Shown: one piece after another, positions 1 to 64,000 of the stretch
Numbering within the stretch: the first letter of the stretch is position 1
How the letters are laid out: each line of letters begins with the position of its first letter
DNA from: Callorhinchus milii
Taxonomy: Eukaryota
NCBI RefSeq assembly: GCF_018977255.1
Contig: NW_024704742.1
Coordinates: forward strand, 116,500,001-116,564,000
DNA length: 64,000 nucleotides
Direction of reading: 5' to 3'
The notes under the pieces: generated by a model
Database searches by the model: none
Told to the model about the DNA's origin: nothing
The model's input: only the letters and a program-made list of their open reading frames with translations
Position numbers and translations under genes: made by a program

Positions 1-262
1 GCAATATTGGCTGGCACAAGCAAAAGAGCAATGTGTGGTCGGAAATAAGGCACCAGGTCAATGTTGTTAATGTGTCCAGTGTATCCAGTATGGCATTAAA
101 TGAACTGAAGGGAAAGGTAAGATGAACAGAACAGAATAATTTACATTGACGTGTTTCTAAGCACTTTGGAGACAGAATCACCTTCACAGTGGGCACATTT
201 ACTTGTCAAGGGCCCTCACATGAGGACCTGGATTAAGCAGCTGGCCTTTAGTAAGCTTGGCA

Positions 263-625
263 TTAGACTTGGAACTCAAGAACATCAAGCTGTCCTTTAA
301 AGGTCCTCCTACTATGCTGAAGGCAAATGTCCGCTATATAGTTGATGAGCGAAATCTGAGACTTCGGGCGACAGCTCCTGGACGTGTTACCTGGAGTCCA
401 AGTTGATGAACACGCGTTCATACATTCAGCACCTGAAATCCACCTTGATTGGCTTGCATAGAGGTAAGCAGCTGTTCCACCAACTGGTGGAAACATCGCT
501 CAAAGGGAAAGGATATGTGCCCGAACTGTGGACAGGAAGATGGCGGCGATGCTCTCACACTTTTCATGCTGAGCTGTGTTGTCCACCAGGAAGCTTGCAG
601 GGAATTCCTGGTACCTAACATCCAC
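263..625 (+). mobile_element. Possible decayed 3' end of a non-LTR retrotransposon ORF2 (C-terminal zinc knuckle)
   Basis: Frame 449..784 contains KDMCPNCGQED...LFMLSC, resembling the CxxC...(H)xxxxC knuckle at the end of LINE RT ORFs; surrounding frames are broken. Confidence 0.3.
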
Positions 626-2736
626 CTAGTGAGGATTCAAACCTGTGATTATCAGATGTCAAATGGCCAACCGGTGACTATCCTCCTTGGAGTGGGGGGA
701 GGTAAATGGGGTCTCTTTGGAGCTGAACTACCCATAAAATATACAGTCAATCCACATCATAGTATATCCTTTGAAGCATTTTGAGACATCTCAATGATGT
801 GATTAGGCGCTATATCAAATGCAAAGATTATTATTATTAATAATAATCCCCCCTATTTCATGCAAACCTAAAACCTTTTAAGTGGTTTGGATGGGACAAC
901 TGTATGTTCAAAAACAGATGCTAAAAACTCACCGGAATTTTGGTTGTGCATAATGGTTGTTTTATCCTTACCATCCCAAATTATATGTCATCTTAGTTTA
1001 CAAGATTAATGCCTCTCATAGAATTTCATTCCCTCTATTTCCTGGAATGCTCTTCCTAAATATTTTCTGATACATCCCCAGAGGTAGTCAAATAAAAAAA
1101 GTCAGAATGTTTGTCCATTCCCACATTTCTACTGTTCTACACTAGACTCCTTTCATCCACAAGCAACATTCCTTCCCCTTTCTCTGAATCCTCTGCCCCA
1201 TCCTCACCACCCCCACCACCCCACCTCTCCCCATCTCAGTAACACAGAAACCATTGTATCCTGTGGAGTATTTATTCATCTCAGTCTGTAACCATTCCTA
1301 TATCTAAAATACTATTTCAAACAGATATTTAGCCCATTATTTTTTTGAAACAGTGAATCATCACGGCATCAGTTAATTTTGCTTTTGTTGTGAATCTGCT
1401 CCATATACCTGACTTCGGAAGTCTGGAGGGGAATTTGGGAAAAGATAAATGCCTCCATAAAGAAATTGAGGCAGTGGTTAGCTAAGCCTATAGACTGAAT
1501 TTGATGCAAATCTGTTGAAGATATCTCAAGTTATTAAAATGACTCTTGAGGGCCAACATGTCAAAAGCAGCCATCTTAAATGTCATTGAAGCACCACTGT
1601 TCTAAGGGATTTATTTAATGGTTAGGCATGCCTGTTCCATATGCTCTTCTTAAAAAAAATTACAACCAAAACTTTCTCTCAATTCAATTCCTCATTGTCA
1701 GGACCACTGCCCCTCTTTATTAAATGCTTCCATAGGGGCAAAGTGCTCTGAAGCCACTTGTTTAAAACCTGTCCCAGCAGAGCACGAAAATCCAACGTTG
1801 ACAGACGCCTGAGTGGGAAAATGAAAGGAACCAAGACCAGTGCTAATGCAGTGAGATGGCACATCAGCTTCTTCTCACCTTTCAAGAATACTCTGTTAAT
1901 ACATTCTGCAGCTTCTGTTGTATTGGTTGTGGTCATTCCTATGTAGTTGCCGATGAAGGCTGCAGGACAAAAGGGTTTAGGGTCACCTTTGATCAGTGGA
2001 GTGCACCTCAACTAAAAAGAAGTTTATAAATGAAACAGAGTTTTCTTTGGGTGAAATTCTTATGCTTAACAAGGTGGAGAATGGAACATTGTTCCATTTT
2101 GGTCACTCCCAGGTCAGGTATAGCACAATCGGATGCAGGGTAGATTCCTTTACTTTGCTTCACATGTTTGAGTGCCAAACAAGTGTGTTATTTTCTCTTC
2201 TCTTCTCTGTATGAGAATCACGCTTGTAGACTTGTTATATTCATTATAATGCACATCAAAGTGTGATGTTTGTAGAACCATTGACAGTGGGAGAGTTTTA
2301 GAATTTATAAGCAATCTATCATTTTACAAAACACTTCCATTGATGAAACATATTATATTGCACACTTAAATTGGCAGGGACAAATAGATTTATAATAGAA
2401 GCATTGAAGTAGGCCATTTAGCCTATCAAGCCTATTTTGGTGCTAGCTCCTCCACTAGAATTAATAAAGAACAATTTAAGACTACTTCAAGTCAAACAAG
2501 GGTCATAGATATATTATTGCGTGGGGTCAGCTCCTAAGGGTTGCAGCAACATTGAAGGGCCCAACAATGCTGCCTGGGAGGCTATTAGAGGATTCTGACT
2601 GGTAATGCATAGAGAAAGGTGATGTAATCAAGAGACTGTGTGTGAGTTTGGCTCAGTTGTTGGCACTCTCACCTCTGAGTCAGAAGGTTGTGGGCTCAAG
2701 TCCCATGTTGGGATTTAGAACTCATATAGTCTACAA

Positions 2737-4898
2737 CAGCAGTGGACAATCACTGGCGGACGTACCACAAGGGCATGCAACACATTTTAAAAAGAATACC
2801 AATAACAGTTACTGGATCCCGCGCTGAAGTAACGTCATTGTTACAGCCCCTCACCCCGAACGCCAACGAGGTCAAGGCCAGCCTTTGAGTCAAGTGTGTT
2901 GAAGTTTAATTGTTTGATCTTGCAAGTGTTTGATTTTTACTCCCAAACATGTCACTTAATAAGCCCCATATGTCAAAAAGAAAATATGATGAGGATGTTG
3001 TGTTAAGAGAGTTTAATCCAGCTTGGGAAGAACAGTTCTTGTTTACACAAGGGAGAACTTCAAAAACAGTGTGCTTGTATTGTGGTGCCACAGTTGCTTT
3101 GCCTAAAAAAACTAATTTAGAGCAACATTTTAAGCAAACACATGCTGAATTCAACACAAAAGATCTTGTTGGGTTGACTTTGCGTACAGATTTTATTTCC
3201 AAAAAAATCAAGCTCTCAGCATAGCACTCTTTTTTTATTAAAAAGAAGGAAATGACATCTATGGTCAAGTCATCCTATGGAATGTCCCTACTACTTGCTC
3301 GAAAGAAAAAAACGTATTTAGACGGGCAAGCAGAAGTAAAGAGAGTCTGTTCATTTTTGCTGCACATACTGATGATCCCAAAATGTAAATAATGGTTGAT
3401 GAAATTGTACTTTCCCGATATGCCATTAATGAGGTGTCTAGTGATGTGTCAAAGCAAATTATATTTTCTATCTCTGTCAGTAAGTAATTTTCATTAGTAC
3501 TGGATGAAAGTTGTGATTCTACTGATACAGCACAGCTCAGTGTCTTTGTGAGGCGTATCAATGAAAATTTTGATATAATTGAGGAACTTCTTGGTTTACG
3601 TCAGCTTGTTTCAACCACGGGAGCAGATATTTTTGAAGAACTAAAAAATTGAACTGAAGACAATAAGCTTGACTGGTCCAAATTAGAGAGTATTTGTACA
3701 GATGGGGCACCTGCTATGACTGGAAAGAGGAATGGTTGTGTTTCTATGTTGATAAAGTTTTGGGATTGCAATTTATTCGAGTAACATTGCATTATTCATC
3801 AGAACACCCATTGCACTTGGAACAGTTAAAAAGTGACAGTGACGTCATCATCAATTTCGAAAAATATCAAAACACGATTTCTTCACTAATTAATTTCTTT
3901 GATGCCCATTTTCAAGATTTTAAAGAAAGCAAAAGTAATTTAGCACTTTTCACCAACCCTTTCTCTCTTTCAGACACCGAGATTGAACATTATCCACCAG
4001 AAATGCAATTGGAAATTTTGGAACTTAAAAATCATTCAACAGCAACAACAACTCGTATTTATATAGCGCCCCACATGCAGGGTAGTGTCCCAGAGCGTTT
4101 AGGCCTACATAGCAAATTCCTAGAGCTGTGTGCTTCTCCAGTAAGTCAGGAGTTGAAGTTGTTTTGGTAATTTGTCCCTAATTTGTGGTGATTTTCCTAA
4201 ATTGGATGACGATGCTCTTTGGTATGTGTGCAGGTTCGGATCAACCTATACCTTTGAGCAGTCCTTTTCCACCATGAACTTCATAAAAAAATAAATACAG
4301 TTCCAAATTAACAGATGATCACCTTAACAATCTTTCTGGTGGTGTGCTCAAAATTGAATCCAGATATTGAAGCTATCATAAACAACAAACAAATTCAGAA
4401 GCCTTATTTTACACTTGTGTTCAAATCCCTTCACTCGTTGGCACCTCCCTACCTCTCCGACCTCCTCACTCGCCAGTCCACCACCCATCGGACTCCTGCT
4501 CGTCCCTCGCACCCTCCGCCCCACCATCAAAGATCGTGCTTTCAGCCACATCCCCCGAAACTCTGGAACACACTCCCTCAATCCCTCCACTATGCCCTCT
4601 TTCAAGTCCTGTCTGAAAACCTTCCTCATCGACCATGCTTACAGACACCTCCCCCCACACCTACCCCGGCTTGGAGTCAGGCTCAGCCACTGTTAAGTAC
4701 TCTGAGACACTACCCGAGCTATATAAGTGCAGGTTGTTGTTGTATTACGTAACTTGTTTGATATTTAATTGTGAATTTCTTAATAAATGCATTTTTATTT
4801 TCCAGTAATATTTTTCTTTTCAATTTTTTTTTAGTGGTATGGTGATATGTCTTGGGCTCACACTATGGCTCACTTTAGCTAAAGGTTGGCCACCACTG
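2737..4898 (+). mobile_element. Degenerate hAT DNA transposon (Charlie/Buster, SPIN/OC1/GTF2IRD2-like transposase), internally deleted
   Basis: Imperfect 15-bp TIRs CAGCAGTGGACAATC (2737-2751) and reverse complement CAGTGGTGGCCAACC (4884-4898); 8-bp TSD GTCTACAA (2729-2736) / GTCTAAAA (4899-4906); broken transposase pieces: zinc finger CLYC...HFKQTH, FSLVLDESCDSTDTAQL, ICTDGAPAMTGK, HCIIHQ, FGSTYTFEQSFSTM. Confidence 0.9.
4411..4745 (+). mobile_element. L2 LINE 3' fragment nested in the hAT element
   Basis: TLVFKSLHSLAPPYLSDLL...PKLWNTLP L2 ORF2 C-terminal motifs; (ttg)n tail. Confidence 0.75.
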
Positions 4899-5499
4899 GT
4901 CTAAAATGACACTCCATAGCACTGCTGCATTATGCATGAGACATTAATCCAAGGTCCCATCTGTCTTTTCAGGTGGACGTTAAAGATCCCATAGCACTAG
5001 TCAAAAAGAGAAGGGAATTTCTCCTGGCCAACAATCCCCCAAATAAAATTGGTCACTCACTCCATTGCTGTTTGTGGGACATGGTTGTGCACAAATTCAC
5101 CCACAAAAACACAGTTTACAAATGCTGTGAAGTGTTTTGTGATGTCCTCCTGAGGTGAAAGGTAATACATCAAATGCAAGGATTATTATTAAGATTATTA
5201 CCTTGCACGTGCCATACGATTAAGCACAAGCTCCCGAACACTTAATGTGTCTAAACCAAATATGCTCCAGTAAAATTGGTCATCCACATCATGAAGTTTT
5301 GTGGGATGTTACGGAGTGTAAATTGGCTGCTGTGTTTGCCTAAAAATACACAGTTGCGATACTTCACAGTACATCCTGTAAAGCACTTTGAGATATTTTG
5401 ACAATGTGGTAAGAAGCTACATTATTTTGTTTTATAGAAAATGCTCAAATGTTTTATGTACATAATAACAGTGTATGTTCGCAAGGAACTTAGGACCAT

Positions 5500-5670
5500 T
5501 ATGGCTATAGAAAGCAACTACAGTGCATGGATAAGGGATATTGAATGGATTTAGTATACCTTGATGTTCATAAAGCATTCCAGATTCTCCATCTGAGGCT
5601 TATCACAAGGTCAGACATGAGGAATTCAAAGTATATTAGTTGTCTGAATTAAAATGGCCTGGATGAGGTA
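5500..5670 (+). mobile_element. Decayed CR1-like RT fragment
   Basis: gatttagtataccttgatgttcataaagcattc reads DLVYLDVHKAF, like the CR1 DVVYLDFxKAFD motif. Confidence 0.45.
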
Positions 5671-5691
5671 GATAAGGAGGATATTTCACTT

Positions 5692-6195
5692 AACAACAAC
5701 AAGATTACATTTGTATAGTGTCTTTCACGTAGGGAGGCCATCCCAAGGTGCTGGACAGAGTACAGCATTTCAGAACCAAGCTGGGGTTGGGGGGGGGGGG
5801 GGGAGAAGGAAGGGGAGAGGAAGGGGGGTGGCCGATGGTATGGTCAAAGAGGAGGGTCTTGAGGCGGGACTTGAAGGAGGCTAAGGAGGGGACGAGGCGG
5901 AGGGAATTCCAGAGCTGGCTGAAGACTCTCCCGCCAATGGTGGTGCGGGTGGGTCGGGGGACATGGAGTAGGCCAGTCGGCTGAGCGGAAGGAACGGGCG
6001 GGGTGGTAGGGGGTTAGGAGGTCACAGAGGTAGGGTGGGGCAAGGCCATGGAGGGCTATGTGAGGACCAGGATCTTGAAATGGATCCTCTGAAGGATAGG
6101 GAGCCAATGGAGTTGGGCAAGACTGGGAGAGATGGGATCACGGAGTTTGGTGCGGGAGAGGACACGAGCTGCAGAGTTCTGGATTATCTGCAGCC
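5692..6195 (-). mobile_element. L2 LINE 3' fragment
   Basis: Minus strand encodes ...LHGLAPPYLCDLLTPY...; (caa)n tail at the left end; near-identical to other L2 copies in the window. Confidence 0.85.
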
Positions 6196-6949
6196 GTGAG
6201 AGCAAAAGTACAGGTTAAACAAGAAGATATTTTCCTCCACAAGATAGAGGATGTGTGGAATGGTCTTCCAACAAAAGCAATGAATGCTGTATTAAGCCCT
6301 TAAAAAAAGAACCAGACATTCATTCTGTGTGAAATATACCAATGTGAAGGCAAAGTGTTGTTGGATTAGTGTCACCCTGAGAACTGTATTGGACGATACA
6401 AGCAAAGCAGCAGATTGAGATGAACAAATGTATGTTCCATAGGACACATTGATTTCTCTGTTCCTGGAAAGGGGGAGGGAATATTGACCATATGTTAACC
6501 AGAGAATTAGCATATATTTGCACAGAGCAATTCTGGGGATGGATGAATATTACACATTTTTTCTTTGATTGACATTGGTCTTTTGGGAATCTTTATATAG
6601 AGCGTTAGCAGATTATAAACCCATAATTTTCAATGAATCAGTCTTGATTGTGTATTTTATGCATATTGATGGTCGCTGAATAATAATTATTTTCCTTTCT
6701 ACTATTCAAAATATATTATCATAATGAAGAAAGGTATTATGGCACTTGATCCTTATTTAAAAGGAGATCAGAGGTCTTGCCACGAAACCCCCTCCCCTCC
6801 CCCACAGATTACCATCACTCCCGAGATAAAGATTTTGGTTGCTAAGGTGACAGAACAGGAAAAAAAGGAAACTTTGCACAGCTTTGGTTCACTAGCACCA
6901 AAGGTTGCTGCTGGTTACAAAGGGATAGTTAAAGAATTATAATTATGTA

Positions 6950-9900
6950 ACACTGCCTGGATGTTTATTATTTCAAGTGAAATCTGCATGGAGTTAACAA
7001 AATGACCAGAATTGTTTGAAAACAAAAAATAACAAGAGAACAAGCACTGTCAAATAGATAAAAGGACCAGCTAAGCGGCTGTAACACTATCTCTTCCCTT
7101 CCCCCCACACTAAAATGCCACCGAATCCATATGCCGCATTAAATAATTCAACTTGGACCATTATACAGAGAAACAGCAGCATATTTTAATGCATTTGATT
7201 TCACGTTAAAAAAAAAATCACTTTTACAAAAACGTCACATTCCAGTAGTAAAAAAAACGCTTACAGTAAATTTTGCACTGACAATTTTTTTTTGCAACAC
7301 ATCACATCGAGTTTTGTTGGAGTAGACATTATTCATCTCTAATCACTCCCCATTCAGACAGGTGTCAGCTCTCCTGAAAAGGCCCGCACACAATTACACT
7401 GGAAATAGAAGGGTACGCTTTGTTATGTGTTACTATGGTGATCGGTGGACAAAATAGGAAGAACCTCCTTGTCTTACGCCGACTTTTGTGTGTGCACTCT
7501 GCTGTGAACTGTATTCTGTTCAAACTGTGCTATGTTTTGAGGATCTGGAATGGTCAAACAGCAAGCGACAATTCCCACATCAATTCAAAGAGCAGGAATC
7601 ACCAAAGTTCCCTGCAGGTCCTGAGGCCCACCCTGCTTTCACTTGCCTTCCCCCTACCAATTATTTAAGGGTCTGTAGTCACTTGAATAAATTACTAAGA
7701 CCCTCTGATAGCCCCACTTCAGCAGCCAAAACATTCCATAATCTATTTATTCCCCTGTATCGTTTGTTGAAATAATGCTATTGTATGGTTTACAAAGGCT
7801 GCTTTCCAATTGTGTTTGTTTTTCAAGCAGAGGAGCACTGAAATATTCATCTTCTGGATGAAAAAGATAAACACACAACAATGGTTCCTATATTATTTTT
7901 TCACTTACGTTTCTAAGAGTACTTAACCAATTGCATTCACTCCATTTTGCACCACGCCAGCAAAGTTGCATTACCCATGAATGCATTGAGTTTGAAATGT
8001 TTGTGCTCATGGATCTTGAGCATTTCTCCAAATCCAAATCACCTTTTGTCACAAGCATTTCTTCAAAAAGAAAGTTTTCTGAGCTATGGTGTGGTAATGA
8101 CTCATAGGTTAGCCCCACTCCTAACCTAACCCAGATGTTAGTGAAGGTTATGATCAGGATTTCAGACACCGGGCTGAAATTAACATGTAAATTGCTGGAA
8201 TAGGAAAACTGGCTATTACAAGCAAGCAAAAAGAAAATTTCACAAGGTTTAGTCGAAATTTTGAAGCTATATTTTGATGCCTTCTATATTTCCTGTCTAA
8301 ACTGCACATATCAGGTAAAGTTATCCTTGTTAAGATTCATAAGATAAACTGGCAGTAGCTCTGATTATTTTCTCTGGTAGCAAATACAAGAGGATTGTAA
8401 AGGGCTGCAGGAAGAAATTACTTAGATGGGATTGAGTAATAATAATAATAATCCTTGCATTTGATATAACGCTTTTCACGTCGGGAGGATGTCCCAAAGC
8501 GCTTCACAGAACACACTGTAAAGTGAATTGACTGTATATTTGTGGGCGAATGCGGCAGCCAATTGCGCACAGCAATGTCCTACAAACAGTCGTAGATTGA
8601 AAATGACCAATTTATTATTGTTTTGTTTCGGAGGGATTATTATTAGGCTCTGTGTGGAGTAAGGAAACTTGCCCAAGGTCTCGCCCTGCCTGGAATTGAA
8701 CTCAGGTCTCTCACTTGCAAAGCGAGTGCTCTAATCACTGAGCTACAGGACTCCACAGGACTTAGAAATGTGTACATGCTCATAGATACTATTGATGTGT
8801 TAAACAGTGTGGGGAATAGTTGGGAGGTTAGTAACATGCTGGAAATGACACCAAGTAACCTGGAGTGTTACAGGCCTGAGAAAGTGACCTCAGTGGCTTC
8901 TTCCAGGGTCTGTGTAATTTAAGAATATGTTTCTGTACCCTTCCATTTCCGATTAGAAGCCCTCCCCAACCCCACCTCCCACCCTCCTATTCATTGCAAC
9001 TTTACAACTTAATGTGACAGAGAACGGACACAATACCCAATCCTCCTTCCCCGCCCGCCTAACAATTGTGCAAATAGTTTTCCACTTAAAAAACTTTAAT
9101 ATGAAAAAGACATTTACTTGTCATTCCAACGTGCGAGTCGTATAACTGAGCAATAAATACCTATTCTACAATTTACAAAAAAACAGACATAAATAAAATT
9201 CATACAAAATCAATATCGCTGACTCTTGGGCCATTCATTTTCTTTTAATAAAATTGACCTTTAAAGATGTTGTTCCATTTTTGATGTCGACTCCTGGCTC
9301 TAGGGCCTGAAGGATTTTGCTGCTTTAAAGCATGGAGCTCCTGAAACAGGATAATAGCTGCCCTCAGCACAGTCACAGCTACCATGTCCAATGTCCACAG
9401 CTCCATCCGCAAAAGGTTCGTCAGATAGAGCTGTATGTCCGCCCGGGCTGACATCAACACCTCAGAATCTGCCTGCTTGCTCGCAGCTGTTGTTGACACT
9501 TCAAATGTCACAATACGAGGTGACAACTATTTCAAATTTCACACACAAATGTTGGAGTCAATGAAAAGTGAGAACAATGTGGAGATGAGGTGATGATGAG
9601 TCGTTTTTCTTCTACTTTTGTGGCGTTGATGAAGACCGACTACTATTTCACTATTAACTATCACTGGTGACCATCATCTACAAGTTGCTTCCTAAAGTGA
9701 ACAGATTTTCATCATGCCGGTGTTGTGTTGGTTGCTGAACCAAGCAATGTTACCTCGGCGAAGGATTTGTTTTATTTTTCTTCATTTAAGTTGTATTTCT
9801 TCACAGTATAGGGAATCTTCATATCGGCCGACACAGAATTCTATTAAAGAAAGAAACAAGTTCATGTTTAGACGCCGTTTCCAATTCAACAACTAGCTAT

Positions 9901-9950
9901 TTATTCCAGCAAAATAACACAAAGCTGTGTTGCCCAGGGACACAGTAACA
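6950..9950 (-). other. ENC1: Putative ENC1 terminal (3' UTR) exon
   Basis: Lies downstream of the post-stop donor at 14169; U-rich UTR-like blocks on the minus strand near 7180-7310 and 9090-9210; AATAAA on the minus strand at 6964-6969. The acceptor is not pinned down (tttgcag candidates at 9952-9958 and 9964-9970). Confidence 0.4.
8437..8756 (-). mobile_element. Young tRNA-derived SINE with L2-like 3' tail
   Basis: Minus strand begins GTGGAGTCCTGTAGCTCAGTG (A box) then GAGTTCAATTCC (B box); ends in (tta)n; highly similar to copies at 24840, 38384 and 45058. Confidence 0.85.
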
Positions 9951-12900
9951 ACTGCAAATTTTACTGCAAATTGTCCCAAAGCCCTGGGACATCTTTCCGA
10001 CGTGAAGGGAGCTATGCAAGTGTAATTTGTTGTTGTTGTTGCATAAAATCCACACCCCATTTTAGAGTTATATTATGGTTGCTTGAGTTAGATGTGGACA
10101 GTCTCACAGTGAACAGTATGTACTGTTCAGTGAAGATGTATCCTTCCTCAGGATCATTGTATTATAACTTGTGCTGTACTGATCCACACAATTACAAGCT
10201 GCCACCAAAACATGATCTTCACAGTTCCGCCATCAATTCCGCCCATTTAGTTAACTTTGTATGAAGTGAATCATAATAGTAATAATCATCCTTACATTTG
10301 ACATTACATTGGGTAGCTGTCTCAAAGCTATCAGCGGGAGGCACTGTAAAAGTGGAGTGACTGTGTGTTTTGTGGGCAAATGTCAAACAACACCAAATAC
10401 AAGTCGTGGACATAGCTCTTGAAAAGCTTTACCGATGATAAACTATGTGCATTCACACCTCTGTGTCAATGAACTAAATTTGACAGGAAAAAAATTGAAT
10501 GATTTCAGTATTTGTAGATTATTCTTGCATCCTGAAGCACTGCTCCTCCTTTGTCTAAAAAGACTATCTAGGTTGCTATTTATAACCATAGGATCAAGCA
10601 TATAATGAAATGGCCATTGCGTTCAAATGTCATTGTGTTCCCTGGTGCAATCCTTGCCACTTGAATACATTACCAAGTGCAGCCAAGTTTAGCTTCTGTT
10701 GATCGATGGATATGCACACACACATATGGCCATAAAGGTTTCCCTAACAAATATCCACTGTGTGGTAGGGTTCAGACGTTAGTTCAGCCTCTTCCAATGG
10801 CAATAAACATGATTTATTGGCATTGGCAAGTGTTGGCTATTATATTCAAAGGATGGAAAGAGCGAATCTCAATTAGCAAGGGATTTCCCGTTCTCCCTCT
10901 CTCTCCACCCATTCCTCCCTCCCACACACACAAACACACCGTCCACTCCACTCTGAAATGTGAACAAAGCTATGTAGTTCTTAGACATAAAGAAGACTAA
11001 GAAAAGGTTTTGCTACTTTGATAAGTTACAGAAACTATGTACTGTATTACAGGGTTCAGGGTTACATTCCTTATATTACTGTTCAGTCTCTAAATTAAAT
11101 TGTGAATCTAAAATCAAAGGAAAGCCAGATTGCCGCGAAATAATAACATCTCTAGGCTTTTATGTTTATTAAAACAAAAGCTGTGTGGCAGGAAACCTTA
11201 AAACATTGAGCTGCTGAGCAAGAATAAGTGAAAATTTACAGAAAAGTTCAGCAATAGTGTTACCATCAGCTGCTACAACCTCAAATGAAAGCTATTACAT
11301 AATGGTGTTCCAGTGATTTGGGAGATTATAAAAAGGAATGTATGAGGCCCCAATGCTCTCTGACCACTTCTGTCCTAACTTTGCAGTATAAAATTAATTG
11401 AGAACTCAACGTTCAAATTGTGTTTTCAACCAGCTATTAAACATAAAGCAAAAATAACACATCAGTAAAAGAAACATTATTTCACACTGAATAGCCCTTT
11501 TCTACACTTTAAAATTCTATTGCTCAAATATACCATAATTACACTGAGCTGGTAACAGAGGGCACTCTGGTTTGAAATACAAGATAAAATATTTTGGTTG
11601 CACCAGAGTTCCTTAATACACTGCAAATAAAATTGAGTTTTAGAATTAAACAGTGTATTCAGTTTCAGCCTGAATGCTATCCAATGGGTTTCCCTATGTT
11701 TAGAGGGTAGGTGGCTGCATTCGAGGCTGTTTGCCCTGAAAAGGTCACGGAAGAGAAAGCAAGAAGCCAACTGTGATTTCCATCAGCTTTTAGCTGCAAA
11801 TCTCTTTTAGCAATTTGGTAGTCCTTCCCCACCCACTCTTTCTCAGCACTAAGGACAATAGACAGTTGATTTGACTTCAAAATCAGTCCGTTACTGATCC
11901 TCTATTCCTCTCTACCTCAGCCTTGTCATTAAAAACCAGTCAGCATGGCATTTCTAGAAAGGATTAGGTCGTAAAATCAGGAATGGGAGATTAATATCAC
12001 TTTAACCTTCCACAGCATTGCTCACATGGACGAATAAAAGGATACTGCAAATTTAATGCAGGAAATGTTATGCCTTTCATTGCTTTACTCGACTTTCTTT
12101 TCATAACTCACTGGCTGCTCGCCAGCATTATGACAGAATTATGCCAGGCTAAATAAATCACTCTGAAAGGGATGTCCCCAAGATTACTTAAAACTGCTGT
12201 TTACACGTAGGTAATTTGGCTGATTTTGGGGGGGGGAATTATCCAAATCTTACAGTGATACTATCTCCATTACAAGTGTATTATTTGATATTGTTTTCAA
12301 ACAATATTTTGTAGTCATAATATCTGCAAGCTAAAGGATATAAAATCTCTCCGTTCCAATGCAAATATGTGTCAGCTAGAAACAAATGTTGGCTGTAAAT
12401 TGAGCAGTGTTACTGCCTGGATTAGTATTAAATAACTATAAGCAGGGCTAAACACAATCTACCTATACAAATTCTGGTTTCTGTGCTGCTTCTTGCATAG
12501 GTTGTACAGTACTTTGAAAAATGTCATTGACGCACTTTGGGAAAACCCCGAAATTCCACTTATTAAGTAAGAATAAGGCCATTTTGTGTGTCTTAAAAGT
12601 TAATGTTTGTGGAATTCTTAAACTCAGTCGAATTTGGAAGCTTTCAAATAAAGTCTTCCAGGCTGTGAAATTTTAGATGCTTTGTCCTTGGAATGATTCT
12701 TCCATTTCAGCTAATGACTGAACTTCTGCATCTCATCAGGTTGCAATAAATCATTTACAATTTTCTTTTTATGTTTTCAGTTAACCTCTTGTAATGGTTT
12801 CTTACTTTCTCTTTATTTTAGGTCTCTCGTGCTTTCCCCATTAACTGAATTGCATGAACGTTAACCTAACTGAGTGCAAGCAGCCTTCTCAACACATGTC

Positions 12901-13789
12901 ACCAACCACTGTAGGTTATGTGACCAGTAGCCCAGGGTGACTGACTTGATTTTCTTCTCCTCCCTCTGGGAGATATCTGGCCACTGCTTGGTGGCAATCC
13001 TGAAGACATGGCTCAAATCCGCAATGAATGGAGAATTTGAATATGCAAAGTCACATCCTACAATGCAACTGGAAGAGTTCTGTAGCTTCTATCAGCCACA
13101 CTGTTTCATCAAGTCACTGAAACATCCTGAGTACTTCAGTCAGTTGAGCACTTGTTAAGAAATCAGAAGATTCTTCGTTCAAAACCCCTGGGTCCACTTA
13201 GCCTTCCAATGTGTTAATAAAATAAGTATCGTATGTAAAAATAAATATCTCTGAGGAGACACGTTAGTAATTCAAGACATTGATGAGACTTACAAGATGA
13301 AGACTATTAACTCTGTGAGTCTAAGTTTTAACAGGAGGTTGTGTTAGCCAAAGAAGAAAACAACAATAACAACTTGCATTTATGTAGTGCACTTCACTCC
13401 AAAAGGCATCTCGGAGCGCTTGAAATAGAGCCAAATTAAATGTTAAGTGATTTCTAAATCATAGAGTTGATCGATGAGTTTTCATGTGCCAATTACCTTT
13501 ACTGTAACGTTTCTTTTTGTCAGCCAGGTGTCAGACACAGAAACCCATCACCATGCTTCAGAGCGTGTGAACCAGAGTTTCACATGTATGCCTTTGTATG
13601 GAAATTTATGTGCTGTAACATTCTGTGATTCTGTGATTCTGAGAATTTCTTCACAAATCAGAAATGTGAATTCTAACATTACTGAAGTTGCTGTTTGTTT
13701 CCTTTTCCTACAAAACCTTTTTTTAATCTTATGGGATTTATTTCTCTCTAAGGATTACAATTTTAACATGGATCTAATGCATTTGGCCA

Positions 13790-14070
13790 CCTTTATTTGG
13801 TCAGTCGGGTGTCTGACACATACAGAAACCCAACACCACTTAAGACTATGCAAACCAAACTGAGAATTCCATGTATCCCACCTACACATGGGAAATTCCT
13901 GGGTATTGGAAAGGAATGTGCACCCTCTCCCTGGAGGGACACATCCTGCTTATTTAATTCCTGAGAGCATTGCGCGCAGGTTGGCAAGAGCCAAGGTTTT
14001 GGAACTCCAGAGTGTGCGTTGGGGTACACACTTTGGGGTTTTCAAGCCTTGGCCGCCCTTTGGAGTACAT
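13790..14070. repeat. Unclassified dispersed repeat, copy 1
   Basis: cagaaacccaacaccacttaag...ctgagaattcc...ggcaagagccaagg aligns by eye with 30080-30320 and 49420-49650. Confidence 0.65.
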
Positions 14071-14191
14071 GTCATATTGCAATGTCATCTGCTCAATGTG
14101 ACATTGTTTGTTCCAATCACTCTGAAACATATGACATTTACCAACGAATTTGGGAATAGATTTGCTTACCTCTATAGTCTTATAAAATCTT

Positions 14192-15961
14192 CTACGCAGG
14201 GAGGTGCTTCCATGTGCTGACAAATGCTGTGGGAATAAGTGAGTAAGGGACTGTAGTAATGCTGTTCCATGTGTCCAGTGTGGGGTCATAGCAGTCCAGT
14301 GTTTTGCATCTCTGAGTGCCAAAATAGCCTCCAACTACATAGAGTTTATTTCCAGATGCTACTGCGTGGCAGCTCATTCGCTTTGCTGTTACGTCCCCAA
14401 CCTTTGTCCATTGATAGGTCTCACTGTTAAATCTGTATGCAGAACATGCAGAGAATTCTGTATCCCCGCCCATGATAAAAATTTGGTTCCCCAGCACAGC
14501 TGCAGCTGTGTACCTCCAAGGCTGAGGGCAGGTAGCTGGCACGGTCCATCTGTTTTCACAAGGATCATAACACTGTACTTTAGGCAGTTTATCATGGCAC
14601 ACACTAGTACCACCAAAGGCAAATAACTTTAGTTTGGCACTAACCACAGCTGCATTGCTGACACCTTCCCGAAGAGGGGCTACCATTGTCCACTTGTTGG
14701 TCACTGGGTCATACTGTTCCACTTGCTTCAGAGACACAGAAGGTGATGCCGGTTGCCGTCCGGTGGCTGCTGTGTGTCCACCAACTACATACAGAGAATG
14801 CTTCAGCTCAGCAGAGCCATGGCCAAATCTTGCAACCAGCATAGGAGCTGATTTGGACCATTCTTCATGAAGTGTGTCGTACACCCAGACATCTTTGGAG
14901 ACACCGTTTTCTGATCCTCGACCTCCAGTCACATACACTTTACAGCCGATTGCACATGCACTAAATTCTTTGCGTGGGCTGGGGATGTCTGCTTTTGGAA
15001 TGATCTCCTTTGCTTTATGGTCTACTAAATATACTTTGTCGCACATGAAGGTCTGTCCTCCAAGCAGGAGCAAGGCATGGCCAGTTTTACGAGGTCTTGC
15101 ACAAAGACTGGTCACCACTCCGTCATTTTGTAGAATTTTCAATTTGCAGCGTATTGCTTCTTCCACTATCTCTTTACTCTTCACCTGCCTGGTGATAAGC
15201 TCCTCTATGGCCACATTCTCCATCAAGTAAACAGCTGGAAGGAGGGCTAGTCGAACTGTTTGCAACAGTTCTGGCAAACAACAGTGGCGTCTGTTCAAGT
15301 CATACTTCACCCAGTTTATGGCAGTCTCATAAACTAACCTCTCATCTTCCGTCTCTAGTTCTTCGCTAGAGAGAAGTTGCACCAATGTATCCTTCGGCAG
15401 TTGTAGAAAATCTTCACTCTTGCTAATGGTTGGGAAATTGCTGAGGCACATCCTCCAGGACAGTTCATAAAGTTTAGTGCATTGGTGGGCGTCAGAGAGC
15501 AGCAACATTCCAAGGCAGTTTGTGGGATGCAGATTTTTCTCCAGGAATTCAGCACAAGCGTCTCGGATATCTTGGAACTGTAGCATGTCCCCAGCCTCCA
15601 GCAGTGACTCTGCATTTTCTTCATTGATGAGGACACGAGACGAGTAAGCATAGTCCAGCAGAAGCTCCAGGACCTCAGGGTGTATGGAATCGTGAAAGTT
15701 CACTTCATTGTCTTTGCTCTCGCGAAGTCCTCCGCTAAACATAGCTTCAAAGTATCGGCTGCAGGCTGCCAGGACAGCCCTGTGGCAAGGGAAGGTCTTT
15801 TCGCCCGCGTGCAGGAGGACGTCTGTGAAGAGACGCTGTTGTCGTAAGAGATTAAGATGGGTGAGGACACTGTCCGCGTAGGTAGTCTTGTGGAAGAGGT
15901 AAATGTTCATGGAGCCATTGCTGGCCCTGGATTTGCGATTCTCGTGCATGCTGACTGACAT
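14192..15961 (-). CDS. ENC1: Ectodermal-neural cortex 1 (ENC1/KLHL37), BTB-BACK-Kelch protein, 589 aa; whole CDS in one exon (about 14170-15973)
   Basis: MSVSMHENRKSRAS...FVSTWKHLPA, 1770 nt including stop, matches the known ENC1 length and sequence; acceptor ctttcttccgcag just before 15973; donor GTAAGC 22 nt after the stop; neighbouring HEXB distinguishes it from paralogue KLHL25. An in-frame ATG lies two codons upstream (15967). Confidence 0.97.
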   Translation of the reverse strand: MSVSMHENRKSRASNGSMNIYLFHKTTYADSVLTHLNLLRQQRLFTDVLLHAGEKTFPCHRAVLAACSRYFEAMFSGGLRESKDNEVNFHDSIHPEVLELLLDYAYSSRVLINEENAESLLEAGDMLQFQDIRDACAEFLEKNLHPTNCLGMLLLSDAHQCTKLYELSWRMCLSNFPTISKSEDFLQLPKDTLVQLLSSEELETEDERLVYETAINWVKYDLNRRHCCLPELLQTVRLALLPAVYLMENVAIEELITRQVKSKEIVEEAIRCKLKILQNDGVVTSLCARPRKTGHALLLLGGQTFMCDKVYLVDHKAKEIIPKADIPSPRKEFSACAIGCKVYVTGGRGSENGVSKDVWVYDTLHEEWSKSAPMLVARFGHGSAELKHSLYVVGGHTAATGRQPASPSVSLKQVEQYDPVTNKWTMVAPLREGVSNAAVVSAKLKLFAFGGTSVCHDKLPKVQCYDPCENRWTVPATCPQPWRYTAAAVLGNQIFIMGGDTEFSACSAYRFNSETYQWTKVGDVTAKRMSCHAVASGNKLYVVGGYFGTQRCKTLDCYDPTLDTWNSITTVPYSLIPTAFVSTWKHLPA

Positions 15962-16649
15962 TCTCATCAAACGCTGCGGAAGAAAGTAAAAGTGACACTT
16001 TAGGTATACAGTTAAAAGCATGCACTGTCCAGGCCTCACAGGAGGTTCTTGTTAGATTTTTGTTCGTTATAAGATTGTCATTTGCCATTAAAAACGGTAC
16101 CTCTGCGTCCTTCTCAAACTTTGTAAACCCATGCACTCCCTCCACTCAGCGGGCGCTAACTTACTTCACATCCCCTGCCCTACCCACCCTACCATCAGCA
16201 CCTGAGCTTTCAGCCGATTTGCCCCCACACTCTGCAACTTCATCCCAGAGTCCCTATGATCTGGACCAATAGAAAAATACAGCCACCATTTTCCACGGAA
16301 TCCGCTATAACAGGGCCCTCTGCTATAAACCCGCTAAAAAACGTTTCTGGCCCCGGGCCTCCCGGCTGTTTACCTGACGTCACTTTGGGCTGGGCGGCTA
16401 GAAGCAGTGCAGCACGACGGACCTGCGAGAGACCAGGCAGCCAAGAGACACCTTCAACAAGGCAATGTGGTGACGGGGAACTTGGGAGGAACAACCCCCA
16501 ACGATCAGCAAAGCAAAAAGCGGACCGAGTAGAAGCAAACGCTTCCTCTCAACGCCCCTACTGTGGGGGGAGCAGCTCCAGACGCGCATGTGCAGTGCAG
16601 CGCAAGTGGGAAATGGGCTTTGCTCCTCTCGGAGGCCCAGCTGTTGAGA

Positions 16650-17015
16650 TTGTCTGTGTGTCTCTGTGTTTGTGAGTGTGTGTGTCTCGCTCTCTGTGGT
16701 TGTGAGTGCCCGTGTGAGTGTGTCTGTCGTTCTATGCGTTTGTGAGTGTGTCTGTGTTTCTTTCTCTCTCTGTGTGTTTGTGAGTGTCTGTGAGTGTCTC
16801 TCTTCTGTATGTGTTTCTGTTTGAGTGTCTCTGTGTGTATGTGTCTCTCTCTCCTTTGTCTGTGTGTATGTCTCTTTGTATCTATGAGAGTGTGTGTCTC
16901 TCTCTCTGAGAATCTGTGTCTCTCTTTATGTCTCTTGAGTGTGTGTGTCTCTCTGTGTGTCTATGCGTGTGTTTGTTTCTCTCTCTCAGTCTCTGTCACT
17001 GTGTCTGTGTGTGGT
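16650..17015. repeat. Compound (TG)n/(TC)n low-complexity tract
   Basis: Directly visible mixed dinucleotide repeat. Confidence 0.9.
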
Positions 17016-17479
17016 GCTGGGCCCCGAGAGGCAGGGGGTGGTGAGCTCCTGTAGCCCCCGCCATCCGGACACTGGTCCTGAGTGTCTGTTTTTTGGTGGA
17101 TCTCCAGGTCTTTCGGGTCTGCACCAGTGTCCCTGTCTTGTCCTGTCTCCCTCTCCTCACCCCAATTGGGCCACCCAGTTTTTGTTAAAGAAGAAATTAA
17201 TTTTTAAAAAATTACAACAATGTGTTATTCCCTCACATTTAGTTTTTAACAATCAAGTGAAAAAATGTGGGTTGGCAGTAAAATGTACCCCAATAGCATG
17301 AATCGATCCCCGCAATTTCCCGCAAAGCTTGGCAAACGTCCCCGCAATTTTTGGCAAATATCTCCGCACTATTCTATTGGCCCAGCCCGTGACTTACCCT
17401 CCTCAAGGTCGCATTCAAGACCTTTAACCGCACCTTTGGTCATCTTTTTCCAATCTAATTAGGCACAGTTTGGCCTCTA

Positions 17480-17800
17480 GTATTCCACCCAGGTTGCCAT
17501 TGTTCATATGTGAGCATCGTCAGTGAGTGCCAGTGGGTCACTCAACTGTAGTGGACATCACAGCCGAGCCTGACCTCTCCTCACCCAATTGTCACAAATG
17601 CGCCCAACTAATAGAGGATGTTGTAGGGGTACCAGGACTCCTGCCTTGTTTCTCCCTCCTAACCCTGGGAAGCCTGGGGCCAATTGAACCTCCCTATGCA
17701 GCCAAGTTAAGATCAGCAGAATCAGCACAGATCTGGATTCAAACCAGTGCCTTTATGATCAGTAAACTCAGCTCCATCCATTACATCTTCAGAGCTGCCG
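17480..17800 (-). mobile_element. Ancient SINE-like repeat; a related decayed copy lies at about 61340-61545 (+)
   Basis: Minus strand has a B-box-like ggtttgaatcc, then cccagggttaggag... and ggctcggctgtgatg, echoed by cccagggttaggaag...cagctgtgatg at 61397-61510. Confidence 0.45.
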
Positions 17801-20800
17801 CAGTTAAGGTAATTTTTTTTACTATTTGCCTTTTGTTCCCAGCCTCCCAATGCTCCTCACTATGTCATGCCTCTAAGGTAAGATTACCTGCCACTCCATG
17901 GGTACTGTTTAATACAACTAAAAGTAATTAAAATCAGTAACAAGGCACTAGAGGAAAATATCCCGTGGTTTTGCTCTGCATGGTACCCAATCTTAAAGCC
18001 CATTAATGTTCACCACACAGTGCAACTAATTTCCTCGTCACTGGATACAAAAAATACTTTGTTTGCGTGTCTGTGTGTTGACTCACTGTTAACACTGGTA
18101 TTGTCACATTCCGCACTTGTAATAGTCTGCGTTTACTTTATCAGTAATGTTATTGAGAAAGTATTGGGACAAAAGTCACTTTGCTTGTCCTCTGCCCTGT
18201 CTGCAACACCATCGACCACTGAGCTTTCAGCAACTGTGCCCTCGTTCTCTGGAACTCTCTTCCAAAATCCTTCTGTCTCACACCCTTCCTCATTGCTTTC
18301 AAACCTTTTCCAGAAAGGTTTTCTGTTCACGTAACATTCTAAATGATGTACAATTTTATTACTTATTTTCAGATCAGCACCTCTTTCATTATGTTATAAA
18401 TTTTAGGTTCCACCTGCCTTGTGCATCAGATAGATGTAAAGGGATCACCTTGCCATTGCTATTTCAACCAGATGCAGATTTTTCTTCCCTCCCATTATCC
18501 TGGTTTATATACTCTAATCTAAATTTACCCCAAATTCAAATTAATTTGGCTATTCATCTATTTGTTGTTTGTGAGACACTGTTGACTCAGACAAGCTTCC
18601 ATATTTGCTTACATAAAACATATAATATAACATGTAAAAATGTGATTTTTTGTCATTTATTTTTACATGAAAGGCGTGGTATGCATGTAAATTATTATTA
18701 TTAAAAACTCAGCACTTTGATCAGACTTTCAGTCAACTCTCTAGAACCCCTCCTCAATTCCCACCTGCTTTGGTTTCCATCCGACTGTCTGGCGCTTTGA
18801 GGTGTTCTCCTAAATAATTTCGCCCACAAATATACAGTCAATTCACTTTACAGTCTATTCTGTGAAGCGCTTTGAGACGTCTAGAAGACGTGAAAAAGCG
18901 CTATATCAAATGCAAGGATTATTATTATTAATGTAAGTGCAATTTCTTGCAAGCACTGACTTCAATGGTATTTGGATGTATCAAACAGTCACTTATCATG
19001 TCATTGGTATTGTGATGAAAATGCTCTCCTCTCTCACTGAACAACAAAAAAGTTGCCCAAAACAGCTCATGAACATACAGTACTGCCTCTTTTGAGTTAC
19101 TAAAAAGCAATTGTGTCAGAGGCTGTGCGCGAAACAGTAATTACTCCCTTTTCGTTTGCAGTTGTAAACCATGCACGTCCACATTTACTGGAATTATGAC
19201 ATCTCTTGGCGAGTCCTACCTTTAACTGCAAGACTGAAAAACCTTTCATATAAGTACATTGATGCCCAAGGAGCTAATTGCTGGAAGTGTTTTCACGCAT
19301 TTAAAATACAAAAATATTTTCGCCCACAAAAACACAGTACGGTCAAGTCACTTTACAGTATATTCTGGGAAGCGCTTTGAGGCATCTCAATGACGGGTTA
19401 AGGCGCTATGTCAAATGCAAGGATTATTATTATGAAATAGTTAACAGCCCCACTTATCTGCCCCTTTGCATATTTTTTTCTTTGCATTTCAGAAACGTGA
19501 ACTGCACATGACAGGGCCTCTTTTAGTTCTGCAGTGTCTGGAGTGCATTCTTCCTCTGCGATCATCCCTTTCGACTGCACACACACTGACACAGCGCTGT
19601 TGCCTTGTGCCCACAGACAAGCATCGGTTCCCAGCAAACATCATGCAGGGAATCCTCGCCCACTGCCAGTCGCTGTGGTTGCTCTAACTCGTGTTAAAAG
19701 CCCTTTGTAACGTATTACAGGCTTTGGCACGAGTCAGAAACATGCCTGCAACCAGCCCGCTGTCACTGGTGAGCTATTCTCTTAATCCTGTTCCTCAAAT
19801 CCCAATGCAGCTTTGGCTGCCCACCAAACAAGTGATAATTTACACGTGTGAAGCAACATTTATCTTTTCCCCAGATTGCATGGATTTGCACTCCACTGAG
19901 CAGCGCCTTATCTCTGTGTGTGTGTGTGTGTCTCTGTCTGTCTGTCTGTCTCTCTCCCTCTCTCTCTCTCTCTGCTGCAAACTGAGAGAAGGCGGAGTAC
20001 TTCAGAAGTCGGTTTATTGCTGGATTTCCCCCAACGCTGTGCAATCAAAAGTCGCTGCTGCGAGTTGCCAACCAAAACCGAGCAGACAAGACAGACAGAC
20101 AGACAACAGACAGACAGACAGACAGCCTTTTTTTTGCAAAAAAAAATAGGAATTACCTAATTTATATTCCATTCTATTTCAAAGGTTTCACTGCACGGCT
20201 GAGCGAATGCATAAAGTATATGGACTTGTCATTAAAATATATAGACCTGAGCTCCGGCAACTCTGAGCTGCGGGTCCTATTATTTATACTGTGCTTAAGA
20301 CCTCTCTGCTCGCGAGGGAATCTGGTGGGTGGAACTGAGAAGAAAGGGGTTTGCAGTTCAAAGCCACAAAATGTTATTAAATTGTTTTCATTGCGCGCCT
20401 CTCTCTCTCTCTCTCTCGACTGCACCCGATAGTCGCGACTGGAGCGGACTTCAGTGGATCACACGCGCGCAACGTTGTTTAGTAGCAATAATTTGTAACG
20501 ACAGCAACAATTGCATTCGACACACCGCGTTGTTGAGGCGTCTCACAGCGCTTCACGTGGGACGTTGCCTGTACGTTGGTGGGCGGTCTGGCGTTTGGAT
20601 CGTTGCGAAGAGCCCCCAATGCGCTGACTGCATTGTGCTTTTTTTTTTGCTCCAAACCCTGGACTTTGGCCCCAGCGTTTACCGCTCACCGTGTGCGGTT
20701 ACTGGGGTTGGTTCCAGCCCGGGATGAGTGACACGGCTCGGCTCGGCTCAGCGCATCCCTGTGCCCCCTCTCCACCACCACACACACGGCTTGGCCTGAG

Positions 20801-22614
20801 ACCACAGCCTCTGGGTGGGGGGGGGGGGGGGGGTGAGGGGGTGAGGATCGCCGGAGTCCAGGGCTCGAGGTACTGTTCTGCTGAATGTGACTGATTTACA
20901 AGGGGGTCAATTTGTAGCTGCAAAACAGTCCCGACGACGTTTCGCTCATGAGTGCAACTCATGAGCATTGGCGTTAAAACGCGGCTGTACTTACGGGATC
21001 GATGCGGTGGCTGTGGGGGGGTGTGGGCGGGTGTGGGGGGGTGTGGGGGGGGTGTGGGGTGTGGAGGACCGTCCGGTGCTGCTGTTACAGCGCTGCCTCT
21101 GCGCTGGGAGAGGGCAGTGAGTGAGCAGCACTGTGTGGGGCAGCAGCTGCCGGCGGCTCAGTCAGTGCAAACAGCGGGTCTTTTCAAAGCGTCCCCCCAC
21201 CCTCCTCCTCCCACTCCCCCCTCCTCCTCCTCCTCCTCCTCCACACACACACACTCACTCACTCACTCACGCCTGCACCACCAGAGCAAAGCCCTGCACT
21301 ACTGCCACACACACCAGCCCTCTGTCATACACCAGAGATGCAGCACACAGCCTCCCTCACCCCCCCCCCACACACACACCCACACACACACACACACCCC
21401 CACAGCAAAATGCCTTACACACAGTGAACACTCTGCACAACCCGCACAGCAAAGCCCCTGTCAAACCTGCATAGCACAGCAACAGCGACGACAAAAGCAC
21501 CCACTGCAGAACTTTTACACAGCAAAGGACCTTACACGCAGAACATATGCAGCGAATGGCACAGCAAAAAAAAAAGAAACCAGAGGGGGCTTATGTGGCA
21601 AAAGAAAGATCCTCACAGAAAACACCGCAAGGATAGCCACGCGGAGCATCTACAGCAAATAACATGTACAGCAAAGACTCATATAGGGCATATACAACAA
21701 AGACCCACAAAGAGAATATGAGCAAAGACTCGCACAAAGTGCTTCCACATACAGCATATACAGCCTGAAACAGCAGAGCACTGCAGACAGTTTCACACAG
21801 TTACTCACAGCGCACACACAAAAAGTCACTCAGCTACACATGGACAGCAATATGGGACAGAGGTTCGCACGAACACAGCAAAGACATCACTCAGGGATAC
21901 ACACCAAAGAGCTCCTCTCCACTCAGCACATCTCCATACAACACACGTGTCACCCGCTGCTGCACCCAGTTTTGTAGAGCACACCTCCTTATTGCCACAC
22001 AGCTCCAGTCCTGTGCAGCCACACATCACCCCCCCCCCACCCCCCCCATGTACTGTTATATACTCAGCCCTGCACAGCACACACCATTCATCATAGACGG
22101 TTATACACCTAACCCTATAAAACACACATCGTGTGTCGTTGACTGTTATGTGTTGATACACAACCGTATCCATCGCCTATCATTTCCCATAGATATACCT
22201 CGCGTTGACAGCACTCGTCGTGTCCCATAGACTGCTTCATTTTGCTCTGTGCACACACACCATTGCCATCAACTGCTATACCCAGCCTTGTACACAGAGA
22301 CATCTCCCCCCACAGCCTTGTGCAGACCTATCATTCCCCACACAGTGTTAAACACCCTACACAGCACACATAATTCCCCCAAGACAGTTTTACACCCAGA
22401 ACCTCTCTCTATACAGCAACTCATCGCCGCCATACGCTGCCATATCCAGCCTTGACACACATCACTCCCACATCACACACAGCTGTAGCACCGGCCGGAC
22501 CCACCACACATCATTTCCCGCAGACTGTCAGATACAGTCCTGCACAGCACATACCTTACCGATGGACTGCAGATACATGGTGACACCGACCCCACAGCAG
22601 ATGCACTGTTATAC

Positions 22615-23135
22615 CCCAGCCCAGCCCACCCCACCTCTGCCCTGCCCACCCCACCCCTGCCCACCCCAGCTCTGCCCAGCCCTGCCCACCCCACCTCTGC
22701 CCTGCCCTCCCCAGCTCTGCCCACCCCACCCCTGCCCACCCCAGCTCTGCCCAGCCCTGCCCACCCCAGCCCTGCCCACCCCTGCCCAGCTCTGCCCACC
22801 CCACCCCTGCCCACCCCAGCTCTGCCCAGCCCTGCCCACCCCAGCCCTGCCCACCCCTGCCCAGCTCTGCCCACCCCAGCCCACCCTTGCTCTGCCCACC
22901 CCAGCTCTGCCCACCCCAGCCCAGCTCTGCCCACCCCAGCTCTGCCCACCCCACCCTTGCCCTGCCCACCCCAGCCCACCCCAGCTCTGCCCACCCCAGC
23001 CCAGCTCTGCCCACCCCAGCCCAGCTCTGCCCACTCCAGACCAGCTCTGCCCACCCCACCCCAGTCCACCCCAGCCCAGACCAGCTCTGCCCACCCCACC
23101 CCAGCCCAGACCAGCTCTGCTCTGCTCTGCCCACC
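22615..23135. repeat. C-rich pentamer-based satellite (CCCAG/CTCTG/CCCAC/CCCTG)
   Basis: Directly visible; explains the spurious G/W/A- and P/L/C-rich ORFs. Confidence 0.95.
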
Positions 23136-23659
23136 ACAGTCGCACCACTTACACACACACACACGATCCTACACCGAGTGACTGACTCGACTCACCGAAG
23201 CTGGTCGGCAGATGATGCCGCGAGTGAAGCCATATGCCGAGCTCCCCGGTCCCGGTCCCGGACCCGTGTGACTTTCTCCGCGAGATCGGTGCGGACAAAC
23301 GACCCGTCGGTTCCAGACAAAAAGCCACCGACCGTCAGAGAGAGAGACGGTGTGTCACACAGTGCGAGAGGCCAGAGAGGCTCTCACTCACTCACTCACT
23401 CACACTCACTCACTCACTCACTCACAGAGCCGCGTTTGAGATGAGGAGGAACTGTCTGATCGGCGCAGTGTGGGATGTGCACACACAGCCCCCGATCCGC
23501 CAACGCTGCAGTGACTGTCTGTCCGTCTGTCTGAGTGTCTGTCTGTCTGAGTGTCTGTCTGTCTGAGTGTCTGAGTGTCTGTCTGTCACCCGAGAGCTCA
23601 GGGGGGACAGAGAGCGCGACTGAAAGAGCGCGTTTGTATGGGCGCTCCGGAGCGTCAGT

Positions 23660-24120
23660 GAGACAGAGAGAGAGTGAGTGTGTGTGAGTGAGAGAGAGAG
23701 TGAGTGTGTGTGAGTGAGAGAGAGAGAGTGAGTGTGTGTGAGTGAGAGAGAGAGAGAGTGTGTGAGAGAGAGAGTGTGTGTGAGTGAAAGAGAGAGTGAG
23801 TGTGTGAGTGAGAGAGTGTGTGTGAGTGAGAGAGAGTGAGTGTGTGTGTGTGAGAGAGAGTGAGTGTGTGTGTGTGAGAGTGAGTGTGTGTGAGTGAGAG
23901 AGTGAGTGTGTGTGTGTGTGTGAGAGTGTGTGTGTGAGAGTGAGTGTGTGTGTGTGTGAGAGAGTGAGTGTGTGTGTGTGAGTGAGAGAGAGTGAGTGTG
24001 TGTGTGAGAGAGAGAGAGAGTGAGTGTGTGTGTGTGAGAGTGAGTGTGTGAGTGAGAGAGAGAGAAGAGTGTGTGTGAGTGAGAGAGAGTGAGTGTGAGT
24101 GTGTGTGAGTGAGAGAGAGA
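23660..24120. repeat. (GA)n/(GT)n compound microsatellite
   Basis: Directly visible. Confidence 0.95.
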
Positions 24121-24297
24121 GTCCGGCACTGTCAGACAGTCCGGGGCAGAGCTCGGCACACGCTGGGATGGCGCTGCCACAGTGCAGTGCGGAGCCTGAG
24201 GGCGCTGTGTGTGTGTGTGTGTGTACAGGTCTGTCCTCTCCTCTCCTCCTCTCTTTGTAGCCGCTGCTCCAGTTGTTCAGACCGCCTTTGAAGTGCA

Positions 24298-24420
24298 CTG
24301 TCCAGTCCTGTCCAGTCCGGCCCTGCCCTGTCCAGTCCGGCCCTGCCCTGTCCAGTCCGGCCCTGCCCTGTCCAGTCCGGCCCTGCCCTGTCCAGTCCGG
24401 CCCTGCCCTGTCCTGCCCTG
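24298..24420. repeat. 20-bp minisatellite (CCCTGCCCTGTCCAGTCCGG), about 5-6 copies
   Basis: Exact 20-nt periodicity. Confidence 0.95.
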
Positions 24421-24839
24421 TGGGTTGGTTACACAGGGCTATGAGTGACCAGCACTGCCCGCACTTAGTCAGTCACCAAACGTGAGCCAACAGGAAGCGC
24501 AGTGACGATAGGACCATGTTATTAGAGAGCTTTGTCAGAGGCAGTTTCCTGATCATCTGAAGTTTTTTTTTCCTGGAGGAGGGAGGAAGAGGGGAAAGCG
24601 GTGGAAATGCCCGAGCTATCTCTATTTCTTTCCTATACACCGAGGATACGACGATGTATTTTGTGTACCTGCGAGACGTTGCACCACACTCGCCAGACAG
24701 TCGTGTCAACAGAAGTAGCTCTGGTTTTAAGACCGTTTTGTGTCTGTTTGGAGAGGAGGAATGCGCTGGTTTCAGCTTGACTCACTTCCAGCCACTGAGT
24801 CAGAAGGTCGTGGGTTTCAGGCTCTTTTCAGCCCTTCAG

Positions 24840-25164
24840 TAATAATAATAATAATAATAATCCTTGCATTTGATATAGCGCTTTTCACGTCGGGAGGACG
24901 TCCCAAAGCGCTTCACAGAACACACTGCAAAGTGAATTGACTGTATATTTGTGGGCGAACGCGGCAGCCAATTGCGCACAGCAATGTCCCACAGACAGTC
25001 GTAGATTGAAAATGACCAATTTATTATTGTTTTTTGTTTTGGAGGGATTATTATTAGGCGTGTGGAGTAAGGAAACTTGCCCAAGGTTTCACCCTGCCTG
25101 GAATTGAACTCAGGTCTCTCGCTTACAAAGCGAGTGCTCTAACCACTGAGCTGCAGGACTCCAC
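24840..25164 (-). mobile_element. Young tRNA-derived SINE
   Basis: Near-identical to 8437-8756; appears inserted into an older SINE head (24765-24838). Confidence 0.85.
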
Positions 25165-25227
25165 ACTTCAAACACAGTCTAAGCACAGACCTCGGGGAAC
25201 ACACTGACTGCAATGTTGGAGGTTGCT

Positions 25228-27770
25228 ACAACAACAAAAACAACAACAAACTTACATTTGTAAAGTGCCTTTCATGTCGGGAGAACGTCCCAAGGTGCTG
25301 GACAATCTGTGTTTCGGACCCGAGCTGGGGGTCGGGATAGGGGAGGATGGGGAGCAGTGGTGGTGGGGGGAAGGAGGGTGACTGAAGGCACAGTCGAAGA
25401 GGAGGGTCTAGAAGGAGGCGAGGGAGTGGGCAAGGCGGAGGGACTGTGGGATGGAGTTTCAGAGGGTGGGGGCAGAGTGCAGAAGGCTCGCCTGCCAATT
25501 GAGGTGGGGGACGTGAAGCAGGACAGGGCCCGCTGAGTGGAGGGAGCAGGCAGGTTGGTAGGGGTTTAAAAGGTTGCTGAAGGTGAGGACCAGGATCCAG
25601 AATTGTAACCTCTGTGTGATGGGAAGCAAGTGGAATCGGATGAGGATGGGGTTGCGGAGCCTGGTGCGGGAGAGGACACGGGCTGCAGAGTTCTGGATGA
25701 TCTGCAGCCTATGGAGGGAGGAGTTGGGGAGGCCAACAAGCAAGGAGTTTGCATAGTCAAGCCTGGATGTTATGAATGCGTGTATGAGGGTCTCAGCAGC
25801 CTGGGGTGTGAGACAGTGGCGGAACCGGGTGATGTTGCGGAAGTGGGGGATGGCAGAGTGGGACATGGCATGGATGTGGGGTAGGAAGGAAAGTTGAGGG
25901 TCAAACAAGTCGCCAAGGTTCCGGACTGGCTTAATAAGGTGGAATGTGCATCCTTGGATGGTGATGCTGTCAGTGCCTAGGATGTAGAGGCGCTAACTAG
26001 AGCCAATCCAAAGGGCCTCAGTCTTGTTGACGTTCAACTGTAGAAAGTTAGCTCTCATCCAGGAGTTGCGGAAACTCTGGTCCACGCCTTTATCACCTCA
26101 AGGCTGGACTATGGGAACTCTCTCCTCGCCGGCCTTCCCGGCACCTCCCTCCACAAGCTGCAGGTCATTCAGAACTCTGGAGCTCGTGTACTGTCCCGCA
26201 CCAGGCTTCGGGACCACACCACTCCCACCCTCGCTCGCCTCTACTGGCTCCCCATCTCCCAGAGGATCGAATTCAAGATCCTCATCCTCACCTACAAGGC
26301 CATTCACGGCCTTGCTCCCTCCTACCTCTCCGACCTACTATCCCCCTATCTACCTGCCCGTACCCTCCGTTCCTCTGGCTCTGGTCTGCTCCACATCCCC
26401 CGCCCCAACCGCCCTACCATCGGTGGCCGGGCCTTCAGCCTCTCAGCCCCTAGGCTCTGGAACTCTATCCCCAGTGCCTTCGCCGCCTCCTCCCTTTCCT
26501 CCTTCAAGGCCGGTCTCAAGACCTTTCTCTTTGACCGTGCCTTCAGCTCCCCTCTCGACTCTCTTCCCCTCCTCGCTCCCTCCCTTCCCTCCCCTCATCC
26601 TGACCATTTCCCCCCAATGCTCGGGTCCTGACCCAACTTTACAGCGCCTTGGGACGTCCTCCCGATGTGACAGGCTCTCTATAAATGGAATCTTGTTGTT
26701 GTTGTTGTCGATGTCTGACAGACATTCTGTCAGGACAGCAGTGGTCCTGGAGTTGAGGGTGGAGGCAGAGAGATAGAGTTACGTGTTATCCTCATACGTG
26801 TGGAAATTGACCTCATGTCTGCGGATGATGTCATCAAGAGGGATCATATAGATATTGAAAAGGAGGGGATCACAGACAGCTCTGAGGAACGCCACATGAG
26901 ATGGTCCGGGGCTAGAGGAGAAACCGTTTGTGGTGATGAAGTGGAGACGTAGGATCTGAACCATTCAAGGACAGAACCATAAAGGTTGAGATGAGAGGGA
27001 AGGTGGTGGAGGAGGATAGAGTGACCCGCAGCATCGAACGTAGTAGAGAGGTCAAGGAGGTAAAGGGAGCCCCGGTCGCAGATGGACAAATTGTCATTTG
27101 TCACTTTGACCAAAGCTGCTTCTGTGCTGTGGGTGGCACGGAAACCCAATTTGTGTGGTTCGTGAAGGCAGTGGCGGGAGAGGAAGGAGTGAAGCTGGGA
27201 AGCAACAACTCGCTCCAGGACCTTGGAAAGGAAAGGGAGGATGGAAATAGGGTGGTAGTTTGAGAGCAGGGATGGGTCCAGGGAGGGATTTTTAAGGATA
27301 GGAGTGATGACGATTGTTTTTAGAGGCGTGGAAATGGTGCCAGTGGACAGGGAGAGGTTTATGATGTCTATGAATGGGGGTGGGGGGAGGTGGCGGGGGG
27401 GCAAGGAGGTGGTCGGAAGGGCAAAGGCAGCTGAGTGGATCCCCTTAACTTTGGTTTCGAGCAATTCCAGCATCTCCTAGCAGTGGGTGTTGGAGGAGAG
27501 GATGGGTGAGGTGTGAGAGGGTGGGCCGAGGAGCTGGTTGGTGATGGAGAAACTTGGGGCTGTCCTTGGCCTCCAAGATTTTCTTGGAGTAGAAGGACGA
27601 TTTAGCGGTGGTGAGGACGGAGCAATAAGATTTGATAAGGTCCAGCAAGATCTGCCGAGGGGATTGTTAAGTTAGATTTGAGGCAGGTCCATTCAGCGGC
27701 ATGCACCTGAGCCTTAAGGGAGCAGAGTTGGCTGGTGTACCAGGGTGACTTCCAGGAGTAGGAGACGGTT
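25228..27770 (-). mobile_element. L2 LINE ORF2 (RT) fragment, frameshifted and interrupted by another L2
   Basis: IINLSLSTG...[69 protein letters not shown]; (caa)n tail at 25228. Confidence 0.9.
26065..26708 (+). mobile_element. L2 LINE 3' fragment inserted antisense into the 25228-27770 L2
   Basis: ETLVHAFITSRLDYGNSLL...APRLWNSIP, (ttg)n tail; host sequence resumes at 26709. Confidence 0.85.
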
Positions 27771-28994
27771 CAGGAAGTGAGGGGTTCTTCGTGACATGAA
27801 TAGGCATGGGATCAAGTGTAAGGATTATTATGTTAAATTGCGGCATTACTCATGCCATTAGATATGACTATTCTTTAGATGAGATGTTATACCAAGGTCC
27901 TGTCTGTTAAAGATCCCCTGGCATTATTTGAAAAGGAAAAGGAGTTTTCCTCAGTATCTTGGCTAATAATCTTTCAGGTATAAAATTGGTCATTCGCTTC
28001 ATTGGATGTTTGTGAGACAACGTGGCGTGCAAATTGGCTGCCTATACTTTACAGTAAAATTCAGTGAAGCACTTTGAGACATTTTAACGTGATAAGGCGC
28101 TATATCAAATGCATGGATTATTACAACAACAACAAGATTACATTTATATAGCGCCTTTCACGTCGGGAGGACGTCCCAAGGCGCTGGACAGTGTACAGCA
28201 TTTCAGATTTATTATATTATTATATATTATATCAAATGCAATAAGTTTGTTATTATTAAAGCAGGGTGCTTCTGTGAGTCAGCGGAAGGAGGGAGCAGAA
28301 GAGTGGAGTAGGAAGAGATCTCAGAGTTAAAGACGTACTAGGGTGAAGAGATTTATAGGAGAGGGTGAGGACCTTGAATTCAATCCATTGGAGAAAATGG
28401 GGCCTGGAGTGGACCAGGTTAAAGTCCTGTCTGCCAATTCAGGTGGGAGTTAAAGATCCCTAGGTCTATTTGAAACAGAAGGAAGCTTCTCACAGTGTCT
28501 TTGCCAAAAAAAAACTAAATAAAATTGATCAGTTGGTTCATGACTGTTTGTGGGACATTGCTGTTGACAAACTGGCTGCCAAGTTTGCTTACAAGGTACA
28601 CAGTCATTCCACTTTACAGTGTATCTTGTGAAGCACTTTGAGAAGTCCTTGTGACATGAACAGGGACAAGATCAAGCGTAAGGATTATTACGTTAAATTG
28701 CGGCATTACTCATGCTATTATATGTGACTCACACTTCACATTACCTTTGTATTATATACAACCTGTTAGCAACTCCTTCCAGCATTTCACAATCTGTTAA
28801 TGATCCATTCGCAGCTCTTTTGTATAGGTAGTTAGTGTTTTTTTTATTTTAGCTTCTTTCTAATGATTAAAGTTACTTAATGTTCGGACCAGAGGAAGTG
28901 GAGATATTTAATTTCTCTTTAAGGCAATATGTTCTTGGGCTGGTTATTCTTATTCTCCTCTATACTATTTCTTGTTCTCCTCTATTCTCTTTAA

Positions 28995-30001
28995 TATCTA
29001 CATGCTCCCCTTTGGTGACATCATCCGTAGACATGGGGTCAACTTCCACATGTAATGCAGATGACACCCAACTCTATATTCTGCCTCCACCCTCAACTCC
29101 AGGACCACTGCTGTCCTGTCGGACATCAAGTCCTGGATGAGGGCAAATTTCCTACAGTTGAATGTGAACAAGACTGAGGCCCTCCTGATTGGCTCGCGCC
29201 AGCGCCTCAGCACCTCAGGCTCTGGCAACATCAACCTCCATGGTTGCACACTCCAACTCACCGCCAGTCAAGAACCTAGGTGTCTTGTTCGACCCTCAAC
29301 TGTCTTTTCTCCCCCACATTCAAGCCATGACCCGCTCTGCCTTCCCTCACCTCCGTAATATCACCCGACTCTGCCACTACCTCACCCCTCAGGCCCCTGA
29401 AACTCAGGTTCATGCCTTCATCACCTCCAGGCTCGACTATGCAAATGTCCTGCTTGTCGGCCTTCCCAATTCCTCCCTCCTCAGGCTGCAGATAATCCAG
29501 AACCCATGTCCTCTCCCGCACCAAACTCCACGACCCCATCTCCCCCATTCTCGCCCGACTCCATTGGCTCCCTACTCTTCAGAGGATCCAGTTCAAGATC
29601 CTGGTCCTCACCTACAAAGCCCTCCATGGCCTCGCCCCACCCTACCTCTGCAGCCTCCTAACCCTCTACCAACCCATCCATTCCCTTCGCTCAGCCGGCT
29701 CTGGTCTGCTCCACATCCCCCAACCCACCCGCCCCACCATTGGCGGGAGAGCCTTCAGCCACTCTGCCCCAACCTCTGGAATTCCATCCCCCATTCCTCC
29801 GCCTTGCCCCCTCCTTAGCCTCCATCAAGTCCCGCCTCAAGATTCTCCTCTTCGACCATGCCATTGGCCACCCCCCCTTCCCCTCCCCTCCCTTCCCCCC
29901 CCAATCCCAGCTCGGGTCTGAAATGCTGTACACTGTCCAGCGCCTTGGGACATCCTCCTGACATGAAACACGTTATACAAATGTAATCTTGTTGTTGTTG
30001 T
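28995..30001 (+). mobile_element. L2 LINE 3' portion
   Basis: ADDTQLY, NFLQLNVNKTE, FITSRLDYAN motifs; (ttg)n tail. Confidence 0.9.
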
Positions 30002-30079
30002 ACTATGAAAAGTTTGTTATGGCTCAATTGATTAGTTCTGATAGTCACATTGGAAATGTCCAGCTAACATATGTTTTTG

Positions 30080-30320
30080 GTGAATATGTTTGGTCTGATA
30101 ATGTGGAAAACCATCACCATGCTTACAAGTATGACTTGTAAGTAAAACCAGACTGAGTGTTCGCATATGTATGTGACCTATACGTGGAAAATTCCCTATG
30201 TCTGGAATGGAATCCACACATTCCCCTGGGAGGTAGCATCCTGCTTACCTAATTCCAGAGAATATTAGGTGCAGATTGGCAAGAGCAAAGGCTTCGGGTC
30301 ACTTGTGTTGGGGTACTGTT
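30080..30320. repeat. Unclassified dispersed repeat, copy 2
   Basis: gaaaaccatcaccatgcttac...gactgag...ggaatggaat...ggcaagagcaaagg, similar to 13790-14070 and 49420-49650. Confidence 0.55.
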
Positions 30321-32409
30321 GGAATTTAACCAGCTAAAACCATATAACTTGCCATTGAAAGAACTCTCTGGCAAACTATACACCTCATGTCCATCTAGGA
30401 CCACCATACCAATTAGGACTTTGGCTTGCTGGGTTAACAGGAGCTGGGTGGGAAGAATCCTTGCTTCCAGCTCCCAGTGGGTTTACCCCTCCAAATCCTG
30501 CTGAGGAGGTCAGCTGGCTGGTCGGTCATCAGCAGTGAATTGGAGTATTGCAGAACTATTTGGCTCAGGATCCAGACTACTGAGACCACAGAGGATTGAC
30601 CCAATTTTGACATTCCATTGCCTGGCATGCCACCTCAAGCAGCTCAGGGGGACAGGGCAATAATATTGTCAGGATTATCTTGGACACAATACAGTGCCGT
30701 ATTAGAGAGCATTCCCTGTATTCAGTGTCTGTTATTCTGATGAAGACACCTTAGATAAATAAACTAGGATTTAGAAGATCTAGCTAGGAATTTACTAAAA
30801 TTATTAAAACACAAGCTGTACATTTAAAAGTAAGTAGCTGGCAAAGCATAAAAGCTGCACTGTTGTGTGTGTATAAAAGTTTAAGCTCTAGACATAAATA
30901 TATGTTTGTATCTGTCTGGCTCCATCTGGGTTATAAATAGTTGTTTAATAGGTTTATGCCATTTCCTCCAAAATTGTACGAGTGTTTCTGGAGCAAGAGT
31001 TTCTATCAACACATTTTTTTAGTCCGAATTAGTGTTTACTTTACACACCATGATCTGGTTACAATGACTTGTTGGAAGAATCACAGTCATGCAGTTAGGA
31101 TCTCACATGTGGTACATCACTGAGGTTCCTGTATTGTGCTTAAGGTAGTTGTGAGTGTATTATTTTCTGAGTTTGAAGGGTATTTACCATATTGGACGGA
31201 GACATAACCCCTAACTCTAAATATTTGAAGAATCCTTACTTTACGTGTTGCATAAATTAATGAATAAATTTATCCTTCACTTGAAATTCTGCTTCACAAG
31301 TTTCAAGCAAGAAAACAGTGGAGAATGTGAGGTCTCTAGAATGCACAATACCTAAAATCTAATATATTAAAATATTGATTTTGGGGTTAAATAAAAAAAT
31401 CGCATTGATGTTTTATTTTAATGTACAAACATAAGAAACAATAAAGACTGTAAACCTAAAGCAAGCTTTGAAATGCAAATAATGTCTCTTTAGTCTATTT
31501 AAAACCTAACAAAAGGCAATACTTTTTGATTCAGGAATGAGGGTTATTGTATTTCCCAACAGTTATTTTTCCTCTTATTTTGCCTCTACAGGCTTAGCAT
31601 GGTCATATTTGCAGTTAAACTGGGCAGGAAGAATAATCTGGGTTAATAGCCTCCTCTATTATTGCCACCAGTGTAATGACATAATCCCCAGACAGAAATG
31701 TATTTGAAATGGCAGGGGAGCTATACAATATTAGATCTTTTTTTCAAGTTTCGGCATTATTGCACCGTCAAGACATATCCAGTCCCCTGAAGAAACGCAT
31801 AGTTCCTGTAAAGTGCTTTTTGACATGGCAAGGTGCTATCACAATACAAATCCTTAATTATTATTAAGGATTATTAATATTATTTGATTTAGCACCTATG
31901 AAGAAATATCTCAAAGAGCTTCACAAGTAATTGCTTTGATATGTAGTGACTGTGCATTTATAGCTATTTTGCATACCGAAAGGTCCTAAAATAGTCATGA
32001 AATGAACAATGAATTTGTCTGTACGATTTTAGTCCACAATATCAAGAGAAATTCCTCTCTCTTTTCAAATACTGATTTAATGTTTTTAAATGTCCACCCA
32101 AACAGGTAGAAAAGACTTTGGTTTAACATTGCATCTGAAGGATGATCCCTCCAGTAATACAGTGCTTCCTCCAGTTCTGCACAGCCACCCTAGACTGAGC
32201 TCAAGTCCCAACATGGGTTCAAAGGTTCAAGGTTCAAAGAAAGCAATTTACATAGGAATGTAGGATTGTACAGAACTGGAAAAGAAAACTGCAGTCTATC
32301 TAAAGTAAACCCCCCAAAAAATCAAAAGACAAGCTTTTTTTCTTCATTGGATATGTAAAACCACAAACGTTATAAATAAGCCACATGCCTACTTGGTCTG
32401 TTTTGTAGG

Positions 32410-32645
32410 AGCTGGTAGTGGTTATAGCCTGCAGTCTTGGCTGGTAACTAAACAATTAAACTCAGAAATGTCTGCTAAGGAATGATATAAAGAAGCATAT
32501 TGTTCTGCTTGAGGACAGTTGAAAGAGCCTTTGGCACACTGATGATGTATTTCAGATGGCTTGACCAATTTGGTAATACGTTACAGTTTAGTCCTCAGAA
32601 TGTAAGCCAAATATTTCTGCAATGCTTTATCTACAACTTTCTTAC
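32410..32645 (+). mobile_element. PIF/Harbinger (HARBI1-like) transposase remnant
   Basis: GSGYSLQSWL followed by RTVERAFGTLMMYFRWLDQFGNTLQFSPQNVSQIF...YNF matches the Harbinger GDSGY..WL / VERxFGxLKxRFRCLD..GGxLQYSP..V..I...LHN pattern. Confidence 0.75.
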
Positions 32646-34067
32646 TTCCTGCATAAATGTTGTTGTTGTTCCAGGGGATGATTCAAATGTTTATCCGCAT
32701 CAAGCAGCTGAATTCCATATGTTTGCTATGACATGTGTAGCACCAAATAGGATCTTGATCATTGTGCAGAAATAATAAGGTAACATTTTCATTTTGGACT
32801 AAATTTATGTCCATCAAGGTGAACATCGTTATTTCTGAAGAGTGGGGAGTTTCCACTTTATGCCATTCAGGTTAGGTGCAGCACAGATTAAACTCAGATT
32901 TAAGGTCTCCCTACATTGCTCAACTGTCGGGTCTAATTTGCAGCACTTCCTGACACGGAATTGCAATTCACATTCGCCCATAAGGAATTTTCTCTAGAAG
33001 CAAATCAGTATGAAGAACAGTTCCCAGGATTTCAGGGTAATGTACTACTGGTTACCGGGAGTCCCCAGTTCCATGATTCAGGATTCCTATTGAAGAATTA
33101 TGTTAAGTAATACTGTAAATTAGAGTCTCAATGTCTTATTCCCTCTCCCTCCGCTTCAAAAGACTGCTCCCTATTATACCAGTGTGACATTTCCCACATC
33201 AAGCTCCTGGATGACCTCTTTAGGACACTGATGGTTTAATGCAGGTCTGTGGATTTCGATCGACTACCAAAGAGGAATTGGATTAAGATTGCCCTGAACT
33301 CATATCACCTTTAACTCATACAGATGTCAAATGTCAGGACCTCTCATCCTATTTTTTTGATCTGAAGTTGAATGTTAATGCAAGCAAATGATAGAACATT
33401 TTTTTAAACTGTTCTTATGAAGTAGCATCATAACTAATAGTATTTGGAATCATTTTGAGGCCTTACATTTGTTTTAATAATTATAATTCTTGCATTAGAT
33501 TTAGTTCAAATTTTCAAGTCATCTCAAAGTGCTTCACAGGATATAATAATAATCCTTACATTTGATATAGTGCCTTATCACATCTTCGAGACGTCTCAAA
33601 GCGCTTCATAGAATATACTGTAAAGTGAATTGATTGTAAATGTTGTGACTGTGTATTTTGTGGGCCAAACAACAGCCAATTTGAGCACAGCAATGTCCTA
33701 CAAATAGCCATGGAGCAAGTGACCAATTTTGTTTGGGAATTATTAGCCAGGAGAACTTCCCTTCTTTTTTCAAAGCCATGGAATCTTTAACATCCATCTG
33801 GATAGGCAGATGAGACCTTGATTTAACATTTCATCTGAAGGACGGCACCTACAATACATAATTGGAATATCAGCATAGATTATATGGGTTCCAAGTCCCA
33901 AATAGGACCTTAAAAAGCACCCTATACATGTGGTAGTATCTCAAAGTGCTCAGTCTATTTAGCTAAGTATCATCATTACCAGTCATTAATATTCTCATAG
34001 AAATAAGGTAAAGCAGACTGTGAAGTAGGAATTACAGATAAGCAAAATATTTAGGGTCATAATAGAT

Positions 34068-34437
34068 CATCCTCTAGCTCAGTGGTTAGAGCACTTGCCT
34101 TGCAAGTGAGAGACCTGGGTTTGATTCCCGGAACAGCAAAACGTTGGGTAAGTTTCCTTACTCCACAAGCCCCTGTTTACCCAGCAGTAAGTAGGACTCA
34201 ATTGTTAATCGATTGGCGGATCGCTTTTGTGGGGTGTAGTAATTCCTTCAAAAAAATTAATAAATTGGTTCACTCAATCCACGACTGTTTGTGGGAAACT
34301 GCGCGCAATTGGCTGCCACGTTTCTCCCACAAAATATACAGTCAATTCACTTTACAGTATATTCTGTGAGGAGCTTTGAGACGTCTAGAAGACGTGAAAA
34401 GCACTATAACAAATGCAAAGAATATCATTATTATTAT
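34068..34437 (+). mobile_element. tRNA-derived SINE
   Basis: tagctcagtggttagagcac...gggtttgattccc head; L2-like tail with (att)n. Confidence 0.8.
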
Positions 34438-35989
34438 TTGTGGAGCATTACAGTGTAATAAGGGTAGTTGTCAGACATTCTGGAGCTGTAAGTGTGATAG
34501 CTTTGAACTGACCTGCTGCATTGTTTTGTCTCTATCGGTTAAAGACCAATAGAGACAAAAGGGTAGAGTTAGGGAGTTCCAGAGATTAGGGGTTGATGTT
34601 ATTTTGTAGCTTCCAAGCTTAGGTTTCATATTGATATGATGTTGGGATGGAAAAGTGGAAAATGCTTTCCAGCACACTATTGTGGAATTTATCCAGCTGA
34701 TTTCTACAAATCTACCACTATAGTATACCATAATGGGCATAATTTTTGTACCTAGTGAGATTAATTTAAGTAATGTGATTTGTAGATTTGGTTAACATAA
34801 ATTGCAAACCCCTGAAGTATATCCAGATTTGATTATTCTCCATTTCTTTTTAATTTGCACCTCTCTGGGACAATAAGAGTTAAGAATAATCCAATTAATG
34901 TTGTCAAGTGTTAAATCTAAACAAAAGAACAAAAGGTTAATGAAACGCAAATTTCAGAAGCCACCAGATTGTGTGCATGTGTCGCCTGGCATTGTTGTTA
35001 TGTTGCTGCTCTGATTTTACTGCTCGAACTTCCCATTAATCATAGGCTGTAAAGAGCATTTGAATCATTGTCTTGTAACCCTCATACTAACTTGTAATAT
35101 GACACAGAGTCTATCTTGTGATTTCAATAGTAATAAAAACGTTTCTGAAGTATCTGTTCATGACTGGTAAGGCTGCTTTATAAAACATAAGGATTATTTA
35201 TGGCATACTCCACAATACAATTTACAGTTAGGTAGCGCCTTTCGTTTTGGGAGGAAGTCTCAAAGCGCTTCACACAGACTGCGCACATAAGCGCGGTAGA
35301 AGAGGGGGGGAGGGAGCGAGGGGGTGGGAGTGGGCAACAGAAGAGGGTGGGAGCAGAAAAGATGACCAAACCGCAGTCAAAGACTTAAGTCTTATCGGGT
35401 TTTAAAGATAGGGAGGGGGTAAGGAGAAGGGGCTCTGGGATGGAGTTTGGGGAACAGGGCAGAGATTAGGGTTGTAGTGTCTGAAAGCACCGCCACCTCA
35501 TTCTACCTCAGCCTCCAGCCCTGCCCACCTCTCAAACCTCTCCATCTATATACACTTTGATCGCACTTACTTTCCATGAAAAACATTCCCTCTCATGTGG
35601 GCACTGATGCTGTGTGTAATCTGCTGTATTAATCTATGAAACGCTGCTTTGAAAAAAATGTACAAAAAAGCAATGTTGGGTCCACTAATCATGAGTTGTT
35701 CAGTACTCCTACTGCAATTGTATAGTGCAGGAGTGCCCCCTGGTGCTGTACCTGAAAAATTCATCACATTGTAATAAAAATAGTTTTTCTGAGCTGCAGT
35801 AAACCGATTTCCAAAAGAGGACTGAATTTAAGAATTTTCCACAATTTTACGCAATCTTAAATTTTAAGATAACATGGTTTTACAGGCGAAAAACAGGTGA
35901 AATTTGGGCCCCTGAATATGGTTTCAAACAAAAAGAAGGAAGTTAAATGTATTTTCCCAGAGGCAAAATTGTTTAAGGGTGTGAACATT

Positions 35990-36973
35990 GGGTCAGCTTC
36001 CACATGTATGCGGATGACACCCAACTCTACCTCTCTGCCTCCACTCTTGACTCCAGGACCACTGCTGTCCTGACAGAATGTCTGTCAGACATCAAGTCCT
36101 GGATGAGAGCAAACTTTTTTCTGTTCAACGCCAACAAGACCGAGGCTCTCCTGATTGGCTCTCATCAGCGCCTCCACAGCTCAGACGCTGACAGCATCAC
36201 CATACATGGATGCACACTATACCTTGCTAAGCCAGTCTGGAACCTGGGGTCTTGTTTGACCCTCATCTATCCTTTATACCCCACATCTGCGCCATGACCC
36301 GCTCTGCCTTCCCCACCTCCGCAACATTGCCCAGCTCCGCCAGTCTCACACTGCAGGCCGCTGAAACCCTCATACATGTTTTCATTACATCAAGGCTTGA
36401 CGATGCAAACCCATTGCTTGTCGCCCTCCCCAACTCCTCCCTCCATAGACTGCAGATCATCCAGAACTCTGCAGCCCACATCCTCTCCTGCACCAGGCTC
36501 CGTAACCCTATCATCCCCATCCTCGCGACTCCACTGGCTTCCCATCACAGAGGATACAGTTCAAGATCCTAATCCTCACCTTCAAAGCCCTCCATGATCT
36601 TGCTCCCCCCTACCTCTGTGACCTCCCAATCCCCTACCATCCTGTTCGCTCCCTATGCTCAGCGGGCTCCGGGCTTGCTTCACGTCCCCCACCTCGCTCA
36701 CCCTATTATTAGCGGGCGAGCCTTCTGCCACTCTGCCCCCACCCTCTGGAACTCCATCCCTCTCACTCCGCCTCGTCCCCTCTCTTGCCTCCTTCAAGAC
36801 CATCTCAAGACCCTCTTCTTCGACCATGCTTTTGATCTCCCTACTTCCCCCCTACCCTCCACCCTCCCCAACCCCGACCCCCAGCTCGGGTCCCGAACTC
36901 TGTCTATCCAGCACCTTGGGACGTCCTCCCAATCTGAAAGGCGCTTTACAAATGTAAGATTGTTGTTGTTGTT
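35990..36973 (+). mobile_element. L2 LINE 3' portion
   Basis: [29 protein letters not shown]; (ttg)n tail. Confidence 0.9.
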
Positions 36974-37249
36974 GCGAACTATCACCACTGCAACACACCC
37001 GTAGGTGTAACATAGGCAGAAGTCTAACAATGGTCACTGTTAAGGCAGTTCTGCTTTAAACTTGGTTTGGGTGGTGGCTTTACCAAATTATAGTGCTATT
37101 TTATTAGGTATGATAGACTGACTTTAAATTAAGTGTTTTGTAAACCTTTTTGGGCGGAGGGGCGGAGAGGGAAGAAATTGCATTGTGTTTTCAGATGACC
37201 TGGCAGGTTTCTGCCCGATATTGCGATCAGGATAGACTAGTTAGATTTT

Positions 37250-37400
37250 GTTAGAGAAGAGACATTTAAGATGGAACCTAATAGAGGTATTTCAATTCAT
37301 GAAAAGGTTCAATGGGCTGTTTCACTACTTCACGCAGAGGGCAGTGAGATTGTGGAACTCACTGCCTGAAATGGTGGTTGAATCAGATAGTATAGATCAG
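37250..37400 (+). mobile_element. CR1 LINE 3' remnant
   Basis: ctaatagaggtatttcaattcatgaaagg and ttcacgcagagggcagtgagattgtggaactcactgcc (FTQRAVRLWNSLP). Confidence 0.6.
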
Positions 37401-38383
37401 TGATTGCCAATACTTCTGAATATTATGATTGAATATTTCTTGATTTATGGCAATAATCAAAACATATTCAATCAAGAAAATGAATTTTGTTAGTTGACCA
37501 TAACATTCAAGAGGAAGCTAGATTTTGAGGGAGAGAGGGAGAGGGGAATAGAAGGGTATAGGAGGGAGAAAAGGCAGGGCTTGATTAAAGGATCTGGGGC
37601 CCTAAACCAGATCACATTTGGGGGCGCTTTGTACTATGCATCCAACCGGGGTGGTGATGGACGATTAGTGGCGTCACCTTCCTGCTGCTCTCCGCGCTGT
37701 CTCTCACAAGGTTGTGTGGGGCACAGAGCAGCGTGGAGAGGGTCTGGAAGAACGGCGGAGGGGGAGATATGAGTCATGAGGTGAATGGTAATTCTCCTCA
37801 AGGAGTGGGGGAGGGGGGGGCAATAGATCATCCCACCCCTCAAGAATGAGGGGAAAATGGACCACTAAGGGAATAAGTAGGCTGTGGACCAGCTGCCCTC
37901 CTGCCCAATGAAGAGGGCAATCAACCACCTCTGCCCTCAGAGAATGAGGGGGGCAATTTCCATGCCCAGGAAAGGGGTAATAATTTCGAGCACCCCCATC
38001 CCAGAGGCAGAGATGAGGTTGGAGAAGGGGGTAATTAGAGCCCCAGGGAGAGGGCAATAAATCGTGTGGGGGATGGGAGCGGGAGAGGAACGAGAGCCAC
38101 CAGCCACTAACTGGAGCATTTTCAGGTAATCGGAACAGCTTTCTGGTTCCCTCCCTCACCCTACCTGTCTCTTAAATGGCTCTCTCCACACTACCCCTCA
38201 CAAGGTTGTTCAAAGCAATGAGGCACACGGAGGTAAAGCCACCAACCATATCCAGGTCCCCCTCAGACCTCTAAAGCATAGTTCACCTGGTTTATTGAAA
38301 AAGAGACAAAGGGACAGAAAGAAACAGGAAGCTAGAAAAGATGAACAGTCTGACACAAAGACTTCTATTTTTGAAGAATTTCA

Positions 38384-38705
38384 ATAATAATAATAATCCT
38401 TGCATTTGATATAGTGCCTTTCACGTCGGGAGGACGTCCCTAAGTGCTTCACAGAACACACTGTAAAGTGAATTGACTGTATATTTGTGGGCGAACGCGG
38501 CAGCCAATTGCGCACAGCAGTGTCCCACAAACAGTCGTAGATTGAAAATGACCAATTTATTATTGTTTTGTTTTGGAGGGATTATTATTAGGCTCTGTGT
38601 GGAGTAAGAAAACTTGCCCAAGGTTTCGCCCTGACCTGCCTGGAATTGAACTCAGGTCTCTCGCTTGCAAAGCGAGTGCTCTAACCACTGAGCTGCAGGA
38701 CTCCA
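38384..38705 (-). mobile_element. Young tRNA-derived SINE
   Basis: Near-identical to 8437-8756. Confidence 0.85.
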
Positions 38706-39225
38706 TTTTGCCTTCATGTCTCCAAGTGCTGAAGTCCACCTTCGATGATGCTGAGTTTGTATATTTCAGCTTTCTGTGTTTTCGATTCTGTAATGTTTGA
38801 GTAAGGAAGTTTGGTTTAGGCACATGACCAGTCTTGTGAGTGCTATTGCACTGCTCTTAAGGCCACACCTATCATTTCTGGTGCACTGTGAATGTCATTA
38901 AAGGGGAAGGAAAATACAAAGAACTTTCCGTTTAAAGTAATTCCTGCTTTATTTTGAGGGCCGGAGTGATGTTAATCAGGTCTAATATGTCTAATATGTA
39001 TAATTAATGAAATCTGAAAAGCGTATATCAAAAGCAATGATTATTATTATTATAGCTAAAGCATTGAAATGTACCAAAGAATATTTCCTAATGTATATAC
39101 AAATGTAATTTGTTGTTGTTTAGTATTTTTAACAGGTGTCTTAAGAAGAAATGGGTACTTATCCAATTCTAGAACCATAGAAATTTATGGCACAGAAAAA
39201 GGTCATTTGGCCCATCGTGTATGTG

Positions 39226-39858
39226 CCCGGCTCCGCCACTGTCTCACACCGCAGGCCGCTGAAACCCTCATTCATGCCTTCATTACATCGAGGCTTGACT
39301 ATGCAAACTCATTGCTTGTTGGCCTCCCCAACTCCTCCCTCCACAGGCTGCAGATCATCCAGAACTCTGCAGCCCGTGTCCTCTCCCGCACTAGGCTCCA
39401 AGATCCTATCAACCCCATCCTTACCCAACTCCACTGGCTTCCCATCACATAGAAGATACAGTTCAAGATCCTGGTTCTCACCTTCAAAGCCCTCCACGGT
39501 CTTGCTCCCCCCTACCTCTGCGACCTAATCCCCTACCAACCTGTTCGCTCCCTCCGCTCAGCGGGCTCCGGCCTGCTTCACATCCCCCGCCTTGCTCGCC
39601 AAACAATTATTGGCGGGCGGGCCTTCCGCCACTCTGCACCCACTCTCTGGAACTTCATCCTGCAGTGCCTCCGTCTCGCCCCCTCCTTCAAGACCCACCT
39701 CAAGACCCTCCTCTTCTACTGTACTTTCAATCTCCCTGCTTCCCCCCTGCCCTCCACTCTCCCCTACCCCGACCCTCAGCTCGGGTCCGGAACTCTGTCT
39801 GTCCTCCCGACATGAAAGGGGTTATACAAATGTCATTTTGTTGTTGTTTGTTGTTGTT
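39226..39858 (+). mobile_element. L2 LINE 3' fragment
   Basis: AAETLIHAFITSRLDYANSLL...LHWLPI; (ttg)n tail. Confidence 0.88.
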
Positions 39859-40211
39859 ACTTGCACCTTTCAGTCCCATTTACCTGCCTCTTTCACGTAC
39901 TCCTGTAGCTGACGCTTCAGTTATCTGTCTAGTTATCGCTTGAAGATCAATATGGCTTCTCTCTCAATCACCACTCCTAGCAGAATACTTCATATCTTAT
40001 CTATTCTGCACATGAAAAAATTCCTGTAATCTCCGCAGTTGTTCATTTACCAACTACAGTCAAAACTGTCTTCAAAAACTACTCAGAGGACTGAGCCAAA
40101 GTGACCTTTATACGTAAGAGTTTGTCGTTGTGTGATCCAGGCTGTCCAGGCTTTTCCAGAGTGATTGTTAACAGGGGATAGTTACTGAATAGAGATGGCT
40201 GTTTGAATTTC

Positions 40212-41588
40212 TAGAACGCATCGTTGCCAACCAACTTCACGCACACCTCTCCTCCCACTCCCTCTTCGAGCCCCTCCAGTCCGGTTTCCGCCCTGCCCAC
40301 AGCACAGAGACTGCACTTGTGAAAGTCACAAACGACATCCTCTCTAGCTGTGACCAGGGCTCCCTGTGCCTCATCCTCCTGGACTTCTCCGCTGCGTTCC
40401 GACACAGTTGATCACGCCATCCTCCTCCACCGCCTTTCCTCCGTCATCCACCTCAGTGGGACCGCACTTGCCTAGTCCTACCGCATAAACCGCCAGCAGT
40501 ACATCTGCACAAACGGCTTCTCCTCCCGCTCTCACCTGGTCACCTGGGGTACCCCAAGGATCCATCCTTGGCCCCTTCCTCTTTCTGATCTATATGCTCC
40601 CTCTTGGGGATGTCGTCCGCAGACATGGGGTACACTTCCACATGTACGCAGACGACACCCAACTCTATTTATATTTTTCCACCTCTCTTTGCGACCCCCA
40701 GTCCCCTGATGTTCTGTCAGTCTGCCTGTCAGCTCTCAGGGGCTGGATGAGTGCAAATTTCCTTCAGCTGAACTTTGACAAGACGGAAGCCATACTCTTT
40801 GGCTCTCGTCAACATCTAAAATCTCATGGCTCTCACCTCCTCCACCTACCCGCCCTCCCCCTAAAACTCTCCGAACCCGTATGCAACCTAGGCATCAAGT
40901 TTGACCCCCAATTATCCTTCCTCCCCCACATCCGGTCCCTCACCAGCACCGCCTTCTACCACCTCCGACGCATCACCCGTATCCGCCAATACCTCTCCCC
41001 AAAAGCCGCTGAAACCCTGGTCTAAGCTTTTGTCACCTCTCGGCTGGACTATTCTAACGTCCTCCTCGCCGGTCTCCCATCCACTACCATCCATAAAATC
41101 CAAATCATTCAAAACTCTACCGCCCGCATTCTCACCCGTATGAAACTCCATTCCCCAATCACCCCAGTCCTTGCCGGACTGCACTGGCTGCCTATACCAG
41201 AGAGGATCGATTTCAAGATCCTCACCCTTGTATACAAGTCCCTGCACTCCTCTGCACTCCCCTACCTCTCTGACCTCCTCTCTCTCCTCAAACCAGTACC
41301 CGTTGCCTTCGTTCCTCCGGGTCTGGCCTCCTCCTCATCCGCCGAGTCCTCCGCTCCACCCTCGGTGGCCGTGCGTTCAGCCACTATGCCCCGAGGCTCT
41401 GGAACTCCCTTCCTCACTCCCTTTGTCTCGCTCCCTCCCTTCCCATTTTCAGGTCTCTGCTGAAGACCTTTCTTTTCGACCTCGCCTTTGGTCACCTTCC
41501 TCCCCCTCCCCCTGGCTCGGCCCCGGGATCCATTACTGTAAAGTGCTCTGAGACGCCGCTATATAAATCCAAGTTGTTGTTGTTGTTG
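40212..41588 (+). mobile_element. L2 LINE ORF2 fragment (divergent subfamily)
   Basis: [55 protein letters not shown]; different 3' tail from the other copies. Confidence 0.9.
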
Positions 41589-43199
41589 AACAGGATTGAC
41601 TACATCTTAAATTGATGCCACACCAGCACAGGTGTGTGAGTGGAACGAATTTCTACCTGTTGACTCTTATCAAAAACCCTCATAATTTTAAAGACTTATT
41701 AGTTTGAATGGGCTGAATACATTATTTAATAAATAATTACACTTATGTAGCACCTTTCAGGCAGGAGGACATCCCACACAGTGCTTCAAGCATCTGACTG
41801 GGAGCCTCAACTGTCTGGCGAGGGAGAAGATGACCAAAAATGCAGTTGAATGGATAGGTCTTAAGGTCCCAGTTGGGGAGAATTAGATAAGCAGGATCAA
41901 TCCCTCTGGGTAGAAAGCAAGTATTTCATTCTGGATACTAGAATTTCCACTGTTGGTGAAACTCAATCTGGGTTGGTTAGTCTTAAGCATAGTAATTGTT
42001 TTCTACATGTGTCAGAAACCTGGTTGACCAAAAAAGGATTTTACTGTAACAAAAACAGAGAGAGCTGGGAAAACTCAGCAGGTCAGGCAGCATCTATAGA
42101 GAAAGGAAAGTGAGTCAACGTTTTGGGTCCACGACCCTTCGTCAGAAGGATTTTACTGTGCAGTGACTGTGTAGTAGCCAATTTGCACATAGGAATGTCC
42201 TACTAAAAGACATGAGGTGAATAACCATTTTTACGTGACTGATTGTTGGCCAAGACACTAGGATAGACTGCCTTCAGTAAAACCTCAGTATACCATCTCA
42301 TCTGAAGGATGGCACCTTCAACAATGCAGCACTTAATTGGAGTTTCAGCCTAGACTATCTGAGTTCAGAGTGCTGATGTGGCCTTCAGCCTTTCTGTCCC
42401 CACTCTCTGGAGTGGGGACAGAAAAGTCCCTTCGCCTTGGCCCTTCCTTCATCTCCTTCAAGCTCTCAAGACTTTCCTTGTTGACTCCACCTTCGGTCAT
42501 CTTCCTGCCTTCAACCCTCCTCAATCCAACCCTCAGCTCCCACCTCCCATCTCAACTATTCAAATTCCTCAACAGTCTCCCCAGCTCCAGTATCCACAAA
42601 ATCCTGTTAATATAAAACTTCACCGCCTGCATATTCAAGTGTACTCTGTACTCTGTACTCCCATCACTCCAGGCTCCACATGACAGAACAGATTGACTTC
42701 AAGATGTTCACTCGTCTTCATTCCCTAACACGTCCCTGCATCTCCAACCTGCTCATTCCCCAACCCACTACTCACTGCTTCTGCTCGACTGGTTCCAGCC
42801 TCTTGCTTGTCCCTCATGCCCTCTGTTCCACCATCGGTGAACGTGCTTTCAGCCACTACGCCCTGAAACTCTGAAACACACTTCCTCCATCCATGCGATA
42901 TCCTTCACCACCTTCAGGTCGCGCCTGAAGACCTTCCTCTTTCACCGTGTCTACAGTCACCTCCCCCCCCCCGGTCGGTGTTGCGCTCCGACACTGTCAG
43001 ATGCTCTGGGACTCTACCCCGCATGAGGGGTGCTACATAAACGCAAGTTGTTGTTGGGTGCAATCCCTGCGATGTCCTCCTGATGTGAAAGGCGCTATGG
43101 AGGTGGTTGTTGTCGTTGCTGCTGCAGAGGTCAGAGCGTTATTGACTGAGTCACTTGCTGTCTCCGCCCCCCCCGTGTCACACAACAATGGGGATCTTG

Positions 43200-43296
43200 G
43201 CGCATGCGTGTTTGAGGCGTGTAGAGAATCGGGTTCTAGGACCCGGCGGGGAAAGCTCAAAAAAAAAACTGATCACGTGAACACGGCTCACGTGAC
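43200..43296 (+). promoter_or_regulatory. HEXB: HEXB promoter with two CLEAR (TFEB/TFE3/MITF) E-boxes and an NRF1-like site in a CpG island
   Basis: TCACGTGA at 43273-43280, TCACGTGAC at 43288-43296, GCGCATGCGT at 43200-43209; ATG at 43373. Confidence 0.8.
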
Positions 43297-43372
43297 CTAC
43301 ATGTCCTTCGGTTTAAGGCGAGGCGGCGCGAGCGGGTGGCGGGGGCGCCTTCAGAGTTTGTCCGCGCGGGGA

Positions 43373-43835
43373 ATGACGCCGCCGGTGGTTGTCCGCGCGC
43401 TGGGCTCGGCCCTGCTCCTGCTCGGGCTCGTGCTGTGCCTCCCAACGGCCGCCGCTCGGAAAACGACGGAGCCGCCCGAGTGGACCGTCCCGAAGGAGGA
43501 CACGGACTCGCCCTACGGCTCCCTCTGGCCGCTGCCCCAGACGGTTCGCTTTGACGGCGAGTGCTACCGCCTGAACCAAGGCCGCTTCCAGATCCTTCAC
43601 TCGAGCACGTCGACGGCGACCGTCGGCTGCGGCATCCTGGACGACGCCTTCCGCCGGTATTTCGGTTACATCTTCAGCTCGTCCTACCGGACAACCCACC
43701 GCCGCCCAGTCTCGAGCGGCCCCGAGGATAAGGAGAAGTCCGCCCCCGTGCCCGAAATGCTTCAGCTGCAGGTCACCGTCACCTGGAAGGACCCCGAGTG
43801 TGACAAGTACCCGAGCGTCACCTCCAACGAGGCGT
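43373..43835 (+). CDS. HEXB: HEXB coding exon 1 (signal peptide plus N-terminal domain; equals human exons 1+2)
   Basis: MTPPVVVRALGSALLLLGLVLCLPTAAA signal peptide; LWPLPQ; CGILDDAFRRYFGYIF; ECDKYPSVTSNEA; phase-1 donor GTGAGT at 43836. Confidence 0.93.
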
Positions 43836-43844
43836 GTGAGTACC

Positions 43845-44050
43845 GACCCCGGGAGGGGGGGGGACCCCGGCCCCGGGAGGGGGGGGGACCCCGGCCCCCG
43901 GGAGGGGGGGGGGGACCCCGGGAGGGGGGGGGGACCCCGGGAGGGGGGGGGGACCCGGCCCCGGGAGGGGGGGGGGACCCCGGGAGGGGGGGGGGACCCC
44001 GGGAGGGGGGGGACCCCGGGAGGGGGGGGGGGGACCCCGGCCCCGGCGGC
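43845..44050. repeat. G/C-rich minisatellite (GGACCCCGGGAGGGGGGG)n at the start of HEXB intron 1
   Basis: Directly visible, about 9-10 units with variable G-run length. Confidence 0.9.
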
Positions 44051-45057
44051 CCCGCAGCGCCATGTCTTTCCCTTTCGGCTGAGCGCTGCTGCACAACAGC
44101 GCTCCTTCCACTCGCTCCGACTCCCTCTCACTCGGGAGGGAGGACGTCTCCGAGCGCTGGATCGGATTTATTGTGAAGTGCTCCTCGAGAGAGAGAGAGA
44201 GAGATCTCTTCGTTTTCGGAGTCGCCCTGTGGGTACCTGTCATGGTGTCCTGTAGCGCGGTGAGAGAGACAGAGACAGAGAGGGTCGGTTCTCCGGCGGA
44301 ACCAAACCTCGGGCGAGTTTCCTGTTTTTACTCCCCTCCCTCCCCCCCCACTCCCGTTTTCCCGCAGTGAATGGGAACCCGGTTGTTAATCAGTTGGTGG
44401 ATCACTTTCCAGGGCAAATAAATCCCTTTTTTTTAATATACACACAAAAAATCTGGTCATCCAATCCACAGGGCCGTTGGCTGTTTGTGGGGCACCGCTG
44501 TGTGCTGTCGGCGCCGTGTTTCGCCCACAAAACAGGCAGTGGATCCACTTTACAATATATATATTATATTATATATATAATATATATATTGTATATTATA
44601 TATATAGTGAAGCGCTTTGGAACGGTCTCAATCAAGTGATCAGGTGCGATATCACCTGCAAGGATTATTATTATTATTATTATCATCATCATTTTATCGT
44701 CCACCTGAACGAGCAGACGGGGACTTTGAGTTGATGTATTGTCTGAAGGCAATATAACTCTTCGCCCTCCCTGCCCCAGCGCTGCATCGGACTGTCACGT
44801 TAGACTGAATTTAAACATCCTGATGTGAGCCTTCTGACTCTGAGATGAGACTGCTGTCACCGGAGCCGGTCTGAAACCTCCTTAAAAAAAACATAACGTA
44901 TACTAAGCTTTCCTAAATACTAGGGCATAGAGTGTTTGACTATTCATTTTTTTTTGGGGGGGGGGATTTTTGCCCAGAATCAGATTGATTTGGCTGTCAC
45001 ATTGGTCGCTACGTGACACAAGGGGCGAGAAGGGGAAGTGGGTAATGTTCCTTATTT

Positions 45058-45372
45058 GGAGCCCTGTAGCTCAGTGGTTAGAGCACTCGCCTCTCAAGCG
45101 AGAGACCTGGGTTTGATTCCCAGCAGGGGGCAAAACCTTAAGCAGGTTTCCTTATTCCACACACCTAATAATAATGCCTCAAGAAAAATAATAATAAATT
45201 GGTCACTTCAAGGCACGACTGTTTGTGGGACGCTGCTGTGTGCAATTTGGCTGCCGCATTTCGCCCACAAATATACAGTCAATTCACTTTGTAGTATATT
45301 CTGTGAAGCGCTTTGAGACGTCTAGAAGGCGGGAAAAGCTCTATATCAAATGCAAGGATTATTATTATTATT
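45058..45372 (+). mobile_element. tRNA-derived SINE ending about 40 nt before HEXB exon 2
   Basis: ggagccctgtagctcagtggttagagcactcgc head; (att)n tail. Confidence 0.85.
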
Positions 45373-45410
45373 TAGCAGACTTCCCTGATTAATTTAGATT
45401 TGCCTTGCAG

Positions 45411-45476
45411 ATGAAATCCATGTTTCGAAACTTAGGGCTACCCTGAAAGCAGAGACGGTATGGGGTGCCCTACGAG
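45411..45476 (+). CDS. HEXB: HEXB coding exon 2 (66 bp)
   Basis: AG/GT bounded; YEIHVSKLRATLKAETVWGALRG; same length as human exon 3. Confidence 0.95.
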
Positions 45477-46435
45477 GTATGTAGCTTCATACTCTGGCAA
45501 ATTGGTTTCATTTGTGCAGCTCAGTAGAAAATACACTTTATGTAGATAGATAATTGTTTAGATGTGAATTCAATGGTCTTGGTCTTGCTGTGTGTATATA
45601 TACATGCATTTAAAAAATGGAATTGGTGGAAGAGAAAAAAAGACTAGTACTAAGGTTACACCAACTTTCATTTATATAGTGCCCTTTAAACTGGATAGCA
45701 TCTCAAGAGTCTTGACCACTTAACAGTGGCAGAGCTTGATGCTGAGCCTGGGAAAGGGGGGTGGTAACCAGGCTCAATCTACTACTGTTTGTGGGACACT
45801 GCTGTGTGCAGTTGACTGCTGTGTTTTTCCCACAAAATACAATCACTGCACTTTACAGTATATTCTGTGAAGCACTTTGAGATGTCTCGGAGACGTGGTA
45901 AGGTGTTGTATCAACGACTCCTGGCACACGTTAGCAGACATTTTTAGATAGCAATACAATTTACATTTATAGAGTGCCTTTCAAATTGGAAGGATGCATC
46001 AAAGTGTTTGACAATACTTGAATGGGCACCCAAGCTGTCGATTGGAGCCAAATGCAAGGATTATGGGATCCAAATGCAAGGGTGGGGAGGGAAAGATGAC
46101 CGAAAGCGCAGTCAGAGGTATGTTTTGAGATGTGCCTTGATCGAGGAAATGGAGCAAATGATGGAAATGATCGGATTTTTTTTTAAAAAAGTAATTAGAC
46201 AACAATACATAGTGCAAACAATTATCATGATTTTGTTGAAACTTGTTTAGTATATTAGTTTTCCAGTTTTTTTTACATGAATGTATCTGAATTAGAAAAT
46301 GAACTTCTCCAAAATGCATTTTTTTATTGTAGTCTTTCAGGATCATTTGTAAAATAAATAGTTTATCGCCAGAAGAAATTTTCTAAAACCACTATTTTGC
46401 TAACATAACTTGCGATAAATATTTTTTTGTTTCAG

Positions 46436-46482
46436 GATTAGAGACATTTAGCCAATTGGTTTATGAAGATGATTATGATACT
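46436..46482 (+). CDS. HEXB: HEXB coding exon 3 (47 bp)
   Basis: AG/GT bounded; GLETFSQLVYEDDYDT. Confidence 0.95.
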
Positions 46483-48004
46483 GTAAGTTTTTTGTTTGGA
46501 ATGTCTCAGTTATGAAGTTGAATATTGTCATATTGTTTTGTGACTGGTTTTGTTTTTTATTAAATGGATTTTTAAATAAATTTCTGCTGTGTTTTGGGAT
46601 CACTCTATCAAGTTACAGTATACAAATTTATTTTCGCGCATCAAACATTTGCGTGGGCAAATTTTCGCAGATGGCCCACATTAAGCTTAAAAAAAACCTT
46701 ACTTGTGTGCCAGCCTCACAATAACAGTTTGAATTGTTTTCATGAGCCTGGAACATGCTTGTCCAGCCGCTGCTGTGCTCACAGGTAAGGTTTTTTGCTT
46801 TAAATTATTACAAGATTTGTTTTTGCTTATACTGTAGTGTTTCGTGATTTTCACAGCAATTAATGCCTGTAAAAATATTTATGTATGCTACAAACTACCA
46901 ATTGTTGCTGAATGTAACACAATTTGTAGCAACAAGAGAACTGATGTATCCATCTCTTTGTTTATGGGACAAAAAGGTCCATTCTTTGCTTAACTCTATA
47001 TCGTAATTCTCTCCTTTACTAAAAGAACTTGCTGATGAGCATATGCTGACTTGCAGTTTATTGTTATCAGGGATTACTTGTTTATGTTTAGCTTCACGGG
47101 TTTTGTGTTTTTGTGTCCAAAAACAAGAGAAAGAAAGGTATGTGTGTGTTGGGGAGCGGGGGGGCGAGAGGAGGGGGCAAACATAATGTAGTTAGTAAAA
47201 CAGGGGATTTCTAAACGCACAAGACAGAATAGTCTTGTGCGTTTCACCCACAAAATGTAAGTCAATTCACTTCACAGTATATTCTGTGACGTGCTTTGAA
47301 ACGTCTTGAAGACCTGATAAGGTGCTATATCAAAAACAAGGATTATTGTTTATTAGGGCTTCACCCAAGTTCCCTACTTGTGGTGGCAGAATATGTAACT
47401 TTGTTGCACCGAATCTATAATCCATTTATATTGCTGCAGTGATGGCTTGTATAGTTAACCCATAGAACATTGTAATAATACCCTCAATTATAGTATATCC
47501 TATGATGAGTTTTGAGAGGTCTTGACGACATGAGACTCTATATCAAATGTAAGAATTATTATATATTGTAATTTACATTAGATTATGTGTGTAATTCAAA
47601 TTTTGTAATCTAGAAAGGTGCTTTACATGTAATCAAATAAACTAACTGTAGTCTGCAAAAGGTAATGTATTAAAAGTTTACAAAAAATTCTGCTTTCTAT
47701 GTGTGAGCGTCCCATTAATTAGTCATGTGTTCTGTCTCTGACTTCTCTTATGAAAGGAATTAAATAGTCTTAACAAAACCAAAAAATTGAAATGGGGGAG
47801 AGGAGAAATTTACTTTCCATGGGCCCAAACTTGTTTTAATAATGGCTGTCACATAACTGATTAAATTGTCTAAATAGTGTTCTGATGTACATAATTTTTC
47901 CCATTTTTTACTTCAATACATTTATATAAATTTAAGTCCAAAACTATCACCTTAAAATTTAGTTTTGTTTTATAATAATAATAATCCAGTTATTATTCCA
48001 TTAA

Positions 48005-48575
48005 TAATGCATTTGATATAGTGCTTTTCACGTCATCTAGACTTCTCAAAGCACTTCACAGAATAGACTGTAAAGTGAATTAACTGTATATTTGGGGGCG
48101 AAACCCGGCAGCCAATTGCGCACGGCAGTGTCCCATAAACAGTCTTGGTTTGAAGTGACCAATTTATTATTGTTTTATTTTCTTGAGGGAATATTATCAG
48201 GCATGTGGAGTTAGAAAACTTGCCCAAGGTTTCACCCTGCTGGGAATCGAACCCAGGTCTCACTTGCAAGCAACAACAAGATTTCATTTATAGAGCGCCT
48301 TTCACGTCGGGAGGACGTCCAAAGGCGCTGGACAGTTGGGTCGGGACCCGAGCATTGGGGGAAATGGTCAGGGTGAGGGGAGGAAAGGAGGGGGCGAGGG
48401 AGGAGGGGGTAGAGAGTCCAGAGGGGAGCTGAAGGCACGGTCGAAGAAAAAGGTCTTGAGACCGGCCTTGAAGGAGGAAAGGGAGGAAGCAAGGCGAAGG
48501 CACTGGGGGATGGAGTTCCAGAGCCTAGGGGCTGAAGGCAAAGCAAGTGCTCTAACCACTGAGCTACAGGACTCT
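48005..48575 (-). mobile_element. tRNA-derived SINE interrupted by an L2 3' fragment (about 48270-48540, minus)
   Basis: SINE sequence breaks at cacttgcaa and resumes at aagcaagtgctctaaccactgagc; the insert matches the 3' end of the L2 at 26440-26708. Confidence 0.8.
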
Positions 48576-48734
48576 ACGTAATTTGCCAAATTACTGATGC
48601 ATTTTTAACAACGTAAAGAATTTTTCTTTGAATGTTTAAATCACTGTGATTTTAAACTTCATATCAAGTTTCAGTTAGATTTTTGCCAATATCGTAAATA
48701 CTGATGGATCTCTCTAAATGTTCTGTTTTTTCAG

Positions 48735-48845
48735 CATCTCATTAATAAAACGGATATTATTGATTTCCCAAGATTTACTCACAGAGGAATCCTCATCGAT
48801 TCTTCACGACACTACCTACCTGTAGAAGTAATTCTTCAAACGTTG
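48735..48845 (+). CDS. HEXB: HEXB coding exon 4 (111 bp)
   Basis: [41 protein letters not shown] bounded. Confidence 0.96.
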
Positions 48846-49240
48846 GTAAGTAGCTGTTTTAACTGAATAATAATAATGTTATTGAAGCAATTTGAAAACT
48901 AAGAATCTTGGGTTGACAATTGCAGAATAAAATCTTTACTAACTGTTGAAAGTGTTTTTTAAATCTTTTGGCTTTCTGATCATGTATGATCATTCTTTCA
49001 GCTCTATCTTTTGTGGTCAGTGGGCTTTTGACAGGCAAGTTGCACAGCAAAAAAAAAACAAGCCTGTCAACTAAAATTCTTTGCATTGTGCCGTCAGTAG
49101 TTCTTTCAAAAATTAAATTTGCCATAATGTTTTAAGATAGGCTAAAATGGGCTCCTGAATTCAGGGTCATTAGCTGCGTAAAAGTGCCTTTTGCGTATCC
49201 TACATGTCGTATAACTCTTAATTTTTACTTTTTATTTCAG

Positions 49241-49342
49241 GATGCCATGTCTTTCAATAAATTTAATGTTTTGCACTGGCACATTGTGGATGACCAATCA
49301 TTCCCTTATCAGAGTATTACGTTTCCCGAACTGAGTCAGCAG
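49241..49342 (+). CDS. HEXB: HEXB coding exon 5 (102 bp)
   Basis: [38 protein letters not shown] bounded. Confidence 0.96.
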
Positions 49343-49419
49343 GTCAGTGTTGAAACCATATGGGCACTTTGTTCTACCAGCATTATTATTGCACAAAGCT
49401 AGGAGTAAAATGACCATGA

Positions 49420-49650
49420 GCTTTTTGGGCCGCTGGTTGTCTGATACCCATAGAAACCCATCACCATGCTTAAGAGTATCCAACCCAACTGAGAATTCCT
49501 TGCATCCCAGCTACACATAAAAATTCCAGAGATAGATTGTTGGAATGGAATGCGCACTCTCTCCTGGAGGGATGTATCGTGTTTAATTAATTCTGGAATG
49601 TATTAGGTACAGGATGGCAAGAGCCAAGGCTTGGGGACCCCAGAGAGTTT
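49420..49650. repeat. Unclassified dispersed repeat, copy 3
   Basis: tagaaacccatcaccatgcttaagag...ctgagaattcc...ggcaagagccaagg. Confidence 0.65.
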
Positions 49651-50508
49651 ATTGAGAATTTAATCGTGTTCAAAAATATTTTTTAAATATAAAATTCTGT
49701 TTAGAATTTAACCTCTAAGCAGACACAAATTTTGTTGCTTAAGGTTGGCATTTGCTTATTGTAGGCTTTAGTATTAAACTAACAAATCAAAGAGCTTCAG
49801 AGTTTTTTGTGAATATGTATTTGTAGACCGATGCAGCAGACAATTTTCCCACAGCAATGTCCCTCAAACAGTCAGAAAATGAATGACCAATTTTACCTGG
49901 CAAATTGTTAGCCAAGACACTTGAAGAAACTTTCTCTGTTTTGAAATAGTGGGTTCTTTAATATCCACCTGAACAGGCAGTAAGGATTGGTTTAACATCT
50001 CAACTGAAGGCCCGCACTGCCAATAATATAGTGCTCCCCAAACACCTCATTGCAGTGCAAGACTAGACCATGAGCTCCAAGTCTCCAGCATGACACTTGA
50101 ACCTGCAATCTTCTGACCTAGAGCCCTTTTTGAACATATACATAAAATGCATTAAATGAGCTTGCAGTTATTCAGGTGCTCATTTTATTCTTAGCTTTGT
50201 GCATTCACCTGTTGAATTTATAGAAGTCCTGTATTTATATAAATATGTACACACCTCAATCTTGCATATCCAGGTTTGTTCGAGTAAGTGCAAAATTTAT
50301 ACATAGTACTTTGGAAAGGGATTTTCCTATGGAACAATTGTTTGTAATGTCGTATTTAGGTTGCAAGTAATATTGCCTCAAGTTTTAAAACTTACCTTTC
50401 AATGAATGTGAATTCCTTCAGTGACTGAGTTCAAATTTTCAAGTGCTTTCATTAATTCCTAAAATTGGTAACTTTCTTTCCCCCTCTTCCTCTGTATCTT
50501 CCTTACAG

Positions 50509-50641
50509 GGTGCATATCATCCTGTCACTCACATTTATACAGCCTCTGATGTTAAAGAAATCATTGAATATGCTCGTTTAAGAGGAGTTCGAGTCATTCC
50601 AGAATTTGACACTCCTGGACACACACAATCATGGGGGAAAG
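50509..50641 (+). CDS. HEXB: HEXB coding exon 6 (133 bp)
   Basis: [49 protein letters not shown] bounded. Confidence 0.96.
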
Positions 50642-51175
50642 GTGAGTTCAGTTTGCCTTTAATAGAAATCCAATCTGCTGTAGAACTGATGCAATGATTT
50701 ATATCCTTTAACTGAAGGCAGTGCTGAAATTGTTCATATATATAGAGTGCAGTTTAGTCAATATAATTACATTTTACATAAATGTTGAATGTAAATGAAC
50801 TTTCCTCTACACCCTGTGAATCTTTGCACAATAACTTGTTTTCAATCTCAATCTACCACGTGGTCCAATCTCTTAAATTAGATGAACTGATTTTTGTACT
50901 TGATATATTTTATGTTGGGATGTTTCAAAGCATTTCCCAGGATGTACTGTACTATAAAATGTAGTGACATTATTTTGTAGGTGAACTATCAATCTCACTG
51001 ACTGTAATGTTTGTTCAATCAGGTTTCAGTAGCTAAGTTTTAAGAATTTGTCGCATGAAGATTCACACCAATAAATCCTTAATGAATATTGTTTTGTACA
51101 TCAACATTACAATTAAATTTAATTGACAGTCCAGGCCTTCTATAATTTTTTTACTTGCATTTTGCGTTTATCTAG

Positions 51176-51356
51176 GTCAAGCCGATCTCCTTACTCAATG
51201 TTACAATGGTGAGGAGCCTAGCAGAACATTTGGACCTGTCAACCCCGCTGTAAATACGACTTTTGGCTTCATGACTAAGCTCTTTAAAGAGATCAGCCGC
51301 ACGTTTCCTGATGACTACATTCACTTGGGAGGAGATGAGGTGGATTTCTCCTGCTG
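51176..51356 (+). CDS. HEXB: HEXB coding exon 7 (181 bp; catalytic HLGGDE motif)
   Basis: [23 protein letters not shown]...[22 protein letters not shown] bounded. Confidence 0.96.
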
Positions 51357-51578
51357 GTATGAAAACTTGTAATTTTCTTGATCTTGTCCATGTGAATTTA
51401 AAATGTTTGTTCAGTTCTGCTGCCAGCAAATCTCGTATAACTCAGTAATTTTACTGAGATTGTGTAAGCCTTTCATGCTTGAATGTACATGCGTTTAATG
51501 TGTACCATCCATTTAATGTATTTCATAAAGCCATTGAATATTACAAGGCTTTGTTCTTGTTGCATTGTTTCCTTCTAG

Positions 51579-51665
51579 GAGATCAAATCCCACTGTTAAA
51601 CAGTTTATGGAGAGCCATGGTTTTGGCACTGATTATAGAAAGCTTGAATCGTTCTACATTCAGAG
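51579..51665 (+). CDS. HEXB: HEXB coding exon 8 (87 bp)
   Basis: RSNPTVKQFMESHGFGTDYRKLESFYIQ; AG/GT bounded. Confidence 0.96.
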
Positions 51666-51919
51666 GTAAAAATTGTTTCCTTCCCCTCTTGCAGCACTGT
51701 AATTAAATATCGATAGCTAAATACACATCGTGAGATGTAAATCATTTTAGGTTTCCTGTTTTGTCATAGAATAATTTTTTTACAATACTTATCATGCAGT
51801 AATCTCTTGATTTTTCAATTTAAGTACGGTTCATTTTAACAACCTCTATTTTGAGGAATTGCTCTTTGCATTAATGCAGCCCAAACATTTGGACATTATG
51901 CATTTTTTATGTTTTCAGG

Positions 51920-52240
51920 TGGTGTTGCACATGTAGTCGAATTAATGTTGTGTATCCACACTCATTATTTAGAATCTGGCTCCAATAATATTGCCCACAT
52001 GCTTGTGAGGTTATACAATACATGTTTATGGAGTGCTTTTCACATTGTGAGGATGCCCCGAAGTGCAATTGCAGTCCTTGATCGTTACCTGAGATGGGGT
52101 AAAGGTTGCAGGCTTCTTGCAGTGCTGTGCAATGTAACTGAACTGGCAATGTAGTGTATTTTTATGTAACAATTTGAGACTGACAAGTGAAGAGAAATTC
52201 TGAGAATAGTTCAGAGTCTGGCACAATGTGGCATTAAAGT
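51920..52240 (-). mobile_element. Possible highly decayed Harbinger transposase fragment
   Basis: Across shifting frames: TAIALRG, KHSINM, NIIGARF, in the order of the Harbinger THIALRAP...HSINVQ...ARFPG motifs. Confidence 0.3.
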
Positions 52241-53154
52241 GATAACATAACTCCTGATAGAGGAAATTTCAGAAGAGTTTTCTGCTCACTTATTTTTATT
52301 CTTCCAGAATGCCTTTATCACAGCATCTTGCTGTGTCCAGCATCCTGGAAATAACCACACTTCCTGGCAATCTGTTAGTTATTTCATTACCCTTTGGGTA
52401 CAGAAGTACTTATTGACCTGTGTCCTGAAATTAAGCTTTGCAGCTCTAGTCCAGCGCTGTAGTCAATTTTGTGTGATTATCAACTGTCCTCTTGTTTCCT
52501 TATCCATAATGACTGATCCCAACTGTCTTTATTATAGAACTAAAATGGAAGATGGAATTTAAACTTGCTGAAGTTGTCCTATAATCCTCTATTTATTGGT
52601 TATCTGCTCTTGGAAGTATCATACATTTTTGTTCTTGTAGCACAGTGTTGTCCAATAGAAATCGTTGACTTTATCAACAAAAAGATCAAAAGTATACATG
52701 CATCCACCATGTAAATATGAGTATTGTACTTGCCCAATGATGGTGTCTATTACTCATTTTTTATTTACTAATCAAAAATGCAATTTCACCACATCTAGTT
52801 TCCAAATTTGCCACATGTGGCTAACGTATTGGACAACCCTGTTGTAGTGGGAGGTCTTGTGTAGCATTTCCTGTTACAAAGGTTTCCACTGACTAATTTG
52901 GAAATAAAGGTTTACATTTTACATAAATTGCCAACCAGTTTGGGGACGGAAGTTACAAAGATTTCAAACACAATGAAGGACTAATGGTGGTGATAATGGG
53001 GGTCTTTTGAAGACGTGTTTGAACCTGCACACTTATTATACTGAAATTGCTGCTGTAAAAATCTTCTAAAAATAGCGTTGTCTTTTGATACTTTTTGTGA
53101 CCAGTTTATTTGCCATTCTAAAACAGCGACTGATTCAGTGTATATTACTTGCAG

Positions 53155-53227
53155 TGTCCTGGATATTGTATCTGCCAATAGGAAGGGTTATATGATCTGG
53201 CAAGAGGTTTTTGATAATGGGGTAAAG
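53155..53227 (+). CDS. HEXB: HEXB coding exon 9 (73 bp), ends in phase 0
   Basis: VLDIVSANRKGYMIWQEVFDNGVK; AG/GT bounded. Confidence 0.96.
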
Positions 53228-54552
53228 GTAAGTACATGAAGCATTTGACCTATGCATGGCTGAATCTAGTTTAAAACCACTAAATTCCCAGGTAACGGGC
53301 AATAACTTAATACTGAAGATGCACTGGTGTAATGTTAATCTAGCTATTAATAAACTGCTTAGAACAACTTAAGGTAGCTAGAATTTCAGATGTGCAAACT
53401 CATTTATGATTAGTCTTGCCTGATTTTGATTTATTTCTTAATTTAGACATGCATCACATCTTATTTTACCTTGGGTGTTTTGGATTTTTTTAAAGTGAAA
53501 CTTCTCAAGTCATAAGGATGGTGGTTCCTGTGAATTTGAAACTATAGAGTAATGTCTGGTGACCTTATGATCCAGAAGTGAGCCATTTTTGTAGTTCAAA
53601 GTTTTTTTTTAAGAAAGTAACCGTAGAAATACATTCTTCTCGATTTGGAGAAAATTGGAAAACCTGTTGAATACTGATTTTACCAATTAAAATCAAAAAC
53701 TGGCAAGCCTATTTATAATGTTGACCTAGAAATGTGAGATTTGAAATTGTACAGATAGAATGGGTTGAGTAATGTTTCCTTTTCTGTTCTAAATCTCTTG
53801 GAGACTTCTTTGCTGAACTTTTTATAAAATGTTGCATGCCCTTATGATTTGCATGGTTCCATCAGTAACCTACAGATTTACTTTTTGCTGTCCTGCATTT
53901 ACAATGTCTCAGGGCATCCAGTTTTTCTTTAAAAAAAGCGTTAATAAATGAACTGGTAATTTTATAACTAACTATTTTGCAGAAAATCTTGCAATATGGA
54001 CTTTTCAGTGAAATTAATTTTACAAATGATAAATAAAAAAGCTTTGCTCATTTGATATTTTATAAAGTCAAAATGATCAAAAATGTCAATCTTATAAAAT
54101 ACTACAGATGTTCTGGTTGCTGGCTTTTTAATTTCTTCATCCGGATACTGATCCATATTCCTCATATCCTATAAACGTGGCCCTTTAGGTCATTTTCCTC
54201 CCTTAACTGAATTAAGTCAGTGGTACCCATCTCTCTACGCCCATCAGAGACTCACAGAGGGACCTGTAGTAAAATACAGAATGATGTTGTACCAGAATAG
54301 TCTGTATTCTGTTTACATTTTATCACAGCAATATGAGGTATAATTACTTTAGGACCCGAGTCTTGTGTAGTTTCAGCACATTCTGGAGACACCGATTATT
54401 CTTGGCCGTAAATGGTAATAACACTCAATTCCCTTGTTTTACTTCATTTCGAGCACTGGTGTAACTATTATTGAGTTTGTAGGATCCTGTTACAAAAGGA
54501 CATATATGAATATAGTTCTGTTAACTTTCCTCACAATATCAGAACTTAATTT

Positions 54553-54668
54553 GTGGAGTCTTGTAGCTCAGTGGTTGGAGCACTCACCTTGTAAGTGAGA
54601 GACCTGGGTTTGATTCCTGGCAGGGCAAAACCTATACCAAATGCAAGGTTATTATTTTGTTTATTATT
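54553..54668 (+). mobile_element. Internally deleted tRNA-derived SINE
   Basis: SINE head gtggagtcttgtagctcagtgg joined directly to the aaatgcaagg(tta)n tail. Confidence 0.7.
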
Positions 54669-56343
54669 AATTTGTATTCAGATGTCCTGTCTATTCTACT
54701 ATAATTTGCTTAGTAATTTTACTGCCCCACGTTTTCTACCAGTTTTCTGCAGTTGATTCATTTTGATACTTCTGCAACATACTCATTCATGTTGATGTTA
54801 GAGTTTTTAAAAAAAAAACTATTTTGTATCTAAACCATCAATCTTAACTCAAACTGTAGTTTAAAGTTAGTATTAAATTAATTTATTTGTCTGCAGTTGT
54901 AATATTTGTAAGTAAAAACCATTAAAGTCTGTTTAACCTATTTGCACTGAAATATTAGCTTTACTTGAATCAATCAGTTCAAATCTATTTTTCTTCCAAA
55001 TTTAGTGTATTTAAAAACTCATTACCCTCAGCTATAAATCCCTTCCTGCCTTAGTGACTTTCTCCTACCCCCACTCTTCGGCTCACCCTTCTCCTCAGCC
55101 AACTCGGGCCTCATGCCCATCCCCAGCCCTCTCTGTATTACTGTTGGTAGCTGATCCTTTAGCTACTAGGTTCCCATGGTTGCTGTGGTAGCTTACTGTG
55201 AGCAAATTGGTTGCCACATTCGCCTACAAAATAGTCAATCCACTTTACAATATCTCCTGTAACTCACTTTGAGACATCTCAAAGAGGTTATAAGGTGCTG
55301 TAGCCTTATTACAAAATAATCACCACTTTTTACAGTAAAATCCTATGAAGTGTTCCCCTGACATGAGGCACTATATCAAATATAAGGATTAATATCTGGA
55401 GCACCATGCCTCTACCACTCAAACATGTCCCTTCCTCTTCTTTTCTCAGTGTTCGACCCTATCCTTGTAAAGCTTTTGACGTTTGACTACATGAAAGATT
55501 CTATATAAATTGTTCTTGTGGTGTTGATGTGTTCTATTTATGTACAGCATATTGTTAGATGGCGATAGAAACATTTGTAGAAAGAGATGGAAAATTAGGT
55601 TCAGTGGGATACTGAGGTGAGAGGGACAGATCTTGAGGGCTGGCAAGGTGTTGCTATGGTGATTGTATTACACCTGATGCAGTAGTTTTTTAGTCTGCAC
55701 TGCAGATGATTTGTATTTTGTGTGGTCCAGTTAACCACACTGGTGATTTATCTGTATCAGAAACAGTCCCACTTAGTGTAGATAATTGTCTTGCTGCTGT
55801 ACTAATTGCCTATCAATAAAGCAAAAATTTTTGAGCTTATCATTGGTTCCAAAATAAATCCCAATTTTCACCAATCTCCTTTTTAAAAAAAAAAGCAACA
55901 AAGAATTATTTTTAATTTTTAATACTGCCTTTAATGGTCCTTACTTATAATGAACTGAAATTAAGCTTTCAATCATATCTCTGAAAACAACACAGAATTT
56001 TTGCACAAAAACAAGGAATTTGGCTAGGTATCTGCACAGTTGTCGTCTGAACATTATCCAAGTATTCTGTTCATCCAAAACTCAAACTTTTAATATATTT
56101 CTTGTTTCCATTTAATTCCCTTTTTATATGGTTCTATTTAATCACAGCTTACATTTAAAAACATTCAAACTTTTGGGTCAGATTCATTTGGGAGATTGCA
56201 CAACTAGAGAATTGAGCGATGCTGAGAAATAAAATTAAACAAGTTGTGAAAACTTTTTTTTGTGTGGTTGATTCTGGAACAATTTTGGATGGAGATCATT
56301 TGTAATACTAATTTAAAGAGTTAAATCTAGCTTCTTTTTACAG

Positions 56344-56518
56344 ATTAAACCAGACACCGTAGTTGAAGTGTGGATGGAGAGCAATGTAAAGAGAGAACTA
56401 GCTAAAGTAACGCGAGCTGGGTTCACAACCATCCTGGCAGCACCATGGTATTTAGATTACGTTAGCTATGGACAGGACTGGGTGAAATACTATCAAGTTG
56501 AACCTCTCCATTTCAATG
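56344..56518 (+). CDS. HEXB: HEXB exon 10a (175 bp; beta-type copy of human exon 11)
   Basis: ttttacag acceptor, GTTAGT donor; [59 protein letters not shown]; gives a 564-aa precursor. Confidence 0.95.
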
Positions 56519-58059
56519 GTTAGTTATTTCCTTTATAGAAGTGAGGAATGGTTCTGTAAATGTTGCATTGCATGTTACTATAAACACCTAGGATGCACCT
56601 GGAGTTCATAATGCTCCTATGATCTTAAGGATTTCTGAATAGATCTTTTGAAAGGTAACGTTTAGATGTTCACCAACATAGGATGATCTAGTCCTACAGG
56701 TTTCCATCTATTTTTATATTAAGTTGTACATTTGATCCAGTTCTAGATTGTACTTGCTAAACAATGGGAAGTGACCAAAGGGGTCATTAGTATAGAATAG
56801 TGAAACTTATTGAAATCAATATATTGCAAGTCACAAAATGAGACTACAACTGCCAATAAAACAATATAAACTTTGGAAAACTAAAAAAGTATTCTGAGGA
56901 TAATCTTCCCTCCCCTTTTACTTTAAAATGAATGTATTTTATATAGAAAGTAGGCTACTGTTTGTCCTTCATAATCTGGTTTTGGTGGTACAAGAAATGT
57001 TACCAATTTATCCGTGCAAATTAGACAGTCCAAAGGCCATGCGATGCTTAGACGTGGAGCGATTTTCATTACACGTTTTATAAGATGCAGCATTTTTTGG
57101 GGGGAAAACTCAAATCAAAGGCGAGAACATGTGCAAAGTTTCTACAATGTGAAGTTATCCAATACAATTTTATTGCAGCTGATTTGATGCAGTTTGTGTA
57201 GAATTTTTGAATGCAGGAGTTTCTGCAAAAATCTTCTAAACATTTAGATGTTTAACTTTTATGAAAAGTTAGAAATTTGATGAGTACCACTTTGGTTAGC
57301 TCTAGAATGGATATAGAAACTTGTATGCTCTGAACATAGTCTTTTTGATCTGGCTGCTCAATTAGTTTGTACAGTGAAATTCTACTAATTGAATACTCAA
57401 TTTACCTGAAAATTGTTCATTAAACCGAACAAGTCATATAACCGTAAATAAACCAGTGACCTCTTTGGGGAGGAAGGAGAGGATACCAGTGTTTGCACTG
57501 TACTGTAGAAGGGAGTAATTTGTGACTGAATTTGGATTAATAAACAAATTATCCTGGCAAAAAACAAATTATCCTGGCAATTGACCGACCTATATTCTTA
57601 GATATGGTTTGGGATTTCTAAATTCTATTCAATAAACTAAACTGTTCAGTTGTATGATATTCAATTAACTGAATTTCACTGTGATGTGTAAATATACAAG
57701 TTTTAATTGATTCATTACTTAAATATCCCAGCTGCATCTTTGGTAGGTTTGCAGTCACTAAACTGGTCTTAGTAGCTTCATAATGAAACCTTTGCTTGCT
57801 GTTTACTATCTTTTACTTCTAACTTTTCATGAATGTTTCCAACAATTTTATGTTGAGAGAAAATACAATTGCACAAATAAATGTAAATGGTTTGGTATAT
57901 ATGTAATATAATTTAGAAGCCGGTCATATCCACATTGAGACCTTATGGAAGTCAGAACTGTTGAAGATTTTAGTGGTGCAAGCTGATGTTTGCCCGCTTC
58001 AATAAATATTTTTGATAATTTTTTAAGGTTTCTTTATGTGAATAATTTTTGGTTTGTAG

Positions 58060-58240
58060 TTGAAGTTAGACACCATTGTTCACGTGTGGAAAGGCAACAC
58101 AGCCCAATACCAGAAGGAATTGGCCACTGCAACAGCTGCTGGGTTTCATGTTCTAATTTCCTCTCCGTGGTATCTAAATCGCATCGCATATGGGCAAGAT
58201 TGGCAGCAGATCTACAAAGTGGAACCAAGGAACTTCACTG
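58060..58240 (+). CDS. HEXB: HEXB exon 10b (181 bp; duplicated alternative exon with alpha-type Asn-Arg motif)
   Basis: tttgtag acceptor, GTGTGT donor; LKLDTIVHVWKGNTAQYQKELATATAAGFHVLISSPWYLNRIAYGQDWQQIYKVEPRNFTG; intact, same phases (0/1) as 10a; gives a 566-aa precursor. Confidence 0.9.
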
Positions 58241-60591
58241 GTGTGTCCAAATGGCAACAATTGCAGATTTGCTAGAAAACTGTCCTAAGTAAAAGTTTGA
58301 GTTTAATTGCTGCTTCAAGTAAATCCCTAAACTAAATTAGTTTTTTTTACCAATAAGTGGCTGTTGATTATTTTTGACCAACTACTTTTGTTAAACAAAA
58401 TTTTATGGTTTCAAGTAATCTGGTGCTGTGTAAGAGTACTGAAAACCAAGGCAATTTGAGCGTTAGAAGTAGAACCTATATTATAACCTAATGAGATGTG
58501 TATTTGAACTGAATGTTGACAGTAAGTAGTCATTCATTCCTCGTCCTTCTAAATGAAGATCTCAGGGTGATAGCATTACTAACAAAGTCCATTTTTTGGA
58601 TGAGACATTCTGCCTGTTTTCAAAATATCTCTGGTGGGGGGAAGAAGGTGATAAAGAGGGTTGATAACATTTCTGGTTACATTTCCGGATGCATTTTTGT
58701 CAATTTGAAAAAGAAACCTTTCCTGTTAGTCCAAGAGTTACTAACACTTAAGACTATACAGAAAAGGTAATTTTCTATACAGATTCTCATCGTTGTCAGT
58801 CAGGATTTAGGTGTACAATGGCCTAGTCATCCAAAGGCTTCCTTATTCTCCATAAATAATTGTCATCAAATATTGGATTAAAATATAAATACAAAAGTAG
58901 TCTGGCATATCTGTTGAGCAATGAAGTGACAGTCGCAAGCAAGTTATAATTATAATGGCTTATCAATAACATTCTGCATGATTGCAATTCTGGCTGATCT
59001 TTAGTCAACTTCAGTTATCTTCAACAGTGCTGATGGCTCCATTACTGCTCCTCAGCAAAGCTGAGCTTTTTTTTCCATCGTCCCCACAATGTTTTCTCCC
59101 TTATTTTAACCATGTCCTGATCACCTTTCGCATACCATCACAGTTTTATTCATCTGACTCTCAGCCACATAATCTACAAATTTTAGATTAGCTTTTATGT
59201 ATGATGCTCAATTTTACTTCTGCACCAGCACTCTGATCTCTCCTCACTGGGACCCCTCAATCCTACTTTCTCAAACGTTTTAACTCTGTCTCCATAGCCT
59301 AAGTTCTGTCCCATTCTTATCCAGTTCAGTGAATAGGTTTCAAGATGCTTTTTTTTGTTTGTTTTAAAACAACCCTATTTTCCTCACTCTATCCTAGCCT
59401 TCTCGGACTCATTGGAGGTTAAATCACCACCCTGTATGCTGGTGACATCCCCATTGTAAACCACTTTCATACTTTCAAAAATCTATTTTAAAATGCCCCC
59501 ATCTCATAATTCCTACCACTTTTTGCTCTACAACCATATGCCTCAAAAACATTATTGTGTATTAATGGTGCTAGTGTAATTTGTCTTTATGCATGGATAT
59601 AATCTGAATTAATGTATTCTCTTACATAACATAAGTCACCTATGGATCACATCCATAATAATGTAGGTTCCTGTTGTATTTGTACAATGTGGATGTTTGG
59701 TTATTGCTTTATTTGGAATTGTAATTCTTGTGCCTGATCCATCTCTTGAACTCCATTGTTGAAGAAGCCAGGTGGGAACAATGTACAGGTAACCAATGAG
59801 ATCTTTCAAGTAAATGCTTTGGGAAGTGGAAACCTGCAATCTGGGATGGAAAAACAGTGAATTCAATATTCTGCCAGATTTTGTAAGAACCATAATGTTT
59901 GGGATTCAAACAAAAGCCAGAACTGTCGAATGCTTCCCAACATGTATCCCGAAAGTGCTATATAAATACACATTTGTATTGCTTTTAAAGGTAATTTCTT
60001 TCAAGTGGCTGTTTACATTGATTTATTCTTGAACTATACTTACTGTTACGGTGCAGTTAATTGATTTAAGTAATCCATGCATTAACAATCAATAATTTTT
60101 CCAAATGAAATATAAGCAAGCCATGGTGGAGAATGTCAGTATCATTTTACTGTTCTCGCTTACTTTTGCCATTAGCACAAATATAAATATTGTTAAATAT
60201 TGATCTAAGCTTTCATAATCTAATAGTTTTAAATTCTTCAACCTTGGTATGTGTATAATGTGTTCAGAAATAAGAACATTTAAAACTCAGTGCTGTAGTC
60301 CCCTGGAGTCTATTGCAAGCGTACTAATAGCAAATGTATCTTCACTTCTGAGAGCGAGAGCAATAGTTAAGTGTTGCATCTTACTGCACAAATTAATCAG
60401 ACTAGTGTTTTAACACTAATTTGCTCATCAGTAATGGAAGTTCTGGCACTATCTAAGGACCCACTTAGATATATGGGTTTATCTATGGGTATATGGGTTT
60501 AATTTCCATAGAATGGAAATTTTGAACAAGAAATCAAAGTTGGAGACACTTCTACCATTTCATCCTTTTTTTTCCCCTCCCCCAAATCTAG

Positions 60592-60682
60592 GAACAGCTG
60601 CCCAGAAGAAATTGGTGATTGGTGGAGAGGCTTGCCTCTGGGGAGAATACGTGGATGGAACAAACCTCACACCACGATTATG
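60592..60682 (+). CDS. HEXB: HEXB coding exon 11 (91 bp)
   Basis: [34 protein letters not shown] bounded. Confidence 0.96.
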
Positions 60683-61108
60683 GTTGGCAACCTATTCTAT
60701 TGTTTAATTCAGATTGTGTTGTATCTTTTTTGAATGCTGAAATGTTGCATTTAGTGTATAATGTAATTAAATAGATCTGATCTACTTTTGACTTTATCAC
60801 TGCAGTAGGTAGCTTGGTTTTATTTTTTTTGGCTGTTCATTGCAGAGGCTGTTTCAATGCATTTTGAATTCTGTTTACCTTCCCAAAACTGTTTGTTTTG
60901 GAGAGTATTTCAAACCATTTTGTTTGGAATCCCCAATGTGTGTTTCCTTTGTCCACCACAGGTGGGAACTGGTTAAAAGCATTATACTGATTGTGAACTC
61001 CCTTTAGTTGTGGGCACTAAATAAATGACATGAAGGGTAATTTTTTAAGCTTTTGTGCATTTTCCAAGATACCATGTTTATGAAATGTACTTGTTTTGCT
61101 CCTGGAAG

Positions 61109-61213
61109 GCCTCGCGCGAGTGCTGTTGGTGAACGACTTTGGAGCCAGGAAAACGTAACTGTTCTGGGAGATGCATACAGTAGACTTACTAAACACCGTT
61201 GTCGCATGATCCG
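61109..61213 (+). CDS. HEXB: HEXB coding exon 12 (105 bp)
   Basis: [35 protein letters not shown], beta-type sequence; AG/GT bounded. Confidence 0.96.
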
Positions 61214-61850
61214 GTAAGCAAAGATTTAAATTTTTATATTTACACATATTGTGCCTTTTTTTAATATAACTTCAATTCATAAAATGAAGGCATCACTCAG
61301 TGTAGAGCTCAGCTATGCAAAGCAGAAGATAATTAAATTTTAATCTCTGCTCAGTAACTAGTGCAGTGATAGCAGTGCCACAATTGGGTTCAGCACACCC
61401 AGGGTTAGGAAGTACAAAATCAGAATAGCTTCCATTCCTGGTTTCTAATCCAGACATCTGCTGAATGGTGACAATCAGTTGAAAATAGGATCTGTTTCAG
61501 CTGTGATGTTGGTGTGATGCCATTGTCAACCTGACTTATCAATGGGAAAACAAATAATTTTAAGAGGAAAGGGAGAAAAATACAGTGCATAATTCAGGAG
61601 AGTCCAATGTGAACATTTCTTGACCAGCTCTCTGCAACTTTGACAATCAGTTTGAGTAATAACGATCCAAAAGAAGTAGATTAATGCAAAATGTCTTTTG
61701 TTAAATGGCTTTCCACCAATGCCACCATTGCTGTTTTGAATGTTATAGAGCCTTGATTTTTATTTAAAGCATCTCCATCACATTTAGTTGATCATAATAC
61801 AGCTGGAAGTTGATATATTTTTTAAAAAATCCTTTTTTTCCCATTTTTAG

Positions 61851-61911
61851 ACGAGGGATACCCGCAGAGCCGATGTTTGTTGGCCATTGTGCTTATGAAT
61901 ACAAAGGCTGA
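61851..61911 (+). CDS. HEXB: HEXB last coding exon 13
   Basis: RGIPAEPMFVGHCAYEYKG then TGA; long pyrimidine tract and tag acceptor. Confidence 0.95.
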
Positions 61912-62064
61912 GTGTTTGGAAAATGAAACAAAATAGCAAACTTTGAAATCAGCATTTGAACTGAAGAAAATTGCTGTACGACACTGAAATTATAGAGAAT
62001 GATCATGAGTATTTTTAACCAGAATGAATGTTTGATTTTTTATAAATATTCAAAGGCATTGTAC

Positions 62065-62070
62065 AATAAA
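62065..62070 (+). terminator. HEXB: Probable HEXB polyadenylation signal
   Basis: AATAAA 154 nt after the stop, preceded by TGTA and followed by U/GU-rich sequence. Confidence 0.7.
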
Positions 62071-62231
62071 ATGTTCAATATTTTTGTCCAACTTCAATTG
62101 TTTTGTGCCATTGTCTTTAAAACTCAAGTATTATCTATTCTGATCCTCATTTCTTGTTATCTGAAGTGCTGCTCTTCAACCGATATAACAGATTATCTTT
62201 AGTGTGTTTTGTCATTGTTGATGGAAGGGAT

Positions 62232-62420
62232 ACAACAACAACACCTTGCATTTATACGACACCGCACACGCAGGGCAGAATCCTAGAGCGCTTGACAGTG
62301 GCGGAGCACGACGCCGAGGCGGGGGGAGGTGACTGTAGGTAAGGTCAAATTGGAAGGTCTTAAGGCGCAACCTGAAGATGGGGAAGTAAGGGGCAAGGTG
62401 GAGGGATAGGGGAAGAGTAT
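62232..62420 (-). mobile_element. Short L2 3' end fragment
   Basis: (caa)n tail and similarity to the L2-type tail at 42900-43057. Confidence 0.6.
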
Positions 62421-63109
62421 TCCAATGTCAACATATACAAGTTTTTACTTGGTGCTTTTCCACTGTTATCTATTTCAGCAGCAGTACTTACCATTTTGAA
62501 ATTGACGTTAAATGTTTGATTATTCACTTTTTTAAAAAAATCTGAACAATCTGGCAAGGAATCTCAAAGCACAAATTTCTACCGAATTGTTGCCATGCAC
62601 TGTCTGCCAATTCTGTGTTTTTCTGCCAAAAATGTTCTGGTATCCAGTATAACTTGGCCAAGTAGTCTACCGCAAAAGAAAAACAGATTCATCAAGTCGA
62701 TCATGAGGTGCCTCATTAATTGTGCTTGGTGCTCTTGCCAGTTTAGAGACCTCAATTTCTGCTGTGGTGAGCAGTCAAAATTTTGACTTACAAATGTGGG
62801 ATGTTGTTTGCAAATATTTTTTGCAAGCCTGTTATATTTTAACACTGGTTTCCAACATTTTTTAAAAATCATTGGAACTAATGAGCTTTGCAATTGATGG
62901 CTTTCTGTATCTCAAACAAGAGCATATATTTTTACCTTGCCTATAATCTTTTTGGAATGTAGTCCAGTTTGGTGGTTTACATAATTGCCATAAGGTAATT
63001 GATGTATTAGTATTTAATATAGCCAGTGCCTTGGGAGTGCTTCAGTTTTTTCTGTAAAGTGTACTGACTATTTACAGGCAAACCAATGTCCCACAACTGC
63101 CATGAAGTC

Positions 63110-63398
63110 AAACCTTAGGCAAGTTTCCTTACTCCAGACACCTTACCCAGCAGTAAGTAGGAACCCAGTTGTAAGTTGATTGGTGGATTTCTTTCTGGGG
63201 ATAATAATCCTTAATAAAAAAATTTAAAAAATTGAGTGGCTACTCAATCCACGACTTTGTCGGACACTGCCATGGGATATTGACTGCCACATTTTGCACA
63301 CAATTCACTTTACAGTATATGCTGTGAAGCACTGAGACATCTTGAAGATGTGATAAGGTGCTATATTAAATGCAAAAATATCAAATGCAAGGATTACT
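63110..63398 (+). mobile_element. 5'-truncated SINE
   Basis: aagtttccttactcc...cccagcagtaagtagg...aaatgcaaggatta, like 34150-34437. Confidence 0.7.
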
Positions 63399-64000
63399 TT
63401 GAAGTGACTTTTTAATCTGGGAGATTTTTGGTCATTGGAAGAAACTCTTTGAAGGCTGTGGGATCTTTGGCATCCACCTGGACAGGCAGATGGGATCTTG
63501 GGTTGATGACAATGCTTTGCTCTTTCAGTAATACACTGAAGTATCAGATCAGACTGAAATCAAGTTTCGTTCTACTTTTTGAAAGCGGTGTGACCAAACT
63601 AGGCAATGTTATTAGACTTATTACATCCACGTTTCTCTCGCAACTTCTGCAAAAATGTGTAGTTTAGTTTTGCAATGGCAACGTTTTGCTGTGTTGTGGG
63701 AGTGGGTGTAATATTGTGGTCTGGGCAAAGATATGCCAGTACTGATGAAATGAAAATAGCTTTACAATAAAAGAAACTAAAGTCTAAAGTGTAATATTTG
63801 CAAACTTGATGTTGCTATACTAATTCTGGTATTGTGGTTTTCAGTTTGAAAGGACTTGTCTTTTTAAAAAAAAACTACAGTTAAGTAGCTGAAGGCACTG
63901 CTTGTAGGGCAAGGCAGCAGCAGACTCTAAACAATGCAACCATATCCTGAAATAAGAGTAAAACCTGCCAGTCCACTTATGGCCTCGGGGATGGGAATGA

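What the first reader, a model, noticed from the sequence alone, without database searches (positions are those of the whole stretch)
56344..58240. Mutually exclusive duplicated exons switch HEXB between a beta-type (DY) and an alpha-type (NR) active site
Seen: two intact paralogous exons 1.5 kb apart with canonical AG/GT ends and the same phases. They are strongly diverged in DNA yet keep DT.V.VW...EL...T.AGF....PWYL....YGQDW...Y.VEP..F.G, implying old duplication and selection on both. 10a reads [10 protein letters not shown] in 175 bp, like human HEXB exon 11 (WYLDLISYG, Asp452/Leu453). 10b reads PWYLNRIAYG like HEXA (WYLNRISYG, Asn423/Arg424) and has a 2-residue longer loop where HEXA has its IPV insertion. 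Established: alpha-Arg424 versus beta-Asp452 largely determines activity on negatively charged substrates (6-sulfated GlcNAc/MUGS, GM2 sialic acid). The rest of the gene is HEXB by C-terminal sequence and ENC1 synteny. Inference: one locus yields subunits for neutral and for anionic substrates by splicing, a job humans split between HEXA and HEXB; possibly relevant to sulfated GAG turnover. I do not know of a functional description, though automated annotations may list both isoforms.
Basis: partly seen in the sequence, partly recalled or inferred. Interest (0 to 1): 0.93.

Follow-up and report, generated by a model that had tools for sequence, protein, structure and literature searches.

The report
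HEXB exon pair toggles alpha/beta subunit
This cartilaginous-fish HEXB gene carries two interchangeable copies of one active-site exon, so one gene can make both a beta-like and an alpha-like lysosomal hexosaminidase subunit, a job humans split between the Sandhoff (HEXB) and Tay-Sachs (HEXA) genes.

Summary
Exons 10a (56344-56518, 175 nt) and 10b (58060-58240, 181 nt) are intact, share a phase and have AG/GT ends. Spliced contigs join each of them to exons 9 and 11; no 10a-10b joint was listed. The window with 10a reproduces Callorhinchus milii NP_001279725 exactly. With 10b it gives the last 566 residues of XP_042191527. Including both exons, or neither, shifts the frame into a premature stop.

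10a encodes Asp-Tyr, as in human beta Asp452/Leu453. 10b encodes Asn-Arg, as in human alpha Asn423/Arg424, plus a loop two residues longer at alpha 396-398. A constitutive exon already carries an alpha-like GEEP loop. The best solved-structure match to 10b is 5BRO, an engineered human HexB.

The exon pair is ancient. It is annotated in lampreys (named 'alpha-like X1' and 'beta-like X2'), sharks, rays, bichirs, sturgeon, teleosts, coelacanth, frogs and salamanders. The exon tree places 10b with the HEXA exon, while the rest of the protein is HEXB. That support is only moderate.

No separate HEXA locus was found in this genome. The isoforms are in databases, and one supplementary table lists the teleost event. 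I found no functional or evolutionary account. The enzymology is inferred, not tested.

The parts
43373..43835 (+). HEXB coding exon 1 (ATG at 43373; GC-rich)
   Evidence: part of the 13-exon model that translates exactly to NP_001279725 (P0372).
45411..45476 (+). HEXB exon 2
46436..46482 (+). HEXB exon 3
48735..48845 (+). HEXB exon 4
49241..49342 (+). HEXB exon 5
   Evidence: PF00728 match.
50509..50641 (+). HEXB exon 6
   Evidence: PF00728 match.
51176..51356 (+). HEXB exon 7, constitutive. It encodes [16 protein letters not shown] (an alpha-like GSEP-type loop) and HLGGDEVDF (the catalytic Asp-Glu).
   Evidence: alignments: human alpha CYSGSEPSGTFGPVNP, human beta CYSRQNKLDSFGPINP, engineered 5bro CYSGSEPLDSFGPINP. 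The best hit is 5bro (90.6 bits).
51579..51665 (+). HEXB exon 8
53155..53227 (+). HEXB exon 9 (73 nt), the common donor for both alternative exons
   Evidence: joints 53227>56344 and 53227>58060.
56344..56518 (+). Alternative exon 10a (175 nt), beta type: [10 protein letters not shown] (Asp-Tyr, matching human beta Asp452/Leu453)
   Evidence: Joints in runs X1 and X2 (overhang only 28 letters). Present in NP_001279725/AFM85656.
58060..58240 (+). Alternative exon 10b (181 nt), alpha type: PWYLNRIAYG (Asn-Arg, matching human alpha Asn423/Arg424) and a loop two residues longer (VWKGNTAQYQKE)
   Evidence: Joints in X1, X2, X4 and X13, with 73-93 letters on the shorter side in X4 and X13. Present in AFK11359/K4FUT9 and XP_042191527.
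60592..60682 (+). HEXB exon 11 (91 nt), the common acceptor for both alternative exons
   Evidence: joints 56518>60592 and 58240>60592.
61109..61213 (+). HEXB exon 12
   Evidence: joint 60682>61109..
61851..61911 (+). HEXB exon 13, with the stop codon

Best explanation
The window holds the HEXB gene of a chimaera; the protein is identical to Callorhinchus milii HEXB. One active-site exon exists as a tandem pair, 10a and 10b, spliced in a mutually exclusive way.

SHOWN: each exon is joined to exons 9 and 11. Only mRNAs with exactly one of the two keep the reading frame. The exon corresponds to human beta residues about 415-472. That stretch includes four of the 13 substrate-pocket residues (Trp424, Tyr450, Asp452, Leu453), and two of them are the only pocket residues that differ between human alpha and beta.

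10a gives Asp-Tyr, the beta type. 10b gives Asn-Arg plus a loop two residues longer at the place of alpha 396-398, the alpha type. The constitutive exon 7 already carries an alpha-like G-E-E-P loop.

INFERRED: the 10a isoform works like a beta subunit and prefers neutral GlcNAc/GalNAc ends. The 10b isoform works like an alpha subunit, because Asn-Arg accepts 6-sulfated GlcNAc and the sialic acid of GM2, and its loops suit the GM2 activator. The two isoforms would dimerise into HexB-like (a/a), HexA-like (a/b) and HexS-like (b/b) enzymes from one gene. The splicing ratio would set the balance among them.

The pair is old. It is shared by gnathostome HEXB genes outside amniotes, and lampreys have a like pair. 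The b-type exon is the closest relative of the HEXA exon.
For: Anatomy and frames. The model with 10a equals NP_001279725, 564 of 564 residues. The model with 10b equals the last 566 residues of XP_042191527. With both exons included, a stop falls 81 nt before the last junction. With both skipped, a stop falls 169 nt before it.

Splicing (four runs from three studies):
- 53227>56344 in X1 (depth 182) and X2 (124)
- 56518>60592 in X1 (195)
- 53227>58060 in X1, X2, X4 and X13
- 58240>60592 in X1, X4 and X13
- a 1646-nt contig in X13 joins exons 9-10b-11-12
- no 10a>10b joint was listed

Likeness to alpha and beta.

Experimental basis for the residues (PMC3129794, passages read). Of 13 pocket residues, only beta D452 and L453 differ from alpha. 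Six changes (R312G, Q313S, N314E, K315P, D452N, L453R) raised 4-MUGS specific activity from 5.0e-5 to 5.0e-3 mmol/min/mg and gave GM2 degradation.

Conservation:
- Of the 120 best relatives, 77 carry one N-type motif, 30 carry one D-type motif, and 12 carry two motifs. Of those 12, 11 are vertebrate gene models with a D-type exon followed by an NR exon; the twelfth is a fluke fusion. One has no motif.
- Isoform pairs of one gene occur in 4 lamprey species, Latimeria, Polypterus, Erpetoichthys, Hypanus, Hemitrygon and Ambystoma (three forms), and in Dendrobates, Anomaloglossus, Ascaphus, Danio and Labeo.
- Identity to Callorhinchus for the same exon type is 0.61-0.85. For the other type it is 0.47-0.61, and for the rest of the protein 0.59-0.68.

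A teleost rMATS table lists HEXB as an MXE with exons of 181 and 175 nt between exons of 91 and 73 nt, the same sizes as here. FDR is 1.6e-3 during prolonged warming (PMC8933327, supplementary data S4).

Exon tree: HEXA plus 10b form a clade with SH-like support 0.92. Support is 0.90 with the two motif columns masked and 0.95 with gapped columns also masked (76 sequences). In the rest of the protein all HEXB forms group together (0.81) and HEXA stands apart (1.0).

AU test (44 sequences, 68 columns): forcing 10a plus 10b to be monophyletic costs 22.6 lnL, p-AU 0.034.
Against: No enzyme assay exists for either isoform. The substrate switch is transferred from human mutagenesis.

Arg is not constant in b-type exons. 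Of 40 gnathostome b-type exons aligned, 21 have Arg, 15 Val and 3 Phe; lampreys have Ser. A general function of the b-type exon therefore cannot depend on Arg. Only the Asp/Asn switch is invariant: 23 of 23 a-type and 40 of 40 b-type.

Support for the 10a junctions in contigs is thin. The overhang is 28 letters in both runs, and X4 and X13 show only 10b. The runs are on record only as 'RNA?' guesses, and they also hold unspliced stretches.

Contig depth cannot rank isoforms, so regulation of the ratio in this species is not shown.

The phylogenetic signal is weak. With lamprey b-type exons added, the HEXA plus 10b support falls to 0.49. With motif and gapped columns masked (54 columns), monophyly of 10a plus 10b is no longer rejected (delta lnL 10.9, p-AU 0.21), and the lamprey b exon no longer sits with gnathostome b exons.

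The HEXA sample was only 9 sequences. Seven are sauropsid proteins named 'subunit alpha', and two unnamed ones I assigned from the tree. No fish, amphibian or mammal HEXA was included.
Confidence: 0.75

Rival explanations
1. The pair is a real mutually exclusive pair, but the b-type exon does not mainly confer anionic-substrate specificity. It changes something else encoded by this segment, such as dimer partner choice or stability, docking of the GM2 activator through the longer loop, or pH and temperature behaviour. The Asn-Arg of the chimaera, teleosts and frogs would then be a lineage detail.
For: Arg is replaced by Val or Tyr in all 14 elasmobranch b-type exons seen, by Val in bichirs, by Phe in one salamander copy and by Ser in lampreys. 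The exon also encodes residues named as dimer contacts of human beta, Ile454 and Tyr456 (PMC2492878, passage read). In a reef fish the MXE ratio shifted with prolonged warming (PMC8933327).
Against: The one invariant difference is Asp versus Asn, at the position that PMC3129794 names as a specificity determinant. In this genome the b exon has the full Asn-Arg. The named dimer-contact residues (columns 49 and 51) are the same in both exon types.
Confidence: 0.2
2. Evolutionary rival. The exon was duplicated inside HEXB after HEXA and HEXB had separated, and independently in lampreys. The b copy then converged on the HEXA exon under similar selection, or was overwritten by gene conversion from HEXA.
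For: With the two motif columns and all gapped columns masked, the constraint of 10a plus 10b monophyly is not rejected (p-AU 0.21), and the lamprey b exon leaves the b-type group. At the 10 columns that separate the types, the lamprey b exon matches b-type at 5 and a-type at 4. Invertebrate single sequences show either flavour: Ciona 8 a-type to 1 b-type, Branchiostoma 2 to 7. These states can therefore arise repeatedly.
Against: The best tree has HEXA plus 10b together under all three maskings. HEXA matches b-type at 7 of the 10 discriminating columns and a-type at 1. The lamprey a exon matches a-type at 7 and b-type at 1, and groups with 10a at 0.87. The lamprey gene groups with HEXB in the rest of the protein at 0.975. 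Two independent duplications of the same exon, each giving the same Asp/Asn split and a longer loop in the Asn copy, is the less economical reading.
Confidence: 0.35
3. One of the two exons is not used for protein. It would be a decaying duplicate, or a poison exon serving only to trigger nonsense-mediated decay.
For: X4 and X13 show only the 10b form. The 10a joints have short overhangs.
Against: Both exons are open and have canonical splice sites. Each is at least as conserved as the rest of the protein across jawed vertebrates. Each is in a deposited C. milii protein, one of them an NP_ record. Each alone keeps the frame.
Confidence: 0.03

Closest known systems
Human HEXA/HEXB two-gene system (alpha and beta subunits giving Hex A, Hex B and Hex S)
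   Same: Same GH20 fold and domains. Same catalytic motif. The same pair of pocket positions separates the two subunit types: beta Asp452/Leu453 against alpha Asn423/Arg424. The alpha type has a longer loop at 396-398.
   Different: Here the two subunit types come from one gene through an alternative exon; everything outside about 60 residues is identical. No separate HEXA locus was found in this genome. The GSEP-like loop sits in the constitutive part, so both isoforms carry it.
Engineered 'modified HexB' (PDB 5BRO; Matsuoka et al. 2011, PMC3129794)
   Same: A beta-subunit backbone carrying Asn-Arg at 452/453 and a GSEP-type loop at 312-315. 5bro_A is the best solved-structure match both to exon 10b (65.6 bits) and to exon 7 (90.6 bits). 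The engineered enzyme gained MUGS and GM2 activity.
   Different: That protein was designed. This one is natural, is switchable by splicing, and also carries the longer 396-398-type loop that the six-residue design did not add.
Annotated HEXB isoform pairs in other vertebrates. Examples: lamprey 'subunit alpha-like isoform X1' and 'subunit beta-like isoform X2' of one gene, zebrafish isoform 1 and X1, and the teleost MXE event in the rMATS table of PMC8933327.
   Same: The same exon position, the same Asp/Asn split, and in the teleost table the same exon sizes of 181, 175, 91 and 73 nt.
   Different: These are database entries and one line in a supplementary table. I found no text that interprets them. 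The residue after Asn varies by lineage: Arg, Val, Tyr, Phe, Ser, His.
Mutually exclusive homologous exons that do the work of paralogues. The concept of interchangeability between alternative splicing and gene duplication, and textbook cases such as FGFR2 IIIb/IIIc or PKM exons 9/10, are recalled and were not read here.
   Same: Tandem duplicated exons of the same phase, with exactly one used, changing ligand or substrate specificity. In a sister lineage the same split is made by two genes.
   Different: Here the switch sits in the active site of a lysosomal glycosidase and maps onto two human disease genes. The mechanism that enforces exclusivity beyond the reading frame is unknown.

Membership tests
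GH20 lysosomal beta-hexosaminidase, HEXB orthologue | Glyco_hydro_20 catalytic domain plus the Glycohydro_20b2 N-terminal domain | tested here: met
   for P0372, PF00728 at 3.9e-94 and PF14845 at 1.1e-23. The same two families match P0373.
GH20 lysosomal beta-hexosaminidase, HEXB orthologue | Catalytic Asp-Glu pair (human beta D354/E355) in the GGDEV motif | tested here: met
   HLGGDEVDF in the window aligns to HLGGDEVEF in human beta and HLGGDEVDF in human alpha. D354 and E355 are named as pocket residues in PMC3129794.
GH20 lysosomal beta-hexosaminidase, HEXB orthologue | Groups with HEXB rather than HEXA outside the alternative exon | tested here: met
   482 columns, 76 sequences: all HEXB forms are one clade (0.81; 0.975 with lamprey), following the species tree. 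HEXA is a separate clade (1.0).
GH20 lysosomal beta-hexosaminidase, HEXB orthologue | Conserved neighbourhood with ENC1 | tested here: inconclusive
   the ORF at 14192-16039(-) is BTB-BACK-Kelch. The nearest named Atlas cluster is 'Kelch-like protein 25'. ENC1 itself was not distinguished.
HEXA (alpha subunit) orthologue | Whole-protein orthology to HEXA | tested here: not met
   the gene lies in the HEXB clade. Only the 10b exon groups with the HEXA exon.
Alpha-type active site and activator-binding surface | Asn-Arg at the positions of alpha 423/424 | tested here: met
   10b reads WYLNRIAYG, aligned to human alpha WYLNRISYG. 10a has Asp-Tyr.
Alpha-type active site and activator-binding surface | GSEP loop (alpha 280-283) | tested here: met
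   G-E-E-P in constitutive exon 7, against G-S-E-P in alpha and R-Q-N-K in beta. Three of four residues are identical to alpha. It is present in both isoforms.
Alpha-type active site and activator-binding surface | Extra loop at alpha 396-398 | tested here: inconclusive
   10b is two residues longer than human beta at this place, and alpha is three longer. The sequences differ (T-A-Q against I-P-V). The role of this loop in activator binding is recalled, not read here.
Alpha-type active site and activator-binding surface | Activity on 4-MUGS and on GM2 with the GM2 activator | not testable with these tools
   Needs recombinant enzyme.
Mutually exclusive exon pair | Tandem homologous exons of the same phase with their own splice sites | tested here: met
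   175 and 181 nt, both 1 mod 3, AG/GT ends, 106 of 174 nucleotides identical, and 44% protein identity (P0002 against the 10a region of the window).
Mutually exclusive exon pair | Transcripts hold exactly one of the two | tested here: met
   all four 9>10x and 10x>11 joints were found, and no 10a>10b joint was listed. Contigs can drop rare forms, so absence is not proven; both or neither gives a premature stop.
Mutually exclusive exon pair | Both exons conserved in other species | tested here: met

The most novel reading that the evidence does not exclude
The textbook two-gene alpha/beta system of lysosomal hexosaminidase is a derived state. On this reading the ancestral vertebrate gene already made an alpha-like and a beta-like subunit from one locus through this exon pair.

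After genome duplication one copy kept only the b exon and became HEXA. The other, HEXB, kept both exons in lampreys, cartilaginous and bony fishes and amphibians, and lost the b exon in amniotes.

In the elephant shark no HEXA is detectable, so the single HEXB gene would still supply HexA-, HexB- and HexS-like enzymes. In zebrafish and frogs the HEXB b isoform may back up HEXA, which would change how Tay-Sachs and Sandhoff models in these animals should be read.
Probability: 0.4. Interest if true: 0.88.

Novelty: new variant of a known kind. Interest (0 to 1): 0.78.

Why it matters
HEXA and HEXB are the Tay-Sachs and Sandhoff genes, and how the alpha/beta division of labour arose has not been explained.

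A natural, splice-switchable beta backbone with the alpha-type pocket is the counterpart of the engineered HexB being developed as therapy (PMC3129794). It offers hundreds of millions of years of tested sequence solutions.

It also gives a clean case in which alternative splicing in one lineage and gene duplication in another perform the same split, with a disease-relevant read-out.

There is a practical point for zebrafish. Its hexb carries both exon types. The hexb knockout paper reports over 99% loss of activity and never mentions isoforms (PMC6772114: 0 hits for 'isoform' and 'splic'). Fish and frog models of GM2 gangliosidosis may therefore need isoform-aware design.

If the genome truly lacks HEXA, the chimaera is a natural single-gene system in which to test all this.

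Tried and rejected
- Run search: no RNA holder listed. All runs are 'RNA?' guesses or of unknown kind. I laid four of the 14 listed runs, and the GT..AG joints show that spliced copies are in them.
- Representatives search: the 150 best cluster representatives included no recognisable vertebrate HEXA. No representative had Asn-Arg at this motif. It served only for outgroups.
- The third protein search used the unnamed protein P0123 as a query roughly equidistant from alpha and beta. It returned 7 proteins named 'subunit alpha', all from sauropsids. No fish, amphibian or mammal HEXA was obtained, so the exon tree lacks them.
I used FastTree for the full sets and IQ-TREE with AU tests on 44 sequences instead.
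- AU test with motif and gapped columns masked was not significant.
- Search for intronic pairing that could enforce exclusivity: 22 AT-rich inverted pairs and nothing convincing. Without DNA from relatives, conservation cannot be checked.
- The PF00728 search of the genome matched only 4 HEXB exons, so it is too insensitive to say anything about distant GH20 genes.
- A solved-structure search with the Kelch neighbour gave no ENC1 or KLHL25 entry.
- Earlier findings of the scan: nothing.
- Literature: searches found no description of the exon pair. In one search the term 'hexa' mostly matched other words.
- No dN/dS was computed, because no DNA of relatives was available.
- No structure or complex prediction was run. 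Human alpha and beta structures at 55-60% identity already fix the positions, and a dimer prediction would pass by likeness alone.
Full report
**What is in the sequence.**
At the reported coordinates there are two open, homologous exons.
- 10a is 56344-56518 (175 nt; ...acag|ATT...ATG|gttagt) and reads [58 protein letters not shown].
- 10b is 58060-58240 (181 nt; ...gtag|TTG...CTG|gtgtgt) and reads LKLDTIVHVWKGNTAQYQKELATATAAGFHVLISSPWYLNRIAYGQDWQQIYKVEPRNFT.

Both lengths are 1 mod 3. The exons share 106 of 174 aligned nucleotides.

**Gene model.**
A search for splice sites that reproduce a deposited protein gave one solution with 13 exons, from 43373-43835 to 61851-61911. With 10a it translates exactly to P0372. 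That protein is NP_001279725/AFM85656/K4G3I5, 'beta-hexosaminidase subunit beta precursor [Callorhinchus milii]', 564 aa. With 10b it equals the last 566 residues of XP_042191527 and XP_007903527. AFK11359/K4FUT9 (P0002) also carries 10b; it differs from the window only in the exon-1 region. The window is therefore the HEXB locus of C. milii or something indistinguishable from it.

**Splicing.**
Four public runs from three studies were laid on 52900-61300. Their kind is only guessed as RNA, and they also hold unspliced stretches.

They contain these GT..AG joints:

| Joint | Runs (contig depth) |
|---|---|
| 53227>56344 | X1 (182), X2 (124) |
| 56518>60592 | X1 (195) |
| 53227>58060 | X1 (353), X2 (35), X4 (330), X13 (38) |
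| 58240>60592 | X1 (583), X4 (330), X13 (38) |
| 60682>61109 | X1 (686), X13 (38) |

A 1646-nt contig in X13 and a 1432-nt contig in X4 run through 10b. No 10a>10b joint was listed.

Three caveats apply. The 10a joints have only 28 letters on the shorter side. Contigs drop rare forms. Contig depth is no measure of isoform level. Both isoforms also exist as deposited proteins.

Including both exons gives a stop 81 nt before the last junction, and skipping both gives a stop 169 nt before it. Only one-exon mRNAs are productive.

**What the exon encodes.**
The printed alignment to 3lmy_A places the exon at human beta residues about 416-471. PMC3129794 (passages read) lists 13 pocket residues of beta. 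Four of them lie in this exon: W424, Y450, D452 and L453. D452 and L453 are the only pocket residues that differ from alpha, which has N423 and R424.

10a has Asp-Tyr and 10b has Asn-Arg. 10b is also two residues longer than beta exactly where human alpha is three longer. If the 2gjx chain index is offset by 22, this is alpha 396-398, and the same offset gives N423/R424.

The constitutive exon 7 reads [16 protein letters not shown]. Human alpha reads CYSGSEPSGTFGPVNP and beta reads CYSRQNKLDSFGPINP. Both isoforms therefore already carry an alpha-like GSEP-type loop.

Strikingly, the best solved-structure match to both 10b and exon 7 is 5bro_A, whose printed alignments show Asn-Arg and GSEP in a beta chain. 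PMC3129794 reports that six changes (R312G, Q313S, N314E, K315P, D452N, L453R) raised 4-MUGS activity a hundredfold and gave GM2 degradation. The 10b isoform looks like a natural version of that design. That it behaves likewise is inference.

**Distribution.**
Among the 120 best relatives of P0002:
- 77 carry one Asn-type motif (NR 60, NV 12, NY 2, NF 2, NH 1);
- 30 carry one Asp-type motif (DY 28, DI 1, DW 1);
- 12 carry two motifs. Eleven of these are vertebrate gene models of 578-624 aa with an Asp-type exon followed by an NR exon, evidently both exons read in series. The twelfth is a fluke fusion;
- 1 (a beetle) has none.

Pairs of isoforms of one gene that differ in this exon were seen in many species.
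- From: four lamprey species, Latimeria, Polypterus, Erpetoichthys, Hypanus and Hemitrygon. The lamprey isoforms are named by NCBI 'subunit alpha-like isoform X1', with WYINS and a two-residue longer loop, and 'subunit beta-like isoform X2', with WYLDI. Ambystoma has three forms: NF, NR and DI.
- From: Dendrobates, Anomaloglossus, Ascaphus, Danio and Labeo.

The four amniote HEXB proteins in my set have only the Asp type. I did not search amniote genomes, so loss in amniotes is an inference.

In 63 aligned gnathostome exons the Asp/Asn split is perfect (23 of 23 and 40 of 40). The next residue in b-type exons varies: Arg 21, Val 15, Phe 3.

Each exon type is at least as conserved against Callorhinchus (0.61-0.85) as the rest of the protein (0.59-0.68). 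Cross-type identity is 0.47-0.61.

**Ancestry.**
Outside the exon, all HEXB forms make one clade that follows the species tree (0.81; 0.975 with lamprey), and HEXA is separate (1.0).

Inside the exon, HEXA and 10b form a clade.
- SH-like support is 0.92. It is 0.90 with the two motif columns masked and 0.95 with gapped columns also masked (76 sequences).
- HEXA matches the b type at 7 of 10 discriminating columns and the a type at 1.
- In IQ-TREE (44 sequences, 68 columns) the best tree has HEXA plus 10b together. Forcing 10a plus 10b together costs 22.6 lnL (p-AU 0.034). An 'ancient pair' tree with {HEXA, 10b, lamprey b} and {10a, lamprey a} is not rejected (p-AU 0.41).

Against this:
- Adding lamprey b exons lowers the HEXA plus 10b support to 0.49.
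- With motif and gapped columns masked, 10a plus 10b together is no longer rejected (p-AU 0.21), and the lamprey b exon moves.
- The HEXA sample was nine sequences: seven sauropsid proteins named 'subunit alpha' plus two unnamed ones that I assigned from the tree.

I therefore hold the 'pair older than the HEXA/HEXB split' reading at about 0.4-0.5. Later duplication with convergence or conversion is the rival.

**HEXA in this genome.**
I searched the 991.5-Mb assembly with P0002, with a turtle HEXA (P0316) and with PF00728. Every match lies in this one locus: 12 matches among 15 candidates, 11 among 12, and 4 among 6. The turtle HEXA query found HEXB exons down to E 8e-4, and it scored 10b (77.8 bits) above 10a (64.3). 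A true HEXA should have been seen if it is assembled. Absence from the organism is not proven.

**Literature.**
Six searches found no account of the pair.
- PMC2492878, on GH20 evolution (passages read), used the longest isoforms.
- PMC6772114, on the zebrafish hexb knockout (passages read), has no occurrence of 'isoform' or 'splic'.
- PMC10002607, a review (passages read), says zebrafish has hexa and hexb, and that hexb loss removes 99% of activity.
- PMC8933327 names hexb among 21 differentially spliced genes during prolonged warming in a reef fish. Its supplementary data S4 lists the event as an MXE with exons of 181 and 175 nt between exons of 91 and 73 nt, FDR 1.6e-3. These are the sizes found here.

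The event is thus in databases and in one table, but I found no text that interprets it. Subscription journals are not covered by these searches.

**Verdict.**
This is a real, expressed, very old mutually exclusive exon pair. It toggles the residues that define alpha against beta hexosaminidase subunits, in a genome where no HEXA was found. The mechanism (isoforms as alpha-like and beta-like subunits, combined as dimers) is well grounded in human structure and mutagenesis but untested here.

Noticed in passing
window 43843-44031: A GC-rich 19-nt tandem repeat of about 7-9 copies (consensus CCCCGGGAGGGGGGGGGGA) starts 8 nt after the exon-1 donor of HEXB. K4FUT9 differs from the window in the exon-1 region, so this region may be polymorphic or hard to sequence.
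   Followed up: partly
window 54305-54866 (also about 45017-45110 and 63018-63176): A short interspersed repeat in HEXB intron 9 has contig depth in the thousands in the laid runs (4939 and 3684 in X1 and X2, against about 90 beside it). Its translation carries a tRNA-derived-looking motif (VAQWLEHSP...RDLGLIPG), seen again elsewhere in the window.
   Followed up: no
window 40193-41460 (+): Reverse-transcriptase-like open frames (...YADDTQLY...) lie just upstream of HEXB. This is probably a decayed LINE.
   Followed up: no
window 14192-16039 (-): An intact 615-aa BTB-BACK-Kelch ORF. Its nearest named Atlas cluster is 'Kelch-like protein 25' (score 0.99), which from recall is the paralogue of ENC1 that lies on the HEXA chromosome in human. 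Whether it is ENC1 or KLHL25 bears on which paralogous region this locus represents.
   Followed up: partly
window 56078-56092 and 58290-58304: A perfect 15-nt inverted pair brackets the exon pair: about 250 nt upstream of 10a and 50 nt downstream of 10b (I13). It is AT-rich and may be chance. No relatives' DNA was available to test conservation.
   Followed up: no
P0005 (UniProt A0A4W3JIR2, C. milii): A deposited model reads 10a up to ...DWVKYYQ and then continues with the last 11 residues of 10b (IYKVEPRNFTG). It is a hybrid of the two exons, most likely a prediction artefact. I left it out of the trees.
   Followed up: partly
P0081, P0381, P0382 (Ambystoma mexicanum HEXB X3, X1, X2): The axolotl has three alternative versions of this exon (Asp-Ile, Asn-Phe, Asn-Arg), so the b-type exon was duplicated again in salamanders.
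   Followed up: partly
P0272 (Branchiostoma), P0321 (Ciona), P0273 (Lingula): Invertebrate single sequences fall on either side of the a/b split at the 10 discriminating columns: Ciona 8 a-type to 1 b-type, Lingula 7 to 2, Branchiostoma 2 to 7. The Lingula entry is itself 'isoform X3'. Whether invertebrates also have alternative copies of this exon was not examined.
   Followed up: no
window 57542-57580: An exact 20-nt tandem duplication (AAACAAATTATCCTGGCAAA, two copies) lies in the intron between 10a and 10b. Run X1 lacks 3 nt at 57572.
   Followed up: no
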